Sequence record: MW233709
DNA length: 64,000 nucleotides
Reading direction: 5' to 3' (one strand)
From: Escherichia phage UPEC01
Part shown: positions 1-64,000 of the stretch, one piece after another
Numbering within the stretch: position 1 is the first letter of the stretch
How the letters are laid out: every line of letters starts with the position of its first letter
The notes under the pieces: model-generated
What the model was told of the DNA's origin: nothing
Seen by the model: only the letters and a program-made list of their open reading frames with translations
Database searches by the model: none
Made by a program: the position numbers and the translations under genes

Positions 1-8
1 TATCACCG

Positions 9-38
9 GTTTACAAGCTGAACCAACCATGTAATAAT
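9..38 (+). promoter_or_regulatory. early sigma70-type promoter
   Basis: GTTTACA -35-like and TAATAAT -10-like; leader hairpin GTCCTCAT/ATGAGGAC follows. Confidence 0.5.
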
Positions 39-68
39 GTCCTCATACCAACAAATGAGGACATTATC

Positions 69-344
69 ATGGAACACGTTACTACTCATCACATCAAACA
101 AATTCTTATTCAAGCACTCAAAAACAACAACATCAATTTTCCAACCCATGAAATTTTTGATGTGTTATTCAACGAAGTCCAGGGTCAAGTTGCATATTAT
201 GACGTTATCGTTTATCTTTCAGAATTTGAAGTCTACCACCTGACTGAAATTGCTTTCTATCTCTATCGTGGGACTGCAGATTTTACTGGGGTCGTGAATG
301 CAGTTGGCGCATATAAAGAAGTTAAAGAACAAATGCACAATTAA
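69..344 (+). CDS. hypothetical early protein (91 aa)
   Basis: ATG ORF directly downstream of early promoter cassette at 9-38; no recognisable family. Confidence 0.45.
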   Translation: MEHVTTHHIKQILIQALKNNNINFPTHEIFDVLFNEVQGQVAYYDVIVYLSEFEVYHLTEIAFYLYRGTADFTGVVNAVGAYKEVKEQMHN

Positions 345-354
345 TTAAAAAGTA

Positions 355-384
355 GTGTACATCAGTATGGAGTCTATGTATAAT
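355..384 (+). promoter_or_regulatory. early promoter cassette
   Basis: A-run, GTGTACA, TATAAT; -10 lies in loop of 9-bp inverted repeat 363-371/388-396; conserved block GATTCCATACTGAGTTAC 385-402. Confidence 0.55.
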
Positions 385-418
385 GATTCCATACTGAGTT
401 ACCAAACTGGAGAATAAA

Positions 419-574
419 ATGAAACCTGCTCAATATGCAATGACTTTATACCTTGAAGTTAATGGCGATATTACTGAATTTTTTAAATTAATGCAACAGC
501 GCGGAAAAAGTTTTGCAGTTACTGAGCGTCAATTTTACGCTTGCCGTAAAAATACATACAATCGTTATGCGTGA
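419..574 (+). CDS. small hypothetical protein (51 aa)
   Basis: ATG preceded by GGAGAATAAAATG Shine-Dalgarno context shared with other early genes here; below ORF-track size cutoff. Confidence 0.4.
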   Translation: MKPAQYAMTLYLEVNGDITEFFKLMQQRGKSFAVTERQFYACRKNTYNRYA

Positions 575-584
575 GGAAAACAGA

Positions 585-851
585 ATGGATATTAAATTAT
601 ACTACGCCAAACACAAAGTTACAGGTATGGTTGTTGCTGCTATGTATGATGCGTCAGGTGATGGTGATGATATTACTACAGAATTGTCTCTTTCTGAATG
701 TAAATTTCTTCGCCCGCTAGTTGCCTCAAAGCGTGATTTAAAAAAGCTTATTGATGGAAAACTGGATAATGTTGATGGCATAGATATTCTTTATGACCTT
801 CGCACCGCATTGCACAGGGGTCTGATTGAAATAAAAGAGGTGATATTTTGA
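585..851 (+). CDS. hypothetical protein (88 aa)
   Basis: ATG at 585 with GAGGAAAACAGA RBS; track ORF 513 begins with non-ATG codon. Confidence 0.45.
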   Translation: MDIKLYYAKHKVTGMVVAAMYDASGDGDDITTELSLSECKFLRPLVASKRDLKKLIDGKLDNVDGIDILYDLRTALHRGLIEIKEVIF

Positions 852-941
852 GCAGCAAAACCTGGTGTCTTATCTGGATGTTGTGTATCCCAGTAATTTG
901 CGTTTGTTTTAGTTTATTATTAATGAAACTTGCATAAAAGA

Positions 942-970
942 GTGTACATCTCCGGTGGTTGTAGTATAAT
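942..970 (+). promoter_or_regulatory. early promoter cassette
   Basis: GTGTACA ... TATAAT; conserved leader CCTATCAACTACTG. Confidence 0.5.
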
Positions 971-995
971 GAACCTATCAACTACTGGAGATGAT

Positions 996-1112
996 TATGA
1001 AAAAGTTACTTAAAGCCATTTGGAACATGTTTGTACTGTTTGTTGTCCTGAGCATTTTCCCAATTGTTTTTATGATTGACCATGTACGCGTTTACTTTAA
1101 CTATTTCTTTTG
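996..1112 (+). CDS. small hydrophobic peptide (38 aa)
   Basis: ATG after GGAGATGATT RBS, hydrophobic core; very short. Confidence 0.25.
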
Positions 1113-1123
1113 AGGATAATATT

Positions 1124-1330
1124 ATGAATTACAATTCACAATTTCAGAAATCTAATCGTCGCTTTGACTTTATGTTCAAGTTTATTGTGGCAATGATTAT
1201 CCTGATTTTCATTGGTGCCATTGCAATGATTGGTTTCCAGCTCTGGATTGCTGCTGAAGTGTTCACACAAATCCAGGATAATGGTTTGAAGTCTGTTGTT
1301 GATGTAATTTGGAATGGTGCTAAGCAATGA
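1124..1330 (+). CDS. small membrane protein (68 aa)
   Basis: ATG after GAGGATAATATT RBS; central hydrophobic segment IVAMIILIFIGAIAMIGF. Confidence 0.4.
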   Translation: MNYNSQFQKSNRRFDFMFKFIVAMIILIFIGAIAMIGFQLWIAAEVFTQIQDNGLKSVVDVIWNGAKQ

Positions 1331-1572
1331 AACTTTTTAAAGACATTGCAGTTGGTGAAAAATTTGTCCTGGGTAATGGTCAACAACTGATTCGCATTTC
1401 GCCTTTAATGGATAACAGTGAGCGCCCTGTGCGTACTGAAAACTGTTTGGATTATCCTTTTTATCAGAAACGTTTTGCAATTGAAAATAATACTGAGTGC
1501 TTCACAGTTGATGAACTGATGGAATCATCAGAAGAAGTTGACTTGTGGGATGGCGCGGTAGATGTAGAATAG
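1327..1572 (+). CDS. hypothetical protein (81 aa)
   Basis: ATGA start/stop overlap with upstream ORF. Confidence 0.45.
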   Translation: MKLFKDIAVGEKFVLGNGQQLIRISPLMDNSERPVRTENCLDYPFYQKRFAIENNTECFTVDELMESSEEVDLWDGAVDVE

Positions 1573-1601
1573 TGTACAAACTCATGGGAGCAGAGTATAA
1601 T
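1572..1601 (+). promoter_or_regulatory. early promoter cassette
   Basis: GTGTACA ... TATAAT flanked by short inverted repeat. Confidence 0.5.
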
Positions 1602-1639
1602 GTTCCCGTGGATAATAAAATTTAATTGAGGAAAATATT

Positions 1640-1984
1640 ATGTCTAAAGTATTTTTTGGTAATCGCAACATTATGTTCTTTAAACAGATTAGCATATCAG
1701 AAGCATTTGATTTAAGTTATTCAGGTGGTACAAAAGCTGTTAACCTTAAAAATTTGATGTCTGCAGAATTTGCATTCTATCAGGACCCTGAAACTGGTTT
1801 CTATAAATTTATTAAGTTCCGCATGACTATGGACCGCGATTATCGCGATGTTTATTATACAAGTTATGAAAGTGTTGTGAATGCAATTCGTGAAGCTTAT
1901 GGGTTGGATTCGTTGTCTCTTGACCGTCTGTATAATGCAAGCCTTTACACCAGTGGATTTATTTTAGAACAACTACAAAAATAG
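1640..1984 (+). CDS. hypothetical protein (114 aa)
   Basis: ORF with GAGGAAAATATT RBS downstream of early promoter 1572-1601. Confidence 0.5.
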   Translation: MSKVFFGNRNIMFFKQISISEAFDLSYSGGTKAVNLKNLMSAEFAFYQDPETGFYKFIKFRMTMDRDYRDVYYTSYESVVNAIREAYGLDSLSLDRLYNASLYTSGFILEQLQK

Positions 1985-2013
1985 TGTACAAACTCTTGGG
2001 GTCAGAGTATAAT
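1984..2013 (+). promoter_or_regulatory. early promoter cassette
   Basis: GTGTACA ... TATAAT; -10 in loop of inverted repeat GGGGTC 1997-2002 / GACCCC 2014-2019. Confidence 0.55.
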
Positions 2014-2057
2014 GACCCCACTGGAGCACAAAACTTTAACTTACTGAGGAAATTAAT

Positions 2058-2507
2058 ATGACTACTTACATGACCCGTCGTGACGTACTGAATGCTGGTG
2101 CTACCACTGTTGCTTATATCCATAATGGTAATTATGTTGCCGGTCGCCCAACTAAAGAAGCTATCGCTCAACCAGGTTTTTATTTCGTGGTTAAAGGTGA
2201 AGGCGAATCACGTATTGTTGCTGCACGTTTTTATGTTGGTAACCAACGTTCACAACAAGGGTTTGACACTGTATTAAGTCACATCCGCAAACAACGTTCA
2301 CAATTGTCTCGCACAATGGCGAACAATGGTGTTATCTATGAAGTCCTGTTTGTTCCAGTTTCTAAAATGAAACCCCTGACAACTGGTTATGGTAAAGGTC
2401 AAATTGCGATGGCGTTCACTCGCTCACATAGTTCTGATTGCCAGACCCTTTCAGAAATGAATCGCATGCTTGCTGATAACTTTAAATTCATTCTGCAGAG
2501 CTATTAA
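2058..2507 (+). CDS. ndd: nucleoid disruption protein Ndd
   Basis: 149 aa; motifs [50 protein letters not shown] match remembered T4 Ndd (151 aa). Confidence 0.75.
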
Positions 2508-2508
2508 T

Positions 2509-2682
2509 ATGAGACATTTCTTTACAATGGGTTACCTATTTGTTTTAGCCCTATTTGTTATTACAGGAGCCTTTATAGCCTTTGGTGCTCCATTTAATGA
2601 TAAAGTTGCTGTTACTATGTGCTTTAGTGGTGGGTATATCTGTTTTGAACGCTTATGCAAAATGTGTGGTATATATGAGTAA
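2509..2682 (+). CDS. ac: small membrane protein, possible Ac homolog (58 aa)
   Basis: Hydrophobic small ORF between ndd and stp, the position of ac in T4; assignment by position only. Confidence 0.35.
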
Positions 2683-2755
2683 TTTCCATAACGAACATGT
2701 GATGCAATGGCATCGTCATAATCTGAAATTAACCGGCGTCTTCGGACGTCCTTGA
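2675..2755 (+). CDS. stp: Stp peptide (26 aa)
   Basis: Translation [26 protein letters not shown] closely matches remembered T4 Stp ([26 protein letters not shown]). Confidence 0.65.
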
Positions 2756-2762
2756 GGAAAAT

Positions 2763-2918
2763 ATGAATAAATTTGTTCATGGTGTAGCTTTTTTCTGCTG
2801 GTCATTTTTATTTGTTGGAACATTAATAACTGGTGAAACTTCAGTATTTCTGCAGTCAACAGCTCAAGGTGTATTAGCAGTTTTATCACTATTTAAATTA
2901 TTGGATAAAAATGATTAA
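2763..2918 (+). CDS. small membrane protein (51 aa)
   Basis: ATG ORF with hydrophobic N-terminus; below track cutoff. Confidence 0.3.
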   Translation: MNKFVHGVAFFCWSFLFVGTLITGETSVFLQSTAQGVLAVLSLFKLLDKND

Positions 2919-3051
2919 GAAAATCCTGGGCTACTCGTTAGCCCTTGCTGCCTTATTGGTGGCGCTGTATTACGGAGTTGTGTTTGCGTTAGTGCAGGTT
3001 GTGCTTTTTATTTCTGATGCTATAATGGCGGTACATTCGTTAATCTGGTAA
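2911..3051 (+). CDS. small membrane protein (46 aa)
   Basis: ATG overlapping upstream stop; almost entirely hydrophobic. Confidence 0.3.
   Translation: MIKKILGYSLALAALLVALYYGVVFALVQVVLFISDAIMAVHSLIW
3003..3026 (+). promoter_or_regulatory. middle (MotA-box) promoter candidate upstream of gene 52
   Basis: TGCTTT box about 14 bp upstream of TATAAT. Confidence 0.45.
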
Positions 3052-3059
3052 GGTGATAT

Positions 3060-4439
3060 ATGTCTGACGTTTTAAGTATGATGTCCAAACAGTTCAGTGA
3101 TTCCATGGGGACCCTTAACCCCCGCAGTCTAAAAGACATTATTGATGTGGAAGCATTGTCATATGCTATCTACACTGTGGAAGGTCGCGCCATCCCAAAC
3201 ATGATTGATGGTTTTAAACCAGTTCACAGATTTGTTATGGCGAGAGCATTAGACCTGGCGCGTGGTGATAAGAATAAATTCCATAAGGTTGCCTCCATTG
3301 CAGGTGGCGTAGCTGATTATGGTTATCACCATGGCGAAGCATCAGCGGAAGAAGCAACTTCTGGTCTGGTCGCAACATATAAAAATGAATACCCCATGTT
3401 TGATGGGCAAGGCAACTTTGGTTCCAGAATGGTGCCAGAAGCATCATCAGCTCGTTATGTATTCGCACGGGTTTCAAAGAACTTTTATAACTTGTTTAAG
3501 GATACAGAATATGCTCCGGTCCATCCTGATGAAGAACATAAGCCTCCTGCTTTTTATCTTCCTGTTATTCCTACTGTATTACTTAACGCCACTTCTGGGA
3601 TTGCTGTTGGCTTCGCTACTGATATTCTTCCTCATTCGTTCCAGGACGTCAAGGAAGCTGTTAAAGCTATCGTGGAAGGTCGTGAGCCGGTTGCTCCGAA
3701 AGTAAAATATCCAGAATTCCGCGGTAAAGTGGTTGAGCTGGAAGAGCCTGGTAAGTATGAACTTCATGGCACATACAAAATGACCTCCAGGACCCAAATG
3801 GAAATTACTGAAATCCCGGTCCAATGGAACCTGGAAAAGTATACAAGTAAAATCCTGGACCCGCTGGAAGAGAAAGGTTTTATCACCTGGAAAGATAACT
3901 GCGGCGAGCATGGTTTTGGGTTTAAGATTAAATTCCGCAAAGAATACAAGTTGGATGGTACCGAAGAAGAAAATCATGAAAAAATCATGAAAGACTTTGG
4001 TCTGATTGAGAAGCTCTCCCAGAACTTAACAGTGCTTAATCACAAAGGCAAGCTGGCTGAATACACCAACACGCTTGACCTGATTCGCGATTTCGTTGAT
4101 GTCCGTAAGACTTATGTTCAAGTGCGAATTGACAGTAAGATTAAAGAAACTGAAGCAGCATTTAAACTGGCCCGGGCAAAAGTCTTCTTTATTAAAGAAG
4201 TGATTGACGGTAAGGTTGTTATCCAGGGGAAACCTCGTAAGAAGTTGATTGAGGAACTCCAGGCGAGTGAAATATATGGCGATTATGCAGAGAAGTTAGT
4301 GGCGATGAACATCTACCATATGACCTCTGATGAAGCCAAGAAGCTTGCAGACGAAGCAAAGGCTAAGAAAGCTGAGCATGAGTACTGGAAGACAACTGAT
4401 GTTAAAACTGAATACCTTAATGATTTGGAGGCTCTATGA
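3060..4439 (+). CDS. 52: DNA topoisomerase II medium subunit gp52
   Basis: 459 aa; GyrA/ParC-like N-terminal region (AIPNMIDGFKPVHR, YHHGEAS, QGNFGS) as in T4 gp52. Confidence 0.9.
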   Translation: MSDVLSMMSKQFSDSMGTLNPRSLKDIIDVEALSYAIYTVEGRAIPNMIDGFKPVHRFVMARALDLARGDKNKFHKVASIAGGVADYGYHHGEASAEEATSGLVATYKNEYPMFDGQGNFGSRMVPEASSARYVFARVSKNFYNLFKDTEYAPVHPDEEHKPPAFYLPVIPTVLLNATSGIAVGFATDILPHSFQDVKEAVKAIVEGREPVAPKVKYPEFRGKVVELEEPGKYELHGTYKMTSRTQMEITEIPVQWNLEKYTSKILDPLEEKGFITWKDNCGEHGFGFKIKFRKEYKLDGTEEENHEKIMKDFGLIEKLSQNLTVLNHKGKLAEYTNTLDLIRDFVDVRKTYVQVRIDSKIKETEAAFKLARAKVFFIKEVIDGKVVIQGKPRKKLIEELQASEIYGDYAEKLVAMNIYHMTSDEAKKLADEAKAKKAEHEYWKTTDVKTEYLNDLEAL

Positions 4440-4534
4440 GTTTTGGAGTTGAGTTTGCATTGCTTTGTATTTTCGCGGCAATCGCAGGTGTGATTGTTGG
4501 TATGTTTATTGGTAATAAGATAGATAAAGACTAG
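4436..4534 (+). CDS. small hydrophobic peptide (32 aa)
   Basis: ATGA overlap with gene 52 stop; followed by terminator hairpin. Confidence 0.25.
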   Translation: MSFGVEFALLCIFAAIAGVIVGMFIGNKIDKD

Positions 4535-4557
4535 GACCCTTCGGGGTCCTTTTTTAT
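4533..4557 (+). terminator. intrinsic terminator
   Basis: GGACCC-TTCG-GGGTCC hairpin plus T-run. Confidence 0.7.
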
Positions 4558-4568
4558 TTTAAAAAAGT

Positions 4569-4598
4569 AGTGTACAAACCCCTTGTCTTAGGACATAA
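4569..4598 (+). promoter_or_regulatory. early promoter cassette
   Basis: AAAAAGTAGTGTACA ... CATAAT, preceded by terminator hairpin; conserved block 4599-4619. Confidence 0.6.
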
Positions 4599-4648
4599 TG
4601 ATTCCATACTGAGTTACACAATGAATCACAAAAACTTTGGAGAATAAA

Positions 4649-4864
4649 ATGTTTACTGCACAACAGAATGAAGGTCAAGAATACATCAACGCTAAATTCA
4701 AATCTAACAAAGAAGCTTGCTATTATTACTTTGACATGTTCAAACTGGCAAACTCTAAAGAAGAACGTAAACAAGCAATTGATGTGATTGTTTCTACTTC
4801 CCATATGAAACGTACTGTGGTACAATCATATGCATCAAATTATATGAAATCTATTAAGGGATAA
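4649..4864 (+). CDS. hypothetical protein (71 aa)
   Basis: ATG after GGAGAATAAAATG; track start 4637 is TTG. Confidence 0.45.
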   Translation: MFTAQQNEGQEYINAKFKSNKEACYYYFDMFKLANSKEERKQAIDVIVSTSHMKRTVVQSYASNYMKSIKG

Positions 4865-4866
4865 TT

Positions 4867-5475
4867 GTGAACAAGTTAAATTATATCGTTAAATGCTCCC
4901 AGAATGCGCTGCATGAGACTGATGTCAATGCTTTGGTGTTTGTATACAAAAACAACTTCGTGAGTCCAGAGGTTGTTTTAGACCAGCAGAACACATCAAT
5001 TGATAGCGTACAGACATTGTTGAATAACAACTATGTTGAAGCTTCTGGTGATGGTTTGATGATTACAGAAAAGGGTGTTGACCTTATTCTGGATGCAGCT
5101 GAACTTTGGGCGAATGAAAATAATCCTGACCTTCTGGAAGTGAAGAAGACAAGAACAAAACGCGGTGTGACTGATGAAATGGAAGCGACTGCAGAATATA
5201 TCAAAGAGCAATTGTTGTCTATTGGTATTGACTTTAAGAGCATTTCAGAAGACCGCAGCAATCTGATTGTGAAGTTCAAGCGTATCAAGACATTAAAACA
5301 GATTGATGTTCGTCGTGATGGTCAGATTCGCGTACATGCGTATAATACTGAACAAAAGATAGTAAAACAGTTTACAGACGTGGGATTTAGCGTTAAAGTA
5401 GGTGGATTGAATACCTACATTGACAACGTTATGTCAACTGAAAACATTCAACATGTTATTAACATCTTAAAGTGA
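4867..5475 (+). CDS. motA: middle transcription activator MotA-like
   Basis: 202 aa, GTG start; SGDGL.IT motif and position between gene 52 and asiA match T4 MotA (211 aa). Confidence 0.7.
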   Translation: MNKLNYIVKCSQNALHETDVNALVFVYKNNFVSPEVVLDQQNTSIDSVQTLLNNNYVEASGDGLMITEKGVDLILDAAELWANENNPDLLEVKKTRTKRGVTDEMEATAEYIKEQLLSIGIDFKSISEDRSNLIVKFKRIKTLKQIDVRRDGQIRVHAYNTEQKIVKQFTDVGFSVKVGGLNTYIDNVMSTENIQHVINILK

Positions 5476-5485
5476 GGAAATTGTT

Positions 5486-5662
5486 ATGAACATCTATCTG
5501 ATTAAGTACCTAAAAGATGGTAAAGAACGTGATTACCAAATCCCCGCAAAAAATGAATATGATGCGTGTGTTCGCCTTGGTCAGATTCATGGTGATGACC
5601 GTGAATATCGCAATGATGTTGAAATTGAAATCCAATCTGTAACTTTGAAAGTGAGAGGCTAA
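5486..5662 (+). CDS. hypothetical protein (58 aa)
   Basis: ATG with GAGGAAATTGTT RBS right after motA stop. Confidence 0.4.
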   Translation: MNIYLIKYLKDGKERDYQIPAKNEYDACVRLGQIHGDDREYRNDVEIEIQSVTLKVRG

Positions 5663-5664
5663 TC

Positions 5665-5997
5665 ATGAATAAGCTGAATATTGTTAATGAATTGCGCGCT
5701 TGTGTAGAACCTACTCAAGAGGGTTGGGATGTTTGGTATCATGGCGCTTACCTTGGAACTATTGTCAAGGTCAAAGCTGGTCAGTATCTTATCCATCGTC
5801 AGGATGATGCAGTAGCTCCGTTTGGTGCACGCAAGAACTTCATGGCAGCGATTGGTGCCTTTGTTCCAGCAGCATATGAAGTATATAAAGCTGACTATAA
5901 AGAATACCAGGAATCACAACCAGTTATTCGCTCAATTGGTGTTAATAAAGCTCAACAGAAAAGTCTGTGGCAACGTGTTAAAGGTTGGTTCAAATGA
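5665..5997 (+). CDS. hypothetical protein (110 aa)
   Basis: ORF with GAGAGG RBS. Confidence 0.5.
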   Translation: MNKLNIVNELRACVEPTQEGWDVWYHGAYLGTIVKVKAGQYLIHRQDDAVAPFGARKNFMAAIGAFVPAAYEVYKADYKEYQESQPVIRSIGVNKAQQKSLWQRVKGWFK

Positions 5998-6332
5998 TTC
6001 CTATGGAACTAAACTGGGATGGCGAAGGCCATTCCCTTAAATTGATTGAAGAGCAACGTAACGCTTGGGATGAGCGCTGTGCCTTGGTGAATGGTATTAA
6101 GGTAATTTATAACCTTCATCTCCAGATTGATAATGTTCCTCTTGAGTTTGGTATGCAGTTATCACGTTTTCTTGAGATTATTACTATAGAAAAAGTATCC
6201 ATAACTTCGTATGGTGTATGCCAAACAGTTGATATCAAATTGACTTCTTCTGACAAAGGCGAGTTGATTGGTATTGGTGATAAAATTCATGAATTCGTGA
6301 AATATAATGGTTATAAGGTGATTATCAAATGA
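5994..6332 (+). CDS. hypothetical protein (112 aa)
   Basis: ATGA overlap with upstream ORF; track start 5985 is TTG. Confidence 0.5.
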
Positions 6333-6817
6333 ATCCATTAAAAGGTAAAGCATTATCCTTTAAAGAACGGATGACCTTGTTAGATAAAGCTCTTTCTCGT
6401 GAGACTCCTGAAAGTCTCGCTGCTAAATTACAGGCATATGGTGATTACACTGAATATACCGAAGAAGACGTTCTGAAAGAAGTCCCAGAAATCTGTTGGC
6501 AGATTGCACATTGGAATAACAATGAAAAATATCAGCGACGGATTGTATGTGCAGCTAACCGCTTTAAGCTAAAAGATGGTGGGACTCTGGTTATTCCTGG
6601 AGCCAGACATTATTCAAAAGATATGGCAGAAGTGCTTGACCAGGTAAGTGATAAACTTGTGTCAGACCATGTTTGTGGTGATAATCAAGGATTTATTGAC
6701 CAATACAGCAATTACTGGACCCGCGAAGAAGCAATGATTATTGCGACTTATGCAAATCAGGTGCGCATTGAACGTGGCGGTAGTGAGAAAGAACTTTATT
6801 CAGAGGACCTTTACTAA
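6329..6817 (+). CDS. hypothetical protein (162 aa)
   Basis: ATGA-coupled ORF. Confidence 0.5.
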
Positions 6818-7095
6818 TGAATCTTAAGCAACTCCAGATTGATGCAATCGAAAACCATATTAATCATATCAAACGTCTGAACACCATGATGGAAGACAAT
6901 TGGGGAACTTATGTCAACCAACCCGGTTGGGATGCTTTAGACCATGAATATATAAAGGATATTAGTGATAACACATATAGAGTTAGAGAAGGCCTGAAAC
7001 CCTTCCTGCGTGATATGTATATTGCAACAAATAAAGCAATTATTAACTATCTTGAATACCAATTAAGGGAATTGCATGAACAATCTTGTAGCTAA
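6817..7095 (+). CDS. hypothetical protein (92 aa), possible Arn-position gene
   Basis: Size and location between motA and asiA match T4 arn (92 aa); no sequence-level confirmation. Confidence 0.45.
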   Translation: MNLKQLQIDAIENHINHIKRLNTMMEDNWGTYVNQPGWDALDHEYIKDISDNTYRVREGLKPFLRDMYIATNKAIINYLEYQLRELHEQSCS

Positions 7096-7184
7096 ACACG
7101 ATTTCAATAAGGCGTCTGTCCATAAGGACAAGAAGAAAACAGAAATGCAGTCCAAACGTAAGCAGAAGCACAAGGGGAATCACT

Positions 7185-7349
7185 ATGAGTCATAATTTAG
7201 AGAACGCCATCACTGGTCAGCGTATACGCGAGCAAGAGTGCTTTGATGAATTCCTTGGGGCTGATTTTAAGTTCCAGGAACCAATTGAAGATATGTATCA
7301 GACATATGCTGCACAGATGGAAAATCATGTGTACAACCCAGAGGAATAA
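7185..7349 (+). CDS. small hypothetical protein (54 aa)
   Basis: ATG with AAGGGGAAT RBS. Confidence 0.3.
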   Translation: MSHNLENAITGQRIREQECFDEFLGADFKFQEPIEDMYQTYAAQMENHVYNPEE

Positions 7350-7407
7350 TAGTACAATATCCTTACTGAATAATTGAATGTCTTATTGAATACTTGAGTA
7401 AATTAAA

Positions 7408-7683
7408 ATGACTAAATTTGAAATCGTTTCTGAAATTGTTACTGTAACTTCAATTTTGATTAAAACCGACCGGGAAGATATTACGATGAAGCGTGATGTG
7501 TTTATCGCGTTTTTGAATGAGTTGGGATTGAGGAATGAGAATGGGAATGAGTTAAACAACGTATCGTTTAACAAGTTGTTTAAAAGTTTATCTGAAGATG
7601 AAATTGAACAAATCATTGAACAATTTAACGAAGGATTCGAAGATATACATCGTTATCTTATGATGTATACCTCCGGATTCTAA
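7408..7683 (+). CDS. asiA: anti-sigma70 factor AsiA
   Basis: 91 aa; VTS.ILIK..REDI, FIAFLNE.G, FNEGFE..RYL.MYT match T4 AsiA (90 aa). Confidence 0.85.
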   Translation: MTKFEIVSEIVTVTSILIKTDREDITMKRDVFIAFLNELGLRNENGNELNNVSFNKLFKSLSEDEIEQIIEQFNEGFEDIHRYLMMYTSGF

Positions 7684-8333
7684 CGTGTACGTCCGAGCGT
7701 ACGACCTGCTTGTCCACACATAGCAGAAAGCCTATCAAAACCAAGGTTAGGTTTTTGCTTATACCAGTACAGTGAGACTGTACCTGCATAAACGTTCTCT
7801 AGATTAAAGAATGGGCAGCTGAACATATATTCGAAGCTGCTTTTTTTCTTTGTTGGTAAGAATACAGATTCCGTACCGGATTCAAAATAATTACCATTAA
7901 CCCCTGCCAAATATTCCGCTGAAGTCTTATCTATTGGAAACCCACCCAAATTTTTCTCGTCGACTGATTCAGGTAATATCCCCTCGTACCCCACCATATC
8001 CACGAAGTAGTTAAGGTTAGTTGGTCTAAAAGAATATATCGCTGTAAAGTCAGCTCCGCTTGATGAGTGAACTATCTGGATTTGCTCGATAGCTGCAATT
8101 TTAAATCTGTTATCCTGGTCTTGCCTTATCATTTCTGTGTACGAGGCATATGAAGCATCCCTATACGCATCTAAAATTGCATCACCTTTATACCAGATTA
8201 CCGCCATTAAAAATAATAGAACAATAACTAGTACCCGGGAAAAGACAACTTTCCCGGTCGCATTATCTTTAAAAATTCTATCAAGAAGTCCAAAAAGTAG
8301 GTCGGGGATTGAGATTCCTACTTTTGGTTCCAT
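7680..8333 (-). CDS. t: holin T
   Basis: 217 aa; LDR.FKDNATGKV, LEQLQIVH.SS.ADF.A.YSFRP.NLNYFVD match T4 holin (218 aa); downstream of gene 38. Confidence 0.9.
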   Translation of the reverse strand: MEPKVGISIPDLLFGLLDRIFKDNATGKVVFSRVLVIVLLFLMAVIWYKGDAILDAYRDASYASYTEMIRQDQDNRFKIAAIEQIQIVHSSSGADFTAIYSFRPTNLNYFVDMVGYEGILPESVDEKNLGGFPIDKTSAEYLAGVNGNYFESGTESVFLPTKKKSSFEYMFSCPFFNLENVYAGTVSLYWYKQKPNLGFDRLSAMCGQAGRTLGRTR

Positions 8334-8351
8334 ACTTTTCTCCTTTAAAGA

Positions 8352-8359
8352 TATTTATA
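8352..8359 (-). promoter_or_regulatory. late promoter (TATAAATA) for holin t
   Basis: TATAAATA on - strand about 19 nt upstream of t start. Confidence 0.6.
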
Positions 8360-8370
8360 GCGCAAAAGTA

Positions 8371-9144
8371 TTATAGCCAGGAGCCATAGATAGTGCCTGT
8401 AGCACCCCATGTCGGTGAACTTCCGAATACTGCTCTACCAGGAGCACCACCCCCCGACCTGGATAAGTGATTGCCCCATCCGTCGCCACCAGCGCCACCT
8501 GCATCACCTCCATTACCACCGCCAAATTGACTTGTATTACCACCACCACCTGGGCCGTCATAACTAGCATTACCGCCAGGCCAATTAACGCCACCGCCGC
8601 CGAGACCAAATGGTCGACCGCCTCCCCCACCTGCGGTAGAATTTGCAGGCCAACTATTCTGTAATGATACGGCACCGCCGCCGCCACCACCAGAGGCTAT
8701 CACACCATAATTCCAAATGCGAAGTCGTCCACCAATATCATTTTGGATTACGTCGCCACCATTAGTGCCTGGGCTTCCATTTACGCTACCATTACCACCA
8801 CGGCCCCACATATGAACGCCACCATGAATATTCAAAGTAACATATTCGTTAGGGGTATCACCGTACATAAAGAACAACGGAACATCTTTAGTATATGATA
8901 CTAAGTTGCCTGTGATATTAAACACTATAGGAGCACCGCCGGCTTCAAAACAACGGTCACGGAACCATTGACCATTAAAGTTATGGTCAGCTCCAAGAGT
9001 GTGAATTACTTCAACAGAACGGCCGTTCATATTGCTCATCCAAAACGGAATGCTCATTCTTAATCGTTGGGCCGCTCCACCCATCCAATTTTGTCCTGTA
9101 TTAGCTACTGCAGACCCTCCAACCCACGGTCCTACTACTGCCAT
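8371..9144 (-). CDS. 38: long tail fibre adhesin gp38 (T2-type, glycine-rich motifs)
   Basis: Start at [10 protein letters not shown] after GGAGG RBS; conserved N-terminal region ([40 protein letters not shown]) and C-terminal poly-Gly blocks as in T2/T6-type gp38. Confidence 0.85.
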
Positions 9145-9175
9145 ATAAACCTCCAAGGGGCCGAAGCCCCTCTTA

Positions 9176-12100
9176 TTATTTCAACAATGATTTAACTAAT
9201 TTTTTAAGCTCTTCAATCTCTGATTTAAGTTCTGCAATTTCTGCAGTATGCTCGTTGATTGCAGCTGTATTTAAACCAATTACACCGTTATAGTTCAAAC
9301 GAAGTAAAGCTTCACCATCCAGGTCGCCTTCAACTAATTCTGGTAAAATAGCTTGAACTTCTTGAGCTATCAAACCAGCGTTAGGTTCCCATTTCTGATT
9401 ACCTTCTTCATCTGTTCCACGTTTCTGCATATAAGTGTAACCGTTAATTTTAGAAAGCTTCTCAGAAGCATTTTCAAATTTAACGAGGTTCTTTTTAACA
9501 CGAATATCAGAGCGGACATAAACATCACGGACATACGTTGAATAGCTGTCATTCGCCTGAACTAAATGACCATGAGAAACGATAGCTCTTCCGGTTTCTG
9601 TCCAAAAAGCACCAGTTGAATCCCAAAGTCCAGGATGAGATTGATAGCCTGCGCCCCAGCTTGCAATATGTATACTATTGGCAACCATGTTAATTCGACC
9701 ATCACCACCGTGTGATAAGCCTGTATCGTTGTCACCGATGGCGATACTCGGAGTGCCAAGTCCGTTAACAGTACCAACACCGATTGCAGGAGTTTGAATC
9801 AAAGTAGGGCTATAGAATAGTCCAGACGAATGGAATTCAAAAATACCTACAGGCCCATCGCCGCGCTCGGCATTACCTACTCGAATTATAGCTTGTCCCC
9901 AGGCTTGTGGTGTACGTCTAATACCAAGGTCAACAGAAGTAGTATATCCTTGACCAGTAATTACAGAACGGCCTTTAATAATAGGATAATAACTATCTTC
10001 GCCAACGCTACCAAAATCAAGGAAATAAGGTGCTTCTAAGCCCCATTGGTCGCCCCACGCACCAGATTTACGCGCAACCCAGTGAGCACCGTTCATATGA
10101 ATTCGGTCACGGTTTATATTGAATATACTAGTGCCCTGTGGAGATAGAATAACTTCACCGTTAGGGTTGATATTAATACCGCCTTGAGATTGGAAACTCC
10201 AGAAGGCAAGTCCGTTATCAGCACCGCCATTACCGACATACCAGTTATCAGCACCACCTTTTTTACCCTTAACATAGCCCGCTTCATCTGCTGGATAATC
10301 AATAACAACAGCATCCGAGTTGGTTTTAAGAGTTAAACGTCCGGTCATCGTGTCGCCTTCTTTTGAAACACGAGTAGCTATTGCATCGCGAATATTTGTA
10401 GTGTCTCCTGCTGAAGTGAACGTTTTCCAGATATCAGAGAAGATGTTACCATTTTTAGCAATAGTAGCTTCACCACCACCAACCTGAACATTATCGGGGA
10501 AGTTAACTGTACCATCAGCATTAAATCTTGAGGTATGGGCTTGTGTTCCATCTTCTTTAAGATGATGAATAACGAATGTACCTGAATTAATTTCAGTACC
10601 TAAAGACCAAACAGCTTTACCGTTTAAAAACTTCTGTTTGACAATCGGATAATATTTACTTACAGCGTCATCATCAATTTCTTGGAAAATAGGAGCAGCC
10701 TGGCCGTATTGAATATCATATCCACCTGCGCCTGCGCCGTGTCCACCAAATTTAATAAAACCATTTTCAGCAAAAGTTGTATGGCTCAAATCTAGGTCCG
10801 GAATAACCACCTTACCAGTATCTAAAGCCAAACTAAACGGGCGAAGTGGACCGATGTCCCCGGTTTTACCCTCACCAAAGGCTGTTGGAATAATATGAAG
10901 ACTTCCTTCTGAACGACGGAAAATAGCGGCGTAATCGTCGTTCCAAATTCTAAGAGCATTGACCGCATTACCAGCAATAGTGCCGGAGACGTTAACTTCC
11001 TGACCGACATTTATACTTTCGTTTACGCCCAAAGTTCCATTTAAATGGCTTTGAATAGAACCTGAAGTCAGACGTTGATAATATTGAATCCAGCTAGTGT
11101 CATCAGATATTTCCATTACGTTTTTACGGTCGCCATCAACATTAGCAAAGGTATTACCCCAAACGCTGATAGTCATATTATCAACTGAACTATTTCCTGT
11201 AGTATTTCCTTTGAACAACAGAGTAGATGCATTGTTGCGGCCGTCGATATTAACCGAACCGCCGATAACATTAATATCACCTGGAGTAACTAACAATCCG
11301 CCAGCGGTGTTAACGTTTGTAGTGCCTTTACCACGGAAATAGTGGTGGTAATTACCGCCTTGGTAATAACCCAAAAGAGTTTGACCATCACCGTATGCGT
11401 TATTATCATGGTAAGTAACTACAGTTGCCAGAGCATAGTTTTCAGCCGGAGGAGTAGTCAAATCAGTACCATTTACAGAATAACCCATAACCATTTTTCT
11501 AAGACTAGTAGTTTCCGCCGGACCGGAAAGGAAAGTTTTTGTACCGTTGTTTACCGTAAAAAAATATCCATCTTGATGCCATTTAAATCCGGTGTCATTA
11601 TCACCGAGGGCAATTGAAGCTGTTCCTAATTCAGAATATCCTTTGGGGCCGCCTGGGGTGCCTATAGAAATGGAATGGCCCGCTTTCAATCCACCAGACC
11701 ATGTAAACGACCATAGATAGGCCTCTAACCCGTCGCCAGCGTACCAAGTTATTCCATCATTATCTTTAACTTCATGGAAAATACCAGCTCCTACCGCATT
11801 GCGCATCGAACGAAGATGGTTAATTGCTGTTTCGCTTTCGGTTAAAGGAGTGTTGTCAGCCATTGAATAGATATCATAATCACCATCTTTCTTAGCATTG
11901 GTAATAACTTTATCAGTCATAACTGTCGGCGATGAAATAGATTTCCAAGCATTAACTATAGGAGAGGTCAAAATACCATCACCGGAGAAAGAATAGCTGT
12001 GCTCACCGCCTGCTGCGTAATCTTGTACTCGAATATTAACTACCTGGGTTGTCAAACCGGCATTATTTGGAGAAAAGATAATCCCACGTTCACGGTCATT

Positions 12101-12478
12101 GCCATCAAAGAAACGAAGGTGCGAAGTAGAAGCGCTCTTAGAAATCAGTTCGCCACCTTCAGTCATTATCTGACCTGCTGCAATAATATCACGAGTTACA
12201 CGAGCAATTCCAGTTAAATTAAAATTACCTGTCTGGGTAAATGTGCCATTGATGGTATAATCACCGGTTTGATTATAATTGCCTTTATGAATAACGTTAC
12301 CATCGATATTGCCACCCTTAGCAAAACCAAGGTCAATAATAGCTCCGGTATCATCCTTTGTGAATAACAAGCGGTCTTTCAAGTTAATTGCGAGTTCACC
12401 TTCAGCCAATACAGTTGGGGTTGGGCGGACACCAGCAATTTTACTTCTTTTAAATTGTATTTGTTTTAAAGTAGCCAT
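9176..12478 (-). CDS. 37: long tail fibre distal subunit gp37 with C-terminal intramolecular-chaperone-like domain
   Basis: 1100 aa; N-terminus [17 protein letters not shown] identical to T4 gp37; C-terminal ~110 aa (DIRVKKN...[14 protein letters not shown]...[15 protein letters not shown]...[11 protein letters not shown]) resembles S74-type chaperone domains. Confidence 0.9.
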
Positions 12479-12486
12479 AATGCCTC

Positions 12487-13134
12487 TTAATAATATCCAA
12501 AGTCTTGTACGGAGTCTTTAAGAACGATTTGGTCAAAACGAGGCACGTGAGCCGGGTCTGATGCAGGGTTCCTAGAGAAAAAATTGGGCGCTGACAAGTT
12601 TCCTGTCATTGATTGTAATGTACTATTATTTAGTTCCACCTGTTGCTGGTTAGTTACGTTTCCTAAACCAACTTGAGCTTTCGACGGAGTGTTCCCTGGA
12701 GAAAATACACGACCCGAATCATCATAAACTTGACGAGCCAGCGTATCACCCATAACCGTGAATCTTTTGGCTCCGGTTGTAGTATCAGGGTCAAAAATAA
12801 TAAATGGCGTGCCTGTTTCGGTTTCGAAACCAAACGGACCTTTTATACGGAATGAAGCCGTAAATGGTGCACCACCAGTTCTTGCTCCCAACTTAATCCC
12901 ATAACCATTTGTATCGTTAAAGGTCAGACCTTGTTCGAAATATACGTTTGCTTTATAATTACCACCAAGAGCCTTTGAAACGAAATCGTTATCTACTGCC
13001 TGCGGCTTATTATATTCGGAATAAATTTTATAAGTTTTGTAATATACATCATTACTAACTGGTGTTAAAGGGAAATTACCCTGATGCCAAAGGACTGAAC
13101 CTCCAGCGGTTGAACCTAATTTTAAATCAGCCAT
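12487..13134 (-). CDS. 36: long tail fibre hinge protein gp36
   Basis: 215 aa, between genes 35 and 37 (T4 gp36 221 aa). Confidence 0.8.
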   Translation of the reverse strand: MADLKLGSTAGGSVLWHQGNFPLTPVSNDVYYKTYKIYSEYNKPQAVDNDFVSKALGGNYKANVYFEQGLTFNDTNGYGIKLGARTGGAPFTASFRIKGPFGFETETGTPFIIFDPDTTTGAKRFTVMGDTLARQVYDDSGRVFSPGNTPSKAQVGLGNVTNQQQVELNNSTLQSMTGNLSAPNFFSRNPASDPAHVPRFDQIVLKDSVQDFGYY

Positions 13135-13170
13135 TTCAAATCCTCTTCGGTCAGCTTATTCATTATTCAA

Positions 13171-13178
13171 TATTTATA
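13171..13178 (-). promoter_or_regulatory. late promoter for gene 36
   Basis: TATAAATA on - strand between gene 35 terminator and gene 36 start. Confidence 0.6.
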
Positions 13179-13180
13179 AC

Positions 13181-13203
13181 GAAAAAAGGACCCGAAGGTC
13201 CTT
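13181..13203 (-). terminator. intrinsic terminator after gene 35
   Basis: GGACC-TTCG-GGTCC hairpin followed by T-run on - strand. Confidence 0.65.
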
Positions 13204-14332
13204 ATTGTTTTTCTCGAAGTTCGGCTGCATAAATCTTGCCTGCACGTGGAGCTTGTGCATCCGGGAATGTTACAATTGTATTGCCTGTATTTGTTGCATC
13301 GTTTGCATATGACATCCTTATGCCGTTGACACCAAATTCAGCTGGTTTGAACGCTGAGTCACCTCTGGTTATCTCACCAATAACAATATTACGTATTGAC
13401 CCTGTTCCAGTAGCTACAGTTCTTGATGTTACTACCGTAAAGCCATCAGCTCCTGCTGGAATCTCGACATATCTTTCAAAACTCGCCCATGCACCAGCTG
13501 GAACGTTTGTTGCAATATCGATGTTTGTATTTGATATAGGAGAAGTGCTAGGGCTTTTAAAGAATCGAACCGAAGTCCTTACAGTCCCGGCGGCTTTCAG
13601 AGCAGCATCAAATGACATCTGAAACTTCAGATAAAGCATATCCAAAGGCAAAAGGTTATAGCCAGTCATAGGAGTCACCAGGTCCTCTGTGGGGAACCTT
13701 TTAATTGTGGTTGGTGTTCCATCACCTGTTGATGAATACGTGCTCTCGTCTTCCGTTATGCGCACAGGATAGCCTGTTGCTCCTATATCACTAAAGGTAT
13801 CATAAACAACTTCGAGCGGTGTTGAAACATCTTCAACCAACTTCCCGTCATTATACTTAACGTGCTCCGAAACAATTACGTTCCTGCCAGTTATGTAAAA
13901 AGCCGAGTATGATGTGTCAACTTTATCAATCAACCATTTCTCGGGGAATGCTTTTGACCCCTTTAATCGCATCCAGTCAATTAATGTCTGTGAAGCGTTT
14001 AGTTTCCCAGAAGAAATAAAAGCAATCAATCTTCCGGCTGGAACAGATTCCACAAAGGTAATTAATGCCTGACTGATTGCATCATGTGTGCTAGTTAATG
14101 AATAGTTTTTCGTGTTAACAATTTTATTCGTAGTTGTATCAATTTCCAATAGAGTCAGACCATTACCAAAAGTAGTTGGTCCAATTCGTTCATCCTGAAA
14201 TTTGATATACGATTTCACCGTGGAAAGAGTACAGCTCCCTGCTATACTCATTTTAAATTTAACGGCATTATTTTCTGATATAACTGGCGTTTGGACGTAT
14301 CCTTGTCCAAACTCTGCCATAAATTTTTCCAT
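13202..14332 (-). CDS. 35: long tail fibre hinge connector gp35
   Basis: 376 aa, between genes 34 and 36 (T4 gp35 372 aa). Confidence 0.8.
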   Translation of the reverse strand: MEKFMAEFGQGYVQTPVISENNAVKFKMSIAGSCTLSTVKSYIKFQDERIGPTTFGNGLTLLEIDTTTNKIVNTKNYSLTSTHDAISQALITFVESVPAGRLIAFISSGKLNASQTLIDWMRLKGSKAFPEKWLIDKVDTSYSAFYITGRNVIVSEHVKYNDGKLVEDVSTPLEVVYDTFSDIGATGYPVRITEDESTYSSTGDGTPTTIKRFPTEDLVTPMTGYNLLPLDMLYLKFQMSFDAALKAAGTVRTSVRFFKSPSTSPISNTNIDIATNVPAGAWASFERYVEIPAGADGFTVVTSRTVATGTGSIRNIVIGEITRGDSAFKPAEFGVNGIRMSYANDATNTGNTIVTFPDAQAPRAGKIYAAELREKQ

Positions 14333-14340
14333 ATTACCTC

Positions 14341-17300
14341 TTATTCAATCCATTCAAACTTAACGGATTTAGTGGTCGGGTCTGGGATGATACGCACGTT
14401 ACCGATACGCAACCAATCAAGAATGGTTAAGTTCCCCATCGTTGTGTTGTCAGCCGGTAATGCACCAACATCCTCTGCAGACGGAGGGTTATCCGCGGTA
14501 TAAACCATTGCGAAAGTCGTCCATGCTGATTTATTTTTCTGCCATGTACGAGTATAACGAATAGTACCACCGTTCAATCCAGTTGGATAACAAACCCAAT
14601 CTTGATAGCACGAATCCAGCGTATTACCAAACTGAGTTAATGTACCAGGATATTTAATTTGTTTATCACGAACAGAATAGTCAAACCATGTACCACGAAG
14701 TTTTTGCCCAGAACTACCCAAAACCTCATCGCCGAAAGAACCATCATCCAAACGATAACGAATAGCAGGAGAAGCAAAAGTTCCGTTTTCGGTTAACCAA
14801 CCAGAGGCATTCCAAACTTCATCAGTCACCCCAGCAGGTTTGGTTTGAACTGTATCAATGTTTACCTGACGTTTTAACTTCATTGTCCAATAGCCAGGGA
14901 ACTGACTATAAGTCGGTTCATCATTAATATCAACAGACCAGAAGCCGACAGTATCAGCAGTTGGGGCTTGTGCGATAAGACTTGGTTTCGTACCGAATAC
15001 ACGGACCGGAGCATTCACACGGAGCACACCAGACATTGTATCGCCCGCTTGGTTAACAAAGTTTCTATCAACAATCTCAACAGCGTTTTTCTCGGTCAGG
15101 ACTTTAAATGCACCGCCACCATTTGCTATGATATTACCAGCATCAAGAGTTTTGAGCACCAAATTCTGCGAGTTATCACCCAGGGCTAGAGTTGCGCCAG
15201 AAGCTTCACCCGTCGTGGTTGCAATAGTACGACCATTTAGAACGTAATTATTTTTGGCTTGAACATCGTTTCCGGCACTAAGGTTGTTCAGTACAGCAAC
15301 ATTACCCGAGGCGGTGTTTAATGTCAATACGTTAGTCGTATCACCAATAGTCATTGTCGTTCCGGTGGAAGGAGCAGTGATTTTCCACTTGTTAGTTCCA
15401 TTAACAACATTCACAGTTCCGAACGTCGAAGTACCAGCCGTTACATCAGTAAACACCGCAGTGCTCGTCGATACAACCGGAGCAGAGATATTTGTCTGCT
15501 TAGTAAGGGTTAATACACCTTCAACAGTCTGAGCAATATCACGACGAATAAACTGGGTCGAATCGAGGTTATCCAGTTTTTCAGCATTAACAGCCATCGC
15601 ATTTATCGGTAAGAAGTTTTGCAATACGCGGTTTAATTCGTAAGGCGAAACTGCATATCCAGATTTCGCATAGCTAACCAGTTTACTTGGGTCCGGGGTA
15701 TATACACCACCCTCATATGTAAATCCTGCACCGGTCGTTGTAGTTGCGGCCGAAGTAGCTGTGCCAGAAGATAAACGAACAAATCCGCGCAGTGTTTCAG
15801 ATGCTTCCCAAGTTGTTTCTGTTTGTGCAATATATTTCAGCGCAGACGGACTGATGGCCAAGACTTTTGATGTGCCTGCTGTTGCTTCTGCGTTTGTCGC
15901 GATGCGAACAATACCTTCGGCATTTTCAGTAGCTTTTTTCGACATCAATTTAAGCGGGGTAACGATTGTTTTATCGTCAGTGCCGGTATTGACTTCACCC
16001 TGAGTTGCTAATCTTGCTGTACCACGTTGAGTCTCATTTGCTTCAAGAATATTCAGGCTATAATGGTCCCAGAGCGTCCCTGTTTCTACTAAACCACTTA
16101 ATGCATTAACAGAAGTACGAGCAGTATTATTAAATCTAGTTTTAATTTTTAATGGAGTTGAGATACGAGTATCATCAGTTCCAGTATCAAATTCTGATTG
16201 CGTAGCAATCTCGGCTATGCCGGTTAACGTTTCTGATGCTTTACGGTCATTTAACGTTTTAGGAGTCACAGCTCTGGTATAATCGGTTCCTGCATTTGTT
16301 TCTGTCTGAGTGGCAATCTCGATTAAACCAATACGAGAATCAAGAGCTGTTTTACGATGCAACATCTCCGGAGTAACAACAGCGTTTGACCAGCCAGCTT
16401 GTGATGTACCTGCAATTACTTCACTTTCAACGGCCAGAATAACTGCGCCCTGTTGAGTGTAAGTAGCTTTGTATTGGTCAAGAGCTTTCGGAGAAATTAC
16501 CAGATTAGTGGTATTCTTATTATAAACGTTTGTACCATTTAATTCACGCGAAGCAGCTGGAGTTGCACCAGTGGTCGGGACGTAAGTCACGATACCGGAC
16601 AGCGATTCTGAGCCCTGACGCGCTTGCAGTTTCTTTGGAGTGATAATTGTGGTATCATCTACACCTGCATCAGTTTCTTGCTGTGTGGCGAGTTCTGCGA
16701 GCCCACGTCTCGTTTCTGTTGCCGTACGTTCATTGAGTTTTTTCGGAGAAATAATTACATCGTCAACAAATGCAAAATCACTGTTCTGATTTACCTGGGC
16801 AGTCGTTGCGATTCTGGCAATGCCTCGTTGGTTCTCTTTAGCAACACGGTTGGCCAAAGTCTGAGGAGTAATTGCTAGTTCTTTTTCTGGGTTATTTTCA
16901 TGGTCAACGTTTGCCTGAGTCTGGTTTGCCAGGGCAATAACACCAAGACGAGCACGCGTGGAATCATTTAATGAGTCAACTCGTTCAACAGTCGGAACGT
17001 TTTGAGCAACAACCCAATAACTTGTTCCAGACACTTTATCTTCTGCATAAGACAATTCAATAACCGGAGTATAACTGATGTCACCATTAAAGGTCAATGA
17101 ATCAACAAATACCCAAGTTGTATCTGGTGGATACTCGGAGCGTTTAGGGAATTGCAACAATTTAATGTCGGATGCAATCTTATCACCAGCAGCAGCTCTT
17201 ATATTAACAGTCTGTGATTTGCGGAGATAGTTCAGTGCAATTTTAACAATGTCACCTTGCAAAACATCCGTTGGCAAATCGATATTAATCGTCGCTGGAG

Positions 17301-18297
17301 TTGAGTTATCTTCACCAAATACAATGACACTTTCGTTCGGTAAAAGTTTAACGTTATCACGAATAACGCGAAGACGAGTTTTAAAATCACCGTCCCAAAC
17401 ATACCAAAGTTTTTCGGCGGCATTATAAACAAAGAAGCCATCACCTGTGGTGCGGAATTCCATTTGATGCTGTCCAGCTTTACCAAGACTGGAACTGGAG
17501 TCAAAGGTTTCAACCATCAGGTGGAATGTTGGTCCCAGGCCATCGATATCAACAGATTTGACAATATCACCCTGATTCGCATACTTAGGAAGAATGAAAG
17601 TAATCGGTGCACCAGTTGTATAACGACGCATAATAAAGTCGCCGGCTTGTGCATGGAAACGACCAGTTGATGGTTCTACTCTGATGCCACGTTCTTCGTT
17701 GCCAGCTTCCCAAAATTGCCATAAGCGGTTTGAAAAGATAAGCATGTTATAAGAGAATGGTTTGGTAATTAAAACTTCTGAATACTGATTACCAAAACGA
17801 ACAATCTTTTGGTTACCGCCGCCTGGTACGTTGCTTGACTGCACTTTAATTTCGTTGTAACCAACATTGCCGCCGATATCTTTAATAACGATGGTATCGC
17901 CATCGACCGGGTTTGTAGGTAATGTAAATGTGGTAAAGCTTGCAGCTGAGTCGACTGCGATAAATTCACCGGAGCTAAGCTGACGAGTTGGAGATGCAAC
18001 AGTTTCCCATTTAGGGTCAGTACGAGTTGCCAACCAATACTGAGGGGTAAATGCTCCTGCTGGAGCATCAATATCACGTTGAGCAACCCAAATACGGTTA
18101 TCATTAATAACTGCGAAGTTCTTTTTGTATCCACGCGTTGCATCATATTGTTGAACTGTGTTTTCTTCTATAAAGAAATCTACGTTAACGCCGTCTGACA
18201 AAACTGAGTAATCAGCTTTCGCGACATTAATGACTTTCTCACCAGCAGCATCGAGACCGGATGTTGCTCTGAATGCTGGTTTTAAAATATCGGCCAT
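14341..18297 (-). CDS. 34: long tail fibre proximal subunit gp34
   Basis: 1318 aa; long conserved blocks (QENTVQQYD.TRGY, IFSNRLWQ, PTVERVDSLNDSTRARLGVIALA, C-terminal RYTRTWQK.K.AWTTF...VKFEW.E) match T4 gp34. Confidence 0.9.
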   Translation of the reverse strand: MADILKPAFRATSGLDAAGEKVINVAKADYSVLSDGVNVDFFIEENTVQQYDATRGYKKNFAVINDNRIWVAQRDIDAPAGAFTPQYWLATRTDPKWETVASPTRQLSSGEFIAVDSAASFTTFTLPTNPVDGDTIVIKDIGGNVGYNEIKVQSSNVPGGGNQKIVRFGNQYSEVLITKPFSYNMLIFSNRLWQFWEAGNEERGIRVEPSTGRFHAQAGDFIMRRYTTGAPITFILPKYANQGDIVKSVDIDGLGPTFHLMVETFDSSSSLGKAGQHQMEFRTTGDGFFVYNAAEKLWYVWDGDFKTRLRVIRDNVKLLPNESVIVFGEDNSTPATINIDLPTDVLQGDIVKIALNYLRKSQTVNIRAAAGDKIASDIKLLQFPKRSEYPPDTTWVFVDSLTFNGDISYTPVIELSYAEDKVSGTSYWVVAQNVPTVERVDSLNDSTRARLGVIALANQTQANVDHENNPEKELAITPQTLANRVAKENQRGIARIATTAQVNQNSDFAFVDDVIISPKKLNERTATETRRGLAELATQQETDAGVDDTTIITPKKLQARQGSESLSGIVTYVPTTGATPAASRELNGTNVYNKNTTNLVISPKALDQYKATYTQQGAVILAVESEVIAGTSQAGWSNAVVTPEMLHRKTALDSRIGLIEIATQTETNAGTDYTRAVTPKTLNDRKASETLTGIAEIATQSEFDTGTDDTRISTPLKIKTRFNNTARTSVNALSGLVETGTLWDHYSLNILEANETQRGTARLATQGEVNTGTDDKTIVTPLKLMSKKATENAEGIVRIATNAEATAGTSKVLAISPSALKYIAQTETTWEASETLRGFVRLSSGTATSAATTTTGAGFTYEGGVYTPDPSKLVSYAKSGYAVSPYELNRVLQNFLPINAMAVNAEKLDNLDSTQFIRRDIAQTVEGVLTLTKQTNISAPVVSTSTAVFTDVTAGTSTFGTVNVVNGTNKWKITAPSTGTTMTIGDTTNVLTLNTASGNVAVLNNLSAGNDVQAKNNYVLNGRTIATTTGEASGATLALGDNSQNLVLKTLDAGNIIANGGGAFKVLTEKNAVEIVDRNFVNQAGDTMSGVLRVNAPVRVFGTKPSLIAQAPTADTVGFWSVDINDEPTYSQFPGYWTMKLKRQVNIDTVQTKPAGVTDEVWNASGWLTENGTFASPAIRYRLDDGSFGDEVLGSSGQKLRGTWFDYSVRDKQIKYPGTLTQFGNTLDSCYQDWVCYPTGLNGGTIRYTRTWQKNKSAWTTFAMVYTADNPPSAEDVGALPADNTTMGNLTILDWLRIGNVRIIPDPTTKSVKFEWIE

Positions 18298-18328
18298 GTG
18301 CTTTATCCTTATTGATTTGGTATATGTG

Positions 18329-18336
18329 TATTTATA
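18329..18336 (-). promoter_or_regulatory. late promoter for gene 34
   Basis: TATAAATA on - strand 32 nt upstream of gene 34 start. Confidence 0.6.
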
Positions 18337-18337
18337 T

Positions 18338-18365
18338 TGCTTTAAAATTTTTATGCTAATATAAT
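18338..18365 (+). promoter_or_regulatory. promoter upstream of rnh (sigma70-like or middle)
   Basis: TTGCTT, 17-bp spacer, TATAAT. Confidence 0.45.
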
Positions 18366-18393
18366 CGAGTCAACTAATTGAACAGAGGTTCAT

Positions 18394-19338
18394 ATGAATT
18401 TAGATTTTTTACTCCCTGAAGAAGACCGTCAAAAAGAAGGTTTTCAGTTACTCGATTTTAGTCAGCTCATCATGGCTGCAGCCTTCCAGGAATTCGGCAA
18501 AGACGCTGGTTATCCAAAGGTAACAACCGCAATGACCCGGCACCTGGTTCTGAACTCCATCAGAAAAAATATTGTGCAGTTCAAGAAGCTCGGTTATACG
18601 ATTCCAATTATTTGTGTTGATAACTCGAAGAATGGCTATTGGCGCCGGACGAAATCTTATTATTATAAGAAAAACCGTGCGAAAGCTCGTGAAGAGTCTC
18701 AATTCGATTGGGAAGGTCTACATGCTGCCATGCACATCATCATCGATGAAATGGAAAAACATATGCCTTACATCGTGATGAATATAGATAAAGTCGAGGC
18801 TGATGACCATATTGCGGTATTAACGAAGTTGCTCACCGGTCTAGGGCATCCGGTTATGATTGTTTCTTCGGATGGTGACTTTACCCAGTTGCATAAATTC
18901 CCTGGGGTAAAACAATGGTCCCCGATGCAGAAAAAATATGTAAAAACAAAATCTGGCGATGCCCTTATGGATTGCGTAACAAAAGTTGTTAAAGGCGACA
19001 AAAAAGATAACGTGTCAAGCATCAAAGTTCGTGGTGATTTTTATTACACTCACGAAGAAGGTGAACGTACTCCACCGACCCGTGCTGCTGAGCTTGAACA
19101 AATTGCGCTCAACTATTACGACCACGACGTCTTGAAAACGCTTTTAACAGAAGAGCAATATAATAGATTCTGTGAAAACCAATTGCTGATTGATATGGAC
19201 TTTATCCCAACGGAAATATCCGCTTCAATCTTAGAACGATATAATAACTACGTTATTCCAGCAAAAAGTAAAGTTTATCCTTACTTTGTTAAGTCTGGTC
19301 TGTCTAAACTAACTGCAAATATTGCTGAATTTTATTAA
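18394..19338 (+). CDS. rnh: RNase H (5-prime to 3-prime exonuclease)
   Basis: 314 aa; GYWRR..YYYKKNR.KAREES.WDWEG, SSDGDFTQLHK, KGDKKDNV.S.KVR match T4 RNase H. Confidence 0.9.
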   Translation: MNLDFLLPEEDRQKEGFQLLDFSQLIMAAAFQEFGKDAGYPKVTTAMTRHLVLNSIRKNIVQFKKLGYTIPIICVDNSKNGYWRRTKSYYYKKNRAKAREESQFDWEGLHAAMHIIIDEMEKHMPYIVMNIDKVEADDHIAVLTKLLTGLGHPVMIVSSDGDFTQLHKFPGVKQWSPMQKKYVKTKSGDALMDCVTKVVKGDKKDNVSSIKVRGDFYYTHEEGERTPPTRAAELEQIALNYYDHDVLKTLLTEEQYNRFCENQLLIDMDFIPTEISASILERYNNYVIPAKSKVYPYFVKSGLSKLTANIAEFY

Positions 19339-19346
19339 GGTATATT

Positions 19347-19616
19347 ATGAAAGAGAAAAAAGTGAAAGTTGAATTTTGTCCTGATACCCACGGCGCTGAA
19401 CTGGCCAAGCTGATTAAAGCTGCTTCCGATACTAAATTAAAAATGGAAGCATACGCGGACGAAATTAAAGACCTTAAAGATAAGGCAAAAACTGAATTAG
19501 GTGTTGACGGCAAGATGTTCAATACGCAGCTCGGCCTGTATCATAAAGGCACTCGTGAACGTTTTGAAGATGAAAAAACCGAAGCTGTGGAGCTCTATGA
19601 TGTCCTCTTTAGTTAA
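19347..19616 (+). CDS. dsbA: dsDNA-binding protein DsbA
   Basis: 89 aa basic protein between rnh and gene 33 (T4 DsbA 89 aa). Confidence 0.8.
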   Translation: MKEKKVKVEFCPDTHGAELAKLIKAASDTKLKMEAYADEIKDLKDKAKTELGVDGKMFNTQLGLYHKGTRERFEDEKTEAVELYDVLFS

Positions 19617-19890
19617 TTTCGATACACAGAAAACTGAATCGCCTTCCGGGGCGATTAGTAAACAGCAAAACGGGCTTGATATTGAAGCCATGGTTGAGTC
19701 AACTGAAATGTCTTATCTGGAAGCTACGACTGCCTGGTTGGAAGAACGTGGTGTTCCTGAGGGTAATTTTGCTCGATATATCCCGGCAGGAATCATTGAT
19801 AAGATTATGAACGAAGCATATGATGATAACTTGCTTCGTCCGAGTATGTCTCGTACACAGAAAACTAATACGCTGGACTTTTTGTTATGA
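19597..19890 (+). CDS. 33: late promoter transcription accessory protein gp33
   Basis: ATG at 19597 overlapping dsbA 3-prime end; KIMNEA....LLRPSM.R..KTN.LDFL matches T4 gp33 C-terminus. Confidence 0.75.
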   Translation: MMSSLVNFDTQKTESPSGAISKQQNGLDIEAMVESTEMSYLEATTAWLEERGVPEGNFARYIPAGIIDKIMNEAYDDNLLRPSMSRTQKTNTLDFLL

Positions 19891-20555
19891 TTACGATTCG
19901 CATGCCTCCAAATAACAACCGATATATAAATGGTAAATCAGTATACCAACTGTACTTATCCATCAAACAGCATTTTTCGGGTCGTTATGATATTATCAAA
20001 TATAACTGGACCATGCGAATCTCCGATAGTGCTTATCAAAAACGTCGCGATAAGTATTTTTTCGAAAAGCTTAGCGATAAGTACACTCTCAAAGAATTAA
20101 CGTTAATATTCATGTCAAACCTGGTTGCGAACCAGGATGCATGGATAGGCGATATAAGTGATGCCGATGCTCTGATATTTTATAGAGAATACATTGGTAG
20201 ACTTAAAAGAATTAGACAAGTATACGAAGATGATATAAAGAACATCTATTACTTCAGTAAGAAAGTCGAAGTCAAATCGCTCCAAGAGATTTTCGAGTAT
20301 AATACTAAAGTGAACACAAGTTATATTTTCAAACTTCTCCAATCGAATGTTATCTCATTTGAAACGTTTTGTTTGCTTGATTCATTTTTAGGTATTATAA
20401 ATAAACATGATGAACAGACTAACGACTTGGTTTGGGAAAAGTATTCAACCAAACTAAATGCCTATAAGAAAATCTTAAATATAGATTCTCTTGAAGCTCG
20501 TAAATTGTTCATCGAGACCGTTAAAAACTGTCAAATAACGCTTCAATCACTTTGA
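19887..20555 (+). CDS. 59: helicase loader gp59
   Basis: 222 aa; near-identity blocks to T4 gp59 (YI.GKSVY.LYL.IKQH, KRRDKYFF.KLS.KY.LKEL, NLVANQDAWIGDISDADAL.FYREYIGRLK, SYIFKLLQSN.ISFETF). Confidence 0.9.
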   Translation: MITIRMPPNNNRYINGKSVYQLYLSIKQHFSGRYDIIKYNWTMRISDSAYQKRRDKYFFEKLSDKYTLKELTLIFMSNLVANQDAWIGDISDADALIFYREYIGRLKRIRQVYEDDIKNIYYFSKKVEVKSLQEIFEYNTKVNTSYIFKLLQSNVISFETFCLLDSFLGIINKHDEQTNDLVWEKYSTKLNAYKKILNIDSLEARKLFIETVKNCQITLQSL

Positions 20556-20615
20556 AGTATAATTAATACGTAATCAAAACAACTGCTAAAAATCAAATAA
20601 TCTAAGGAAAATCAT

Positions 20616-21527
20616 ATGTCTATGTTTAAACGTAAAAACCCTGCTGACCTGGCTGCTTCCCTTAACGCTCTGAAAGGTGGTGCTGGTTTCTCTTCTGACG
20701 ATAAAAAAGAATGGAAACTGAAAGATACTGATGGTGTCGGCTCTGCGGTTATTCGTTTCCTGCCTTCTAAGAATGAAGAAAATCCATCTCCGTTCATCAA
20801 GCTCGTTAACCACGGCTTTAAAAACGCGGGTCAATGGTATATTGAAAACTGTACTTCTACTCACGGTGATTATGAAAACTGTCCTGTGTGTGCGTACATG
20901 AATAAGAATGACCTGTACAATACAAACGAATCCGAATATCGTAAACTGAAGCGTAATACTTCTTACTGGGCTAACATCCTGGTCATTAAAGACCCTGCTG
21001 TTCCGTCTAATGAAGGTCAAGTATTCAAATACCGCTTCGGCAAGAAAATCATGGACAAAATCAACCAGATGGTTGAAGTCGATGTTGACATGGGTGAAAC
21101 TGCTATCGATGTAACTTGTCCGTTTGAAGGTGCGAACTTCGTACTGAAATCTAAAATGGTTTCCGGTTATAAAAACTACGATGATTCCAAATTCATGAAC
21201 CAGTCTGAAATCGCTGGTATCAATGATGAAGCATTCCAGAAAAAACTTTGGGACGAAATGTCTGACCTGAATGAATTGCTGGTATTTAAATCTCTTGAAG
21301 AGAATCAGAAGAAATTCTCTAAAGTAATGGGTACGGCTGCTCTCGGTGGTGCTGCTTCTAAAGCTGCTGCGCAAGCCGATAAACTGGGCGCTGACCTGGA
21401 CGATTTTGATAAAGATATGGAAGACTTCACTTCCAGCAAACCTGCTAAGTCTGAACGCACTGCGACTGCTCCAAGCACTCCAGAGCCTTCTGATGATGGT
21501 CTTGACGACCTTCTGGCTGGCCTTTAA
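20616..21527 (+). CDS. 32: ssDNA-binding protein gp32
   Basis: 303 aa; [43 protein letters not shown], acidic C-terminus; matches T4 gp32. Confidence 0.95.
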
Positions 21528-21532
21528 TATAA

Positions 21533-21557
21533 GGGGACCTTCGGGTCCCTTTTTTAT
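21533..21557 (+). terminator. intrinsic terminator after gene 32
   Basis: GGGACC-TTCG-GGTCCC hairpin plus TTTTTTATTTT. Confidence 0.75.
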
Positions 21558-21569
21558 TTTCAAAAAGTA

Positions 21570-21599
21570 GTGTACAAGTCCCTTGAGCTAAGGCATAAT
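21570..21599 (+). promoter_or_regulatory. early promoter cassette
   Basis: AAAAAGTAGTGTACA ... CATAAT right after gene 32 terminator. Confidence 0.6.
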
Positions 21600-21637
21600 G
21601 ATTCCATCAACTACTGATAACAACTGAGGAAATAAAA

Positions 21638-22000
21638 ATGGAAATCGGCAAAAAATATGAGTTCAATCCACATCGTATTAAATCTTTCATTGATATTAGT
21701 TCATCGAATGCTAGTATGGTTGACATCATCCAAGAAAATGGCGGTTGGTTTGAAGTTAAATCAATATCAAGTGCAGACGGCTATGATTATGTAACCGAAA
21801 TCATTTGTGCTAATGGTGCAATCTATAATGATGATGGCATGGGTGATGATTATTTTGAACTTAGTGAAGAAGAGTTTTATTGCTTCCGTGAATACTCTAG
21901 TTATACAAAAACACCTTCAGGGGCGGTTTCTATTAATTGTGTTGTAGATGTTAATAACGTCGACCAAATCATTGAACTTCTACAAAAAGCTTTCAAATAG
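21638..22000 (+). CDS. hypothetical protein (120 aa), paralog of 22350-22718
   Basis: ORF after early promoter; shares GK.Y.F..., DYFEL.E.EF motifs with 22350 ORF. Confidence 0.5.
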   Translation: MEIGKKYEFNPHRIKSFIDISSSNASMVDIIQENGGWFEVKSISSADGYDYVTEIICANGAIYNDDGMGDDYFELSEEEFYCFREYSSYTKTPSGAVSINCVVDVNNVDQIIELLQKAFK

Positions 22001-22002
22001 CA

Positions 22003-22033
22003 GTTTACAACGGGTCTATGATTATGTTATTAT
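22003..22033 (+). promoter_or_regulatory. early promoter cassette
   Basis: GTTTACA ... TATTAT with inverted repeat GGTCTAT/ATAGACC. Confidence 0.5.
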
Positions 22034-22062
22034 AGACCTATCAACTACATGAGGAAAATAAA

Positions 22063-22290
22063 ATGGCTAAGGTTAATATTGATATCGTTGATTTTGAATA
22101 CACTTACGAAGTTATTCGTAATCGGTATCCTTCTTTGTGTATGACTTACATTAAAGATACTGAAGTCTTTGGTATTCAAATTGAAGTCCAAGGTCCTCTT
22201 GAAGATATTACCCGCTTTATGCAAAATGAATATTGTGACGGTATGTACCCAGAAGACGCTGAATTTTATATGGGTTTGATTCAAGCTTAG
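22063..22290 (+). CDS. hypothetical protein (75 aa)
   Basis: ORF after early promoter 22003-22033. Confidence 0.45.
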
Positions 22291-22319
22291 TATACAAACC
22301 AACTGGAACATGATAATAT
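22290..22319 (+). promoter_or_regulatory. early promoter cassette
   Basis: GTATACA ... GATAATAT inside inverted repeat GGAACAT/ATGTTCC. Confidence 0.5.
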
Positions 22320-22349
22320 GTTCCCTCAATTGAATATGAGGAAATTAAA

Positions 22350-22718
22350 ATGATGGAAACTGGTAAATTTTACGTATTAGACCCTGCTGCCAAAAAACAA
22401 TTCATCGCTGGTAGTCCTGATGACAATTCGCGTATGATTAAGTTGATGGAACAACATGGTAGTTCCTTCAAAGTCCTGGACATGTGCTTTATTGATGGCG
22501 ATTATTTTGTTGAAAAAGTTGAAATGAAAGATGGCACCATCCTGGATAGTATGGATGGTGCTGATGAGTACTTTGAACTCGCTGAATGGGAATTCCGTCA
22601 CTTCATAGAAGTAGATGGTGATGCTCCTGATGTTGATACCCAAACCATTCATGTGCAAGTCAATCACAAAAATGCAGCAGAAGTCATTGCACTGATTAAA
22701 GCAACTTTTGGGGTCTAA
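22350..22718 (+). CDS. hypothetical protein (122 aa), paralog of 21638-22000
   Basis: ORF after early promoter; N-terminal GKFY...KKQFIAG motif also present in 34673 ORF. Confidence 0.5.
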   Translation: MMETGKFYVLDPAAKKQFIAGSPDDNSRMIKLMEQHGSSFKVLDMCFIDGDYFVEKVEMKDGTILDSMDGADEYFELAEWEFRHFIEVDGDAPDVDTQTIHVQVNHKNAAEVIALIKATFGV

Positions 22719-22719
22719 C

Positions 22720-22974
22720 ATGACTAAAGATGATTTCCTGGATGCAGTAGAAAAAGCAAGCGAACAGTTTGAAGTAATGGGTGTACGAGTTCATAAAGAC
22801 AGAAATTATGGTCTGGATGTTCAAACATACTCATTATGGCTTGTTGGTGAGCACAGTCTTGCAACCAATCTGGTGATGGGTATGGATGTTCATCCTTTAT
22901 TAGTTAAGTTCAGAAGTATGGAAAAAGCCACCAAGGAAATGATTAAACTTGGCAAATGGCTTGATAAAATTTAA
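22720..22974 (+). CDS. hypothetical protein (84 aa)
   Basis: ATG at 22720; track start 22708 is TTG. Confidence 0.45.
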   Translation: MTKDDFLDAVEKASEQFEVMGVRVHKDRNYGLDVQTYSLWLVGEHSLATNLVMGMDVHPLLVKFRSMEKATKEMIKLGKWLDKI

Positions 22975-22980
22975 AAAGTA

Positions 22981-23010
22981 GTGTACAACCAAATGGGGCT
23001 ATGACATAAT
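22981..23010 (+). promoter_or_regulatory. early promoter cassette
   Basis: AAAAAGTAGTGTACA ... CATAAT; conserved block variant 23013-23030. Confidence 0.6.
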
Positions 23011-23051
23011 GGTCCCATACTGAGTTAACAACTAAAACCCTGGAGAATAAA

Positions 23052-23291
23052 ATGAAATTACAACGTGAGAGCATCAAAGATTCAGAAGTTAAAGGCAAAT
23101 GGTACTTCACAATCCAGGGTAACAATCCAGAAGCTCTGGAAAAAGCTGAAGAAACTTTATGCGCGATGGGTTGGAAAGATGAGTGCGATGGTTGCCCTCT
23201 TTATGAAGATGGTAGCTCATCTGGTTTCTGGATTCACCACTCTGACGTTGACCAATTTAAAGCTGACTGGAAAGTTGCTAAGAAAGCGTGA
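23052..23291 (+). CDS. hypothetical protein (79 aa)
   Basis: ORF with GGAGAATAAAATG RBS after early promoter 22981-23010. Confidence 0.5.
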   Translation: MKLQRESIKDSEVKGKWYFTIQGNNPEALEKAEETLCAMGWKDECDGCPLYEDGSSSGFWIHHSDVDQFKADWKVAKKA

Positions 23292-23301
23292 GGAAAATAT
23301 A

Positions 23302-25077
<1,776 letters not shown>

Positions 25078-25078
<1 letters not shown>

Positions 25079-25275
25079 TGAATATTCGTATAGTAAACAA
25101 TAGATACGGCACCAATGAGGTGCTGTTTGAAAAAATGAACATAAGTCTCGATGAACTGCCTAAAGAGAAAACAACGATTTTTGTCCAGGGTAAAGAACTT
25201 TATGTTATGCGTGTTATTAAATCGTATGAATATGATGATTTCAATCGGTCTATCTGGTTTATTGTCGAGGTATAA
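25078..25275 (+). CDS. hypothetical protein (65 aa)
   Basis: TAATG-coupled ORF after td. Confidence 0.4.
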
Positions 25276-25336
25276 TGAAAATTCAAATTGCCGGTATTTT
25301 ATTTCTGGCCGTAATGGTCGGGCTTAACTTCCTACT

Positions 25337-25636
25337 ATGAAAGCCTGTCGGGTTGTTAACAAATATCAATCCGACTTTGATGTGAATATTCAACGGGGTA
25401 CCATGTGGGGAAATCCATATAAAGATGGTACCCGAGAAGAAAACATAAAGAACTTTAAAGAATATTTCATAGCAAAGATTAAATCGGGTGAAATCAAAAG
25501 AGAACATCTTGAAACTCTCCGCGGAATGCGATTAGCCTGCACATGCAAACCGAAGTCATGTCATGGCGACGTTATCGCTCTGGTCGTTAACAAACTTTTC
25601 AAAGACACCTTTTCGCTCGAGGATTTGGGTACATAA
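25337..25636 (+). CDS. hypothetical Cys/His-motif protein (99 aa)
   Basis: WGNPY and CTCKPKSCHGD motifs; family assignment not certain. Confidence 0.45.
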   Translation: MKACRVVNKYQSDFDVNIQRGTMWGNPYKDGTREENIKNFKEYFIAKIKSGEIKREHLETLRGMRLACTCKPKSCHGDVIALVVNKLFKDTFSLEDLGT

Positions 25637-25645
25637 ATACGATTC

Positions 25646-25669
25646 CGCTTCAGGGCACTGTGATATAAT
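25646..25669 (+). promoter_or_regulatory. middle promoter candidate
   Basis: CGCTTCA box, 13 bp, TATAAT. Confidence 0.4.
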
Positions 25670-25695
25670 TATTTAAAATTTAATGAGAGGAAATT

Positions 25696-25941
25696 ATGAA
25701 TTTACGATTTAAACGCCAGTCAGGCGAAGTCATTTTTGAAATGCCACAATTTACCGAACAGGATTTACCTGCACCAAATTCTTATATCACTATTGACGGA
25801 ATCAAATTTCTGGCCAAACGACATGAACGTGTCTACTGTCATGATTCAGCCGGTGATGTCCAGTCATATTTTGACATCACTGTCCAGTCAGAAGAAGAAT
25901 ATAATGATGAAATGACTTCGGAACTACCAGAGACAATTTAA
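25696..25941 (+). CDS. hypothetical protein (81 aa)
   Basis: ORF with GAGAGGAAATT RBS downstream of promoter 25646-25669. Confidence 0.45.
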   Translation: MNLRFKRQSGEVIFEMPQFTEQDLPAPNSYITIDGIKFLAKRHERVYCHDSAGDVQSYFDITVQSEEEYNDEMTSELPETI

Positions 25942-25974
25942 GGTTCCCAACCCTTTTGAACTATAGAGGAAAAC

Positions 25975-28230
25975 ATGCAAGTACAAAAAAGTAGTGGTGT
26001 ATCCCAAGATTTTGATGGCCAGAAAATTATTAAAGTTCTTTCTTGGTCATGTGAAGGAACCAATATCGACCCATACGAATTATACGAAACAATCAAACCA
26101 CATCTGCGCGATGGCATGACTACTCGCGATATTCAGACGGTTATCATCAAAGTGTCTGCTGGGCTTATCTCGGTTGAAGAACCAGATTACCAATATGTTG
26201 CAGCCAAAGCTACGATGTTTGCTCTGCGTAAAGATGTTTACGGACAATTTGAGCCGCGTTCTTTTATTGACCAGATTTCTTATTGTGTTAATGAAGGCAA
26301 ATACGACCCGGAGCTGTTGTCAAGCTACTCCGCCGAAGAGATTACTTATCTGGAATCTCGTATCAAACACGAACGTGATTTTGACTTGACTTATGCAGGC
26401 GCGATGCAGCTTAAAGAAAAATACCTGGTTAAAGATAAAACCACTGGGAAAATCTACGAGACTCCGCAATTCGCTATCATGGCTATCGGCATGGCACTGC
26501 ACCAGGATGAACCAACGGACCGCCTGAAGCACGTTTGCCGTTTTTATGATGCAGTATCCACCCGACAGGTTTCGTTGCCCACACCTATCATGGCGGGCGC
26601 CAGAACACCTACCAGGCAGTTCAGTTCATGTGTGGTTATCGAAGCGGCTGACTCCCTGAAGTCAATTAATAAGACTGCTAATTCAATCATCGAATATATC
26701 AGTAAGCGTGCAGGTATCGGTATCAACGTTGGCATGATTCGTGCTGAAGGTTCGAAAATCGGTATGGGCGAAGTCAAGCATACTGGTGTTATTCCGTTCT
26801 GGAAACATTTCCAAACGGCTGTTAAATCATGTTCACAAGGTGGAATCCGTGGCGGCGCTGCTACTGCTTATTATCCTATTTGGCATTTGGAAGTTGAAAA
26901 TTTACTCGTTCTGAAGAACAACAAGGGCGTTGAAGAAAACCGCATCAGACATATGGACTATGGTGTCCAGCTGAATAACCTGATGATGGAACGACTGGCT
27001 AAGAATGATTACATCACTCTGTTTAGTCCACACGAAGCTGGCGGTGAATTGTATTATTCATATTTTGATAACCCGGATAAATTCCGCGAGTTATATGAAG
27101 CCTTAGAAAAAGACCCGACAGTTCGCAAGAAACGTATCAAAGCAAAAGATGTATTTGAATTATTCATGACCGAACGTTCCGGTACGGCCAGGGTTTATCC
27201 GCAGTTCGTCGATAACGTGAATGACTACACTCCGTTCATCCGTGACAAGGCTCCGATTCGTCAATCAAACCTTTGCTGCGAAATTGCAATCCCGACTACT
27301 GATGTGAACAGCGAAGACGCTGAAATCGGATTGTGCACATTGTCCGCATTTGTTCTGGATAGTTTTGACTGGCAGGACCAAGATAAGATTAATGAACTGG
27401 CCGAAGTTCAAGTTCGGGCTCTTGACAACCTGTTGGACTATCAGGGTTATCCGGTTAAAGAAGCTCTGAAAGCCAAAAAACGCCGCAACCTGGGTGTTGG
27501 GGTTACTAACTATGCTGCATGGTTGGCAAGCAATTTCGCTTCCTACGCTGATGCAAACGATTTAACGCATGAACTGTTTGAGAGATTACAATATGGCCTT
27601 ATCCGTGCATCAATCAAGCTCGCCAAAGAAAAAGGACCTTGCGAATATTATTCAGACACTCGTTGGGCTCGAGGCGAATTACCTATCGACTGGTACAATA
27701 AAAAGATTGACCAAATCGCAGCTCCAAACTACGTTTGTGACTGGGCGCAGTTGCGGGAAGACCTGGTTGAACATGGCATCCGTAATAGCACATTATCAGC
27801 ACTTATGCCTTGTGAGTCATCTTCCCAAGTTTCTAACAGTACAAACGGTATCGAACCTCCGCGTGGACCAGTCTCTATTAAAGAGTCAAAAGAGGGTTCC
27901 TTTAATCAAGTCGTGCCCAATATTGAGCACAATAAAGGATTGTACGATTACGCATGGGTGCTAGCTAAGCAAGGTAACAAACCTTATCTGACACAAGTCG
28001 CGATTATGCTGAAATGGGTATGTCAATCAGCTTCAGCGAATACATATTATGACCCGCAGAATTATCCGAAAGGAAAAGTTCCGATGTCTGTTATGCTTGA
28101 CGACCTGATGTACTTCTGGTATTTTGGTGGAAAAAACCTTTATTATCATAACACTCGAGATGGTTCCGGAACAGACGATTACGAAATCGAAGCTCCTAAA
28201 GCAGAAGACTGCTCCGCCTGTAAACTTTGA
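25975..28230 (+). CDS. nrdA: ribonucleotide reductase class Ia large subunit NrdA
   Basis: 751 aa; ATP-cone N-terminus, catalytic NLCCEI, C-terminal redox Cys pair; T4 NrdA 754 aa. Confidence 0.95.
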   Translation: MQVQKSSGVSQDFDGQKIIKVLSWSCEGTNIDPYELYETIKPHLRDGMTTRDIQTVIIKVSAGLISVEEPDYQYVAAKATMFALRKDVYGQFEPRSFIDQISYCVNEGKYDPELLSSYSAEEITYLESRIKHERDFDLTYAGAMQLKEKYLVKDKTTGKIYETPQFAIMAIGMALHQDEPTDRLKHVCRFYDAVSTRQVSLPTPIMAGARTPTRQFSSCVVIEAADSLKSINKTANSIIEYISKRAGIGINVGMIRAEGSKIGMGEVKHTGVIPFWKHFQTAVKSCSQGGIRGGAATAYYPIWHLEVENLLVLKNNKGVEENRIRHMDYGVQLNNLMMERLAKNDYITLFSPHEAGGELYYSYFDNPDKFRELYEALEKDPTVRKKRIKAKDVFELFMTERSGTARVYPQFVDNVNDYTPFIRDKAPIRQSNLCCEIAIPTTDVNSEDAEIGLCTLSAFVLDSFDWQDQDKINELAEVQVRALDNLLDYQGYPVKEALKAKKRRNLGVGVTNYAAWLASNFASYADANDLTHELFERLQYGLIRASIKLAKEKGPCEYYSDTRWARGELPIDWYNKKIDQIAAPNYVCDWAQLREDLVEHGIRNSTLSALMPCESSSQVSNSTNGIEPPRGPVSIKESKEGSFNQVVPNIEHNKGLYDYAWVLAKQGNKPYLTQVAIMLKWVCQSASANTYYDPQNYPKGKVPMSVMLDDLMYFWYFGGKNLYYHNTRDGSGTDDYEIEAPKAEDCSACKL

Positions 28231-28268
28231 TATAATTATGCTCATGGATGAGCTATTGAGGAAATAAA

Positions 28269-29447
28269 ATGAGTACAGTTTTTAATACCACTCCAGTGGA
28301 TGTTTTAGCCGAGCCGATGTTCTTCGGTTCTGGATTGGGGATTGCACGTTATGATATCCAGCGCCATAAAGTTTTCGAAGAATTAACAGAAAAGCAATTA
28401 TCATTCTTCTGGCGACCTGAGGAAGTCAACCTGATGATGGATGGAGCTCAATTTAATAAGCTTCCTGAACATCAACAAAATATTTTTACCAACAACCTGA
28501 AATACCAATCACTTCTGGATAGTATCCAGGGTCGTGCTCCAGCTGCAGCATTAGCCGCATTAGTTTCTGACCCGAGTCTTGATACATGGATTCAGACCTG
28601 GACATTCAGCGAGACAATTCACTCTCGTTCTTATACGCACATCATGCGAAATCTCTATACGGACCCGGCGAAGGTATTCGACGAAATCCTGTTAGATGAT
28701 GCAATCATGAAGCGCGCAGAATCCATTGGTCATTACTATGATGATGTTCTGAATAAAACTCGTCAATGGCAAAACCAGATTGCTTTTGTTGAACTGGCCA
28801 AAGAAACTCCCGAAGCGGACGAACGTTTGGAACGAGCTATCAAACAAGAAGCTATCGCCAAACGAGCATTGATGAAGTCTCTTTATCTCTGCCTGCATGT
28901 TATTAACGCCCTGGAAGCTATTCGTTTTTATGTATCTTTTGCATGTACTTTCAACTTCCATAAGAACATGGAAATCATGGAAGGTAATGCGAAGATAATG
29001 AAGTTCATCGCCCGTGATGAACAGCTCCACCTTAAGGGGACCCAATATATTCTTCGTCAGCTGCAAACTGGTGTTGACGGTGACGAATGGGTTAAAATCG
29101 CACACGAATGTGAAGCAGAAGCCGCAGCCATTTTCATGGAAGTTAATCGCCAGGAAAAAGAATGGGCCGTGCATCTGTTTAAAGATGGTGGGCTCCCTGG
29201 GTTGAGCGTCGAGATTCTTAACCGGTTCATCGATTACCTGACGGTTTCTCGTATGAAGCAATGTGGTCTCCCTTGTGAAATCGTGTTAGAATCTACTAAG
29301 CACCCGATTCCATGGATTCGCGAATATCTTAACTCTGATAATGTGCAATCTGCACCACAAGAAGTTGAGTTGTCTGCTTACCTGGTAGCCCAGATTGACA
29401 ATGACGTCGATGAGAATGTTCTTGCTGGTTTCCGTAAATATCTATAA
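28269..29447 (+). CDS. nrdB: ribonucleotide reductase small subunit NrdB (uninterrupted)
   Basis: 392 aa continuous ORF with di-iron/tyrosyl radical motifs (ETIHSRSY, ARDEQLH); no intron unlike T4. Confidence 0.95.
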   Translation: MSTVFNTTPVDVLAEPMFFGSGLGIARYDIQRHKVFEELTEKQLSFFWRPEEVNLMMDGAQFNKLPEHQQNIFTNNLKYQSLLDSIQGRAPAAALAALVSDPSLDTWIQTWTFSETIHSRSYTHIMRNLYTDPAKVFDEILLDDAIMKRAESIGHYYDDVLNKTRQWQNQIAFVELAKETPEADERLERAIKQEAIAKRALMKSLYLCLHVINALEAIRFYVSFACTFNFHKNMEIMEGNAKIMKFIARDEQLHLKGTQYILRQLQTGVDGDEWVKIAHECEAEAAAIFMEVNRQEKEWAVHLFKDGGLPGLSVEILNRFIDYLTVSRMKQCGLPCEIVLESTKHPIPWIREYLNSDNVQSAPQEVELSAYLVAQIDNDVDENVLAGFRKYL

Positions 29448-29449
29448 GG

Positions 29450-29470
29450 AAAGGGCTTCGGCCCTTTTTG
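29450..29470 (+). terminator. intrinsic terminator after nrdB
   Basis: AAGGGC-TTCG-GCCCTT plus T-run. Confidence 0.65.
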
Positions 29471-29473
29471 CCC

Positions 29474-29884
29474 ATGAAACAAATCGCTGATGAATACAGT
29501 TTTATAAAATACGCGGAGTTAGAGTTAGTCGATGGTAAAATCCCTATTCTTACTCTCGCGAACAAGAAAAATGTTATCTATGCTATTTCAGTTGATGATG
29601 AACTAGTGTATATTGGTAAGACGAACAACCTTAAGAAGCGTATCAACTATTACCGGACTGCGATTAACCGAATCGACCAGACGAGCGATTCAAACAAATC
29701 CCGGATGATACATGAAGCTTTACAAGAAGGTAAAAAGGTGGTATTCTATGCACGACAATGTTTCAATCTGTCAATGACCAATGAACTTGGCACAATGTCA
29801 GTCGAAACGATGTCTCTGGAAGAGCCGATGTTCATCAAGCTTTTTAATCCCCCGTGGAATTACCAACATAAGGTGAAGAAATGA
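29474..29884 (+). CDS. denA: endonuclease II (GIY-YIG family) DenA
   Basis: 136 aa from ATG 29474; VYIGKT.NL.KRINYYRTAINR and C-terminal KLFNPPWN match T4 DenA. Confidence 0.8.
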   Translation: MKQIADEYSFIKYAELELVDGKIPILTLANKKNVIYAISVDDELVYIGKTNNLKKRINYYRTAINRIDQTSDSNKSRMIHEALQEGKKVVFYARQCFNLSMTNELGTMSVETMSLEEPMFIKLFNPPWNYQHKVKK

Positions 29885-31017
29885 TTGAATTATATGATAA
29901 CTTAATGAAGCTTTGCGCCGAATCCGATAAAGGTAAGTTTTTCTATACGGATTTTGTTTCTCCATTTGAAACTAAGTTCCGCATCTTTAGCTATAACTAT
30001 GCTTCCTATAGTGATTGGCTTCTTGATGATGCGCTGGAGTGTCGTGGCATTATGTTTGAAATGGATGACAATGGTCCAGTTCGCATTGCCGCCCGTCCTA
30101 TGGAAAAATTCTTTAATCTGGGTGAGAATCCAATGACCATGGACCTTAACCTTGATGAGGTTGTCCTGGTTACTGCAAAAGCTGATGGTAGCTTGGTTTC
30201 TACTTATATGGACCAGACTAATATCGCCTTTAAATCCAAAGGGTCAATCAAAAGCTCCCAAGCTGCTGAATCCTTGCAGGTGTTTAAACAAGAGCATCGC
30301 AGTGCATTCAGGGCTCGCGTAACTGAAATCACTGAAGCTGGTTATACATGCAATATGGAATATGTTGCACCAACCAACCGCATTGTTTTGCCTTACCAGG
30401 AACGTGACCTGATTTTACTGAACGTTCGCCATAATGAAACTGGTGAATATATTCCTTATCAGGAACTGTTCAAAGATGCTGCGCTCCGTCCTTTCCTGGT
30501 TGAAGCATATGACCCGGCGAGCATTGAGAATGTTCGTGGTATGAAAGAGATTGAAGGCTTCGTCTATGAGCTGGCAAGTGGTCAGAAGTTCAAGATGAAA
30601 ACAGAATGGTATTGTGCTCTGCATCATACTAAAGACTCCATTAATAATAATGAGCGACTGTTTGAAGTTGTTGTTGCTGGCGGGGCAGATGATGTTATTG
30701 CCATGTTTACTGGCGATACTTATGCTCGCGAAAAAGTTAATGCCTTTACTGTAACGCATCTGGATTATCTGTCCAATACATTGGGATTGTTGCTTGATGC
30801 TCAGAAACAACTGGCAGGAAAAGACCGACGCGAGTTTGCGATTAAAGGTCAAGAGTTGTGCAAACCATACCCGGGATTGTTCTCCGTATTAATGAACACC
30901 TATCAACGCCCACAGGAAACTGAACAAACGATTGCTCAAATCAATAAAGTTTTCCTTAAAAATCATAAACTTTACATTCCGTCGGACTACCAAGCGGAAG
31001 TAATCCTTCCTGAATAA
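29881..31017 (+). CDS. rnlA: RNA ligase 1 (RnlA, gp63)
   Basis: 378 aa; RIFSYNYASYSDWLL.DALECRGIMFEMD, KADGSLVSTY (KxDG), IVL.YQE match T4 RnlA. Confidence 0.9.
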   Translation: MIELYDNLMKLCAESDKGKFFYTDFVSPFETKFRIFSYNYASYSDWLLDDALECRGIMFEMDDNGPVRIAARPMEKFFNLGENPMTMDLNLDEVVLVTAKADGSLVSTYMDQTNIAFKSKGSIKSSQAAESLQVFKQEHRSAFRARVTEITEAGYTCNMEYVAPTNRIVLPYQERDLILLNVRHNETGEYIPYQELFKDAALRPFLVEAYDPASIENVRGMKEIEGFVYELASGQKFKMKTEWYCALHHTKDSINNNERLFEVVVAGGADDVIAMFTGDTYAREKVNAFTVTHLDYLSNTLGLLLDAQKQLAGKDRREFAIKGQELCKPYPGLFSVLMNTYQRPQETEQTIAQINKVFLKNHKLYIPSDYQAEVILPE

Positions 31018-31027
31018 TAAAAAAGGG

Positions 31028-31057
31028 GTGTACAAGCCCCTCCTTTCTATACATAAT
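31028..31057 (+). promoter_or_regulatory. early promoter cassette
   Basis: GGTGTACA ... CATAAT; leader TCCATCAACTACTGA. Confidence 0.55.
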
Positions 31058-31088
31058 GGTTCCATCAACTACTGATGAGGACTAAAAC

Positions 31089-31322
31089 ATGTTAAACTTA
31101 ATTACAAATGAAAGAGTTACACAGGCATATGGTGACAGTAATGACGGAATCTATGTCTACAAGGGAGACCGCCGGATTGGTTTCATTACTGACCTGAAGG
31201 CCAAATTGTTAAAAGAACTGAAAGCTCAAACAGGTGATTCTGGGTTTAGAGCAAGAGCCAAAAAGAAAGATGAACGCCTGGGTGCCAACTCTTTTGGTCC
31301 CCGGGGTTACAACCGCTACTAA
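31089..31322 (+). CDS. hypothetical protein (77 aa), N-terminal paralog of following alc-like ORF
   Basis: Shares YGD..DGIYVYKG...IG..TDL.AKL with 31336 ORF. Confidence 0.45.
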   Translation: MLNLITNERVTQAYGDSNDGIYVYKGDRRIGFITDLKAKLLKELKAQTGDSGFRARAKKKDERLGANSFGPRGYNRY

Positions 31323-31335
31323 TGAGGAAAATATT

Positions 31336-31839
31336 ATGGATATGCAACTGATTTCAAATGAAATGATTGTCAATGAATATGGTGACCGTCATGACGGAAT
31401 TTATGTCTATAAAGGGACCAAGAAAATTGGTCTCATGACTGACTTGCGGAAAAAACTCGCCTCCGATAAAAAGTTGAAGGCGAAACAAAAAGAATATCGT
31501 GATAAAAAATCAGAAGAGCGGAAAGAAGCACTGCATGAATCTGTTCCTGAAATGGTTGACTTCTTAAAGAACCATTTGGTTAAATATGATGCAGAAGTGT
31601 TCATCAATCAGACCCAACCTAATGTGCATATCAATGGATGTGTTTGTTATGTTGTGGTTGAACCCCTGACACTTCAACACCGTCTGGGAATTAAACACCC
31701 AGTGTTGACCCAGGATGATATGGCGGATGAAGTTGGTAATCAGTTCCGCATTTCAGCATCTGACAGTACAAATCACATCCTCCTGAATGGTTTATCCCAG
31801 GATGATATTGTTGAGGTAATCATCAAGTTATGCAAATAA
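31336..31839 (+). CDS. alc: Alc-like protein (167 aa)
   Basis: Exactly 167 aa and between rnlA and pseT.3 as T4 alc; no sequence-level recall. Confidence 0.45.
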   Translation: MDMQLISNEMIVNEYGDRHDGIYVYKGTKKIGLMTDLRKKLASDKKLKAKQKEYRDKKSEERKEALHESVPEMVDFLKNHLVKYDAEVFINQTQPNVHINGCVCYVVVEPLTLQHRLGIKHPVLTQDDMADEVGNQFRISASDSTNHILLNGLSQDDIVEVIIKLCK

Positions 31840-32183
31840 GTAATCTCACTGCAGGGCTTATGCTCGCCCTGGTAGTAACTGCTGGTAGTGGTTTCTATCT
31901 AAAAGCAAAAGTGGATAATCTCAAGACAGCGGTGGCGGAAGTCACCAAAGTCGCAGAAGATAATGCGAAAAATCTACAATCAGTAAAAGACCAGGTTAAT
32001 CAAATTAATCTCCTTGACCAACAGCGCCAGGAATATGTTGAACACCTGCAGAAGGAAAATGATAAACTTCGCGCAGATGCAAAACGTACTAAGGTTGTGG
32101 CAGCGAAGCCTAAATTAGTTGAAAAACAGATTAATCAGTCTTTTGATAAGTTCGCCCAGGACTTCCAGGAGCTCACCAAATGA
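31830..32183 (+). CDS. i-spanin (PseT.3-like)
   Basis: N-terminal TM helix then long coiled-coil; ATGA-coupled to downstream lipoprotein; T4 pseT.3 position. Confidence 0.6.
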   Translation: MQISNLTAGLMLALVVTAGSGFYLKAKVDNLKTAVAEVTKVAEDNAKNLQSVKDQVNQINLLDQQRQEYVEHLQKENDKLRADAKRTKVVAAKPKLVEKQINQSFDKFAQDFQELTK

Positions 32184-32470
32184 TGAAATCTATCATGGCA
32201 GTATGTTTGGCTATTGGACTCGTTTCATGTGCCCAGAAGCCCGTTGTGGAGCCCACAATCCAAGTTCATCCTAATTGGCCTGTTGCATTGGCTGATTACA
32301 AACAGCAATGGGAAGTTAAGGTAATTGAGGGTCAAGCCTGGGTTGGCATGCCTTTTGAAGCATCGCAAGAATTCAGGATTTGGATGAATGATGTAAAAAG
32401 GTATGTACATGACCAAAAAGGTATGTTATGTTATTATCGTTCTGAACTAAAAGAGGAACGTTGCAAATGA
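32180..32470 (+). CDS. o-spanin lipoprotein (PseT.2-like)
   Basis: Signal peptide with lipobox LVSC, short periplasmic protein with conserved Cys; T4 pseT.2 position. Confidence 0.6.
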   Translation: MMKSIMAVCLAIGLVSCAQKPVVEPTIQVHPNWPVALADYKQQWEVKVIEGQAWVGMPFEASQEFRIWMNDVKRYVHDQKGMLCYYRSELKEERCK

Positions 32471-32570
32471 TAGAGTGTAGCCTTGGTTGGGATATTGTTA
32501 GATTTGGTGCATTCTGTTTTTGTTTTGGAATTGCGGCCACTTTATGTGTTCAAGGTCTTTTTGGAAAGTA

Positions 32571-32598
32571 GTGTACAAACTCTTGGGAGCATTATACT
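32571..32598 (+). promoter_or_regulatory. early promoter cassette
   Basis: GTGTACA ... TATACT in loop of inverted repeat GGGAGC/GCTCCC. Confidence 0.5.
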
Positions 32599-32634
32599 CT
32601 GCTCCCACGGATTATAAAATTTGAGGAAATTATT

Positions 32635-33856
<1,222 letters not shown>

Positions 33857-33857
<1 letters not shown>

Positions 33858-34054
33858 TGAATAATATCGAAAAGATTTTTCGTACAATCGAAGAAATTGA
33901 AAAACGTAAATGCTTTTTCTTCGGCGTATGGCCTTTAACCGATGGACGTATTGGCCTGGATGTAATGGACTATAAAGATGAAGACAAGGTCGATGGCGGT
34001 ATCTTTAAATCCGCTCCAGAACTCTTGACCTTCTTGGAAGAACATTATGTATAA
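33857..34054 (+). CDS. hypothetical protein (65 aa)
   Basis: ATGA-coupled ORF. Confidence 0.4.
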
Positions 34055-34262
34055 CAAACACCATGAAGTTGAAGAAGAAGCTTATAAAGAGCTTCAGAAA
34101 CTGGTAGGGCAGAATATGTCTCCTGCTCTTATCAACAACCTGGCTGCACTGCGTAATGACCTCAATGAACGGTACAAGGGCGAATATTATGTTGAATTCG
34201 TTCCGCTGACTGAAGTCATTGACCGATTTATTGTTAATGTCAAGGTGCATACCGTCCATTAA
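34047..34262 (+). CDS. hypothetical protein (71 aa)
   Basis: Overlapping-coupled ORF. Confidence 0.4.
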   Translation: MYNKHHEVEEEAYKELQKLVGQNMSPALINNLAALRNDLNERYKGEYYVEFVPLTEVIDRFIVNVKVHTVH

Positions 34263-34287
34263 CGCTTTAAAAATTTTATGTTATAAT
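34263..34287 (+). promoter_or_regulatory. middle promoter candidate with conserved leader
   Basis: CGCTTTA box, 14 bp, TATAAT followed by GGGGTCTAGGTCC...GGATAC. Confidence 0.5.
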
Positions 34288-34333
34288 GGGGTCTAGGTCC
34301 TTTGGATACCCCAATAACTAAGCGAGAAAAGAA

Positions 34334-34612
34334 ATGTTTCCTACATATTCTGAAATTGTTAAAGTAGTTTTTAGTCAGATTGTATCTGATTATCTATACG
34401 AAAGCGTCGACGTGTCGACTGAACTAAAGGTGCATGGTCGTTTGTCTGCTATTCTGGAAATCATGTTCCCAGATGCAGTTGATGCAATCACTGTTCAACT
34501 CACACCTGGTGCAGCATTTGCAATTGTTCCGTTTAAAATTGATAACCACATTTTGGCTATTTCATGCAAAATGGACTTCCAGAAACAAACGGTAGTTGTC
34601 GAAGCAATTTAA
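34334..34612 (+). CDS. hypothetical protein (92 aa)
   Basis: ORF downstream of MotA-box-type promoter 34263-34287. Confidence 0.45.
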   Translation: MFPTYSEIVKVVFSQIVSDYLYESVDVSTELKVHGRLSAILEIMFPDAVDAITVQLTPGAAFAIVPFKIDNHILAISCKMDFQKQTVVVEAI

Positions 34613-34614
34613 GT

Positions 34615-34643
34615 GTTTACTTTCACCACGGATGGTGTATAAT
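34615..34643 (+). promoter_or_regulatory. early promoter
   Basis: GTTTAC, 17-bp spacer, TATAAT; hairpin CACCA/TGGTG in spacer. Confidence 0.55.
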
Positions 34644-34672
34644 GAATTTCATCAACACATGAGGAAAACAAA

Positions 34673-35215
34673 ATGAGTAATTTCTTTGAAGAAGGCAAGT
34701 TTTACAAGTTCGCATCTGAAAATGCCAAAAAACAGTTTATTGCCGGAGGCTGGGCAGCTAATTACCAAATTGCCAAATACATCGGTATGACTCCGTTTGA
34801 AGTTAAGATTGTCCCTGATACTGCTAGCGGTGGAAGAAAAGTTTGTGAGATTCGTTTGATTGATGAAAAGAATTTTGTGGATTTGGCAAAAATATCTGGT
34901 GCAGAAAACAGGCATCATGGGGCAATGTTTGTTTCTGCTGGTCCATTGTCTGATGAATTTGATTATTTCATCCAAGCGGAAGTTGGCGTTAAGCCAGAAG
35001 TTGAACCTGTGCCAGTAAAACTTGCATCAGTTTGGAAATTGCTTGTGGTTAAAAATGGCAAGATTGAGATTAACTCTCGTCATGTGTCAAAAGAATATGC
35101 GGAAGGCGAAGCAGAGCGTCTGTTAAACCATGGTACTGCAGAAGATTGCTATATTATCAAAGGCGATATCACAAAAGCTTCTATCATTAAACAAGTAAAA
35201 CAGGAGACAATCTGA
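34673..35215 (+). CDS. hypothetical protein (180 aa)
   Basis: ORF after early promoter 34615-34643; N-terminal GKFYKF...KKQFIAG motif shared with 22350 ORF. Confidence 0.5.
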   Translation: MSNFFEEGKFYKFASENAKKQFIAGGWAANYQIAKYIGMTPFEVKIVPDTASGGRKVCEIRLIDEKNFVDLAKISGAENRHHGAMFVSAGPLSDEFDYFIQAEVGVKPEVEPVPVKLASVWKLLVVKNGKIEINSRHVSKEYAEGEAERLLNHGTAEDCYIIKGDITKASIIKQVKQETI

Positions 35216-35460
35216 TGCTTAGCGAAACCCCAATTACTGTTGAAGAGTTCCACGAAAAAGTGAAAGCATTCGCTCAAGCGATGATTAACCGTGTATCAGA
35301 GCGATTCCCTAATGCGACTTTGCAAGTTATTCAGGAATCTGCACGCAGTTTTATGATTGTCATTAATCCGAAAATTACTCTAAAAGGTGGTGACCAATTG
35401 ACCCAACTGAAATTGGGTTCTGATGGTCTGGTTGAAGCGCAGCGAGTGTATATTCAATGA
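35215..35460 (+). CDS. hypothetical protein (81 aa)
   Basis: Coupled ORF. Confidence 0.45.
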   Translation: MLSETPITVEEFHEKVKAFAQAMINRVSERFPNATLQVIQESARSFMIVINPKITLKGGDQLTQLKLGSDGLVEAQRVYIQ

Positions 35461-35792
35461 TGAATTTAATGGATATTTTCCAGGAAGCACTTAAAAATGA
35501 TTTGGGTGACCATCGTAAGTTGGACCCGGAGACAGCCGCATTTATCAAAGTAACGCTTGCGAATGATGCTCTGTTTAAAAGTATTCACCCAAGTAATTAT
35601 GATGCGGTTGTTATTACAGAAGCTCCTGTAGAAATTGGTGAGCGAATGTTTGGGGTGATTTTTGGCGATAAGAAAAAACGCTTCAGCGACGGTGATAGTA
35701 TAATTACAACACATGTTAAGAGCATTACTAAATTGCGACATGAATTATATCGTGTTGAAACTATTAAAACCAATTATCTCGTGGTGATGTAA
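35457..35792 (+). CDS. hypothetical protein (111 aa)
   Basis: ATGA-coupled ORF. Confidence 0.45.
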   Translation: MMNLMDIFQEALKNDLGDHRKLDPETAAFIKVTLANDALFKSIHPSNYDAVVITEAPVEIGERMFGVIFGDKKKRFSDGDSIITTHVKSITKLRHELYRVETIKTNYLVVM

Positions 35793-36374
35793 ATGAAACC
35801 AACTACTGTTCTGCAAATCGCATACCTTGTATCTCAAGAATCCAAATGTTGCTCCTGGAAAGTGGGAGCTGTTATTGAAAAGAATGGCCGCATTATTTCT
35901 ACAGGGTATAATGGTTCCCCTGCGGGTGGGGTTAACTGTTGCGAGCATGCGGAAGAGCAAGGTTGGTTACTGAATAAACCTAAACCTGTTCTCGTCCCTG
36001 GTCATAAGCCAGAATGTGTGAGATTCAGTAAGGTTGACCGTTTTGTATTGGCGAAAGCCCATCGCGAAGAACATTCTGCATGGTCAAAGAACAACGAAAT
36101 TCATGCCGAGCTTAATGCGATTCTGTTCGCAGCCAGAATGGGTTCATCAATTGAAGGCGCTACTATGTATGTGACGCTTTCTCCTTGCCCTGATTGTGCA
36201 AAGGCAATTTCTCAATCAGGAATCAAGAAATTGGTTTACTGTGAAACGTATGATAAGAATATTCCTGGTTGGGATGATATCCTGAAGAACGCGGGAATTG
36301 AGGTGTTCAATGTGCCTAAGCGTAGTTTAGACAAATTGAACTGGGAAAACATTAACGAATTTTGTGGTGAATAA
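35793..36374 (+). CDS. cd: dCMP deaminase
   Basis: 193 aa; zinc-binding HAE and PCxxC motifs (CEHAEEQ, SPCPDCAKAI); size identical to T4 Cd. Confidence 0.9.
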   Translation: MKPTTVLQIAYLVSQESKCCSWKVGAVIEKNGRIISTGYNGSPAGGVNCCEHAEEQGWLLNKPKPVLVPGHKPECVRFSKVDRFVLAKAHREEHSAWSKNNEIHAELNAILFAARMGSSIEGATMYVTLSPCPDCAKAISQSGIKKLVYCETYDKNIPGWDDILKNAGIEVFNVPKRSLDKLNWENINEFCGE

Positions 36375-36607
36375 TGAAATTTCGTCTAGTTAAGTTTTCA
36401 GGTCTGAACTCAAAAGGTGAAAACCTGGTAGCCTTTTCAGTAGAATATAAAAAGTACTTTTTCTCTCGTTGGAAATCGTACTATAAATCTGAGTGGGTTC
36501 GCGCCGAAATGAAATATAAAACGGTGCCTATTCTTGATAATTGTCATAGCCTATTAAGAGCTCTAAAAGAGCGTAATGCAACAACCATTAAAACTGTTTT
36601 GGAATAA
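36374..36607 (+). CDS. hypothetical protein (77 aa)
   Basis: TAATG-coupled ORF. Confidence 0.4.
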   Translation: MKFRLVKFSGLNSKGENLVAFSVEYKKYFFSRWKSYYKSEWVRAEMKYKTVPILDNCHSLLRALKERNATTIKTVLE

Positions 36608-36609
36608 TT

Positions 36610-36909
36610 ATGATTTTAACTGAACAAGAAACAATTCGTCTCCGTGAAAAAGTCAAGACTATTTTGTCTGTTGGTTTTCACGAAGTTCTGTTTGAAAAAG
36701 CAGATGGTAGCATCCGTCGTATGACTTGTACTCGCGACCTGGACCTGCTGCCGTATAAAGAAATCCAGACCCCTGGACCAGAAGCTCATAAAGAACCAGT
36801 TAGCTATATCCGGGTATTTGATACCAAGCTTAATGAATGGCGTTCATTCTGTTTCAATAAATTGATTTCCGTGAATGGACTACAGACCGAGACACTGCTT
36901 GTCCTTTAA
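36610..36909 (+). CDS. hypothetical protein (99 aa)
   Basis: ORF. Confidence 0.45.
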   Translation: MILTEQETIRLREKVKTILSVGFHEVLFEKADGSIRRMTCTRDLDLLPYKEIQTPGPEAHKEPVSYIRVFDTKLNEWRSFCFNKLISVNGLQTETLLVL

Positions 36910-36940
36910 TGCTTCAAACGGTGCGTGTTATTATTAATAC

Positions 36941-37288
36941 ATGACCAAACAACATGGATTAAATATGGAATTACCAATTAAAGCAGTAGGTGAATATATT
37001 ATTTTGGTTTCTGAGCCAAAGCAAGCTGGTGATGAAGAAACTACGGCATCAGGTATCGTTATCGGAAAACTCCATCAGGGTGAAATCCCAGAGATGTGTG
37101 AAGTATTTTCGATTGGTCCGGATGTTCCTGAAGGTTTCTGTGAAGTGGGTGATTTGACTCCTCTTCCGGTTGGCAAGATTGCAAACGTTCCACATCCTCT
37201 GGTTGCTCTGGGACTTAAGCAGGCTAAAGAAGTTAAGCAGAAATTTGTGACCTGTCATTATAAAGCTGTTCCTTGTCTTTATAAGTAA
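36941..37288 (+). CDS. 31: co-chaperonin gp31 (GroES-like)
   Basis: [63 protein letters not shown] match T4 gp31; start could be 36965. Confidence 0.9.
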
Positions 37289-37297
37289 AATTAGCGT

Positions 37298-37305
37298 TAT
37301 AAATA
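37298..37305 (+). promoter_or_regulatory. late promoter candidate upstream of rIII-like gene
   Basis: TATAAATA on + strand. Confidence 0.4.
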
Positions 37306-37445
37306 ATAATATGGATTGGCTGCCGGACCCGTTAGTTAACCGGAGAATCCTAAACGGTGGACTACAACTGAGAGACTTGCCGAAAGGAAGTGAAATTCAG
37401 AAGAACGTGTCCACCAAATATTCACCTCGTATTGAGGCTTCTAAA

Positions 37446-37700
37446 ATGTCTTTAAATAAACAATTACAACACGCTCTTGAACTGCAACGCACTGCATGGA
37501 ATAACGGTCACGAAAACTACGGCGCATCTATTGATGTTGAAGCCGAAGCACTGGAAATTCTGCAGTATTTCAAACATCTTAACCCGATTCAAACCGACCT
37601 TCGCGCAGTGCTCGAAGCAAAAGATGAACTGAAATTTGCTAAGCCGCTGGCATCTGCTGCGCGTAAAGCTGTTCGTCATTTTGTCGTAACCCTGAAGTAA
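37446..37700 (+). CDS. rIII: rIII-like lysis inhibition accessory protein (84 aa)
   Basis: ATG with GAGG RBS; 84 aa right after gene 31, as T4 rIII (82 aa); assignment positional. Confidence 0.4.
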   Translation: MSLNKQLQHALELQRTAWNNGHENYGASIDVEAEALEILQYFKHLNPIQTDLRAVLEAKDELKFAKPLASAARKAVRHFVVTLK

Positions 37701-38097
37701 GCTGTAGGTGATTCGCTACCTTAGTGCGGCTAGAAAATCGAGGAGCCGCCGAATTATCTGATTAATGATTTGCGAATCATTATAGTTTTAGACCCCGATA
37801 ATTTTGTGGTGTACCTCTTGAATGTTATTCTTATAGCGGCAAGTGCATGCTACCCCGAGGTGATGGCCAATCGGGAGTACGCCTCAAGGCCTATATATCC
37901 ATCAGTATATATCTTATCCTCGAGAAATCGAACCCGGAACCTTTAAGCTAACGGTGTGCAACAGATAAGAGCTATAAGGTATGATGACGAGGTTTATGGT
38001 TATCCTGTCGTTAAATATCCGAAACCTAATGTTCCCTTCGAGGGCTTGCGCAGGCAATGCCAATAAGTCCTGCATTCTATTTTAAAGAGAATTTAAT

Positions 38098-38259
38098 ATG
38101 GCTAAGAAAGAAGTTAAAGTTGTTGATGGCTCCTCCAAACGCGATGGTTACAAGCGTGCGTCCAACAAGCGAATCAATCAGGTAACTGATAAACTTCAGG
38201 CTCGTGCTCGTGCGGTATTGCGTGCCGATGCAGCTTGCTTTGGTAAGCCGAAAGCATAA
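38098..38259 (+). CDS. small highly basic protein (53 aa)
   Basis: ATG ORF MAKKEVKVVDGSSKRDGYKRASNKR...; followed by strong terminator 38265-38290. Confidence 0.4.
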   Translation: MAKKEVKVVDGSSKRDGYKRASNKRINQVTDKLQARARAVLRADAACFGKPKA

Positions 38260-38264
38260 GTTCA

Positions 38265-38290
38265 GGGACTCTTCGGAGTCCCTTTTTTAT
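38265..38290 (+). terminator. intrinsic terminator
   Basis: GGGACTC-TTCG-GAGTCCC plus TTTTTTATTTT. Confidence 0.75.
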
Positions 38291-38304
38291 TTTCCATAAA
38301 GGGG

Positions 38305-38333
38305 TTTACAACAGGGTTGGTCCAGTGCATAAT
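38305..38333 (+). promoter_or_regulatory. early promoter cassette
   Basis: GTTTACA ... CATAAT after terminator; conserved block 38334-38354. Confidence 0.6.
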
Positions 38334-38374
38334 GATTCCATACTGAGTTACACAATAAAACACTGGAGAATAAA

Positions 38375-38743
38375 ATGAAAATCAATCTTAACTCATACAT
38401 CAAAGGTAAAGACCACGACGGTTACAAAGCCATTGAAACTAAAGAAATGCAATGGCACTTGTATAAAGAACAATTTGAATTCGTTTCTTGCATGACTCCA
38501 GAAGGTCCTTCTGATGACTTCTCCTGGAAAATTATGGTAACAAACTTTTTTACTGGTGATACCTACGAACTGAAAACTTTGATTCTTGGTAAGATTCGTT
38601 GTAAGACCTATGAAGATGAAGAAACTGGTTATTCTGAAGATGTTACATGGTATCAAAATGGTCGCACCACTGCTGATGATTTGATTGAAAAAATGAAAGC
38701 TAAGGGTGAATTAAATTTAGATAATTGGATTAAAGTCGCATAA
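38375..38743 (+). CDS. hypothetical protein (122 aa)
   Basis: GGAGAATAAAATG RBS after early promoter 38305-38333. Confidence 0.5.
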   Translation: MKINLNSYIKGKDHDGYKAIETKEMQWHLYKEQFEFVSCMTPEGPSDDFSWKIMVTNFFTGDTYELKTLILGKIRCKTYEDEETGYSEDVTWYQNGRTTADDLIEKMKAKGELNLDNWIKVA

Positions 38744-38747
38744 AACA

Positions 38748-38776
38748 GTTTACTTTGGTACAGGTTATGATATTAT
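38748..38776 (+). promoter_or_regulatory. early promoter cassette
   Basis: GTTTAC, 17-bp spacer, TATTAT; 9-bp inverted repeat 38757-38765/38779-38787 brackets -10. Confidence 0.55.
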
Positions 38777-38814
38777 AGACCTGTACCAACAAATGAAAAC
38801 AACTGGAGAATAAA

Positions 38815-39180
38815 ATGAACTACATCAACTTTGAACGCAAATATGTTTCTAACTGCATCCCAGGTTCTTCTGAAGTTATTTGCTTGTGGAAACATAAAAA
38901 TGGTTCAGTGTGCGAAATTGAGCAGTATATGACTCCTAACTACGTTTATATGCGATTTGAAAATGGTATCACTCTTTCAATCACTATGACTGGTTCAACT
39001 TTTAAAATTGCTTTAGATGATGATTTCCGTGAACGTGATTTAGGGACTCATCCTTGCTGGAATGGTGTTAATCGCAAGCTGTTGGTTAAAACTTGGATTC
39101 GTCATATCCTGGGTAACAAAGCAAAACCTGAACACCTGGAAGCAATCTTTGATGTAGTTCTTAATGAATTTGATATCTAA
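38815..39180 (+). CDS. hypothetical protein (121 aa)
   Basis: GGAGAATAAAATG RBS after early promoter 38748-38776. Confidence 0.5.
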   Translation: MNYINFERKYVSNCIPGSSEVICLWKHKNGSVCEIEQYMTPNYVYMRFENGITLSITMTGSTFKIALDDDFRERDLGTHPCWNGVNRKLLVKTWIRHILGNKAKPEHLEAIFDVVLNEFDI

Positions 39181-39217
39181 TCTTAAATGGGGGCGAAAGC
39201 CCCTTGAGGAAAATACT

Positions 39218-39505
39218 ATGTTTATGACTACTTACTTTGATACACGTAAAAATTTCTGTGAAGTTGTTTTCTCTAAAAAAGGCCCTAATGTTCCTGCTGG
39301 GTGTGAACCAACACGCGATTCCATTAAGAACTATGTTGATGTAGTTTGCCCAGTTGAATTCAGGACTGTTAATGGACGTGATACTCTGGCAATCACCAAG
39401 CTTAGACGCGACATTGATATTGACCCAATTGCGGCGCGGGAAATTAATTCATCTGATATTAATGGCGGTAATGTTAAATCGCGCGGTTTCCTGACGAGGT
39501 TCTAA
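39218..39505 (+). CDS. hypothetical protein (95 aa)
   Basis: ATG at 39218 after GAGGAAAATACT RBS and GNRA hairpin. Confidence 0.45.
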   Translation: MFMTTYFDTRKNFCEVVFSKKGPNVPAGCEPTRDSIKNYVDVVCPVEFRTVNGRDTLAITKLRRDIDIDPIAAREINSSDINGGNVKSRGFLTRF

Positions 39506-39699
39506 TGCAACTATTCTTATCACAAACAGTTCAGTTAAAAGGTGTGGGTATTCCTGGAATGATTTCTAAGGTCTTACCTGCTTTTAAATTGGGTAATAAC
39601 CAAATTAAAGAAGCCTATGTAGTCCTGTGGGTTGATGGAACTGAAGATGTTCGCATGGACGGTGAACTGTCTGTAATCAAATGTTTAAGGCGAGGATAA
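39505..39699 (+). CDS. hypothetical protein (64 aa)
   Basis: TAATG-coupled ORF. Confidence 0.4.
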   Translation: MQLFLSQTVQLKGVGIPGMISKVLPAFKLGNNQIKEAYVVLWVDGTEDVRMDGELSVIKCLRRG

Positions 39700-39700
39700 T

Positions 39701-39913
39701 ATGTTTAAGAAACTGATTCAGAAAATTTTGGGCACAGAAATGGTTGAAGTTACTTATCGCGTAACTGACGTGAGTCCATGGGCCCGAAATATTGAACCAT
39801 ATACTAAAACAATTAAAATGCTGAAATCTGACGGTGGATTATCTATTAAAGACCGTCTACCTGGTTATGGTCATTGGGCTGATGTAGATATTATCAGTGT
39901 CAAAGATGTCTGA
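39701..39913 (+). CDS. hypothetical protein (70 aa)
   Basis: ORF with GAGG RBS. Confidence 0.4.
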   Translation: MFKKLIQKILGTEMVEVTYRVTDVSPWARNIEPYTKTIKMLKSDGGLSIKDRLPGYGHWADVDIISVKDV

Positions 39914-40364
39914 GTTAGAAATCAGAAGCAATTTCCCATGGCCATCATGTGCATTAAGTAACTTTGCTAAATGGCCTTTTGTTATGGATGGCATCCAGTT
40001 TGGAGGTCTTGAAGGCTTCCTCCAAGGGTGTAAGGTGAGAAATCATGAACAACAAAAACGTATATTTGGGATGTCCGGTCTGGCCGCACAACAAACTGGA
40101 AGAGCTTATGCTAGAGCTGCGGACCGTGGGACGCTTTTCTGGCTTGGAATTCCCTTTTCAAGATACTCTGCATCATGGAAAGAGTTGTATACAAATGCTT
40201 ATTTTGAAGCAGCGCTTCAAAACAAAGGATTCCGCGACGCATTACAAGCTACAAAGGGCAAAGTTTTAAAGCATTCGATGGCGAGCCACCTTACTGTTCA
40301 TGATACAATATTGACTGAACAAGAATTTATTGACATACTTAACCAATTGAGAGATGCATTATGA
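39897..40364 (+). CDS. NADAR-like (YbiA/DUF1768-like) protein, candidate N-glycosidase / ADP-ribose processing enzyme
   Basis: 155 aa; SNFAKWPF..DG..F...E...Q..K pattern and overall length resemble NADAR/YbiA-family domains; from memory of family motifs, not verified. Confidence 0.45.
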   Translation: MSKMSELEIRSNFPWPSCALSNFAKWPFVMDGIQFGGLEGFLQGCKVRNHEQQKRIFGMSGLAAQQTGRAYARAADRGTLFWLGIPFSRYSASWKELYTNAYFEAALQNKGFRDALQATKGKVLKHSMASHLTVHDTILTEQEFIDILNQLRDAL

Positions 40365-41185
40365 AACCCGTTATTTTAACAGATATTGATGGCGTATGTT
40401 TGTCATGGCAGTCTGGCTTGCCTTATTTCGCCCAAAAATATAATTTACCCCTGGAACATATCCTTAAGATGATTCAGGATGAAAAATTTGTGACCCCTGG
40501 TAAACTGTTCAATTGTGATGAAGAGTTGGGAGCACAGTTGATTGAGAAATATAACTGTTCAGATTTTATTCGCTATTTGTCTCCTTACGCAGATGCATTA
40601 GGGGTTATTAATAACCTCAAAGAGCAATATGATTTTGTGGCTGTTACGGCTCTGGGTGATTCCATTGATGCCCGTCTGAATCGTCAATTCAACCTGAATG
40701 CTTTGTTCCCTGGCGCATTTAAAGAAGTGATGATGTGCGGCCATACAGCCTCTAAAGAAGAGTTATTTCAGAAAGCGAAGACCAAATATAATGTCGTTTG
40801 TTATATTGATGACCTTGCACACCATTGCGACCATGCGAGTGAAATCCTTGAAGTCCCGGTTTATTGGATGGCTCGTGGCGAACGTGATGCTATTCCTAAA
40901 ACAGCTTCCAAAGTTTTTAATTGGGACGATGTTGCTGGACAGCTTAAGTTGAAACACAAAGATGAACCGGTCAAACCCGAATTCACCCCAGATGAACTCC
41001 GTAAACTGGAAGAGTTGTTTCGTGAAAGTCGACGTCTTCAACAACAAATGCAGCAAGGATGGCAACCAGGTCAACCATGGACCCCTGGATATAATCCAGC
41101 ATATCCATATCAATATGGCCAGCGCGTAGGTACTGGTATTGAATACTGGTACAATCAACCGACCGGTGGCCAAGGGGGTAATTGA
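40361..41185 (+). CDS. HAD-superfamily hydrolase-like protein with Q/P/Y/G-rich C-terminal tail
   Basis: 274 aa; N-terminal ILTDIDGV (DxDG HAD motif I), later CYIDD; C-terminal 50 aa low-complexity. Confidence 0.5.
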   Translation: MKPVILTDIDGVCLSWQSGLPYFAQKYNLPLEHILKMIQDEKFVTPGKLFNCDEELGAQLIEKYNCSDFIRYLSPYADALGVINNLKEQYDFVAVTALGDSIDARLNRQFNLNALFPGAFKEVMMCGHTASKEELFQKAKTKYNVVCYIDDLAHHCDHASEILEVPVYWMARGERDAIPKTASKVFNWDDVAGQLKLKHKDEPVKPEFTPDELRKLEELFRESRRLQQQMQQGWQPGQPWTPGYNPAYPYQYGQRVGTGIEYWYNQPTGGQGGN

Positions 41186-41463
41186 TGTTTGTCGTTCATA
41201 CTATTTCTGACCGTGGCCCAACTACCACGATGGATTACGGTCATGTTAACCAGTTTATTCGTCATGTGAATCATAATTACTCGTTTGATATTAATCCGGC
41301 TAAAGATAATCCTGTTTGGCGGGAATGTGTTGAACAAGGATTTATCTATGTTCACTTCATGACTAAAATGAAACCAGATGGTGCAACTAAATTTGTGCTC
41401 ACTTATCATAAGCGTCTGGATTTGCTTTTGGAAGACGTGGCATATAATAGAGTCAACGACTAA
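41182..41463 (+). CDS. hypothetical protein (93 aa)
   Basis: ATGA-coupled ORF. Confidence 0.45.
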   Translation: MMFVVHTISDRGPTTTMDYGHVNQFIRHVNHNYSFDINPAKDNPVWRECVEQGFIYVHFMTKMKPDGATKFVLTYHKRLDLLLEDVAYNRVND

Positions 41464-41472
41464 GAGGTGATT

Positions 41473-43014
41473 ATGATTTTAGATATTTTAAATGAAATTG
41501 CTGCAACCGATTCTACTAAAGAGAAACAAGCTATTCTGGAATCGTATTCTGATAATGAAACCCTTAAACGCGTGTATCGTTTGACATATTCCAAAGGCAT
41601 CCAGTTCTATATCAAGAAATGGCCAAAACCTGGGGCAACGTCTCAAAGCTTTGGCATGTTGAATATCGATGATATGCTTGACTTTATCGAATTCACATTA
41701 GCCGCGCGTAAATTAACAGGTAATGCTGCAATCGAGGAATTATCTGGCTATATTGCTGATGGTAAAAAAGCAGATGTTGAAGTCCTGCGCCGTGTGATGA
41801 TGCGTGACCTGGAATGTGGTGCATCCGTATCGATTGCGAATAAAGTTTGGAAAGGTTTAATTCCTGAGCAGCCACAGATGCTCGCTTCTTCTTATGATGA
41901 AGCAGGTATTGCCAAGAACATTAAGTTCCCGGCCTTTGCACAATTGAAAGCCGATGGCGCCAGGTGTTTTGCAGAAGTTCGTGGCGATGAGTTGGATGAT
42001 GTTCGATTGCTATCCCGAGCTGGTAACGAATACCTTAAGCTTGACCTCCTTAAAAAGGAATTGATTGAAGCTACCCGTGAAGCGCGTGAGAGACATCCTG
42101 AGGGCGTTTTAATTGATGGCGAGTTAGTATACCATGAACAGAAAGTAGCTCCCCAGAATGACGGTTTGGGCTTCCTTTTTGACGATATGCCTGAGCTTAG
42201 CAAAGCAAAAGAATTTGCAGAATTTGCAGAATCAAGAACCTTTTCAAATGGGCTGGCAAACAAATCATTGAAAGGAACTATTTCTGCAACAGAAGCTTCT
42301 TGCATGAAATTTCAGGTTTGGGATTATGTTCCACTGATTGAAGTCTATTCTGATGTTAAGATTCTCAATCCATTGAAATATGATGTGCGTTTTTCTGTTC
42401 TGGAAAAAATGATTGCAGATAACGTGGTGCTGCATGGTTTCGACCGCATGATTCTGATTGAAAACCATGTTGTTAACAATCTCGATGAAGCGAAGGTTAT
42501 CTATAAGAAATATGTGGATGAAGGCCTTGAAGGTATTATCCTTAAGAACATGGCATCGATTTGGGAAAACAAGCGCTCAAAGAACTTGTACAAGTTCAAA
42601 GAAGTAATTGACATTGCAATGGAAATCATTGGATATTACGAGCACGATAAAGACCCGAATAAGATTGGCGGTGTTGTGCTTCGTTCTTCTTGTGGTAAGA
42701 TTACAAATAACTGTGGTTCTGGCTTTAAAGACACAACTCAAGTTAAAGATAAGAAAACCAAAAAATGGGTTACTATTCCGATTGAGGAGCGTCATGAAAT
42801 GGACCGTGAAGCCTTGATGGTTAAAGCTCGTAAAGGTGAATTGGTTGGAATGATTGCCGACTGTGAATGTAATGGTTGGTTGACTTCCGAGACTCGTAAA
42901 GATAATACGGTTGCATTGTTCCTGCCGATTATCAAAGGGTTCCGTTTCGATAAAGACCATGCAGACACATTCGAAGATGTATTTGGCGACTGGGCAAAGA
43001 CCGGGTTAAAATAA
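41473..43014 (+). CDS. 30: ATP-dependent DNA ligase gp30
   Basis: ATG at 41473 after AAGAGG RBS; KADGAR adenylation motif and long stretches identical to T4 ligase. Confidence 0.95.
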   Translation: MILDILNEIAATDSTKEKQAILESYSDNETLKRVYRLTYSKGIQFYIKKWPKPGATSQSFGMLNIDDMLDFIEFTLAARKLTGNAAIEELSGYIADGKKADVEVLRRVMMRDLECGASVSIANKVWKGLIPEQPQMLASSYDEAGIAKNIKFPAFAQLKADGARCFAEVRGDELDDVRLLSRAGNEYLKLDLLKKELIEATREARERHPEGVLIDGELVYHEQKVAPQNDGLGFLFDDMPELSKAKEFAEFAESRTFSNGLANKSLKGTISATEASCMKFQVWDYVPLIEVYSDVKILNPLKYDVRFSVLEKMIADNVVLHGFDRMILIENHVVNNLDEAKVIYKKYVDEGLEGIILKNMASIWENKRSKNLYKFKEVIDIAMEIIGYYEHDKDPNKIGGVVLRSSCGKITNNCGSGFKDTTQVKDKKTKKWVTIPIEERHEMDREALMVKARKGELVGMIADCECNGWLTSETRKDNTVALFLPIIKGFRFDKDHADTFEDVFGDWAKTGLK

Positions 43015-43017
43015 CAA

Positions 43018-43038
43018 AAGGGCTTCGGCCCTTTTTTA
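43018..43038 (+). terminator. intrinsic terminator after gene 30
   Basis: AAGGGC-TTCG-GCCCTT plus T-run. Confidence 0.7.
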
Positions 43039-43039
43039 G

Positions 43040-43047
43040 TATAAATA
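43040..43047 (+). promoter_or_regulatory. late promoter for alt
   Basis: TATAAATA 26 nt upstream of alt start; consistent with Alt being a virion protein. Confidence 0.6.
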
Positions 43048-43072
43048 CATCATATTTTATAAGGAACCTATT

Positions 43073-45133
43073 ATGTCTGAACAATTAAATGAACTCTTTG
43101 ACAAATATATCGAAGCCTTCGGTTATCCTGTCATTAATATGAACCCAAAATACAAGGTCCCACAGGTTTGGCAATTCGGTGTTCCTGGGACAAATTCTCT
43201 TATGGCTCGTTTGATGCAATTCACGGGCAAAGAAACGGTTAAACAATATAAACGCGGTGATGCGATTGCCGAGGTATTTCTGTTATCCGGGACTTCACAT
43301 GGCCATGCTATTCCTCTGAAGGGTGGTCTAGGTGAAAAACCTCTTGACGCGATTAACCTGATTTTTGTTACAGTCTGGGAAAGCATTAAACTAGGTAAAC
43401 CTGATGTAGTCTTGTTCCGTTTCCCATCCAAAAAGATGAAAGGACAAGACCAAGCTGTTATTCGTATTATGAATCGACTGATTCAAATGAAAACCAGCGG
43501 ACGTTATCATGTTCTTCCGAATGCTTCTGGCCTCGGTAAAAAGAACGCTTATGTAATTATGTACAAAAAGGGTGTTGACCTGCTTTCGGTTGATGGTATG
43601 CCACCAGTCCCTGAGAAATATCAAAAAGTTGAAACTAAAGTTGGCGATGTATTCACCAATAAAGATACAGGCGCGCAAGTCTCCAAACAAGAAATCGCAG
43701 CCGAAGTTCTGATTAACGCAGCAAACAAAAAGACCGACGCAGCTGTTGCCCAGAAAACTAAAATCAGTCGCCGAGCTATTGCACAAGCCCAGTACGCACC
43801 AAGTGATTCCGTGCCAGAAGGTTGGGACGAAATTGATGCAGAAGCTGCTAAGTTTAGTCGACCGGCTACGGCAGAACTTATCGATGATTATGAAGAACTG
43901 GAAATTTTTGTTCGACCTTCCGAAACGAATACTATGGCTCGTATGCGCGCCGCGGATACGGCTATGCGAGCAAATGGTGTTTGGAAAGAAGAAATTCGTG
44001 TTGAAGACTCTGACCCAATTTTTAACCGTATGCATCGTGAACTTAAACGTGCCCCAGTTGGTAGCATGAAGCAGATGCAGATTTTTGCCGAATCATGCGC
44101 AGAGATTCTTAACCTTCGCAAAGCCGCATTTATCGAAAGAAAAATGAATGATGCTCCTCCTAACCTGGATGCAGCCACTTATGCAGCCTCGCTCTGGGAA
44201 AAAGAATACACAAGCGCCATTCGTGTTGCAGTTAAAGACTTTGCCGAAGAAGCATCAGAAAATACTCTTAATTTCACAGCAGGGTATACTGACAACCGTT
44301 TCCATTATGGCCAGCGAGAAGCAATTGCAGATTATTGTGGAGCAAACTATGCCGATATTAATAATTATTTGATGGGCAAATATTATGAAGAAGAAGCTGA
44401 ATTCCTAAATCTAGACAGAGTTGTCGAAACAATTAAGGAATTGGATTCGGCCTTTGAAATTGGACATAAGTTGCCGCCTAATACAACTCTTTGGCGTGGT
44501 CAATATTTAAATGTTCCTACATTTGATAAAATTAAGCAATCGAAATTATTTTATTTCAGGAACTATGTATCAACGTCGTTTAAACCGATTATCTTTGGTG
44601 GTTGGGTGGCGAACGTTGCTATGGCTGCAGTTCATCAGGACTATCGTGATGGGACATCTTTCCAGGCTGATGACGAAATTGTTTTACCAGATATGCCGGA
44701 TGCACGCCGCGACCACGTAATGATGCATGTTGGTTGGAAAATTTCTGGGGCGGACTTAATTAACGTAATTGTTCCTGGGGAATTGTCAAGCAACCCGTCC
44801 GAGCAGGAAGTTATTCTTCCTCGTGGGACTGTAGTTAAGATTACCAAAATTACTGATGCTTCGTATCAAGGAAACGCGAACGTCAAAATGCTGGAAGCTG
44901 ATATCCAGACTACGGACCAACTGGATGAAAATGCAGTTATCTATGATGGCGATGTGTTGATGGAAACTGGTGAGCTTGTCGTTTATCAGGGCGAGGAAAC
45001 AGAAGAGCCAGTAGAATCTGTTGACTTTGCATCGTTTGCATCCTCTGGTGTAACGAAGAAAGTCAATCAAGGTCTTGGTATTCTTGCTAGTTGTATTAAT
45101 TTGGAAGCTATTCCTCCTAAATTCCTTTCGTAG
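43073..45133 (+). CDS. alt: ADP-ribosyltransferase Alt (virion-injected)
   Basis: 686 aa; ART catalytic triad elements LWRGQ (Arg), YVSTSF (STS), EQEVILP (Glu); N-terminal L-x-E prohead-protease-type site; late promoter upstream; position between 30 and 54. Confidence 0.75.
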   Translation: MSEQLNELFDKYIEAFGYPVINMNPKYKVPQVWQFGVPGTNSLMARLMQFTGKETVKQYKRGDAIAEVFLLSGTSHGHAIPLKGGLGEKPLDAINLIFVTVWESIKLGKPDVVLFRFPSKKMKGQDQAVIRIMNRLIQMKTSGRYHVLPNASGLGKKNAYVIMYKKGVDLLSVDGMPPVPEKYQKVETKVGDVFTNKDTGAQVSKQEIAAEVLINAANKKTDAAVAQKTKISRRAIAQAQYAPSDSVPEGWDEIDAEAAKFSRPATAELIDDYEELEIFVRPSETNTMARMRAADTAMRANGVWKEEIRVEDSDPIFNRMHRELKRAPVGSMKQMQIFAESCAEILNLRKAAFIERKMNDAPPNLDAATYAASLWEKEYTSAIRVAVKDFAEEASENTLNFTAGYTDNRFHYGQREAIADYCGANYADINNYLMGKYYEEEAEFLNLDRVVETIKELDSAFEIGHKLPPNTTLWRGQYLNVPTFDKIKQSKLFYFRNYVSTSFKPIIFGGWVANVAMAAVHQDYRDGTSFQADDEIVLPDMPDARRDHVMMHVGWKISGADLINVIVPGELSSNPSEQEVILPRGTVVKITKITDASYQGNANVKMLEADIQTTDQLDENAVIYDGDVLMETGELVVYQGEETEEPVESVDFASFASSGVTKKVNQGLGILASCINLEAIPPKFLS

Positions 45134-45135
45134 GG

Positions 45136-45165
45136 GTTTACAAGCACAAGGAAGTGCGATACAAT
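45136..45165 (+). promoter_or_regulatory. early promoter
   Basis: GTTTACA, 17-bp spacer, TACAAT. Confidence 0.55.
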
Positions 45166-45196
45166 GTTCATATCAATTGCACATGAGGAAAACAAA

Positions 45197-45487
45197 ATGA
45201 AATCATCTTTTCGCTTTAATGGTCAGGAACTGGTAGTTGAGAATGTTATCCCGGCTTCAGAAGAGTTTGACAGCGCGGTGGGTAATGAACTGCGGCGTGT
45301 GTTTGGCGAAGATAAGAAGTTTGACCTTCGCCCTGTTGAAAACTTTGTAAATTCTGAACAAACAGAAAATATTTTTAATGGTGTAGTAACTGGGCAACTT
45401 GAATCTGAAGCACCAATTGCAATTACAGTCTTTGCTAAGAAAGAAGTTGTAATGACTGCAGCAGGTTTCATTTCATTCCGCAAATAA
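45197..45487 (+). CDS. hypothetical protein (96 aa)
   Basis: ATG after GAGGAAAACAAA RBS and early promoter 45136-45165. Confidence 0.45.
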   Translation: MKSSFRFNGQELVVENVIPASEEFDSAVGNELRRVFGEDKKFDLRPVENFVNSEQTENIFNGVVTGQLESEAPIAITVFAKKEVVMTAAGFISFRK

Positions 45488-45516
45488 AAAAGGGACCTTC
45501 GGGTCCCTTTCTTTTT
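45485..45516. terminator. bidirectional intrinsic terminator
   Basis: AGGGACC-TTCG-GGTCCCT flanked by A-run and T-run, between convergent 45197 ORF and gene 54. Confidence 0.7.
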
Positions 45517-46474
45517 ATAATATACGTTGACTTCCACCAGAGACTGTTCTCCCAGAACCAGTGAACGTATTGTACAGACTTGTTAATCCAGATTGAGCAC
45601 CAGACAAGCGGCTCAATCTGGCAACTTCTGAGTTCAAGTTGTTATCTGAACTAATACCAGATACACCTTTAATAACCTTATCTTCCAACCATTCCAATGC
45701 CGCAGCTCTTCCCACCGCACCAGTTGACATAACGCGATAAGCAAAAGTCACATCAAATGTAGCTATCTGATTATCCCCTTCATAACTCAATTCAGGTGCA
45801 GATACACTTACAGGAACACAACCAGTTAACATAACAACCGTATGCGGTAACCCATTACGCGAATGAAGGTTAACCTGAATATCAGCTTCAACGTCTTCAG
45901 GCAAGGCCCTTAGCTGGGTAACTGGGTCCTGTACAGAGTTGACCCAATCGTTAAATGCTCTAAAGTTCCCTGCCTCTGAATCCATTCTAAAGCTCAATAC
46001 CAACGGAGAATATTCTCTCCCGGTTATCTTGATATTTGGTGCATTATGGTTAAGGTCCATTTCGTAGTTCAATGTGTTATCCGGAAGCTTAACAGAGTGA
46101 ACTAATAGACCAGCCGTTGGATAAGCCATATTAAAGAAATCAAGCAGGTAAGTACCAACCTCAAATTCCCCTAGTAACGATTGCACAACACGGTTACTCA
46201 TTGCCCCGATAAGATATTTGCTTATCCCTGATTTGCGAATAAGCTTTTGTGTCCCGGCAGTAACAAGAGTTGTTATCCCCTGAGTTAAGTCACCTTGTGT
46301 TAATCCGAACCAATCTGAGTTAACAGGAAGGTTACTGAATAATGCGCCACCGAACTGGTCCAGAAGATTCTGAGATTTGGAGGAAGGCGTGGTCGCGAAG
46401 ACCACACTAAAAAGGTTATTCCTCTGCAAGTCGATATTAATCGCTTGTGTTTGAAATTCTTGTAAAGTAAACAT
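45515..46474 (-). CDS. 54: baseplate tail tube initiator gp54
   Basis: 319 aa; order 51-27-28-29-48-54 and sizes match T4. Confidence 0.8.
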   Translation of the reverse strand: MFTLQEFQTQAINIDLQRNNLFSVVFATTPSSKSQNLLDQFGGALFSNLPVNSDWFGLTQGDLTQGITTLVTAGTQKLIRKSGISKYLIGAMSNRVVQSLLGEFEVGTYLLDFFNMAYPTAGLLVHSVKLPDNTLNYEMDLNHNAPNIKITGREYSPLVLSFRMDSEAGNFRAFNDWVNSVQDPVTQLRALPEDVEADIQVNLHSRNGLPHTVVMLTGCVPVSVSAPELSYEGDNQIATFDVTFAYRVMSTGAVGRAAALEWLEDKVIKGVSGISSDNNLNSEVARLSRLSGAQSGLTSLYNTFTGSGRTVSGGSQRIL

Positions 46475-47568
46475 TAGAAACCTTCCGCATATAGTGAGCC
46501 ACGGTTAAGCGTAATGATTTCACGGAAAGTGATTTCAAGTACAAAAGTCGATGGCAGGTTAGGAGCAATAGCTAATCCACCGAAATGACCATCCGGAGAT
46601 TTATCGAATCTTATGCTCTGAATCTGACATGGCCCAAATAGCTCCCCACGGCCATCGTACGAGCTTGTATCACCGAAGTTGCGGATATACCAGATAGTAG
46701 GGTTAGAGACCACCAGAACGTTCGTTAGGAAGCTTGTTATCTCTTCACCGAGCAACTTGCCGTCAAAGTTATCGATTGCTTCCTTTTTGAAGGTGGATTT
46801 ATACCATGTATCGATTTTATCTTTCAGCTCGGAAGCAAACGAACTTTTACCGGTTTCCCCATAGGAGTAATAGTTAAAAATCTCGTATATCTTCACTATC
46901 TGGATTAAGTCCTGGGCCGAACGTGGAGTCATTTCCCAGGTGTAAACTTTTGTCCTGTTATCAGGACCAGCATACATGCTTCGCGCGGTTGTGTAAATCT
47001 GTTCGCCGTGGTCGGCCATTACACCATTTGTAACTGATTCGAGGGCGCCGAAAACTGCAGTCGATGCGATGTTACTAAGAATACCTGTAGCTGAGCCGCC
47101 ACCTTTCGTAATAAGAGATTCACCAACATCGTTGAATCGGTGCGATACGGATTCTACATCAGACTTCGAACGAGGCAACAGGATATTTGCAACAGCGTTT
47201 GAATCAAAACTTTTACCTGTTGAGCCAGCGCCGGTTAATTTCGATTTAGCAAAAGATGTTAAACTTTTAACCGGGTTAAATGAAGCACCATTGGAAACTT
47301 TCTTTAATGAAGTCAATTGGCTTGACCTGTCTGAGCGTAATTCCGGAGATGTTCTTGAACTGAAATTGTATGCCGTGAATAACAGACCATTTTTATAAAG
47401 GTCATTAACTCGCATATCATCTGAAGAATCATTACCGGAAGCTCGTTCTGCTGGATATTGCGCCACAATAGTAGCTTGAGTCTGGGCAGCTTTTGACTGC
47501 CCAGCGGAGGTCTTAGAACCTCCGTTAAATAAACCCGCAATATCAATATCGAGTTCTTTTACTTTCAT
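46474..47568 (-). CDS. 48: baseplate tail tube cap gp48
   Basis: 364 aa, identical size to T4 gp48; synteny. Confidence 0.8.
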   Translation of the reverse strand: MKVKELDIDIAGLFNGGSKTSAGQSKAAQTQATIVAQYPAERASGNDSSDDMRVNDLYKNGLLFTAYNFSSRTSPELRSDRSSQLTSLKKVSNGASFNPVKSLTSFAKSKLTGAGSTGKSFDSNAVANILLPRSKSDVESVSHRFNDVGESLITKGGGSATGILSNIASTAVFGALESVTNGVMADHGEQIYTTARSMYAGPDNRTKVYTWEMTPRSAQDLIQIVKIYEIFNYYSYGETGKSSFASELKDKIDTWYKSTFKKEAIDNFDGKLLGEEITSFLTNVLVVSNPTIWYIRNFGDTSSYDGRGELFGPCQIQSIRFDKSPDGHFGGLAIAPNLPSTFVLEITFREIITLNRGSLYAEGF

Positions 47569-47576
47569 GTTATTCC

Positions 47577-49322
47577 TTAGTTAATTCTCGTGGCCTGTCT
47601 CATGCCAGGGGCAGGGGTTGAACTTTGAGGAGGCATATTGTATTGCGTCCTGGAAGTCTTCTGAATATTATTGACCGTGTTAATTTGTGCCTGAGCTGGT
47701 ACATCCTTGTATTTATTTTCTTTGGCCTTCATGCCTTCGTCAACCTTCGCAGCTTGTTGTGCATCCGGAGAAGTCTTAACATCCGGCGGTTTAACTTTCG
47801 GTTCGTCTTTGAACTTCTCGAGAGACTTATCAAGTTTTTCCAACAGGGCGCGCATATTCAGGTCTTTCGGAGCCCCACCTTTTGCCATAGCTGGGTCAGC
47901 TAATTGTTTTTCAATTTTAGCTCTCATTTCCATCGCATTCTTTTTATCGGTTGCGTCTGGCTTCATTAGGTTGTCAGCAGTTTGGGTCAAACGAATAATA
48001 TCAGCCTGTGCTTTGTCACGCTTCTTGAAATAGTCCAGACGTTCTTCTTCTGGAAGGTCTCTGAAGCTTGTGTCAATACCACCCGCGCGAAGCTGGTCAG
48101 CTTGTTCCTTGGTAAGGTTACCATATTTTTCGGCTTGATTAATTAGTTCAGGTTTATCCTTATACTTCTTATTCATCTTCTCTGCAGCTTCCATTGCTTC
48201 GGCCGAACGTTTGTCATGATATTTTGCTATCTTGGTTTGGTCTTCATCATCCAGAGTTGCCCCTGTATTTTGCTGATAAGACATCAAAGCTGAGGCTTCC
48301 ACATTATCTGCTAAATCGCCCATCCCAGGGATTTTGCTTAAGATAGCTGAAATCAGTTTCGAAATACCAAGCATAAGAAGTTGAGCCATGTTCTTCGTTA
48401 AGTTGACCATTCCGCGAATAATCGCTTCGGCTAATCCTAACCAGTTCCTTTCACTAAACATCGCTTCGGCGTTCTTAGCCCAAGTCATTAGTCCTTCAAG
48501 CAACGGTCCCCATTCTTTGAACTTATCATTAAATTCGGCCCAGCCTTTTTCGAATTGCTTCATGAAATATTGGAAGTAAACTCGTATTGCATCGATACCG
48601 AATACCAACAACAATAATCCACCAATAAGCTTGGCTGCTTCGGCTGCTGCCGTAATTGTATATTTGAATAGCATCCCGGAGATTCGGTCAGCTACAGAAA
48701 TCGATGCCTTAAATCCTTTTTCGGTTATCTTCGAAAGGGTATCAAGCTTATCACCAAGTGACCAGGTATTAGTCTCTTTACCTTCTGCATCGTTTTTTGG
48801 CTGTTCTGGTTCCGGAATGAAGTCTGCATCGGGCTTTTTTTCTTCTGGCGGTATGAGCGCTGGAACGCTCGCTGTGGGCTTATTCTCTTCAGGCTCTGGT
48901 AGTGCATCCTCCACAGGTTTAAGGCTTTCAGAACCAGCCACAGGAGACGTGACGCCTATTTTACCGCTTATCATTGCACTGAGTTTGTCGAGCTTATCCG
49001 AGAGAATATCCGTGAGGTTTTTAATCCCTTGTTGAGTCTTCTCGGTGGCTTCGGCCGTTAGTTCGACCCCAGCACTGATATCCTGGAGGACCCCATTGTT
49101 GGTCTGGATATTCTCAATAATCTGATTACCCTTATCCTCAATAGCTTCCGATACAAGTTCGGTTGCAGCTTGAGTATTTGTAAGAGTTGTATTCAGATTC
49201 GATAATTCATCATTCTGTTCAGCAGAGAGGGCTTCCGCCCTCCTTTGTGGTGCTAATTCTTCGATAAGCTTTTTATTAGGTCCACCGCGTCTGAAGCTCG
49301 TTTGTTCGGAGTTTTTATTCAT
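47577..49322 (-). CDS. 29: tail length tape-measure protein gp29
   Basis: 581 aa, extended helical, Ala/Lys/Glu-rich; T4 gp29 590 aa; synteny. Confidence 0.75.
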   Translation of the reverse strand: MNKNSEQTSFRRGGPNKKLIEELAPQRRAEALSAEQNDELSNLNTTLTNTQAATELVSEAIEDKGNQIIENIQTNNGVLQDISAGVELTAEATEKTQQGIKNLTDILSDKLDKLSAMISGKIGVTSPVAGSESLKPVEDALPEPEENKPTASVPALIPPEEKKPDADFIPEPEQPKNDAEGKETNTWSLGDKLDTLSKITEKGFKASISVADRISGMLFKYTITAAAEAAKLIGGLLLLVFGIDAIRVYFQYFMKQFEKGWAEFNDKFKEWGPLLEGLMTWAKNAEAMFSERNWLGLAEAIIRGMVNLTKNMAQLLMLGISKLISAILSKIPGMGDLADNVEASALMSYQQNTGATLDDEDQTKIAKYHDKRSAEAMEAAEKMNKKYKDKPELINQAEKYGNLTKEQADQLRAGGIDTSFRDLPEEERLDYFKKRDKAQADIIRLTQTADNLMKPDATDKKNAMEMRAKIEKQLADPAMAKGGAPKDLNMRALLEKLDKSLEKFKDEPKVKPPDVKTSPDAQQAAKVDEGMKAKENKYKDVPAQAQINTVNNIQKTSRTQYNMPPQSSTPAPGMRQATRIN

Positions 49323-49833
49323 TTAGGAGTTCCATTATTTTCAGTAACCCCTTAACAGGACCATTCGGGCCCGGGATTGCTAATGTGCTTGTTATATCGT
49401 CTGCCCACTTAGCAACAAAAGCAGGCATATCCAGAAAGTCTGGAACATCTTCCCCGAGATAAAGGGTCTCCAGGAGATTGTCAACTGGTCCGAATTCTTC
49501 ATACGGTTTATTGGAGCGGAATTTAAATGTCTTTCCTTGATAAGAGAATTCAAGGCGCTGACAGATATAAACATCATCCAGCTTATATGTAAACCCATCA
49601 ATCTCACGTTTGTCTTTTAGCTTACCATTAAATTCCAGAAGATGTAAAGATACAAAGTCGGATTCGGCTGCTGTAAGATTAGGGAATATCGATTGCATAA
49701 TCTTTCTTAATGCAACATAAGGATTAGGTTCGTTTTTAATCAGATTGTGATGCTTGAGTCCAAGCTTGGGAACGTGAATCTCTTTATCACCCAGCTGTAT
49801 TTTCTTCGTCGGCAGAATCAGTTTTAAGTTCAT
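49315..49833 (-). CDS. 28: baseplate hub distal subunit gp28
   Basis: Start at ATG 49833 with GAAGG RBS (172 aa; T4 gp28 177 aa); overlaps 3-prime end of gene 27. Confidence 0.6.
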
Positions 49834-50956
49834 TTTTAACCTTCGGTGGTTCTTCAACTTCGATAGGCTTACCATTGGTAAACATATAGAGGTTTGTAAT
49901 TGATGTATTGTTACTCACTTCATGAATAACTTCGTCTACGTAAAAATCATATTTGAATTGGTTCTTAGGGTCAAAGAAATTTATCTTATCACCCGGGGTC
50001 AGTTCAAAGTTCCCGTATGTTTTGCAATGTGCGTAACCGTCATATTGTGACATGGTTATTAATCGCTGAGCTTCCTCGAAACCATTTCGGTATGTGTAAT
50101 CTGCATAGCCCCCGGAACGAGATACCAGAATACTGTTTTGTCCTTCCCCAAAAGTTATTCTGGTTGCGTTCTTATCAAGGAATGAATGCGCATACACGGT
50201 TGCGTTTTCATATGGTTTTCTTGTATGTTGGTTCGCCTTTGTTAACCATTCAAAATCGAAGGCTAAAGGAGTAGTCAGGTTTTGTACAAATTGCCCAACC
50301 AATCGAGGTTCCCCCACCACAAAATTAATTGGCTCTTGTGATGTTAGCCATTCATAATCCTGGATACTTATTCCATCAATATCTTCCCATACAAAAACAA
50401 ATTTATCAGTTTCTACCGACAGGCCAACTTCCCTTATGAATTCCATATATTGGTTCATCGAATCACACCATGGAACGTTAGGAGCATAAACGTTTATGCC
50501 GTTTATTGGTGGGGAAAGTAATGGTCTATCTTGATAAATTACCCCGGTCATTTCGACTAATGTTTCCTGTACGCTCGGGTAAAACATACGACTAAATTTC
50601 AAGTCTTCAATTTCGTGAATAGGAGCCAGCTGAATTGTAATTATGTTATCACCCTTTGAATCCACGGAAACAGCAAAGTGTTTACTTCCATATATTCTGG
50701 ATTGGGTTCGGTCGGAGTTAGCATTCTTAACAGAAATCTGAATAACCTGTTCACCATTCATTTTTGTATGCAGGTTTTTCGTATCATAGAATTGCAAGAG
50801 CCCCTCGTTTCTTCCATAAAGGGAATCACGCATGGTTAACGTTGTAAAGGTGGCAGCTAGTTCCACAAAACGGTGTTCAAGCCATGCATCATAATCTTCG
50901 TAAAGGCGGATGCTGATATTAGGAAAGCCTTCACGCTGCATAGATTTAACTGTCAT
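49787..50956 (-). CDS. 27: baseplate hub subunit gp27
   Basis: 389 aa; [44 protein letters not shown] matches T4 gp27. Confidence 0.8.
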
Positions 50957-51705
50957 TTTTTCAAGTCCTTCTCAACTAGTGATAAAGCAATACCTCGTTC
51001 AATAGGAATCATATGCATGATGCTATCTAGCGAATATTGATTCTTTACCAGCAAGTGGTTAATTTGATAAAATATAAAGACTTCATCCGGGTTAAGGATA
51101 AGCTTAAAGACGTCAAGCAGGTCAGTATATTCGGTTTTGTGCTTTTCACAACAGCCATATGTAAATGGAAGATAAACCGAATGCATTTTCTTAAGGAGTG
51201 CTTCGAGGCTCTCTATATCAATTGCATCGATAACCTGCATCTTTGTTTCTTCAGGGAGGTCTTCCCAATTGTATTTTTGTTCCGAGTCTTCGACGGTCTG
51301 GATGGTATTCAATACAAGCTCTGACTTATCTTTATATTCCACTTCAGGGAACTTAAACTGTATTTTTATCCCGGCGGTTTCCATCGTTGGATTTACTAAT
51401 GGACCCTGATTCATGTTAAACAAAGTCTGCTTTGTCTTTTTACATTTTTGACATTCAAACGCTACCGGGACTTTTGTCTTACCGATAGAGGAAGTGAATA
51501 CCTTCAGGAATATGTAAGGCCTCCATGCTTTTGGATATTCTCCAAAATAATCTTCCAACAGTTCGTCTAATAATTGTTTTTGTTCTTCGACGGGTTTGTT
51601 GTTCATGTCGTTTCGCACAAGCAGTAAATCACGGTAATCAGCGACTGTAAACGGTTTGAAACGATGAACTCCGTCTGGCATTTCACATCTTACGATATTG
51701 GCCAT
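50953..51705 (-). CDS. 51: baseplate hub assembly catalyst gp51
   Basis: 250 aa (T4 gp51 249 aa); synteny; late promoter upstream. Confidence 0.7.
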
Positions 51706-51729
51706 AGAATCCCCTTTTATCTTTATTGA

Positions 51730-51741
51730 TATTTATAAATA
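51730..51741. promoter_or_regulatory. overlapping divergent late promoters (genes 51 and 26)
   Basis: Palindrome TATTTATAAATA gives TATAAATA on both strands between divergent genes 51 and 26. Confidence 0.6.
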
Positions 51742-51758
51742 CAGTAAAGGAGCAAATT

Positions 51759-52382
51759 ATGACTTATGAATTTATTGTCCAAATTAAAAATAAAACTATA
51801 AATTGTAGGGCTTTTACCTTGCGCGAATACAAAGATTTGCTTCAGGCAAAATTAGAAAAGCGTATGGAACCTGCAATAATTGAACTGCTTAATAAATGCA
51901 CTGATGCTAAAGGGCTAAACAAACAGGAAGCCGAGCTGCTTCTTATTAATCTCTGGGCAAATAGTCTCGGAGCTGTTAACGTCGAGCATACATGGGTATG
52001 TGAGTGCGGAAAGGAACAAGATATTCCTGTGACTATAAGTCGCGCAAACATCGTGGATGAGTCTGAAGTTATTCGTGATTTCGGGGCGTTTAAAATTAAA
52101 TTCCGTTATCCTGGGCTATTTGAAGACGGTGATAAAGGAAAAATGATTGCTTGCTGTATCGAATATATTATCACGGAAGGCGGTGAGCGCATCGTTGTTG
52201 ATGACTTAAATGAAGCCGAAATCGAGGACCTGTACAATGCAATTACCCTCGATGATATAAATGCACTAACAGAAGAACTTCTCAAGCCACAGGTCCAAAT
52301 GGCTATTCCTATCTCTTGCGAGTGTGGAGCACATTCTGTCCATGTAATTAAGGGGCTTAAAGAATTCTTTAAGTTTATGTAA
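51759..52382 (+). CDS. 26: baseplate hub subunit gp26
   Basis: ATG at 51759 after AAAGGAG RBS (207 aa; T4 gp26 208 aa); divergent from gene 51. Confidence 0.7.
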   Translation: MTYEFIVQIKNKTINCRAFTLREYKDLLQAKLEKRMEPAIIELLNKCTDAKGLNKQEAELLLINLWANSLGAVNVEHTWVCECGKEQDIPVTISRANIVDESEVIRDFGAFKIKFRYPGLFEDGDKGKMIACCIEYIITEGGERIVVDDLNEAEIEDLYNAITLDDINALTEELLKPQVQMAIPISCECGAHSVHVIKGLKEFFKFM

Positions 52383-52772
52383 ATGAATATAAACAAAATG
52401 TATAGCGATGTGTCTCCCGACTTATCTACAAGTTGGGATAAAGACGTTGCTAAAGTAACCGGTGCAAGGTCTGTTAAGAACAGTCTTCTGGGAATAATCA
52501 CCACAAGAAAAGGGTCAAGGCCTTTTATGCCTGAATTTGGATGTGATATAAGTAATCAGCTTTTTGAGAATATCACTCCATTAATCACAGATACCATTAA
52601 ACGCAACATCGTCTCCGCTGTGCGGAACTTTGAACCAAGGATAAGCAATCTACAGGTTGCAGTTGTCCCTATGTATGATGATAACTCCATTATCGTAACG
52701 GTTCAGTTCAGCATTGTTGATGACCCTGATACCCTCGAACAAATCAGGATTCAGCTAAGTCAAAACGGTTAA
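52383..52772 (+). CDS. 25: baseplate wedge subunit gp25
   Basis: 129 aa (T4 gp25 132 aa); synteny. Confidence 0.75.
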   Translation: MNINKMYSDVSPDLSTSWDKDVAKVTGARSVKNSLLGIITTRKGSRPFMPEFGCDISNQLFENITPLITDTIKRNIVSAVRNFEPRISNLQVAVVPMYDDNSIIVTVQFSIVDDPDTLEQIRIQLSQNG

Positions 52773-52797
52773 TGCTTTAATTTTATGGCTGTATAAT
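52773..52797 (+). promoter_or_regulatory. middle promoter candidate upstream of uvsY
   Basis: TGCTTTA box, 14 bp, TATAAT followed by GGTTCTAGACCC...GGATAC. Confidence 0.55.
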
Positions 52798-52825
52798 GGT
52801 TCTAGACCCTTACATTGGATACATT

Positions 52826-53260
52826 ATGAAAACAGAGATTGAATATAAGTTGGAAGTCTTTCAGGACGAGTTAGATGCAGATTTAAAAATTGATGGTACA
52901 CAACTTCAATATGAAACACAAAACAACGTTTTGTTGCATAGCAAATGGTTGAGATTGTATACCAACTGCAAGAAAGAAATAATGCGTCTTGAGATTCAGA
53001 AGAAAACTGCACTGAAAAAACGACTAGACCATTATACGGGAAGGGGTGACCCAGGGGAAGAAGTATGCATGGATGTGTACGAGAAGTCAGAATTGAAAAC
53101 AGTCATGGCCGCAGATTCAAGCGTGTTGAAGATTGATACTTCAATTCAATATTGGGCACTGCTCCAGGACTTCTGTAGCGCTGCATTAGATGGTGTTAAG
53201 TCACGAAGTTTCGCACTTAAACATATGTTAGAAATAAGACAATTTGAGGCGGGCAAGTAA
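52826..53260 (+). CDS. uvsY: recombination mediator UvsY
   Basis: ATG 52826; LQYE..NNV.L.SKWL, RLE.QKK.ALK.RLD.Y.GRGD, SLQYW..L.DFCS.ALD..KSR.FA.KH....R.FEAGK match T4 UvsY. Confidence 0.9.
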   Translation: MKTEIEYKLEVFQDELDADLKIDGTQLQYETQNNVLLHSKWLRLYTNCKKEIMRLEIQKKTALKKRLDHYTGRGDPGEEVCMDVYEKSELKTVMAADSSVLKIDTSIQYWALLQDFCSAALDGVKSRSFALKHMLEIRQFEAGK

Positions 53261-53493
53261 TGCGATATTCTATCGACGATGCGTTTAACCAAGACGAAGA
53301 GTTCGAAGAAGAAATTAAGTATATGATGAAGGAATGGAAATTGAATCGTGCAGATATTCGTATCTGCGCTGACCACCCTTGTGGTGAAGATGTTATCTAT
53401 GTTAAAGGTAAATTTGCGGGATACATCGATGATGCGTTCTATTCTCACAATATGGGAATAGATACTGGTATGAGATACTTTAAGGAAAATTAA
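53260..53493 (+). CDS. hypothetical protein (77 aa)
   Basis: ATGA-coupled to uvsY. Confidence 0.45.
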   Translation: MRYSIDDAFNQDEEFEEEIKYMMKEWKLNRADIRICADHPCGEDVIYVKGKFAGYIDDAFYSHNMGIDTGMRYFKEN

Positions 53494-53604
53494 ATGAAAA
53501 ATATTAGTAAGATTCTCGACGAGATGGTTATCTCTGCAAACCGAATAACCGAAATTGTTAATGAGATGAAAGCTCGTGCTGCTATTATGAAGAGCACTAA
53601 ATAG
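53494..53604 (+). CDS. small hypothetical protein (36 aa)
   Basis: TAAATG adjacency to upstream stop; very short. Confidence 0.25.
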   Translation: MKNISKILDEMVISANRITEIVNEMKARAAIMKSTK

Positions 53605-53632
53605 ATATGTAAGTTTAACTGAGGAGACAATC

Positions 53633-53800
53633 ATGTCAGATAAGATTTGTGTTGTCTGTAAAACTCCAATCGATTCTGCATTGGTTGTGGATACAGACCA
53701 AGGTCCGGTGCATCCGGGCGCCTGTTATAATTATGTTCAGAGTTTGCCAGTTACGGAAAATACAGAAGAGCAACTGAACGAGACCCAACTTTTAATTTAG
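53633..53800 (+). CDS. small Cys-containing protein (55 aa)
   Basis: ATG after GAGGAGACAATC RBS; CVVC...C motif; followed by terminator. Confidence 0.35.
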   Translation: MSDKICVVCKTPIDSALVVDTDQGPVHPGACYNYVQSLPVTENTEEQLNETQLLI

Positions 53801-53825
53801 CTAGTGTTGTTAACCATTTTTGGTT

Positions 53826-53855
53826 TTGCCCCTTCCTTTTGGTTGGGGCCTTTTT
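53826..53855 (+). terminator. intrinsic terminator candidate
   Basis: GCCCC...GGGGC stem followed by CTTTTTATTTA. Confidence 0.45.
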
Positions 53856-53857
53856 AT

Positions 53858-54085
53858 TTAGAAATCTTCGTCTTCGTCTTCGTCCATATCCTCAAGCTCG
53901 GCACGTTTACCGGCAAGAGCGTCACGAACACTGATATCATCGGAATCTTTCAGTTCAGCTTCTTTGCTGCGTTTCTTATAATAGCCTTCCAACTCCTTCA
54001 GACCGTCCATGGTCTGACAGGAACCAATCTTAGCCATAAAGCCTTCAATTGATGCTTCGTACATAATTTCTTCGAAGGATTTCAT
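53858..54085 (-). CDS. UvsW.1-like small acidic protein
   Basis: 75 aa with acidic tail DMDEDEDEDF; T4 UvsW.1 is 76 aa and follows uvsW. Confidence 0.5.
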   Translation of the reverse strand: MKSFEEIMYEASIEGFMAKIGSCQTMDGLKELEGYYKKRSKEAELKDSDDISVRDALAGKRAELEDMDEDEDEDF

Positions 54086-54780
54086 TATATTTCCACCTGT
54101 TTAATTAAATTTCTGATTTTATATAAAGAAAGCCCCGTTGCTACAGAAGCTTGCTTCATCGAACCATATTCAATCCCGTTTAAAACCACTTTCTTAGCGG
54201 CAGGATTTTTGGATGGGTCTTTATAACGTTCTTTTGCTTTATCTGAAATTTTCTTTGATGCTTCTGGTGTATGTGATTTACCATACATCCAATTACCTTC
54301 ACCTTTATTTCTTTCGGATATAGCTTGACATTGTGCTTGAGAGTATTTATACGGATTCGCTTTCTTTGTCGCAGATATTTTATCGGCCCAAGTTATTTTG
54401 CGACCCTTTAATAATTGGCTCATATATTCTTTATGTTCTTCAGTATGGTGCTTACCATAAAAAGGATTGCCTTCACCAGTCTGAAGAACTGACATTTGTC
54501 TACGCTCCCATCCATACGATTTATTGAATTGTCGTTGATGTGTTCGAGAGCTCATACCCATAGCAATGACGGCCTTTATAAGACCGTAATGATTGGGATG
54601 AATTTTGGCCAATAATTTATGTGCAATAAAATGTTCTTCCGGAGTAAGGTTGACTCTGTTTTCTTGTGTATCAGGTCCACCCATACATTCTGGAATGATA
54701 TGGTGAGATTCCGTGTATCCAATCGGTTTGGAAGCCTTTCGGCTCCCAATTAAATCATCATATATTTTTTGATAATTCAA
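54085..54780 (-). CDS. HNH homing endonuclease with NUMOD-like repeats
   Basis: 231 aa; HNH core (GYTESHHIIPECMGGPDTQENRVNLTPEEHFIAHKLL) and repeated G-x-GNPFYGK-HT-E motifs; inserted between uvsW and uvsW.1. Confidence 0.85.
   Translation of the reverse strand: MNYQKIYDDLIGSRKASKPIGYTESHHIIPECMGGPDTQENRVNLTPEEHFIAHKLLAKIHPNHYGLIKAVIAMGMSSRTHQRQFNKSYGWERRQMSVLQTGEGNPFYGKHHTEEHKEYMSQLLKGRKITWADKISATKKANPYKYSQAQCQAISERNKGEGNWMYGKSHTPEASKKISDKAKERYKDPSKNPAAKKVVLNGIEYGSMKQASVATGLSLYKIRNLIKQVEI
54089..54107. repeat. 19-bp direct repeat, copy 1
   Basis: Exact match to 54781-54799. Confidence 0.9.
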
Positions 54781-56276
54781 ATTTCCACCTGTTTAATTAC
54801 ATAGTTAAAACGTTCATCAGCATATCGTTGTATACGTTCAAGGCCATGTTTTAGGGCAAAGTTCAAATGAACATATTTCTTTTTAGCATTTGCCGATTTA
54901 GGTTTAACACCCATATCATCAACGATATCAAAAACGTTTGCTTGTGATTTGGATTCATGTTTTCTAAGCACACGACCAATTGTCTGGAGTACAATTACCT
55001 TTGACTTGACCGGGTGAGCGAAAATAATATGATGGAGGTTTTTAACGGAAATCCCCGTTGAGAATACACCATATGAAGCTACAACAATAATTCCCTTTCC
55101 ATTCTCTGCCATGACCTTCAGAGCATTACGAGTTTCGGTATCGACTTCCCCAGAAACATAATACACTTTTTCATGACCAGCTTCCTTAAGCATTTCAAAC
55201 ATCGATTTACCATGCTCGATATTCTTAAACATCAAAAAGACGTTTTCATCTTTTTTAGAAAGCTTGAGTGCAAGGTTTGTTACCCATTTATTTCGGCGTG
55301 CAGCTTTTGTAATTACCTTGATTTCATCCTGATAAGTTTTACCTTTCATTTTAACGGTGAATTCATCAGGGTAACGAAGGAAAATACTATTTATTTTAAG
55401 GTCAGTAACCTGACCATCTTCCATTAATTTAGATGTTGATACTGGTTTAAAGATATCACCAAACAGACCCATATATTGCATAAGGTTGGCTTTGCCATCA
55501 CGGAGTGAACCTGACAGACCAAATTTAAACATGCAATTCGTAAGGCCTTCGATAACCGTCGAAATCGATTTACCTGTAGCCATATGACATTCGTCATTCA
55601 TAAACTGACCGAACTGTTCAAACCATTCTTTAGGTTGTTTTACAGCCGTCTGATAAGTCGATACATAAATCATCGCATCAGAATCGCGTTTAGTCCCGGA
55701 ACGAATACCCAGACAAGCTGCACGAGGGAAAAGCCGATAATCAACAAAGTCATTAATCATCTGGTCAACAAGGGCCGTTGTAGGAACAAGGATAAGTACC
55801 TTGCCTTCATAGTTCTCGAGATAATATCGCGCCAGAAGCGCCTGGATGAGGCTTTTACCTGCAGACGTAGGTAAGTTCAGAATCTTTCTTCTGTTGACCA
55901 GACCATCATATACGGCGTCAGATTGATACCAATGGGGCGTTATCTTGGTATTGCCTGAATAGATTTCTTTTGACTCGACCCATTTGTCGAATTCTTCGCG
56001 AGAGATTTCTTCTTTCTCGGTGATTTGCGGGTCAATCCAGAATGAATAACCAAACTGGTCAGCGAACTTTTTAATTTGATTAACCAAACCGTATGGTAAT
56101 TTACGATTGTAATCCAGGAGGCGGATTCGTCCGTCCCAAACTCCCTGCTTGAACTTTGGATTGAAGCGATAGTTTTCAGCTTCGAAGCTGAAGTAATCAC
56201 GGAGTTCGTAGAAGATTCCATCTTCACATTCAACATGCACGTGACTAAAATTTAGAAAGTTGATTTTAATATCCAT
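54777..56276 (-). CDS. uvsW: DNA helicase UvsW
   Basis: Start at MDIKINF (ATG 56276) matching T4 UvsW N-terminus; helicase motifs LNLPTSAGKS, DECH; late promoter at 56305-56312. Confidence 0.9.
   Translation of the reverse strand: MDIKINFLNFSHVHVECEDGIFYELRDYFSFEAENYRFNPKFKQGVWDGRIRLLDYNRKLPYGLVNQIKKFADQFGYSFWIDPQITEKEEISREEFDKWVESKEIYSGNTKITPHWYQSDAVYDGLVNRRKILNLPTSAGKSLIQALLARYYLENYEGKVLILVPTTALVDQMINDFVDYRLFPRAACLGIRSGTKRDSDAMIYVSTYQTAVKQPKEWFEQFGQFMNDECHMATGKSISTVIEGLTNCMFKFGLSGSLRDGKANLMQYMGLFGDIFKPVSTSKLMEDGQVTDLKINSIFLRYPDEFTVKMKGKTYQDEIKVITKAARRNKWVTNLALKLSKKDENVFLMFKNIEHGKSMFEMLKEAGHEKVYYVSGEVDTETRNALKVMAENGKGIIVVASYGVFSTGISVKNLHHIIFAHPVKSKVIVLQTIGRVLRKHESKSQANVFDIVDDMGVKPKSANAKKKYVHLNFALKHGLERIQRYADERFNYVIKQVEI
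54781..54799. repeat. 19-bp direct repeat, copy 2
   Basis: Exact match to 54089-54107. Confidence 0.9.
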
Positions 56277-56304
56277 GATGATTCCAAGGTAATAAATATA
56301 TCTA

Positions 56305-56312
56305 TATTTATA
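56305..56312 (-). promoter_or_regulatory. late promoter for uvsW
   Basis: TATAAATA on - strand 29 nt upstream of ATG 56276. Confidence 0.55.
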
Positions 56313-56330
56313 CACTAACCGAGGTTCATC

Positions 56331-56996
56331 ATGATTGACAAGAACTACATTGAGGAAATTCGTGTCCTCGAGAAAAAAGAAGCCAAAGAAAAATTAGCCG
56401 AATACGCAGCATCACTTGGTGTTGATGTTAAGAAAACAAAAACCTTTGATAATATGTTGGCCGACCTGGAAGCAGGACTTAAAGCATTTGCTGACATGCC
56501 TATGCCTGATGATAATGAAGGCCTGAGCATCACTGACCTTATCGACGCCGATGATGAATTGTCAGGTGCTAAATTTGATGGCGACGAGTCAGCTAAAGAA
56601 GAAGCTAAACTCTTATTTGATGCTCCAACCGAAGCAAAGGTTGAAGTTGTTGAAATCGAAGAACCAGTTGTTGTGGTTGAAGAAGATGTTCCTTTTGTCG
56701 AAGAAAAGTTCGAAGCGGCTGTTGCTAAGGTTATCGAATCTGAAAAACCTGTATTTGCTCTGCCAAAAAACTTTAGCCCGAATTTAATGCTTATTGGTAA
56801 GAACCCTGGATTCTGTACTGTTCCATGGTGGATTTATCAGTGGATTGCCGAGACTCCAGATTGGAAAGAACGTCCAACTGCTTTCCCACATCCCACCGCG
56901 CACCAAACTCTATTCAGTTTGATTTATTACATCAATCGTAATGGGTCTGTTCTAGTACGAGAAACTCGTAACTCATCTTTTGTCACTTTAAAATAA
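56331..56996 (+). CDS. inh: prohead protease inhibitor Inh-like
   Basis: 221 aa acidic protein between uvsW and hoc (T4 Inh 226 aa); positional. Confidence 0.55.
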   Translation: MIDKNYIEEIRVLEKKEAKEKLAEYAASLGVDVKKTKTFDNMLADLEAGLKAFADMPMPDDNEGLSITDLIDADDELSGAKFDGDESAKEEAKLLFDAPTEAKVEVVEIEEPVVVVEEDVPFVEEKFEAAVAKVIESEKPVFALPKNFSPNLMLIGKNPGFCTVPWWIYQWIAETPDWKERPTAFPHPTAHQTLFSLIYYINRNGSVLVRETRNSSFVTLK

Positions 56997-57005
56997 GGGT
57001 TTATT

Positions 57006-58139
57006 ATGGCTTATACCGTAACTATTGCTCCTTTGGCGGCTACGGCCGTTATTGGAGCAACAACCAATTTCACTGCGACCGGTTCCGGTGCTGCAGCTGA
57101 AGGTACCGAATCATTTGTCTGGACCGTTGATGGCGTTCCTCAATCTTCTGTGACTGCTGCAATGGATTATGTTGCTGTTGGTCCAGCAGGCAGTAAGACT
57201 ATTAAAGTTGTTGCAACAACTACACCAGCGGACGGCGAACCAGAAACAGCTGAAGCCGAAACAACTTTAACTATCCAGAATAAAACAATGCCTGCTATTA
57301 CATTGACTTTAGACCCGGCCTCTGTTACTAAAGAAGTGGGGCAATCTCAAGTTGTTACTGCTAACGTGACAGGCGCTCCTTCTGGTGCAACAATCGCTTA
57401 TGTTTGGAAACGAAATGCCGACGTAATCGCAGGTCAAACTGGTAAAACTATTACCGTCACCGAATCAGCAGAAGCAAATTATACATTGAACTGTGAAGTT
57501 ACTGTTTCTGCACCCGATTATAATAATGGCACCGCATCTAAAGGAGCTGCGGTAACTTTTGTTAAGAAAACTATGTCGGGTGTTTCTGTTACTTTAGCAC
57601 CAACCTCTATTAATGTTCCTGAAGGAACTCCGGCTTCATTTAAAGCAGATGTAGTTGGCGCACCGAGTGGAGCTACTTTTGCCTATTCTTGGAAGAAAGA
57701 CGGTTCTCCTGTAGTTGGCACCACGGATACTTTAGCAATCGATACAAGCGCCGAAGGTTCCCAGTTAATTGAAGTTTCTGTTGTTGTATCTGCTACAGAT
57801 TATAATCCTGTTACAGTTACCAAAACCGGTAATGTAACAGTCACGGCTAAAGTCGCACCAGTTCCAGAGGGTGAACTACCTTACGTTCATCCGCTGCCAG
57901 TTCGTAATTCAGCTTATATCTGGTGTGGTTGGTGGGTTATGGATGAAATTCAGAAAATGACTCTTGCTGGACAAGACTGGAAAACCGATGACCCAGATAG
58001 CCCGTATTATTTGCACCGATATACACTTCAAAAAATGATTACCGACTATCCAGAGGTTGATGTACAGGAATCTCGTAATGGTCGAATTATTCATCGCACC
58101 GCTTTAGAAACTGGTATTATATACGATTACGTTTATTAA
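57006..58139 (+). CDS. hoc: highly immunogenic outer capsid protein Hoc
   Basis: 377 aa; Ig-like repeats and C-terminal capsid-binding block (YNPVTVTKTGNVTVTAKVAP.PEGELPYVHPLP...AYIWCGWWVMDEIQKMT) near-identical to T4 Hoc. Confidence 0.9.
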   Translation: MAYTVTIAPLAATAVIGATTNFTATGSGAAAEGTESFVWTVDGVPQSSVTAAMDYVAVGPAGSKTIKVVATTTPADGEPETAEAETTLTIQNKTMPAITLTLDPASVTKEVGQSQVVTANVTGAPSGATIAYVWKRNADVIAGQTGKTITVTESAEANYTLNCEVTVSAPDYNNGTASKGAAVTFVKKTMSGVSVTLAPTSINVPEGTPASFKADVVGAPSGATFAYSWKKDGSPVVGTTDTLAIDTSAEGSQLIEVSVVVSATDYNPVTVTKTGNVTVTAKVAPVPEGELPYVHPLPVRNSAYIWCGWWVMDEIQKMTLAGQDWKTDDPDSPYYLHRYTLQKMITDYPEVDVQESRNGRIIHRTALETGIIYDYVY

Positions 58140-58142
58140 TTA

Positions 58143-58172
58143 AAAAGGGACCTTCGGGTCCCTTTATTTTTA
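58143..58172 (+). terminator. intrinsic terminator after hoc
   Basis: GGGACC-TTCG-GGTCCC plus T-run. Confidence 0.75.
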
Positions 58173-58307
58173 TGGTACTGAGCAAACGTTGTCTGGACCC
58201 TTTCTCCAGTGAGTCTTTGTGGTCATACCATAACAATTGTTCATCTGACATAAAACTCCTGTTTACAAGTTAAAAATTCCATGTTAAGATAGCTTCACTA
58301 ACTCAAC

Positions 58308-58511
58308 ATGAGAATCATTATGGATAAGGTTAAAGTACATTTTCTGCATGAATCTGGCATGACATTTATTGAAATCGCCAAGGTATTAGGCGGGACTGCT
58401 AAAGAGATGGCAAAAGCCTGGGTTGATGTAGAACAAGCCAAAGCTAAATTTAAAGCGAAAGAAAAGATTGTTTATCGTAAACGTTTGAATAACAAAAAGG
58501 TGAAGAAATGA
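58308..58511 (+). CDS. hypothetical protein (67 aa)
   Basis: ORF between hoc and rnlB (T4 24.3 position); alternative start 58320. Confidence 0.45.
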   Translation: MRIIMDKVKVHFLHESGMTFIEIAKVLGGTAKEMAKAWVDVEQAKAKFKAKEKIVYRKRLNNKKVKK

Positions 58512-58771
58512 CATTCGCAGAAGAACTACGCCAAATGGCAAAAGAGTCACAAGATAAAGTTGCAAATGACTTTATTGCTATATTCCGCAAAGTGGCTATT
58601 GCCGCCGCTGAAAATGGCAAAGATTTTGTTAATATGGCAGTTTCTGAAAAAGAATATGAAGAAGGCAATCGTGGAAAAATATCTGATTTTCTGCGGGCAG
58701 AAAAATTTACATCATTTACCTGGAATTTTGATTGGCAAGAAAACAAGCCAACATTGTATGTAAAATTCTGA
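58508..58771 (+). CDS. hypothetical protein (87 aa)
   Basis: ATGA-coupled ORF (T4 24.2 position). Confidence 0.45.
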   Translation: MTFAEELRQMAKESQDKVANDFIAIFRKVAIAAAENGKDFVNMAVSEKEYEEGNRGKISDFLRAEKFTSFTWNFDWQENKPTLYVKF

Positions 58772-58777
58772 CCTTTT

Positions 58778-58803
58778 TGCTTCAAATAAAATTGTGGTAT
58801 AAT
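58778..58803 (+). promoter_or_regulatory. middle promoter candidate upstream of rnlB
   Basis: TGCTTCA box, 15 bp, TATAAT followed by GGTTCTAGACC...CGATAC. Confidence 0.5.
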
Positions 58804-58901
58804 GGTTCTAGACCTTCCGATACGATTAATTTCTTTTCAGAGAAAGAAAGTATAGAGAGTCTAATTTATAATGATATTTATAACATCAAAAGTGAGAGAT
58901 T

Positions 58902-59909
58902 ATGTTTAAGAAATACAACAGCCTTGAAAATCACTATAACAACAAGTTCATTGAAAAGATTCGCCTGCAAGGCTTCACCAACGGTGAATGGGTAGCTCGT
59001 GAAAAGATTCATGGTACCAACTTTTCATTAATCATTGAACAAGACAATGTGACATGTGCGAAACGCACTGGACCTATCCTACCTGCAGAAGATTTTTATG
59101 GTTATGAAATTGTATTAAAGAACTATGCAGATTCTATTAAATCTGTACAGAAACTTTTGCAGGATATTAATTACCAGGCATATCAGATTTATGGCGAGTT
59201 TGCTGGTACAGGTATTCAGAAGAATGTGAATTACGGCGATAAAGATTTCTATGTGTTTGATATCCGCGTTACTAAAGAAGATGGTTTTGAATCCGTCCTG
59301 ACTGACACACTTATGGAAGCCTTTTGTATTATTCATAAGTTTAAAGTTGCTCCGCGCCTGGCTACTGGTAGCTTTGAAGACCTTATTAAGCTACCTAATG
59401 ACCTGGATTCTGTGGTCCCTGATTACAATTTTACAGTGGATAATGCAGGATTGACTACAGCAAATACCACTGATTTTGATGCAAAGGTGGAAGGTAAAGT
59501 ATTCACTGCTGAAGGATTTGTATTAAAACCTGATGTTCCTGCCTGGTTACCTAACGGCGAGCGTGTGGCGATTAAATGCAAGAACTCTAAATTCAGCGAA
59601 AAGAAAAAGTCTGATAAGCCTATTAAGGCCGCTGTTGTGTTGTCCCAGGAAGACCTGGATATTTTATGGCAGTTCACTGATTACGTGACTGTTAACCGTA
59701 TTAATAATGTTATCAGTAAAATTGGGGAAGTATCGCCGAAGGATTTTGGGAAGGTAATGGGTTTGACTGTCCAGGATATCCTGGAAGAAGCTGGTCGTGA
59801 AGGCCTTGAATTGACCCAGTCAGAAAATCCTGTTGAAGTTAAAAAGCAACTTATCACAAATGTAAGAGAAACATTAAGACATGTTTGGATTGCATTAATT
59901 AGTGAATAA
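58902..59909 (+). CDS. rnlB: RNA ligase 2 (RnlB)
   Basis: 335 aa; [29 protein letters not shown] (KxHG), [22 protein letters not shown] near-identical to T4 Rnl2. Confidence 0.9.
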
Positions 59910-59910
59910 A

Positions 59911-59940
59911 AAAAAGGGCCGCAAGGCCCTTATTCTTTTT
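59911..59940. terminator. bidirectional intrinsic terminator
   Basis: AGGGCC-GCAA-GGCCCT flanked by A-run and T-run, between convergent rnlB and gp24 paralog. Confidence 0.7.
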
Positions 59941-61213
59941 CCAGTGGCGGAAGTTTAACGCCAAGATAAGAACTCAATTGGCTTTGGTTAGCCATCTTAT
60001 CCATATCAGCCCCATCAATAAGGCGGGCTTCTTTATCGTCTTTAGCAACGGTATAGGGGTTCGCTGTCAATGCATAACGAGCTAACAGTGCAACCGTAGG
60101 CTGTAAGCTTTCAGGGTCAACAATAACCTTGAATTCTCCGACCGATGTATCCCCCTCATCATCAACTTCGCTAAGTCCTTCCGTATAAGGCGCATAATAC
60201 AAAGATGCGACCGTCTGACCTTCACCCATATCAGCATTTACACCGACAATAACATAATCACATGGACTATTCATATCTGCGTAAAGAGGCAAACCGTTCT
60301 TCAGAACACCATAGGCTAATTCATCCTGGTCTTCCTTTTTCTCAACCCAGCCAGAAGCGGCTAAAATAGCTGCACAACGGGAAGAAGCAACCGCATATGT
60401 ACCAGCAAACGAAGTCTGACGTTGAACTGCAGAATTCATTTCACACATATAATAATACAGGGTTCGTGCGCGGTCCTGTGCGTTATCATATTTCGGGTCA
60501 GTGAGATTCAACACACCTTTTTCAGAAACACCTTGTACCTTGAAGCGAGAACTAACAGTAATAAGGGATTGCAATACATCCTTATTAATTTCCTCTGCCA
60601 TTTGAATGCCGAGAATATTATCGATGAAGTCTGTTGCATCGAAACCGTTTGCTTCCAGGTCCTGAGCAAGCTCGACAGTTAAAGAAGTTTTCAACTTTCT
60701 GGATTTAACTTCAGTCTGCCATTTATCGATACGGAAACCAGCTTCAGCAATTTCAGGATGCCCCTTTTCAAATTTATCAGTGAAAGCAGCATCTGACATC
60801 ATTCTTATATGTCCAGCAGCAATGGCTTCAGAAATAACTTCACCTAAATCAGTTTCGAGTGTCCCGGCAAAGGGGGAAGCTTCCAGAACTTTGAATACAA
60901 CGCTTTCAAACTGAAACATATCGCCGACTGCATAAGCTTCATCTTTGTTCGTAAATTCTGGAATATTCTTACGCTCGAACATACCAATCTGACCTGCAAA
61001 TGTTGCTCCACCGAGATATGTCATTTTATCATCTGGGTTCAGAACACGAACACCATACAACGCTGCAACAGGCTGTGTAGTTTTCTGTTCGGCAACGAGT
61101 GCTTTAAAAATTCGTTTATTCGTGGCCTGGGTATAAGAAAGCAAATTAGGACGGGCGACCTGGTTGGCCGCCGTTAATGTTGATTCGTGAATTAGTGCGT
61201 TAATCTTTTGCAT
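59930..61213 (-). CDS. gp24-like capsid vertex protein, diverged tandem paralog
   Basis: 427 aa; alignable end-to-end with adjacent gp24 (KSRKLKT.LTVELAQD.EANGF, INKDVLQSLITVS, ANPYTVAKDDKEAR.ID) at roughly half identity. Confidence 0.8.
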   Translation of the reverse strand: MQKINALIHESTLTAANQVARPNLLSYTQATNKRIFKALVAEQKTTQPVAALYGVRVLNPDDKMTYLGGATFAGQIGMFERKNIPEFTNKDEAYAVGDMFQFESVVFKVLEASPFAGTLETDLGEVISEAIAAGHIRMMSDAAFTDKFEKGHPEIAEAGFRIDKWQTEVKSRKLKTSLTVELAQDLEANGFDATDFIDNILGIQMAEEINKDVLQSLITVSSRFKVQGVSEKGVLNLTDPKYDNAQDRARTLYYYMCEMNSAVQRQTSFAGTYAVASSRCAAILAASGWVEKKEDQDELAYGVLKNGLPLYADMNSPCDYVIVGVNADMGEGQTVASLYYAPYTEGLSEVDDEGDTSVGEFKVIVDPESLQPTVALLARYALTANPYTVAKDDKEARLIDGADMDKMANQSQLSSYLGVKLPPLEKE

Positions 61214-62494
61214 TTACGCCTCATAAATGATTGGCGGAAGTTTAACACCGAGCAGATAAGACATATTGCTCTGACCGGCCATTAAATCCATATTGGTTGC
61301 ATCGATAATACGAGCTTCTTTATCGTCTTTAGCAACGGTGTAAGGGTTAGCTGAAAGTGCATAACGAACCATCAAAGAGATAGCTGGTTGCAAACTGTCA
61401 GGGTCCACAATGACTTTAAACGCGCCTACATGCTCTTCATCATCTAAGTCCAGGCCTTCGGTATAAGGAGCATAGAAGATTGAGCCTACGACTTCGTTTC
61501 CGCCGTAATTTTCTTTAACGCCAACGGTTACATAATCCAATGGACTGTTAACATCACAGAATACAGGAAGACCATTAATCAAATAACCGTACGCTGTTTC
61601 AGGAAGCCACTGTTCGTCTTCAGGTTTATGCTTCAGCCAGCCAGAACCGGCCAACATAGCAGCAACACGGCTGGAGGCAACAACAAAGGTACCGGAATAA
61701 GATGTAGTTTTCTGAATTTCGGAGTTCATTTCGCAAACCAGTTCGTACAGTTTACGTGCGCCTTCTGGAGCTGCATCATATGTTAAATCGATGGTGCCAT
61801 TGTCAGAAACACCAGTTACTTTATAACGCTTGGAAACGGTAATAAGAGACTGAAGAACATCTTTGTTAATTTCATCTGCCATAATAGTAGCAAGCAGGTC
61901 TTCCAGGAAAGCAGGAGCATTAAAGCCATTTGCTTCCATATCCTGAGCAAGCTCAACAGTTAATGCAGTTTTCAATTTACGGGATTTAACAGGAGCATTC
62001 CATTTATTAACCTGGAATACAGCGTTACTAATTTCAACATCACCGGCTTCAAATTTCTCGGTGTGCGCTGCATCAGGAACCAAACGAATGGTTAATGCAA
62101 TAAGACCTTCTTGCAGAACATCTGATAATACAGTTTCGGTAGTCGATGCAAATGGATTATCAACCAGAGCTTTGTAAACGATATTTTGGTATTTTACATA
62201 TTCGCCTTTAGCAACAGGCTGAGTGGCTGTAGTTAATTCTGGAATAGTTGTACGGTCTTTAGAACCGACTTCGCCTCCATAAGTAGCGCCCGTCTGGAAA
62301 CTGAATTCATTATCAGGAGTAAGATATTTAACACCATACAGTGCAGCAACAGGCTGGTTAGTACGTTGTTCAGCGATGATATCGCGGTAAATCAATTTAG
62401 TCGTAGCGCGGGTCAAAGCAACAAGATTCGGGCGGCCCAATGAGTTGCTGGTAGTAATAGTTGACTCGCGCAGTAATTTGTTAATCTTTGCCAT
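61214..62494 (-). CDS. 24: capsid vertex protein gp24
   Basis: 426 aa; near-identical blocks to T4 gp24 (MAKIN.LLREST.T.SNS.GRPNLVALTRATTKLIY, QPVAA.YG.KYL.PDNEF). Confidence 0.9.
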   Translation of the reverse strand: MAKINKLLRESTITTSNSLGRPNLVALTRATTKLIYRDIIAEQRTNQPVAALYGVKYLTPDNEFSFQTGATYGGEVGSKDRTTIPELTTATQPVAKGEYVKYQNIVYKALVDNPFASTTETVLSDVLQEGLIALTIRLVPDAAHTEKFEAGDVEISNAVFQVNKWNAPVKSRKLKTALTVELAQDMEANGFNAPAFLEDLLATIMADEINKDVLQSLITVSKRYKVTGVSDNGTIDLTYDAAPEGARKLYELVCEMNSEIQKTTSYSGTFVVASSRVAAMLAGSGWLKHKPEDEQWLPETAYGYLINGLPVFCDVNSPLDYVTVGVKENYGGNEVVGSIFYAPYTEGLDLDDEEHVGAFKVIVDPDSLQPAISLMVRYALSANPYTVAKDDKEARIIDATNMDLMAGQSNMSYLLGVKLPPIIYEA

Positions 62495-62520
62495 TTGCGC
62501 TTTCCTTTTGTGATATACTT

Positions 62521-62528
62521 TATTTATA
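62521..62528 (-). promoter_or_regulatory. late promoter for gene 24
   Basis: TATAAATA on - strand upstream of gene 24 start at 62494. Confidence 0.6.
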
Positions 62529-62534
62529 AAAGTT

Positions 62535-62564
62535 GTTTACAACCAGATTAAGATAAGACATAAT
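62535..62564 (+). promoter_or_regulatory. early promoter cassette
   Basis: GTTTACA ... CATAAT; conserved block 62565-62582. Confidence 0.6.
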
Positions 62565-62605
62565 GATTCCATACTGAGTTAACAAACAAAACCTGGAGTT
62601 TAAAA

Positions 62606-62887
62606 ATGAACAAAGCAACTTTCCTTCTGAACACCTTTAAAAAATTGGAAATTGAAGTTATTGCATTGGTCAACAAATACCCAAATGGCGTTAATGGTAA
62701 TGCTCTGAACAAACTAGTTAAAAAATATGAAAACTTAGCATATGACACTGATTTCTGGTGGAATGGTAATTATTCTACTCACACTAAAGATAAAAATGGT
62801 AACTGGTTGAAACTTCAAGAAAACAATGTTAACTTCAGAGACCTCATCAAGCGCCGGGTAGAAGTTCATTTAAATGGTATGGTATGA
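62606..62887 (+). CDS. hypothetical protein (93 aa)
   Basis: ORF after early promoter 62535-62564, flanked by bidirectional terminator; occupies T4 segD position between genes 23 and 24. Confidence 0.5.
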   Translation: MNKATFLLNTFKKLEIEVIALVNKYPNGVNGNALNKLVKKYENLAYDTDFWWNGNYSTHTKDKNGNWLKLQENNVNFRDLIKRRVEVHLNGMV

Positions 62888-62892
62888 AAACA

Positions 62893-62920
62893 AGAAAGGG
62901 ACCTCAAGGGTCCCTTTTTA
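62893..62920. terminator. bidirectional intrinsic terminator
   Basis: GGGACC-TCAA-GGGTCCC flanked by A/T runs, between convergent 62606 ORF and gene 23. Confidence 0.7.
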
Positions 62921-62937
62921 TTTAACTTAATCTAAGA

Positions 62938-64000
62938 TTAAATTCCTTTAACATATACGCGGCGGAAGTAACCGTTCAAGCCGAGGCTGTTAACGATGTC
63001 CGGCATGCCGTTTTGAATACGCTTGGTCGGAGCCTGAGCTGTCGGGTCAGCGAACGGGTTAATACCGATACCGTAACGGGTTTTGAAGCCCATAACCGGC
63101 TGGAAGTTTTTCGGGTCAGAGCCACGCAGCGGAGTCAGTGCAACATATGGTGCATAGTAGATACCAGCATCCATTTCGTTAGCGCCTTTGTAACCGATGG
63201 TGAAGTAGTCTGCACGAGCATACTGGTCGATATAGACACGGTATTTGCCACCCAGAACACCAGCGAACACAGCTTTAGTGGTGTCAACGTTGAAACCTTT
63301 ACCCAGACCCTGAGCAGCATAAGATACGGAGGTATCAACTGCAGCCAGTACGTTAACTACGTTACGGGAAGCGATGATGAAGTTACCTGCACCACGGCCA
63401 GTCTGACGAGCGATTTCAGCAGCTTCTTTGTCAATCTGGAACAGTAAAGCTTTGAAGCTTTCACCAGCCCAACGAGCACCACGGATATCAATCGGGTCCT
63501 GGAAGTCAAACACACCAGCTTTAGCGCCAACGGTGTTGGTCATACCAGATTTACCAACCTGAGCGGAGTAGTTAATCCAATCGATAACTTCGCGGTTGAT
63601 TTCCAGCATAATTTCGGTAGCCAGAATACCACTCAATTCAGCATCAGCATCCATACCGTGGACAGCGCGGAGGTCCTGCGCCAGTTCGATAGAGTAGCTT
63701 GCTTTAAGCTGACGGGATTTAGCTTCGATAACTTGTTTGTCGATGCGGAAGCCCATTTCGTTCCACGGGTTATCAGTAGAACCGTTAAAGCCTTCCTGCA
63801 ATTCGGCGATAGAGGTAGCCATACCTTCAGCGATTTCTGCCAGCTTACCAGCTTCGAGCAGTTTGGTAACTTCAGCGTCAAGTTTAGCAGCATCAGTAGC
63901 GGCGGCATCGACGGTTACAGCTTCAACAGCCTGGTAGTGCGCAGAACCGGTTGCTTCGAAGAAGTGTGAATAAATTTTACCAACGGTAAGAACTTTGCTT
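62938..64000 (-). CDS. 23: major capsid protein gp23 (C-terminal part; 5-prime end beyond window)
   Basis: Reading frame open to window edge; translated region matches T4 gp23 (...HYQAVEAVTVDAAATDAAKLDAEVTKLLEAGKLAEIAEGMATSIAELQEGFNGSTDNPWNEMGFRIDKQVIEAKSRQLKA...RRVYVKGI). Confidence 0.95.
   Translation of the reverse strand, partial: SKVLTVGKIYSHFFEATGSAHYQAVEAVTVDAAATDAAKLDAEVTKLLEAGKLAEIAEGMATSIAELQEGFNGSTDNPWNEMGFRIDKQVIEAKSRQLKASYSIELAQDLRAVHGMDADAELSGILATEIMLEINREVIDWINYSAQVGKSGMTNTVGAKAGVFDFQDPIDIRGARWAGESFKALLFQIDKEAAEIARQTGRGAGNFIIASRNVVNVLAAVDTSVSYAAQGLGKGFNVDTTKAVFAGVLGGKYRVYIDQYARADYFTIGYKGANEMDAGIYYAPYVALTPLRGSDPKNFQPVMGFKTRYGIGINPFADPTAQAPTKRIQNGMPDIVNSLGLNGYFRRVYVKGI

Follow-up and report, generated by a model that had tools for sequence, protein, structure and literature searches.

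Gene content and order of the locus

The window analysed here is a 64,000-nucleotide stretch of Escherichia phage UPEC01 (sequence record MW233709), a T4-like phage (Gaprivervirus) that is ~95-97% identical to VR20 and TH41. It contains the gene run 30.4-30.3-30.2-30.1-ligase-alt, which follows the conserved T4-type order and comprises the following features.

39701..39913, + strand: homologue of T4 gene 30.4, 70 aa (phrog_2042, E 2e-34; annotated in VR20 as 'similar to T4 gp30.4')
39906..40364, + strand: adfN, the orthologue of T4 gene 30.3, 152 aa (PF08010, 215.9 bits; 86% identity to T4 gp30.3)
40011-40013, 40032-40034 and 40272-40274, + strand: predicted catalytic codons of adfN for E36, K43 and H123
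40045..40269, + strand: internal +1-frame ORF equivalent to T4 30.3', 74 aa (62% identity to T4 30.3')
40361..40960, + strand: gp30.2 catalytic core, residues 1-200, a predicted HAD phosphatase with a C1 helical cap
40382-40390 and 40808-40813: gp30.2 HAD motifs I (D8/D10) and IV (D150-D151), with T96 as motif II and K132 as motif III between them
40961..41185, + strand: gp30.2 C-terminal extension, a helix (residues 210-233) and then a disordered Q/G/P/Y-rich tail
41185..41463, + strand: gp30.1 homologue (DUF3045; Pfam PF11243, E 6e-18)
41473..43014, + strand: ATP-dependent DNA ligase, gp30 (DNA_ligase_A_M, E 3e-28; phrog_114, E 4e-156)
43016..43047, + strand: terminator-like hairpin (43016-43037) and late-promoter motif (43040-43047)
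43073..45133, + strand: alt, the packaged Alt ADP-ribosyltransferase (Pfam ADPrib_exo_Tox, PF03496, E 3e-19; PHROG Alt family, phrog_802, E 3e-224)

The first open reading frame of the adfN-gp30.2 pair occupies 39897-40364 on the + strand and specifies 155 aa if begun at a GTG codon. The true start of adfN is most likely the ATG at 39906, which predicts a protein of 152 aa beginning MSELEIRSNF and is preferred because this length and N-terminus agree with T4 gp30.3 and with the VR20 annotation. The genes of the cluster are tightly packed: this ATG and the gene 30.4 stop codon overlap by 8 nt (ATGTCTGA), adfN and gp30.2 overlap in the sequence ATGA (ATG 40361-40363, TGA 40362-40364), and the gp30.1 ATG overlaps the gp30.2 stop codon in the sequence TGATG. 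The second open reading frame (40361-41185, + strand) encodes 274 aa and corresponds to T4 gp30.2, while the ligase frame is open from a GTG at 41467 and the T4 N-terminus is matched by the ATG at 41473. Before alt lie the hairpin AAAAGGGC-TTCG-GCCCTTTTTT and then TATAAATA, which we take to be the T4 late-promoter consensus. A scan for sigma-70-type promoters returned 25 matches, with 20.5 expected from a shuffled background, and thus no excess. The elements on which an earlier sequence-only reading of this DNA was built are all present, namely both open reading frames, their translational overlap, an SNFAKWPF-type motif in the adfN product (ALSNFAKWPFVMDGIQFGGLEGF) and, 1.9 kb downstream, an alt gene whose product has the ADP-ribosyltransferase signature R475 / S500-T-S / E577-Q-E.

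The internal +1-frame ORF is annotated as 30.3' in both T4 and VR20. Among close T-even relatives this frame usually has 76 open codons and in one case 61, whereas distant gp30.3 genes mostly have a shorter one; the pattern offers no strong evidence of protein coding.

AdfN is a NADAR of the phage clade

The 152-aa protein belongs to the gp30.3/AdfN clade of the NADAR superfamily. Its alignment with T4 gp30.3 spans all 152 residues with 0 gaps, and it matches the Pfam model Phage_30_3 (PF08010) from profile positions 2 to 138 of 138, far above the cut-off of 36 bits (E 2e-64), as well as phrog_420 (E 4e-78). The general NADAR model PF08719 gave no direct match to this protein at E <= 1, and nothing significant was found among the NCBIfam and PADLOC models (TIGR02464, E 0.099), so the link to NADARs had to be drawn from the clade-specific HMM, the family profile and structure. 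Several homologues at ~40% identity match both PF08010 and PF08719, and the gp30.3 family profile matches YbiA (E 0.005). When an AF2 model of AdfN (pLDDT 94.4, pTM 0.88) was compared with the PDB by Foldseek, the top three matches were YbiA (2b3w) and the NADARs 8bau and 8bat, all with a probability of at least 0.99; the next PDB match after these three solved NADARs had a probability of 0.05. The proposal that the 155-aa frame encodes a NADAR/YbiA-like protein was therefore right, and the structural resemblance to YbiA and other NADARs that it foresaw is borne out, although at the level of HMMs the family is reached through Phage_30_3 and not directly through PF08719.

The residues expected for catalysis are also retained. 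Across 35 gp30.3 genes, E36, R86 and H123 show little or no variation and position 43 is K or R; the significance of E36, K43 and the last-strand His in NADARs has been described (PMC11825919; PMC11125620). In the AdfN model, H123 directly follows the strand formed by residues 120-122, and the C-terminal helix is intact, spanning residues 138-151, with the T4 alignment running through residue 152.

Comparison with characterized NADARs places the UPEC01 protein closest to T4 AdfN, with which it shares E36, K43, H123, the C-terminal helix, the internal 30.3' ORF and the neighbouring genes 30.4 (upstream) and 30.2 (downstream), with start and stop codons that overlap in the same way. The two differ by 22 substitutions, mostly conservative, and derive from a Tequatrovirus (T4) and a Gaprivervirus (UPEC01). 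The NADAR of DarG1 antitoxins (e.g. Geobacter lovleyi, PDB 8bat) has the same fold (Foldseek probability 0.99) and, by analogy with T4 AdfN, would share the chemistry of removing ADP-ribose from DNA guanine, but it is only ~16% identical, has an Asp in the last strand where UPEC01 AdfN has His, and performs a function in which the T4 orthologue is unable to replace it in uninfected cells. Escherichia coli YbiA (2b3w), of the riboflavin-intermediate N-glycosidase type, is similar in size, matches AdfN best in structure (TM 0.62-0.68) and has the SNF...DG...E..Q..K motif in common with it, whereas its identity is 18%, its genomic context is different and its last strand contains Glu instead of His. 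No DarT toxin gene lies beside adfN, which is flanked by gp30.4 and gp30.2, and PADLOC models found no match there; to judge from this gene neighbourhood, adfN is an orphan antitoxin-like gene and not a toxin-antitoxin system.

AdfN and counter-defence against DarTG1

The function of this clade has been established with the T4 protein. T4 gp30.3 was renamed AdfN (anti-DarT factor NADAR) in 2025 and was described as a guanine-ADP-ribose DNA glycohydrolase that is both necessary and sufficient against DarTG1; a T4 adfN deletion forms no plaques on DarTG1 and expression of adfN rescues RB69 (Johannesman et al., Nat Commun; PMC11825919). The purified T4 protein strips ADP-ribose from DNA, the E36A and K43A variants are impaired, and the RB69 allele, which has lost the last helix, is defective and leaves its phage DarTG1-sensitive (PMC11825919). 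In vitro, guanosine-ADP-ribose is cleaved and thymidine-ADP-ribose is not (PMC11125620). In agreement with these results, gene 30.3 had a log2FC of -7.25 when T4 was grown on DarTG1 (HIDEN-SEQ preprint). T4 AdfN neither neutralizes DarT1 in uninfected cells nor more than barely rescues T5 and Bas25, which points to the need for a further factor of T-even infection for its action in vivo.

For UPEC01, we infer the activity of AdfN and the DarTG1 phenotype from the T4 orthologue, while its fold, catalytic residues and orthology were computed here. In the proposed pathway, host DarTG1 would free DarT1 during infection, and the freed toxin would ADP-ribosylate guanines of the phage DNA and block replication. 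AdfN would then cut the N-glycosidic bond between guanine and ADP-ribose by means of E36, K43 and H123, restoring the template so that the phage could replicate; it would thereby imitate DarG1, the antitoxin, but would not bind the toxin. The suggestion in the sequence-only reading that such a protein reverses guanine ADP-ribosylation by DarT and serves in counter-defence agrees with the experimental findings on T4 AdfN, the 86%-identical orthologue (PMC11825919; HIDEN-SEQ preprint). It was also already known: the NADAR assignment has been published (PMC11125620; PMC11825919), the activity was reported in 2024, followed in 2025 by the role in counter-defence.

It has been suggested that phage NADARs act on soluble ADP-ribose derivatives (Iyer et al., 2022), and UPEC01 AdfN could in principle prefer soluble substrates to DNA, for example riboflavin-pathway N-glycosides or small immune signals derived from ADP-ribose. 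YbiA as its best structural match (E 2.4e-5) and the weak match to TIGR02464, a riboflavin N-glycosidase model, would fit this proposal. However, its last-strand residue is His123, as is typical of the phage clade, and not the Glu of YbiA-type enzymes, and T4 AdfN removes ADP-ribose from DNA in vitro while the genetics are DarTG1-specific, so a mainly soluble substrate is very unlikely. AdfN illustrates clearly how a phage can take over an enzyme of the antitoxin type and use it to reverse a DNA modification that a host defence inflicts. By analogy with T4, the intact adfN predicts that UPEC01 is resistant to DarTG1-carrying E. coli, a property that would be useful in choosing therapeutic phages.

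gp30.2 is a predicted HAD phosphatase

The HAD-like character proposed for the 274-aa protein is upheld by both its motifs and its predicted structure. DIDGV forms residues 8-12, and among 44 gp30.2 homologues no substitution occurs at D8, D10, K132, D150 or D151, and T96 is retained in at least 90%. The model has a Rossmann-like HAD core (pLDDT > 94) and a C1 helical cap (residues 16-75). The expected match to HAD families did not emerge from direct searches, as none of the Pfam HAD and NT5C models reaches threshold on gp30.2 itself (HAD_2, 13 bits vs 23.8), but it did emerge through intermediate sequences. NT5C (PF06941) matched 2 of the 44 close homologues (best E 0.003); among the more distant members of the 1298 relatives found by a gp30.2 profile search, 40 of 85 (E 1e-19 to 1e-30) match NT5C with a best E of 4e-10, and in a separate scan of 10 relatives two exceeded its threshold, with 33.8 and 34.6 bits vs 24.8. 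For the same link, hhalign gave a probability of 100%. Because gp30.2 itself has no NT5C match, it is regarded as a related clade and is not filed as a member of that family.

NT5C nucleotidases are also the best Foldseek match of gp30.2. The cdN/mdN enzymes (2jao, 2i7d, 1q92) share the HAD core with C1 cap and a DxDGV motif I, and W16 of gp30.2 aligns with a Phe of cdN, both being aromatic. They differ from gp30.2 in sequence (16-18% identity) and do not have its C-terminal helix and hypervariable low-complexity tail. The unusual Q/P/Y/G-rich character noted earlier for this tail is evident in the last 50 residues (11 Q, 10 G, 6 P and 6 Y), which are predicted to be disordered (pLDDT 46-53 for residues 240-274) and end in the motif GTGIEYWYNQPT. 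About half of the homologues have no tail; the tails of the others belong to several unrelated classes, one subset having a GTGIEY..QPT motif in common.

By these features, gp30.2 would be a Mg-dependent HAD phosphatase in which D8 acts as nucleophile and D10 as general acid/base, with T96, K132 and D150-D151 completing the active site. Its substrate, as we infer it, is most likely a small nucleotide-type molecule. A literature search for 'gp30.2' found no paper, and in T4 gene 30.2 is non-essential, with transposon insertions at 72 of 72 sites.

Relationships among the neighbouring genes

The sequence-only reading had tentatively joined the NADAR, the HAD protein and Alt in one ADP-ribosylation-editing or counter-defence module. 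In its fullest form, the HAD enzyme would act on a compound that the NADAR consumes or makes, or edit ADP-ribosylation made by Alt, and both proteins would be required. Several observations are compatible with such a module: the ATGA overlap of adfN and gp30.2, the two genes abutting in 18 of 69 gp30.2 loci and lying within 1.2 kb of each other in 33, the need of T4 AdfN for an extra T-even factor for full activity, and the use of both NADARs and HAD phosphatases in riboflavin-intermediate metabolism described in the literature. Against it, gp30.3 is absent from the surroundings of 36 of the 69 loci, whereas the ligase gene is present at 68, and the numbers of the two genes in phage EcS1, gp227 and gp293, place them far apart. 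ADP-ribose freed by a NADAR would provide no phosphomonoester substrate for the phosphatase. T4 Alt modifies protein arginine, whereas NADARs target guanine-ADP-ribose in DNA, and the terminator hairpin and late-promoter motif separate alt from the early cluster. On DarTG1, T4 insertions in 30.2 (71 sites) had a log2FC of -0.12 (p 0.61), with 0.00 on DarTG2, and those in alt had a log2FC of -0.01 as against -7.25 for 30.3; gp30.2 is thus dispensable for DarTG1 counter-defence in T4. With both locus co-occurrence and the T4 transposon tables against it, a functional NADAR/HAD/Alt module was rejected as extremely improbable, so that of the original proposal the counter-defence role of adfN, anchored in its T4 orthologue, stands and the joint module does not. 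We consider it highly probable that the region instead comprises two independent early genes, an adfN orthologue and an NT5C-related HAD phosphatase, gp30.2.

In genome organization, the conserved partner of gp30.2 is the ligase gene and not adfN, as ligase lies directly downstream in 68 of the 69 related loci. This arrangement, with gp30.2 directly 5' of ligase on the same strand even in very divergent T4-like phages, raises the possibility that gp30.2 is a DNA-end 3'-phosphatase that readies nicks for ligase, which would make it an analogue of the HAD phosphatase domain in T4 polynucleotide kinase. A weak match to a polynucleotide-kinase PHROG (phrog_415, E 0.002), one distant relative that matches Pfam HAD_PNKP and one homologue (P0021) fused to a gp30.1 domain point in the same direction. 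A C1 cap in HAD enzymes closes over small substrates, however, and polynucleotide phosphatases are capless, whereas the gp30.2 model has the full helical cap. In addition, the best sequence-level relatives are NT5C proteins (40/85) rather than PNKP (1/85), and inheritance alone can explain a kept gene order in T4-like genomes. A role at DNA ends is therefore unlikely, though it is the alternative to which we give most weight.

For adfN, a functional partner other than the HAD gene might be sought upstream, in the 70-aa product of gene 30.4 (39701-39913). Exactly two T4 genes were conditionally essential on DarTG1 in the HIDEN-SEQ data, 30.3 and 30.4, with 30.4 insertions depleted at a log2FC of -1.79 (padj 0.014); the preprint makes no comment on 30.4. 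Together with the overlap of the 30.4 stop and the adfN start and the dependence of AdfN on a T-even factor, this depletion suggests that gp30.4 could be the factor that AdfN needs in vivo. The depletion is probably a polar or translational-coupling effect of insertions that lower adfN expression, and a partnership with gp30.4 is quite improbable. Among 25 gp30.4 homologues, 14 adjoin gp30.3 and 11 do not.

The gene pair and its setting

Reading of the sequence alone had suggested that a NADAR-like gene and a HAD-like gene ahead of DNA ligase might form, together with alt, a counter-defence or ADP-ribosylation-editing module. Both of the ORFs it claimed were found in place, along with the motifs it quoted (SNFAKWPF..DG and DIDGV), the Q/P/Y/G-rich tail of the 274-aa product (of its final 50 residues, 11 are Q, 10 are G, and P and Y account for 6 each), and the ART signature of alt (R475, S500-T-S and E577-Q-E). 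The features discussed here are as follows.

39701-39913, + strand: homologue of T4 gene 30.4, overlapping the adfN start
39906-40364, + strand: adfN (T4 gene 30.3)
40045-40269, + strand: internal +1-frame ORF in adfN, equivalent to T4 30.3' (74 aa, 62% identity)
40361-41185, + strand: gene 30.2
40961-41185, + strand: gp30.2 C-terminal extension, residues 201-274, hypervariable among phages
43016-43037: terminator-like GC-rich hairpin with a T-run, AAAAGGGC-TTCG-GCCCTTTTTT, in the ligase-alt spacer (43015-43072)
43040-43047: TATAAATA, 3' of the hairpin

The 3.6 kb around the pair shares 95-97% identity with Escherichia phages TH41, TH44, DK-13 and vB_EcoM_VR20, the last of which is classified in the Straboviridae, Tevenvirinae, genus Gaprivervirus. 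The + strand genes run in T4 order (30.6, 30.5, 30.4, 30.3 with internal ORF 30.3', 30.2, 30.1, 30 encoding DNA ligase, and alt). The small gene alt.1, which occupies the ligase-alt position in T4, is absent here. The first ORF had been listed as 155 aa from a GTG at 39897; the likely start of adfN is the ATG at 39906, because the resulting 152-aa protein (N-terminus MSELEIRSNF) agrees in length and N-terminus with T4 gp30.3 and the VR20 annotation. This ATG overlaps the upstream gene's stop as ATGTCTGA, and further stop/start overlaps join 30.3 to 30.2 (ATGA) and 30.2 to 30.1 (TGATG).

AdfN, a NADAR protein with a T4 orthologue of established function

The 152-aa protein aligns ungapped with T4 gp30.3 at 86% identity, and Pfam PF08010 (Phage_30_3) matches it across the whole model (E 2e-64). 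Pfam PF08719 gave no match at E <= 1, PADLOC models gave none, and in NCBIfam TIGR02464 appeared at E 0.099, with no general NADAR model matching directly. A 58-sequence family profile picked up E. coli YbiA at E 0.005, in an alignment that takes in the SNF...DG...E..Q..K region, and PF08010 and PF08719 occur together in several homologues at ~40% identity. The top three PDB matches of the AlphaFold2 model (pLDDT 94.4, pTM 0.88), all at probability >= 0.99, were YbiA (2b3w), a Phytophthora NADAR-ADPr complex (8bau) and the Geobacter lovleyi DarG1-type NADAR (8bat); all others had probability <= 0.07. The family profile, the double-domain homologues and the modelled structure thus place the protein in the NADAR superfamily, and sequence and model together identify it as AdfN.

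The domain call of the sequence-only reading was therefore right, as the PF08010 and YbiA profile matches and the model indicate, and so was its counter-defence idea, which has been published for the T4 orthologue (PMC11825919). This central idea is established knowledge because the NADAR assignment, activity and counter-defence role of gp30.3 are already in the literature, the assignment predating this work; the main element belongs to an already characterised gene family. An earlier bioinformatic study, as it is cited in PMC11825919, called T4 gene 30.3 a NADAR. In vitro, T4 gp30.3 removed ADP-ribose from guanosine, not thymidine, and it did not neutralise DarT1 in uninfected cells (Toxins 2024, PMC11125620). 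DarTG1 resistance of T2 and T4 was mapped to gene 30.3, renamed adfN, which is necessary and sufficient for counter-defence in T-even phages; AdfN glycohydrolase activity was demonstrated on DarT1-modified DNA, and full activity requires T-even infection (Johannesman et al. 2025, PMC11825919). In a T4 transposon-insertion screen (HIDEN-SEQ, preprint), insertions in 30.3 were lost on DarTG1 hosts. Iyer et al. (2022) had put forward soluble ADPr derivatives as what phage NADARs act on.

Residues E36, K43 and H123, which vary little or not at all within the family, are present in the window's AdfN; E36 and K43 mutants of T4 AdfN are impaired in function (PMC11825919), and the last-strand histidine (H123) is a mark of the phage NADAR clade (PMC11125620). 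The C-terminal helix, whose loss by frameshift renders phage RB69 DarTG1-sensitive (PMC11825919), is intact in the alignment to T4 and in the model. An adfN allele on an RB69-like phage contig (locus L012, 7636-8001) is missing the first ~30 residues, the SNF motif among them, and several 126-aa metagenome proteins (P0120-P0122) resemble it. By analogy with the C-terminal truncation of RB69, phages with such N-terminally shortened alleles may be DarTG1-sensitive.

gp30.2, alt and the proposed module

The 274-aa protein is 66% identical to T4 gp30.2, with the first ~190 residues highly conserved and the tail diverged; it is assigned to phrog_420, annotated "unknown function", and scores 13 bits against Pfam HAD_2, below threshold. 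Its HAD assignment in the sequence-only reading holds, since the four HAD motifs (D8 and D10 in DxDG, T96, K132, D150-D151) are conserved in 44 homologues and the AlphaFold model has a HAD core (pLDDT > 94) with a helical C1 cap; a further helix spans residues 210-233, and the tail is disordered from ~residue 236 on. In the HAD superfamily a DxD motif indicates a phosphatase, not a dehalogenase, and by sequence and model the protein is assigned as gp30.2, a HAD phosphatase. Searching 1.8 billion representatives with a profile yielded 1298 relatives; Pfam NT5C was matched by 40 of 85 distant relatives, more than any other family, its gathering score was exceeded by 2 of 10 representatives in a separate scan, and the gp30.2 and NT5C alignments gave an hhalign probability of 100%. 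The enzyme is thus probably an NT5C-related phosphatase, and its inferred substrate a nucleotide-like small molecule. Some distant relatives lie inside longer multidomain proteins (P0292, 591 aa; P0342, 660 aa; P0238, 430 aa; P0276, 365 aa), the remaining parts of which had no Pfam match.

A joint NADAR/HAD/Alt module is not supported. Among 69 IMG/VR loci encoding a gp30.2 homologue, ligase lies downstream on the same strand in 68 (gap <= ~500 nt in 67), and gp30.3 lies within 1.2 kb upstream in only 33, abutting or overlapping gp30.2 in 18 of these; in phage EcS1 the two genes are numbered gp227 and gp293. In the T4 screen, DarTG1 gave log2FC -7.25 for 30.3 (padj 0), -0.12 for 30.2 (p 0.61, 71 sites) and -0.01 for both 30.1 and alt, and all four were ~0 on DarTG2; on K-12, T4 can dispense with 30.2. 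The two genes sit together because T4 early genes are closely packed, and they are no functional unit. A link to Alt is likewise not supported, given the alt value and the hairpin and late-promoter motif between ligase and alt. TATAAATA matches the T4 late-promoter consensus; because it and the hairpin lie 5' of alt, and Alt is a packaged virion protein, alt is probably a separate late transcription unit.

Gene 30.4, the internal ORF and the gp30.2 tail

The DarTG1 sheet of the screen, by its header count and as a whole, holds exactly two significant genes, 30.3 and 30.4 (log2FC -1.79, padj 0.014 for the latter); 30.4 goes unmentioned in the text of the preprint. The likeliest explanation is a local effect, polar or through coupling, on adfN expression, and the preprint describes polar effects as generally weak in these data. 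Since AdfN needs a factor from T-even infection, gp30.4 may instead be a candidate for that factor; 14 of the 25 gp30.4 homologues found adjoin gp30.3 and 11 do not, so co-occurrence does not decide a partner role.

Most close T-even relatives keep the 30.3' frame open over 76 codons. In distant gp30.3 genes the open stretch is usually shorter, so evidence that it is coding is weak. About half of gp30.2 homologues have no tail (roughly 200-220 aa), and the tails of the others belong to several classes, unrelated to one another, with abundant P, W, Y and N. A GTGIEY(L/W)..(Q/R)PT motif is common to this phage, T4 and one further subset. In P0021, a 302-aa homologue on a 1378-nt metagenome contig, the gp30.1 domain (DUF3045, PF11243) replaces the tail; either the two neighbouring genes are naturally fused there, or the protein is an artefact of assembly or of a frameshift.

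Follow-up and report, generated by a model that had tools for sequence, protein, structure and literature searches.

A 231-aa open reading frame between uvsW and uvsW.1 in the 64-kb stretch of phage DNA analyzed here (the window) is a gene of the free-standing, Mob-like HNH homing endonuclease type, with nuclease activity predicted from its family relationships. Comparison with related phages makes it very likely that this gene is embedded in the 3′ end of uvsW as a mobile cassette that travels with a surrogate uvsW tail and a donor-type tract of uvsW sequence. The element is ordinary in kind and unusually clearly documented.

All features described here lie on the minus strand. The uvsW helicase gene occupies 54777–56276 and encodes 499 aa from an ATG (MDIKINF) with Pfam UvsW_N, ResIII and Helicase_C domains, followed by the endonuclease ORF at 54085–54780 and the 75-aa uvsW.1 at 53858–54085 (Pfam UvsW-1, E 4.5e-24). 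The ORF list extends uvsW to a GTG at 56315 (54777–56315), and the ATG at 56276 is the likely start; uvsW orthologues are annotated at 497–499 aa. UvsW ends in ...NYVIKQVEI followed by TGA, and the TTG start codon of the endonuclease overlaps this stop within ATTTGA. The endonuclease in turn ends in ...NLIKQVEI followed by TAA, which overlaps the uvsW.1 ATG as TAATG. Placement of the TTG start is backed by an ATG or GTG at the equivalent site in P479, YenP8, Roth67 and L087–L089. The RefSeq/GenBank coding sequences for this endonuclease in SP18 and pEC-M719-6WT.2 begin at an internal ATG and miss the catalytic histidines. A search of 53500–56500 detected no group I intron or other Rfam intron family at E≤1, rejecting an intron-encoded endonuclease, and the ORF is flanked by two complete genes and is thus free-standing. 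The initial annotation had described a 231-aa HNH ORF without a T4 counterpart whose IKQVEI-stop ending is shared with uvsW, and the ORF list, Pfam matches, translated sequence and T4 uvsW/uvsW.1 junction, where no gene is present, agree with it on each point.

Sequence searches place the protein among homing endonucleases, matching PHROG 655 'homing endonuclease' with E 5.6e-57. Alignment defines an HNH (ββα-metal) catalytic motif at residues 22–54 (YTESHHIIPECMGGPDTQENRVNLTPEEHFIAH; 54619–54717) that aligns to those of IscB and McrA. Across a 51-sequence alignment, E24, H27, P30, C32, G35, N41, E49, H50 and H54 are invariant and H26, which completes the HH pair at residues 26–27, is nearly so. 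The Pfam HNH model falls below threshold for the window's endonuclease, is weak in HY03 and Roth67, and exceeds the cut-off in a second cassette type (type B). Pfam NUMOD3 matches two stretches of the protein, including a DNA-binding motif positioned at residues 152–179 (54244–54327; E 6.7e-19), and weak matches are found to TIGR01453 (residues 92–227) and to the I-TevI DNA-binding domain. Using tblastn, we found homology to Aeh1 and T-even MobE and MobD proteins at 32–34% identity over 86–95% of the protein (E 1e-16 to 1e-19), including Aeh1 MobE (31.9% over 95%, E 3e-18), RB59 MobE (34.4%, E 3e-19) and RB6 MobD (32.5%, E 3e-16). A fold search with an AF2 model returned no significant match, with I-HmuI, the I-TevI DNA-binding domain and HNH domains mixed among nonspecific matches, and a PDB sequence search with the endonuclease gave weak HNH-motif matches only. 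PHROG 655, NUMOD3 and the MobE/MobD homology together bear out the earlier assignment to the HNH homing endonucleases. The gene combines the features of Mob-like elements: an HNH motif, Mob homology, a C-terminal DNA-binding region, a free-standing position, site polymorphism and co-conversion.

The cassette is bracketed by two copies of a 19-mer, ATTTCCACCTGTTTAATTA. The upstream copy (54781–54799) encodes the last uvsW codons as a surrogate IKQVEI tail and contains a Shine-Dalgarno-like AGGTGGA 4 nt before the endonuclease TTG. The downstream copy (54089–54107) is the resident uvsW tail, which now forms the final endonuclease codons and is predicted to still supply the Shine-Dalgarno sequence and TAATG coupling for uvsW.1. 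These are the only two copies in the 64-kb window, even with 2 mismatches allowed; 100 shuffles yielded an expectation of 0, and identity breaks at both edges (54088 T versus 54780 A; 54108 A versus 54800 C). This scarcity rejects a common regulatory element as the source of the repeat. At the empty sites of the Gapriverviruses VR7 and TH41, a single 19-mer identical to the downstream copy is followed by ATAATG and the span is shorter by exactly 692 bp, and the three other occupied SP18-type records examined (SP18, TH40 and pEC-M719-6WT.2) carry two copies each. The initial annotation had reported an exact 19-bp repeat at these two positions, had called for a single copy in relatives lacking the HNH gene, and had taken TAATG for the ancestral uvsW/uvsW.1 junction, all of which these comparisons confirm.

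Comparison of the window with the empty phage TH41 isolates the sequence linked to the cassette. The two genomes have 0 mismatches over 45619–54107 and 54976–57428, giving identical flanks of 8.5 and 2.45 kb, and differ only by the 692-bp insertion and 34 substitutions that all fall within a 172-nt uvsW 3′ co-conversion tract (54804–54975). The window-type tract occurs in 5/5 type A Gapriver genomes and the TH41-type tract in 17 of 20 empty ones; VR20 is one phage that is empty and bears the TH41-type tract. Similarly, TH40 (type A) and YenP8 (type B) share identical flanks and differ only in the cassette and the final ~240 nt of uvsW. Divergence is likewise one-sided in Tequatrovirus and Jiaodavirus, where the uvsW side is 20–45% diverged per 40- to 60-nt bin over 120–160 nt and the downstream side is essentially identical for 200–480 nt, which indicates a barrier to gene flow confined to the uvsW side. 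On the uvsW.1 side, most Gapriverviruses have the same first ~60 nt of the gene, and a short co-conversion there would leave no trace. We predict that the tract at the uvsW 3′ end contains the endonuclease target and the polymorphisms that confer immunity. Linked tracts from different genera are about 66–82% identical and no closer to one another than are empty alleles, which rejects movement of the linked uvsW tract between genera with the cassette. A common target sequence is not readable because the linked tracts are not common to the genera, and among fixed tract differences only 54843–54844 differ in all four genera, too few for a site call.

The initial annotation had put forward the uvsW/uvsW.1 junction as a possible cut site. 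On a reading of this kind, insertion would disrupt the recognition site and the diverged tract would be hitch-hiking donor sequence only, which is conceivable but doubtful. Many intron-encoded enzymes cut at or near their insertion site, and the near-invariance of early uvsW.1 could hide a symmetric short co-conversion. However, an SP18-type genome retains both the 19-mer followed by ATAATGAAATCC... (tail plus uvsW.1) and the uvsW end followed by the 19-mer, so that disruption would need a site longer than 19 nt extending across both sides. The restriction of Tequatrovirus and Jiaodavirus divergence to the uvsW side also argues against a junction target, and free-standing T-even enzymes such as MobE act away from their own genes.

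Recency of movement is supported by the 172-nt tract standing within an otherwise identical 11-kb background, and the window lineage most likely gained the cassette very recently by transfer, with an SP18-like phage as donor and a TH41-like genome as recipient, a direction we infer from sequence comparison. The reverse history, in which the window arrangement is ancestral and TH41 lost the cassette through recombination with an empty phage or through 19-mer deletion followed by tract replacement, is rather unlikely. The change is not polarizable from two sequences and the difference is equally explicable by loss; the TH41-type tract is the common empty haplotype, making donors abundant, and VR7 shows that cassette-less genomes with a 19-mer breakpoint exist. 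Against this history, endonuclease-stimulated conversion favors gain (PMC2790892), repeat deletion alone leaves the window-type tract as in VR7 whereas TH41 carries the other tract, and break-induced conversion is a likelier cause than an unassisted double crossover restricted to less than 900 bp within 11 kb that otherwise match perfectly. For VR7 itself, the mosaic breakpoint falls exactly at the 19-mer, the pattern that the repeat-mediated loss envisaged in the initial annotation would leave.

The uvsW/uvsW.1 site holds orthologues of the endonuclease with 49–97% identity in at least four genera; they come from Gaprivervirus, Dhakavirus, Tequatrovirus, Jiaodavirus, Morganella phage Rgz1 and three metagenomic contigs, and the 4-nt start/stop overlap is kept in these orthologues. 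In every lineage the element is found at one genomic site only, and its divergence roughly follows phage genera. Occupied genomes are a minority in the three genera where occupancy was countable: GenBank Gapriverviruses comprise 4 type A, 2 type B and 20 empty genomes, ~49 of 500 Tequatrovirus records are occupied, and ~13 of 188 records matching a Roth67 query, mostly Klebsiella phages, carry the gene. The site that is empty in T4 is thus also empty in most relatives, in keeping with the mobile gene first proposed. Scanning IMG/VR with the endonuclease protein recovered 68 loci that include only 2 close relatives, both Tequatrovirus-type, and the useful comparison sample is GenBank phages rather than IMG/VR.

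Strong purifying selection acts on the endonuclease gene in all lineages (dN/dS = 0.02–0.14), and this constraint, the long-term tie to one site and divergence along phage genera would also fit a gene domesticated as a nuclease or DNA-binding protein for competitor exclusion or regulation, with patchiness produced by ordinary recombination, as is known for other phage genes derived from homing endonucleases (PMC10448857). We regard domestication as distinctly improbable. The three countable genera each have low to intermediate occupancy, isogenic genomes occur in the empty, type A and type B states, and the linked tracts are a signature of active homing, under which purifying selection is equally expected; marker exclusion, moreover, belongs to homing-endonuclease biology and is not an alternative to it.

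In each of four genera, the endonuclease is followed by that genus's native uvsW tail, and uvsW itself bears a different, surrogate tail. The length of the duplicated tail ranges between ~9 and 21 nt, with only ~9 nt duplicated in Jiaodavirus, and its sequence has diverged in sister lineages, the tails of UP19 and HY03 being diverged examples. In the most distant lineages, L087–L090, no long tail duplication is evident and the ORF stops directly after its last helix; together with the short Jiaodavirus duplication, this rejects tail duplication as a universal property. The 19-mer repeat is unchanged in four SP18-type sequences (the window, SP18, pEC-M719-6WT.2 and TH40), whose endonuclease genes differ by ≤6%, and diverged or shorter counterparts occur in Dhakavirus, Tequatrovirus, Jiaodavirus and type B cassettes. 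Because the repeat is unchanged within SP18-type genomes and has counterparts in other lineages, these comparisons identify it as an inherited feature of the cassette rather than a mark left by a fresh insertion. The surrogate and resident tails are identical for 19 nt in the SP18-type allele, which is a special case. The initial annotation had read the repeat as the footprint of a recent insertion; the repeat itself is inherited and common to diverged alleles, and the recency stands through the co-conversion tract. Although exact direct repeats bound the 692-bp insertion and one copy is present at the empty site, a target-site duplication left by transposition-like insertion is extremely improbable: the sole gene is an HNH homing endonuclease with no transposase or integrase gene, homing by double-strand-break repair creates no duplications (PMC2988022, PMC2790892), every lineage has a single genomic site, repeat length and sequence vary between sister lineages, the upstream copy ends a ~170-nt diverged tract that travels with the cassette, and the presence of the repeat in all SP18-type genomes makes it older than the recent event.

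The favored reading of a mobile, tail-swapping homing cassette can be laid out as three parts. The mobile unit comprises a donor-type stretch of the uvsW 3′ end (~170 nt in the Gapriver clade), a surrogate uvsW tail whose stop codon overlaps the start codon of the endonuclease, as TTGA in this allele and ATGA in others, and an endonuclease body that lacks a stop of its own and continues across the resident uvsW tail to the resident stop and the start of uvsW.1. This arrangement preserves full-length UvsW and leaves the native Shine-Dalgarno sequence and TAATG coupling of uvsW.1 intact. During mixed infection, the enzyme would nick or cut the uvsW 3′ region of cassette-less phages at a position predicted to lie within the tract, and recombinational repair would copy the cassette together with the sequence between the cut and the insertion point. 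The copied sequence would bear the polymorphisms that render cassette-bearing genomes immune. More speculatively, and with little confidence, the cassette, ~170-nt tract and duplicated tail may form a self-contained nuclease-plus-immunity module that sits in coding sequence with neither intron nor intein, and in which the exact 19-nt repeat of the SP18-type allele acts as a recombination switch. If so, the repeat would permit precise gene loss or gene-less tract conversion to yield immune empty alleles like that of VR7, shape a cycle of gain, loss and immunity, and cause alleles to be replaced at the C-terminal end of UvsW, an essential recombination helicase.

Expression of the endonuclease would be weak and coupled, as suggested by the TTG start, short Shine-Dalgarno spacing and a hairpin at the start codon. 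An TATAAATA element at 56305–56312, ~30 nt upstream of the uvsW ATG, matches the T4 late-promoter consensus and, on that basis, is the probable source of a transcript that also includes the endonuclease gene. A second TATAAATA lies inside the endonuclease ORF at 54344–54351, 266 nt before its end, and is possibly an embedded late promoter for uvsW.1; every Gapriver type A and Dhaka allele retains it, although dS between these two groups is ~1, and it is absent from Tequatro, Jiaoda and type B alleles. A scan for sigma-70 promoters and terminators gave counts equal to the shuffle background. Hairpin 1 (UUGAAUUAUCA/UGAUGAUUUAA; 54750–54780) has a 5′ arm that opens with the TTG start codon. The 121-nt region containing this hairpin has a folding z of -3.7, and RNAalifold recovers the hairpin in 7 alleles as mostly conserved with little covariation. 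Hairpin 2, which is stable and capped by a GNRA loop (UUGGGAGCC-GAAA-GGCUUCCAA; 54728–54749), spans codons 11–18 of the endonuclease. Its counterparts were folded per lineage, as MAFFT misalignment lost hairpin 2 in the 7-allele RNAalifold, and Dhaka, Tequatro and Jiaoda alleles each place a hairpin at this position (-13 to -15 kcal/mol, z -2.6 to -4.0) that differs in primary sequence among them.

These results add a well-defined member at a new target gene end to the free-standing homing endonucleases of T-even phages, and near-isogenic genomes in the empty, type A and type B states constitute a natural genetic experiment in which a cut and immunity site inside 54804–54975 is a testable prediction. 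A spare-gene-tail design, described in the literature for fungal mitochondrial mobile ORFs, is shown by this locus to operate in phages too. For phylogenetics, the last ~200 nt of uvsW are best handled as horizontally exchanged.

The closest parallel is MobE and related Mob proteins of T-even phages and Aeh1, which share an N-terminal HNH motif followed by lineage-specific DNA-binding modules, a promoter-less cassette with a start codon overlapping the upstream gene's stop, and presence/absence polymorphism among related phages. The parallel extends to structured RNA in the 5′ part of the reading frame, to flanking markers that are co-converted and to polymorphisms in the neighboring essential gene that protect it, which are predicted for the uvsW element (PMC2988022, PMC2790892). 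T4 MobE, encoded between nrdA and nrdB, nicks nrdB away from its own gene, and mobE-bearing genomes have protective polymorphisms in nrdB and co-converted flanking markers (PMC2790892). In contrast to MobE, the element described here occupies the uvsW/uvsW.1 site, which is absent among T4 endonuclease sites given in review, sits within the coding end of the upstream gene, provides a replacement tail and ends in the resident tail. It also has a weak TTG start, a predicted rather than established activity, and a 5′ hairpin without a U-tract and therefore no obvious terminator.

Two further phage systems bear on the locus. The intron-encoded Bacillus phage HNH nicking enzymes I-HmuI and I-HmuII, together with the modular DNA-binding domain of I-TevI, may resemble the uvsW endonuclease in their layout of extended HNH, NUMOD3 and C-terminal helix-turn-helix elements, and I-HmuI and I-HmuII likewise exemplify two endonucleases competing for one site (PMC2988022); the uvsW endonuclease is, however, not intron-encoded, and the sequence and fold similarity is below significance. 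T4 SegE is also a free-standing homing endonuclease tied to uvsW, its target, and this association marks uvsW as a recurrent target gene in T-even phages. Unlike the cassette, SegE belongs to the GIY-YIG family and lies between inh and uvsW, at the opposite uvsW end; it is absent from the window, where inh adjoins uvsW.

The tail arrangement finds its match in fungal mitochondrial mORFs with duplicated C-termini, known from Allomyces atp6 and from Glomus atp6, atp9, cox2 and nad3 (PMC3630166). In both settings, an endonuclease ORF has entered a host gene close to its 3′ end, supplying that gene with a foreign C-terminus in frame and leaving the native one as a duplicate downstream, an order of surrogate tail upstream and native tail downstream that we observed in four genera as a match of architecture only. 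The inserted mORF copy is more diverged than the native one (PMC3630166), as in Dhakavirus, Tequatrovirus, Jiaodavirus and type B cassettes. The mORFs encode LAGLIDADG or GIY-YIG enzymes in organelle genomes, and their duplications run to tens to hundreds of nucleotides with a native remnant that is often unexpressed, whereas the phage native tail of 9–19 nt serves as the endonuclease C-terminus, its stop codon and the ribosome-binding region of the next gene.

The uvsW gene, the HNH ORF and uvsW.1 all lie on the minus strand, and Pfam matches support the identities of uvsW (UvsW_N, ResIII, Helicase_C) and uvsW.1 (UvsW-1). The uvsW gene ends ...NYVIKQVEI-TGA at 54777, where its stop codon is overlapped (ATTTGA) by the TTG start at 54780 of a 231-aa ORF (54085–54780) that ends ...NLIKQVEI-TAA at 54085 and overlaps the uvsW.1 start codon in turn (TAATG). 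The 19-mer ATTTCCACCTGTTTAATTA occurs exactly twice, at 54089–54107 and 54781–54799, with identity stopping at both ends of each copy, and no further copy was found in the 64-kb window when up to 2 mismatches were allowed (0 expected by chance). The sequence thereby confirms the repeat positions, shared IKQVEI-stop ending and TAATG overlap reported in the initial annotation, and with only two copies in 64 kb the repeat is not a common regulatory element elsewhere. The mechanical uvsW ORF begins at a GTG 13 codons 5′ of the conserved ATG (MDIKINF; extension 56276–56315, minus strand); because a T4 late-promoter consensus falls within this extension, the likely start is the ATG at 56276, giving 499 aa as in orthologues. 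Database labels for uvsW are apparently wrong in ESCO10 ('tail completion protein', L084 1481–2398) and in Roth67 ('U3 small nucleolar RNA-associated SSU processome protein 25', L009 1–904).

The 231-aa ORF matches PHROG 655 "homing endonuclease" (E 5.6e-57) and two Pfam NUMOD3 motifs (E 6.7e-19), with a weak match to TIGR01453 (group I intron endonuclease DNA-binding region), and tblastn aligned most of the protein with MobE of Aeh1 and T-even phages and with MobD at 32–34% identity. Its HNH motif at residues 22–54, in which H27, N41, H50 and H54 are invariant across 51 homologues, aligns with the HNH motifs of IscB and McrA. No intron RNA was found around the ORF and the gene is therefore free-standing, while dN/dS values of 0.02–0.14 in every lineage pair indicate that the protein is maintained by selection. 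Homology thus places the HNH ORF among known homing endonuclease families and identifies the element as a Mob-like free-standing HNH homing endonuclease gene. In support of the TTG start, five other alleles have ATG or GTG there. The deposited coding sequences in SP18 (SP18_gp197, L001 787–1386), which already carries the RefSeq label "homing endonuclease", and in pEC-M719-6WT.2 (L085 786–1385) start at an internal ATG (Met33), and the resulting 199-aa products lack the catalytic His26 and His27 of the HNH motif.

Comparison with relatives defines the empty site and points to recent movement. The window belongs to the genus Gaprivervirus, its locus being 98.3% identical to Shigella phage SP18, and Escherichia virus TH41 shares 99.46% identity over 25.7 kb of the window. 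Empty Gapriverviruses among GenBank phages, which carry no endonuclease gene at this site, match in both flanks and span 1,109 bases versus 1,801, exactly 692 fewer. The empty junction in VR7 and TH41 reads ...GTAATTAAACAGGTGGAAAT-ATAATGAAA, a single 19-mer followed by the TAATG junction and not the two copies present in the three other SP18-type occupied records examined (SP18, TH40 and pEC-M719-6WT.2); T4 is likewise empty, as originally stated. The window and TH41 are identical at every base across 45619–54107 (8,489 nt) and 54976–57428 (2,453 nt), and apart from the 692-bp insertion, 34 substitutions are all that separate them within this block, 5 of which alter an amino acid. All 34 fall in a tract directly beside the cassette (54804–54975, approximately nt −199 to −27 of uvsW), the pattern expected, as read from these alignments, after homing, in which the gene arrives together with co-converted donor flank. 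Recent mobility, as first proposed, is upheld by this comparison. YenP8, which bears a second HNH cassette (type B), and TH40, which bears the SP18-type cassette (type A), form a second natural pair, which shows a cassette swap: apart from the cassette and the final ~240 nt of uvsW, their flanks are identical. At the population level, tract type follows the cassette: the window-type tract is present in all five type A Gapriver genomes, and the 20 empty Gapriver genomes carry the TH41-type tract (17), an intermediate (2) or the window-type tract (1, VR7). Elsewhere, ~35 window/TH41 substitutions cluster around 43.1–44.6 kb (43144–44602), and divergence begins abruptly at 57429 inside the Hoc-like gene (hoc, 57006–58139), with 52 mismatches in 58200–58299; these patches are further recombination boundaries unrelated to the cassette.

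Orthologues with 49–97% identity are found at this position, again with the 4-nt start/stop overlap, in Dhakavirus, Tequatrovirus, Jiaodavirus, Morganella phage Rgz1 and three metagenomic contigs. Type B is a very different cassette at exactly this site in P479 (L003 786–1571) and YenP8 (L005 489–1274), encoding a 261-aa protein with ~35% identity to the window protein and a Pfam HNH match above cut-off, without NUMOD3, and having its own linked uvsW tract of ~240 nt. Because the first 33 nt of type B are ~88% identical to type A, the sequences suggest an exchange of cassettes in which the crossover fell at the 5′ end. A uvsY.-2 homologue is apparently mislabelled 'major capsid protein' in YenP8 (L005 37–204) and ESCO10 (L084 334–501). 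Across four genera, the endonuclease ORF ends in the genus-native uvsW tail and uvsW bears a different, surrogate tail: ATGAAACAGGTGGATTTATGA and ATGAAAGAGGTCCAAATTTGA, respectively, in Dhakavirus; (ATG)AAAACAGTTAATTTATAA and ATGAAAGAGGTTAAACTTTGA in Tequatrovirus; the native tail and GTGAAACATGTGGAACTATGA in Gaprivervirus type B; and in Jiaodavirus only AAxCTATGA of the native tail, with a surrogate ATGAAGACTGTAAATTTATGA synonymous with it. The cassette therefore provides uvsW with a spare end and uses the resident one to end its own ORF. Only in the SP18-type allele are native and surrogate tails identical, and they are so in all four SP18-type sequences examined (window, SP18, pEC-M719-6WT.2 and TH40), whose endonuclease genes differ by ≤6%. 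The initial annotation had read the repeat as a recent-insertion footprint; the kind of element and its recent mobility stand, but on this comparative pattern the 19-bp repeat is an inherited architectural feature of the cassette and no fresh scar. The surrogate tail would preserve UvsW length, the upstream 19-mer would place AGGTGGA four nt 5′ of the weak TTG start, and the downstream 19-mer would leave uvsW.1 its native ribosome-binding site and TAATG coupling.

Repeat-mediated loss was also proposed at the outset, and two empty genomes bear on it. VR7 carries a distinct, diverged background to either side of the site (~8% across uvsW, 10 mismatches in the first 60 nt of uvsW.1), yet its last ~240 nt of uvsW match the type A-linked tract (0–4 mismatches per 60 nt), placing a recombination breakpoint at the 19-mer. 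This mosaic is consistent with precise deletion between the 19-mers without proving it, since the same state would result from repair in which the tract was copied and annealing at the upstream 19-mer then left the gene uncopied. The empty Tequatrovirus OES_C-1 (L012) is a comparable mosaic: its last ~140 nt of uvsW join an HY03-type distal half-tract to a T4-type proximal half and tail, as an earlier loss of the cassette or a partial conversion could have left them.

Occupied and empty alleles in two further genera diverge on one side only. In Tequatrovirus, HY03 differs from T4 and EcNP1 on the uvsW side alone (24–27 and 10 mismatches in the last two 60-nt bins), and in Jiaodavirus, Roth67 differs from 311F and KPV15 by 7–12 mismatches per 40 nt over the last 160 nt of uvsW; the 200–480 nt immediately downstream are essentially identical in both comparisons. 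Gene flow between occupied and empty alleles therefore seems to be blocked on the uvsW side only. The linked tracts are genus-specific, ruling out their travel between genera. MobE makes its nick ~120 nt inside the adjacent gene, nrdB, and genomes with mobE have polymorphisms in that region that protect them (PMC2790892). By analogy, we infer that the target lies within the last ~60–200 nt of uvsW and that the tract would carry immunity polymorphisms; the uvsW/uvsW.1 junction itself is a possible alternative target. Of the alignment columns, only position 54843 (uvsW −67) distinguishes occupied from empty alleles in each of the four genera, and adjacent 54844 (uvsW −68) does so in two of them. 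Together they specify Gly versus Ala in KH[G/A]L and are a candidate immunity or target position, offered as a lead rather than a result.

The late-promoter consensus at 56305–56312 (minus strand) lies ~30 nt upstream of the uvsW ATG and presumably drives uvsW; no separate endonuclease promoter was evident in a promoter scan, fitting the Mob and Seg cassettes, which lack promoters and are translationally coupled (PMC2988022). A second TATAAATA late-promoter consensus lies inside the endonuclease ORF (54344–54351, minus strand), 266 nt before its end. It persists in every Gapriver type A and every Dhaka allele despite saturated synonymous sites between them, is absent from Tequatro, Jiaoda and type B alleles, and may be an embedded putative promoter for uvsW.1. 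Two RNA hairpins are predicted at the 5′ end of the ORF (54728–54780, minus strand; folding z −3.7), the first AU-rich and beginning at the TTG start and the second stable, GNRA-capped and spanning codons 11–18, a position where every lineage has a similarly stable hairpin of different sequence. No U-tract follows these hairpins, so there is no obvious terminator.

Because the empty, type A and type B states exist in isogenic genomes, the target site, the immunity tract and loss through the repeat are open to direct testing. Literature searches found no published description of a uvsW/uvsW.1 endonuclease, and a review of T4 mobile elements lists segE as the sole endonuclease at uvsW, at the other end of the gene; in T4 this GIY-YIG endonuclease gene separates inh from uvsW, which is its target (PMC2988022). 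In the window, segE is absent and an inh-like gene (56331–56996, plus strand) directly abuts uvsW (56276–56331). The element overturns no expectation and is a new, well-documented addition to the Mob-like free-standing HNH homing endonucleases. This kind of gene-tail swap is, in the literature found, otherwise described only for mitochondrial mobile ORFs: in fungal mitochondria, mobile endonuclease ORFs likewise insert a foreign C-terminus before the ORF and leave the native C-terminus downstream (PMC3630166).

Follow-up and report, generated by a model that had tools for sequence, protein, structure and literature searches.

A conserved, apparently old pair of gp24-type genes in Escherichia phage UPEC01 and a candidate second capsid vertex subunit

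For the assembly of prolate phage heads, T4 is the reference model, and it has a single gene 24. In the stretch of 64,000 nucleotides from Escherichia phage UPEC01 analyzed here (record MW233709, hereafter the window), two genes of the gp24 type, 24-I and 24-II, follow each other directly. This raises the questions of whether the second gene is a recent duplicate and what a second vertex protein would do in such a head. The results presented below argue for an old, co-inherited pair of paralogous vertex proteins that are expressed together, in which 24-II would be a second vertex subunit, probably forming pentamers of its own. We put the probability of this reading at about 0.6.

A schematic list of the features of the locus is given in Table 1. 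The first-pass annotation had described two full-length gp24-type reading frames arranged head to tail without a gap, and the limits of both genes proved to be exact. Both genes are on the minus strand, a point absent from that annotation. The stop codon of 24-I (TAA, 61214-61216) is followed immediately by the 24-II start codon (ATG, 61211-61213), leaving 0 intergenic bases, and the GAGG that had been proposed as the ribosome binding site of the downstream copy is present 5 nt before its start codon. The gene order is 23, 24-I, 24-II and then the convergent gene rnlB, with a small reverse ORF between 23 and 24-I. The pair is thus placed directly 3' of gene 23 within the head-gene cluster, and with its late promoter motif it is predicted to be transcribed late. 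The part of gene 23 present in the window is 99.4% identical to VR7 gp23. The ORF list gives 294 aa for this gene, and a truncation was considered and rejected, the gene simply leaving the window.

Table 1. Features of the 24-I/24-II locus, with positions in the window.
Feature	Position	Strand	Remarks
24-I	61214-62494	minus	426 aa; upstream copy; canonical gp24 capsid vertex protein
24-II	59930-61213	minus	427 aa; downstream copy; second gp24-type protein
Late promoter, T4-type, TATAAATA	62521-62528	minus	27-34 nt 5' of the 24-I start codon
RBS of 24-I, AAGGAAA	62501-62507	minus	sequence read directly
RBS of 24-II, GAGG	61219-61222	minus	within the last codons of 24-I; 5 nt before the 24-II ATG
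Hairpin terminator, bidirectional	59914-59931	both	AAGGGCC-GCAA-GGCCCTT; T-run on both strands
Gene 23 (major capsid protein), 3' part	62938-64000	minus	runs off the window end; translation uninterrupted
Terminator-like hairpin	62895-62917		between gene 23 and 24-I

A motif search of positions 59930-62900 returned a single match to TATAAATA, the late promoter preceding 24-I. From gene 23 to the 3' end of 24-II no other match was present, and the same search found no late promoter motif in front of 24-II. The motif is located at the same distance from 24-I in 10/10 lineages compared, and aaggaaagcgcaATG at the 24-I ribosome binding site is likewise conserved across the lineages compared. Directly 3' of 24-II a G+C-rich hairpin was found in all 10 lineages, giving one late promoter and one terminator per pair (10 pairs with flanks read). 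In the window this hairpin is common to the convergent rnlB (plus strand) and to the 24-I/24-II transcript (minus strand). These observations suggest that 24-I and 24-II would be transcribed late as one bicistronic message extending from the TATAAATA promoter to the bidirectional hairpin. The junction between the two genes reads TAAATG, TAATG, ATGA or TAATATG among the 10 lineages, ranging from a 4-nt overlap to a 1-nt gap, with the 0-nt gap of the window in between. The reading-frame relation of the two genes varies among these lineages; in the window, VR7 and JS98 they are contiguous and in frame with a single TAA between them. The GAGG together with the abutting TAA and ATG is the layout expected for translational coupling, through which translation of 24-II may depend on that of 24-I.

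The two proteins aligned end to end with 56% identity and 75% positives (E 1e-173), a similarity well above chance expectation and in agreement with the earlier description of the downstream copy as alignable over its full length yet diverged. Both also matched T4 gp24 (PDB 1yue) over their full length (residues 1-424), with E values of 4e-195 for 24-I and 4e-148 for 24-II, and gp23 chains matched proteins of the window only at E ~1e-11 to 1e-12 and over residues 155-393. Pfam family PF07068 (Gp23 family) was matched by 24-I and 24-II with 328 and 327 bits, respectively. By these matches both copies are full-length homologues of T4 gp24, nearer to gp24 than to gp23. The upstream copy is ~84% identical to T4 gp24 across its first 64 residues, for which the annotated "near-identical" N-terminus is a fair description, and ~70% identical overall to gp24 of Tequatrovirus AR1. 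Its ~70% identity and its position in the same clade identify 24-I as the orthologue of T4 gp24, and on the same level of identity its fold is expected to be of the gp24 type.

An AlphaFold2 model of 24-II (pLDDT 76, pTM 0.72) matched best the in-capsid form of T4 gp24* (5vf3_a), with TM scores of 0.85/0.87 for the modelled structure and 55% identity over 418 columns, followed by 7vrt and then 1yue. Comparison of the model with gp23* gave a TM score of ~0.6 at 22% identity, and with HK97 gp5 one of ~0.38-0.56. According to the model, 24-II has the HK97 fold with a T4-type insertion domain. A search of the PDB found no structure of the 24-II type and none from a phage with two copies, all close matches being T4 itself.

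The window belongs to Gaprivervirus, the VR7-like coliphages, and over the pair region it is ~96% identical in nucleotide sequence to the nearest records. The VR phages are able to grow at low temperature. Comparison with other T4-like genomes, which the first-pass annotation had proposed, revealed the same tandem pair in Gaprivervirus, Dhakavirus, Gelderlandvirus, part of Marfavirus and Erwinia phage FBB1-like phages, and annotations of it exist for ~90 or more phage genomes in GenBank. The genes are named 24(1)/24(2) in VR7 (NC_014792) and 24a/24b in JS98 (EF469154), "capsid vertex protein I/II" in VR20, VR25, VR26 and CJ20, and "head vertex protein I/II" in Salmonella phage CGG4-1; the Melville proteins are ATN93139/ATN93140. 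A genome announcement calls the pair of Salmonella phages S16 and Melville a "tandem gene duplication" (PMC6486254). The pair is thus not new, being conserved, already annotated and mentioned in print, and the tandem pairs of VR7-, JS98- and S16-like phages match that of the window in their genes, gene order and location, with nothing substantive that differs. The exact 24-II protein is present in NCBI as QQG31021.1 (phage UPEC01) and also in other phages, and it shares a 90%-identity cluster with JS98 24b and VR20 "capsid vertex protein II". 24-I is 96.7% identical to VR7 24(1), 90.1% to its JS98 counterpart and 73% to that of F48; for 24-II the values are 98.4% (VR7 24(2)), 95.5% (JS98 24b), 84% (Gelderlandvirus), 80% (F48) and 69% (FBB1). 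The downstream copy is accordingly an orthologue of the annotated 24(2)/24b/vertex protein II lineage.

In all 28 loci examined that contain a 24-II-type gene, 24-I immediately precedes it and the junction is tightly coupled, and no genome with 24-II alone was found among them. These loci comprise the window, 5 GenBank records, 16 IMG/VR loci, which overlap the GenBank phages in part, and 6 metagenome/FBB1-like loci. T4, Mosigvirus, Karamvirus and Kanagawavirus have one gp24 each, and within one species of Marfavirus, phage AmPh_EK29 has one and F48 two. The earlier description as a tandem pair of gp24 paralogues is correct, and the question it raised about pentamer composition is legitimate. 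Its framing as a notable departure from T4 is misleading, since the pair is conserved across whole genera, did not arise by recent duplication in this phage, and the single gene of T4 is more likely to be the derived state.

Neighbour-joining trees based on corrected distances placed all 24-II copies in one clade (100% bootstrap), on a long stem branch and monophyletic over at least six lineages. 24-I grouped with the single gp24s of T4, Mosigvirus, Karamvirus and Kanagawavirus (99% bootstrap), the 24-I and 24-II subtrees had mirrored topologies, and 24-II was sister to 24-I in 0/100 bootstrap trees. In addition, a derived state exclusive to 24-I plus 24-II was present in 0 alignment columns, and one exclusive to the canonical clade without 24-II in 2. 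Because 24-II forms one clade and T4 gp24 falls inside the 24-I lineage, the split of 24-I and 24-II appears to be old, rather than a fresh duplication in UPEC01, and T4 probably came to have one gp24 by secondary loss. A tree of gp23, used as a proxy for the species tree, had backbone bootstraps of 6-68%, values that do not separate loss in T4 from lateral transfer of the cassette.

The pairwise identity and dN/dS analysis that had also been proposed gave results pointing in the same direction. Between the window and JS98, dN/dS was 0.053 for 24-I and 0.020 for 24-II, and between the window and VR7 it was 0.051 and 0.026, respectively. These values (dN/dS 0.02-0.06) indicate strong purifying selection on both copies, the 24-II protein is conserved as much as 24-I or more, and the 24-II ORF is intact in every lineage examined; by these measures both copies look functional. 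Between 24-I and 24-II, dS was 1.4-2.8 and hence saturated, and the longest nucleotide run common to both is 26 nt, located in the conserved TVAKDDKEA motif. The saturated synonymous sites and the short longest run lead us to reject a recent duplication or gene conversion.

In T4 gp24, a propeptide of 10 residues is cut off by the prohead protease gp21 after an (L/I)-x-E motif (PMC9546572); gp23, by contrast, loses 65 residues. The corresponding propeptides are MAKINKLLRE in 24-I and MQKINALIHE in 24-II, with the motifs LRE and IHE, respectively, at residues 8-10 before Ser11. Every aligned orthologue of 24-II has an (L/I)-x-E sequence at residues 8-10, and so do the aligned 24-I orthologues. 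Because 24-II keeps both this propeptide and, in its model, the HK97 fold of gp24 with the insertion domain, it would be expected to enter the prohead shell and to be processed like gp24, which would make it a second vertex subunit.

Fixed differences between the paralogues were found in 6/24 columns of residues 11-70 versus 3/102 elsewhere (Fisher p 0.0015), and they cluster in residues 21-70. Over residues 21-40, identity is 0.88 within 24-I and 0.86 within 24-II, but 0.43 between the copies; for the P-domain spine helix and the C-terminal region the identities between paralogues are 0.70 and 0.69. Positions diagnostic of the paralogues are 25, 32, 34, 39, 56, 57, 108, 244 and 335 in T4 numbering, with T32N, L34R and Y57V as examples. 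Within the T4 pentamer, aa 26-29 of gp24 form a strand paired with the adjacent subunit's insertion-domain linker, and aa 11-29 have a structural role in the capsid (PMC9546572). The substitutions were placed on the T4 structure by alignment. Since the substitutions that define 24-II are mostly located in the 21-70 segment, which contains the inter-subunit strand, separate homopentamers seem more likely than randomly mixed pentamers, and homopentamers of 24-I and of 24-II would share the 11 non-portal vertices. A bolder version, in which the two-gene state is ancestral in enterobacterial T4-like phages, T4 is simplified, and the homopentamers occupy distinct vertex classes (such as the apical vertex, which lies on the five-fold axis, as opposed to the two rings of five), is possible but tentative, and we regard it as unlikely.

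The features that argue for co-expression would also suit pentamers containing both paralogues at every vertex, whether in fixed proportion or at random. Coupled translation from one mRNA would give co-located and roughly matched synthesis, the two genes always co-occur in the examined loci, and the spine helix and C-terminal region are highly alike. However, a symmetric 1:1 mix is impossible in a pentamer, and the segment with the aa 26-29 pairing is the one most differentiated between, and conserved within, the paralogues, which fits self-matched interfaces better; we consider such mixing improbable. The in-frame arrangement across a single TAA seen in the window, VR7 and JS98 would permit stop-codon readthrough yielding one fusion protein from both ORFs. 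We rejected this because the frame relation is not conserved: TAATG (1-nt overlap), ATGA (4-nt overlap) and TAATATG place the two genes in different frames elsewhere. In addition, both an ATG and a GAGG belong to 24-II itself and its N-terminal propeptide is complete, and the fusion is hardly conceivable.

The existence of single-copy relatives bears on whether 24-II is needed in the head at all. 24-II appears to be dispensable for a viable T4-like head, since EK29, T4, Mosigvirus, Karamvirus and Kanagawavirus have a single gp24. Dispensability in some lineages would also be seen if 24-II were a redundant or decaying recent duplicate without a function of its own. It is very hard to reconcile that reading with an ORF that is intact throughout, with purifying selection and conservation that equal or exceed those of 24-I, or with the saturated dS, the 26-nt longest run and the monophyly of 24-II, and we give it very little credence. 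A further alternative is that 24-II is absent from the mature head and acts as an assembly factor (a vertex nucleator or a scaffold contact removed at a later stage) or as a defence decoy; the decoy variant would target a host defence that senses capsid proteins. In its favour, a single gp24 is enough for T4, for many relatives and, within the species of F48, for EK29, and detection of 24-II in virions was not found in the literature. The retention of the full gp24 architecture (P, A and insertion domains plus cleavage motif) at dN/dS ~0.02-0.06 argues against it, as a decoy or transient factor is not expected to keep every capsid-building element so tightly; we consider it rather unlikely. 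In the full texts searched, a set without the genome papers of JS98 and VR7, neither mass spectrometry of virions nor genetic or cryo-EM data were found for either copy in two-copy phages, and the vertex genes go unmentioned in the paper on F48. The VR7 paper reportedly includes virion mass spectrometry.

The preferred reading, a second vertex subunit, can be set against what is established for T4. Both copies in the window resemble T4 gp24 (1yue; in the capsid 5vf3, 7vs5 and 7vrt) in their full length and predicted gp24 fold, and share with it the 10-residue (L/I)xE propeptide, the late promoter and the site just downstream of gene 23. T4 differs in having one gene 24, with segD between genes 23 and 24, and 24-II, at only ~55% identity to T4 gp24, represents a lineage of its own that T4 lacks and that has fixed changes in residues 21-70. 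As a gene-level observation the pair adds nothing new. If 24-II is a second vertex subunit conserved in close relatives of T4, then the eleven identical gp24 pentamers pictured for T4 would not be general, and if its homopentamers occupy distinct vertices, vertex identity would be genetically encoded rather than uniform as in T4. The phylogeny suggests that T4 lost a component kept by many of its relatives. Among the phages with the pair, JS98, VR7 and S16 are already in culture.

The paralogy of gp23 and gp24 in T4-like phages likewise arose by duplication of an HK97-fold shell protein followed by specialisation for a lattice position. gp23 and gp24 are ~22% identical and have proven positions, in hexamers and pentamers respectively, whereas 24-I and 24-II are 56% identical. 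Mutants of gene 23 that bypass gp24 are part of this system, and according to a review, gp24 is a relatively recent addition that can be bypassed (PMC3012670), which parallels the apparent dispensability of 24-II. Finally, a placement of 24-II as the sister of Jiaodavirus gp24 received 88% bootstrap with 22 taxa and 5-33% after taxa were added, and was rejected; Jiaodavirus gp24 looks mosaic instead.

The tandem pair of gp24-type capsid vertex genes described in the first-pass annotation is real and was accurately described. Two full-length ORFs lie head to tail with zero intergenic distance, the ATG of the downstream gene (24-II) immediately following the TAA stop of the upstream gene (24-I), and the ORF limits proved exact. 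Both proteins match T4 gp24 (PDB 1yue) over their full length (24-I, E 4e-195; 24-II, E 4e-148), belong to Pfam PF07068 and PHROG 138, and match the major capsid protein gp23 weakly (E about 1e-11 to 1e-12). As had also been claimed, 24-II has its own GAGG and is alignable end to end with 24-I but diverged from it (56% protein identity, E 1e-173).

Coordinates of features in the window and in related loci
Feature	Position	Strand	Remark
24-I	61214-62494	-	upstream ORF, 426 aa
24-II	59930-61213	-	downstream ORF, 427 aa
GAGG	61219-61222	-	5 nt before 24-II ATG
T4 late-promoter motif TATAAATA	62521-62528	-	27-34 nt ahead of 24-I start
G+C-rich hairpin with T-runs, bidirectional	59914-59931	both	after 24-II
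93-aa ORF	62606-62887	+	opposite strand, between gene 23 and 24-I
Sigma-70-like promoter (TTTACA-17-CATAAT, 10/12)	62536-62564	+	ahead of 93-aa ORF
uvsW		-	far side of + block from 24-II
inh-like, hoc-like, 24.3 (DUF2774), 24.2, rnlB		+	between uvsW and 24-II
24-II, 24-I, small reverse ORF, gene 23		24-II, 24-I, gene 23 on -	after rnlB, in that order
hoc-like gene	57006-58139	+	Ig-like domains
VR7ORF196w (VR7)	L001:2-1285	opposite to hoc-like gene	collagen-repeat 'tail fiber protein'
phiA85 gp24	L005:3501-4781		single copy
Extra ORFs, FBB1-like and related metagenomic contigs	L041:2676-4506, L042:4890-6427, L043:5345-6900	co-oriented with 24-II	about 330-350 aa and 165-280 aa

The same two genes are annotated as 24(1)/24(2) in VR7 and as 24a/24b in JS98, the pair appears as 'capsid vertex protein I/II' in VR20, VR25, VR26 and CJ20, and two 'capsid vertex proteins' are annotated in Salmonella phage CF-SP2 (Gelderlandvirus) and Klebsiella phage F48 (Marfavirus). 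For Salmonella phages S16 and Melville, a genome announcement (PMC6486254) calls the pair a "tandem gene duplication". ATN93140, from the vertex protein pair of Melville, forms one 90%-identity cluster with Gelderlandvirus 24-II. Since the pair is annotated in several records and NCBI contains a sequence identical to the 24-II of the window (e.g. QQG31021.1, phage UPEC01), the feature was already known; this phage group has it as an ordinary trait, already annotated, and it is no peculiarity of the UPEC01 genome. Across the 3.1-kb region, identity is 94-96% to Gaprivervirus coliphages such as CJ20, ECML-359, TH22, UPEC07 and VR20, and about 82% to Dhakavirus (JS98 group).

With 24-II as the query, tblastn matched 1,417 phage records, 93 of them with at least 80% identity. 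The five highest-identity records listed have two matching places each, and the single-copy genera gave one match each, at 64% (Jiaodavirus), 58% (Karamvirus), 55% (Tequatrovirus and Mosigvirus) and 53% (Kanagawavirus) identity, as did Acinetobacter phages, at 48-49%. In IMG/VR, 24-I lies directly upstream at 16/16 loci with a 24-II-type gene (at least 78% identity). A collection of 5.8 billion proteins holds many further metagenomic 24-II proteins at 77-90% identity, together with a deeper group (66-69%) to which Erwinia phage FBB1 belongs; contigs of this group again have the order 23, 24-I, 24-II, with a 1-nt overlap. The comparison with other T4-like genomes suggested in the first-pass annotation recovered the same pair, with 24-I upstream at 28/28 examined loci carrying a 24-II-type gene, and no genome with 24-II alone was found among these 28.

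Gene order around the pair is that of a T4-type phage. The 93-aa ORF matches PHROG 6003 (unknown function, E 9e-47), gave no match in a Pfam search, and is conserved as VR7ORF190c in VR7 and orf173 in JS98, whereas T4 has the segD homing endonuclease at this slot. The slot of the hoc-like gene is occupied in VR7 by VR7ORF196w, so this head-decoration slot differs among closely related Gapriverviruses.

From gene 23 to the end of 24-II there is only one copy of TATAAATA, and a motif search of this interval found no late-promoter motif ahead of 24-II. The same layout of late promoter, ribosome-binding site, 24-I, stop/start junction, 24-II and hairpin was present in 10/10 lineages compared, in which the 24-I ribosome-binding site is AAGGAAA or GAGGAAA, the junction is TAAATG, TAATG, ATGA or TAATATG, and GAGG usually lies inside the last 24-I codons. 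Such an arrangement would be expected if both genes are read from a single bicistronic late mRNA and their translation is coupled. The reading-frame relation at the junction varies from lineage to lineage, which excludes a readthrough 24-I/24-II fusion. Over the whole 64-kb window TATAAATA occurs 12 times versus 4.6 expected (0/100 shuffles reached 12), which fits T4-type late promoters scattered through it.

The copies, whose pairwise comparison had been suggested, are 56% identical; between orthologues, dN/dS (Nei-Gojobori) is 0.020-0.063: 0.051 for 24-I and 0.026 for 24-II between the window and VR7, 0.053 and 0.020 between the window and JS98, and 0.036 and 0.063 between JS98 and CF-SP2. 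Conservation of the 24-II protein equals or exceeds that of 24-I (identity to JS98, 95.5% versus 90.1%; to F48, 80% versus 73%). Judged from its sequence, 24-II appears to be a functional gene. Within one genome, dS between 24-I and 24-II is saturated (1.4-2.8; dN about 0.37) and the longest common nucleotide run is 26 nt, which rules out recent duplication or gene conversion.

In neighbour-joining gp24 trees (39 sequences, 100 bootstraps) all 24-II copies formed one clade (100%), and all 24-I grouped with the single gp24s of Tequatrovirus, Mosigvirus, Karamvirus and Kanagawavirus (99%); 24-I and 24-II were sisters in 0/100 bootstrap trees. The FBB1-like group was basal in both subtrees, and the single-copy T4-type genes were nested between FBB1-group 24-I and the 24-I of Gaprivervirus, Dhakavirus, Gelderlandvirus and Marfavirus (98%). 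These are distance trees only, in which the long stem branch of 24-II could place it artificially deep. Discrete characters agree weakly with them: two columns support the canonical clade to the exclusion of 24-II and the outgroups, six are peculiar to 24-II, and none groups 24-I with 24-II alone. The simplest reading would be that 24-I and 24-II diverged before enterobacterial Tevenvirinae gp24 radiated, with 24-II then lost from T4-type phages. The alternative to this loss is lateral movement of a two-gene cassette, and the gp23 tree resolves too poorly to separate the two. The first-pass annotation had contrasted the pair with the single gp24 of T4 and asked about pentamer composition; the question is reasonable, but the contrast is better reversed, the second gene having probably been lost from T4.

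The N-terminal pattern M-x-K-I-x-x-L-(I/L)-x-E|S-T is kept in all 24-II orthologues and includes (L/I)-x-E at residues 8-10, the motif behind which the prohead protease gp21 cuts T4 gp24 (PMC9546572). An AlphaFold2 model of 24-II (58-sequence alignment, pLDDT 76, pTM 0.72) had in-capsid T4 gp24* (5vf3_a) as top match (TM 0.85/0.87) and matched gp23* much more poorly (TM about 0.6); its close solved relatives are T4 proteins only. Comparison of 11 24-II, 11 24-I and five single-copy canonical gp24s gave 128 columns invariant in both groups, nine of which differ between groups. Six of these nine fall in T4 residues 21-57 (V25L, T32N, L34R, I39L, K56R, Y57V), and fixed differences make up 6/24 columns in residues 11-70 versus 3/102 elsewhere (Fisher p 0.0015). 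In region 21-40, where identity is 0.88 within 24-I, 0.86 within 24-II and 0.43 between them, each lineage is tightly conserved around its own sequence; by contrast, the paralogues resemble each other in the spine-helix region (identity 0.70) and at the C-terminus (0.69), and the insertion domain varies throughout. Within a gp24* pentamer of the expanded T4 head, residues 26-29 of one subunit pair in a parallel beta arrangement with an insertion-domain linker of the adjacent subunit, and residues 11-20 extend onto the neighbouring gp23 hexamer (PMC9546572). We infer that the subunit-to-subunit contact inside the pentamer may be paralogue-specific, which would make separate homopentamers of 24-I and of 24-II more likely than randomly mixed ones.

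Klebsiella phage AmPh_EK29 belongs to the same species as F48 (Marfavirus F48) and has the same gp23 type; unlike F48, which has 24-I and 24-II, it carries a single gp24 of Kanagawavirus type, with a segD homing endonuclease between genes 23 and 24. Local exchange of the vertex module is therefore possible, and a viable head can do without 24-II; the contrast suggests homing-associated replacement of the module. The single gp24 of Jiaodavirus phiA85 appears to be a mosaic: over the first ~80 alignment columns (about 55 residues) it shares 88-94% identity with T4 gp24, columns 120-340 in the centre are nearer 24-II than 24-I, and columns 360-420 are T4-like again, as might result from recombination between genes of the 24-I and 24-II types. 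Finally, the FBB1-like and related metagenomic contigs carry, after 24-II and before the convergent rnlB block, two extra ORFs not present in the window; a faint collagen match was obtained for one, and they might be further head-associated genes.
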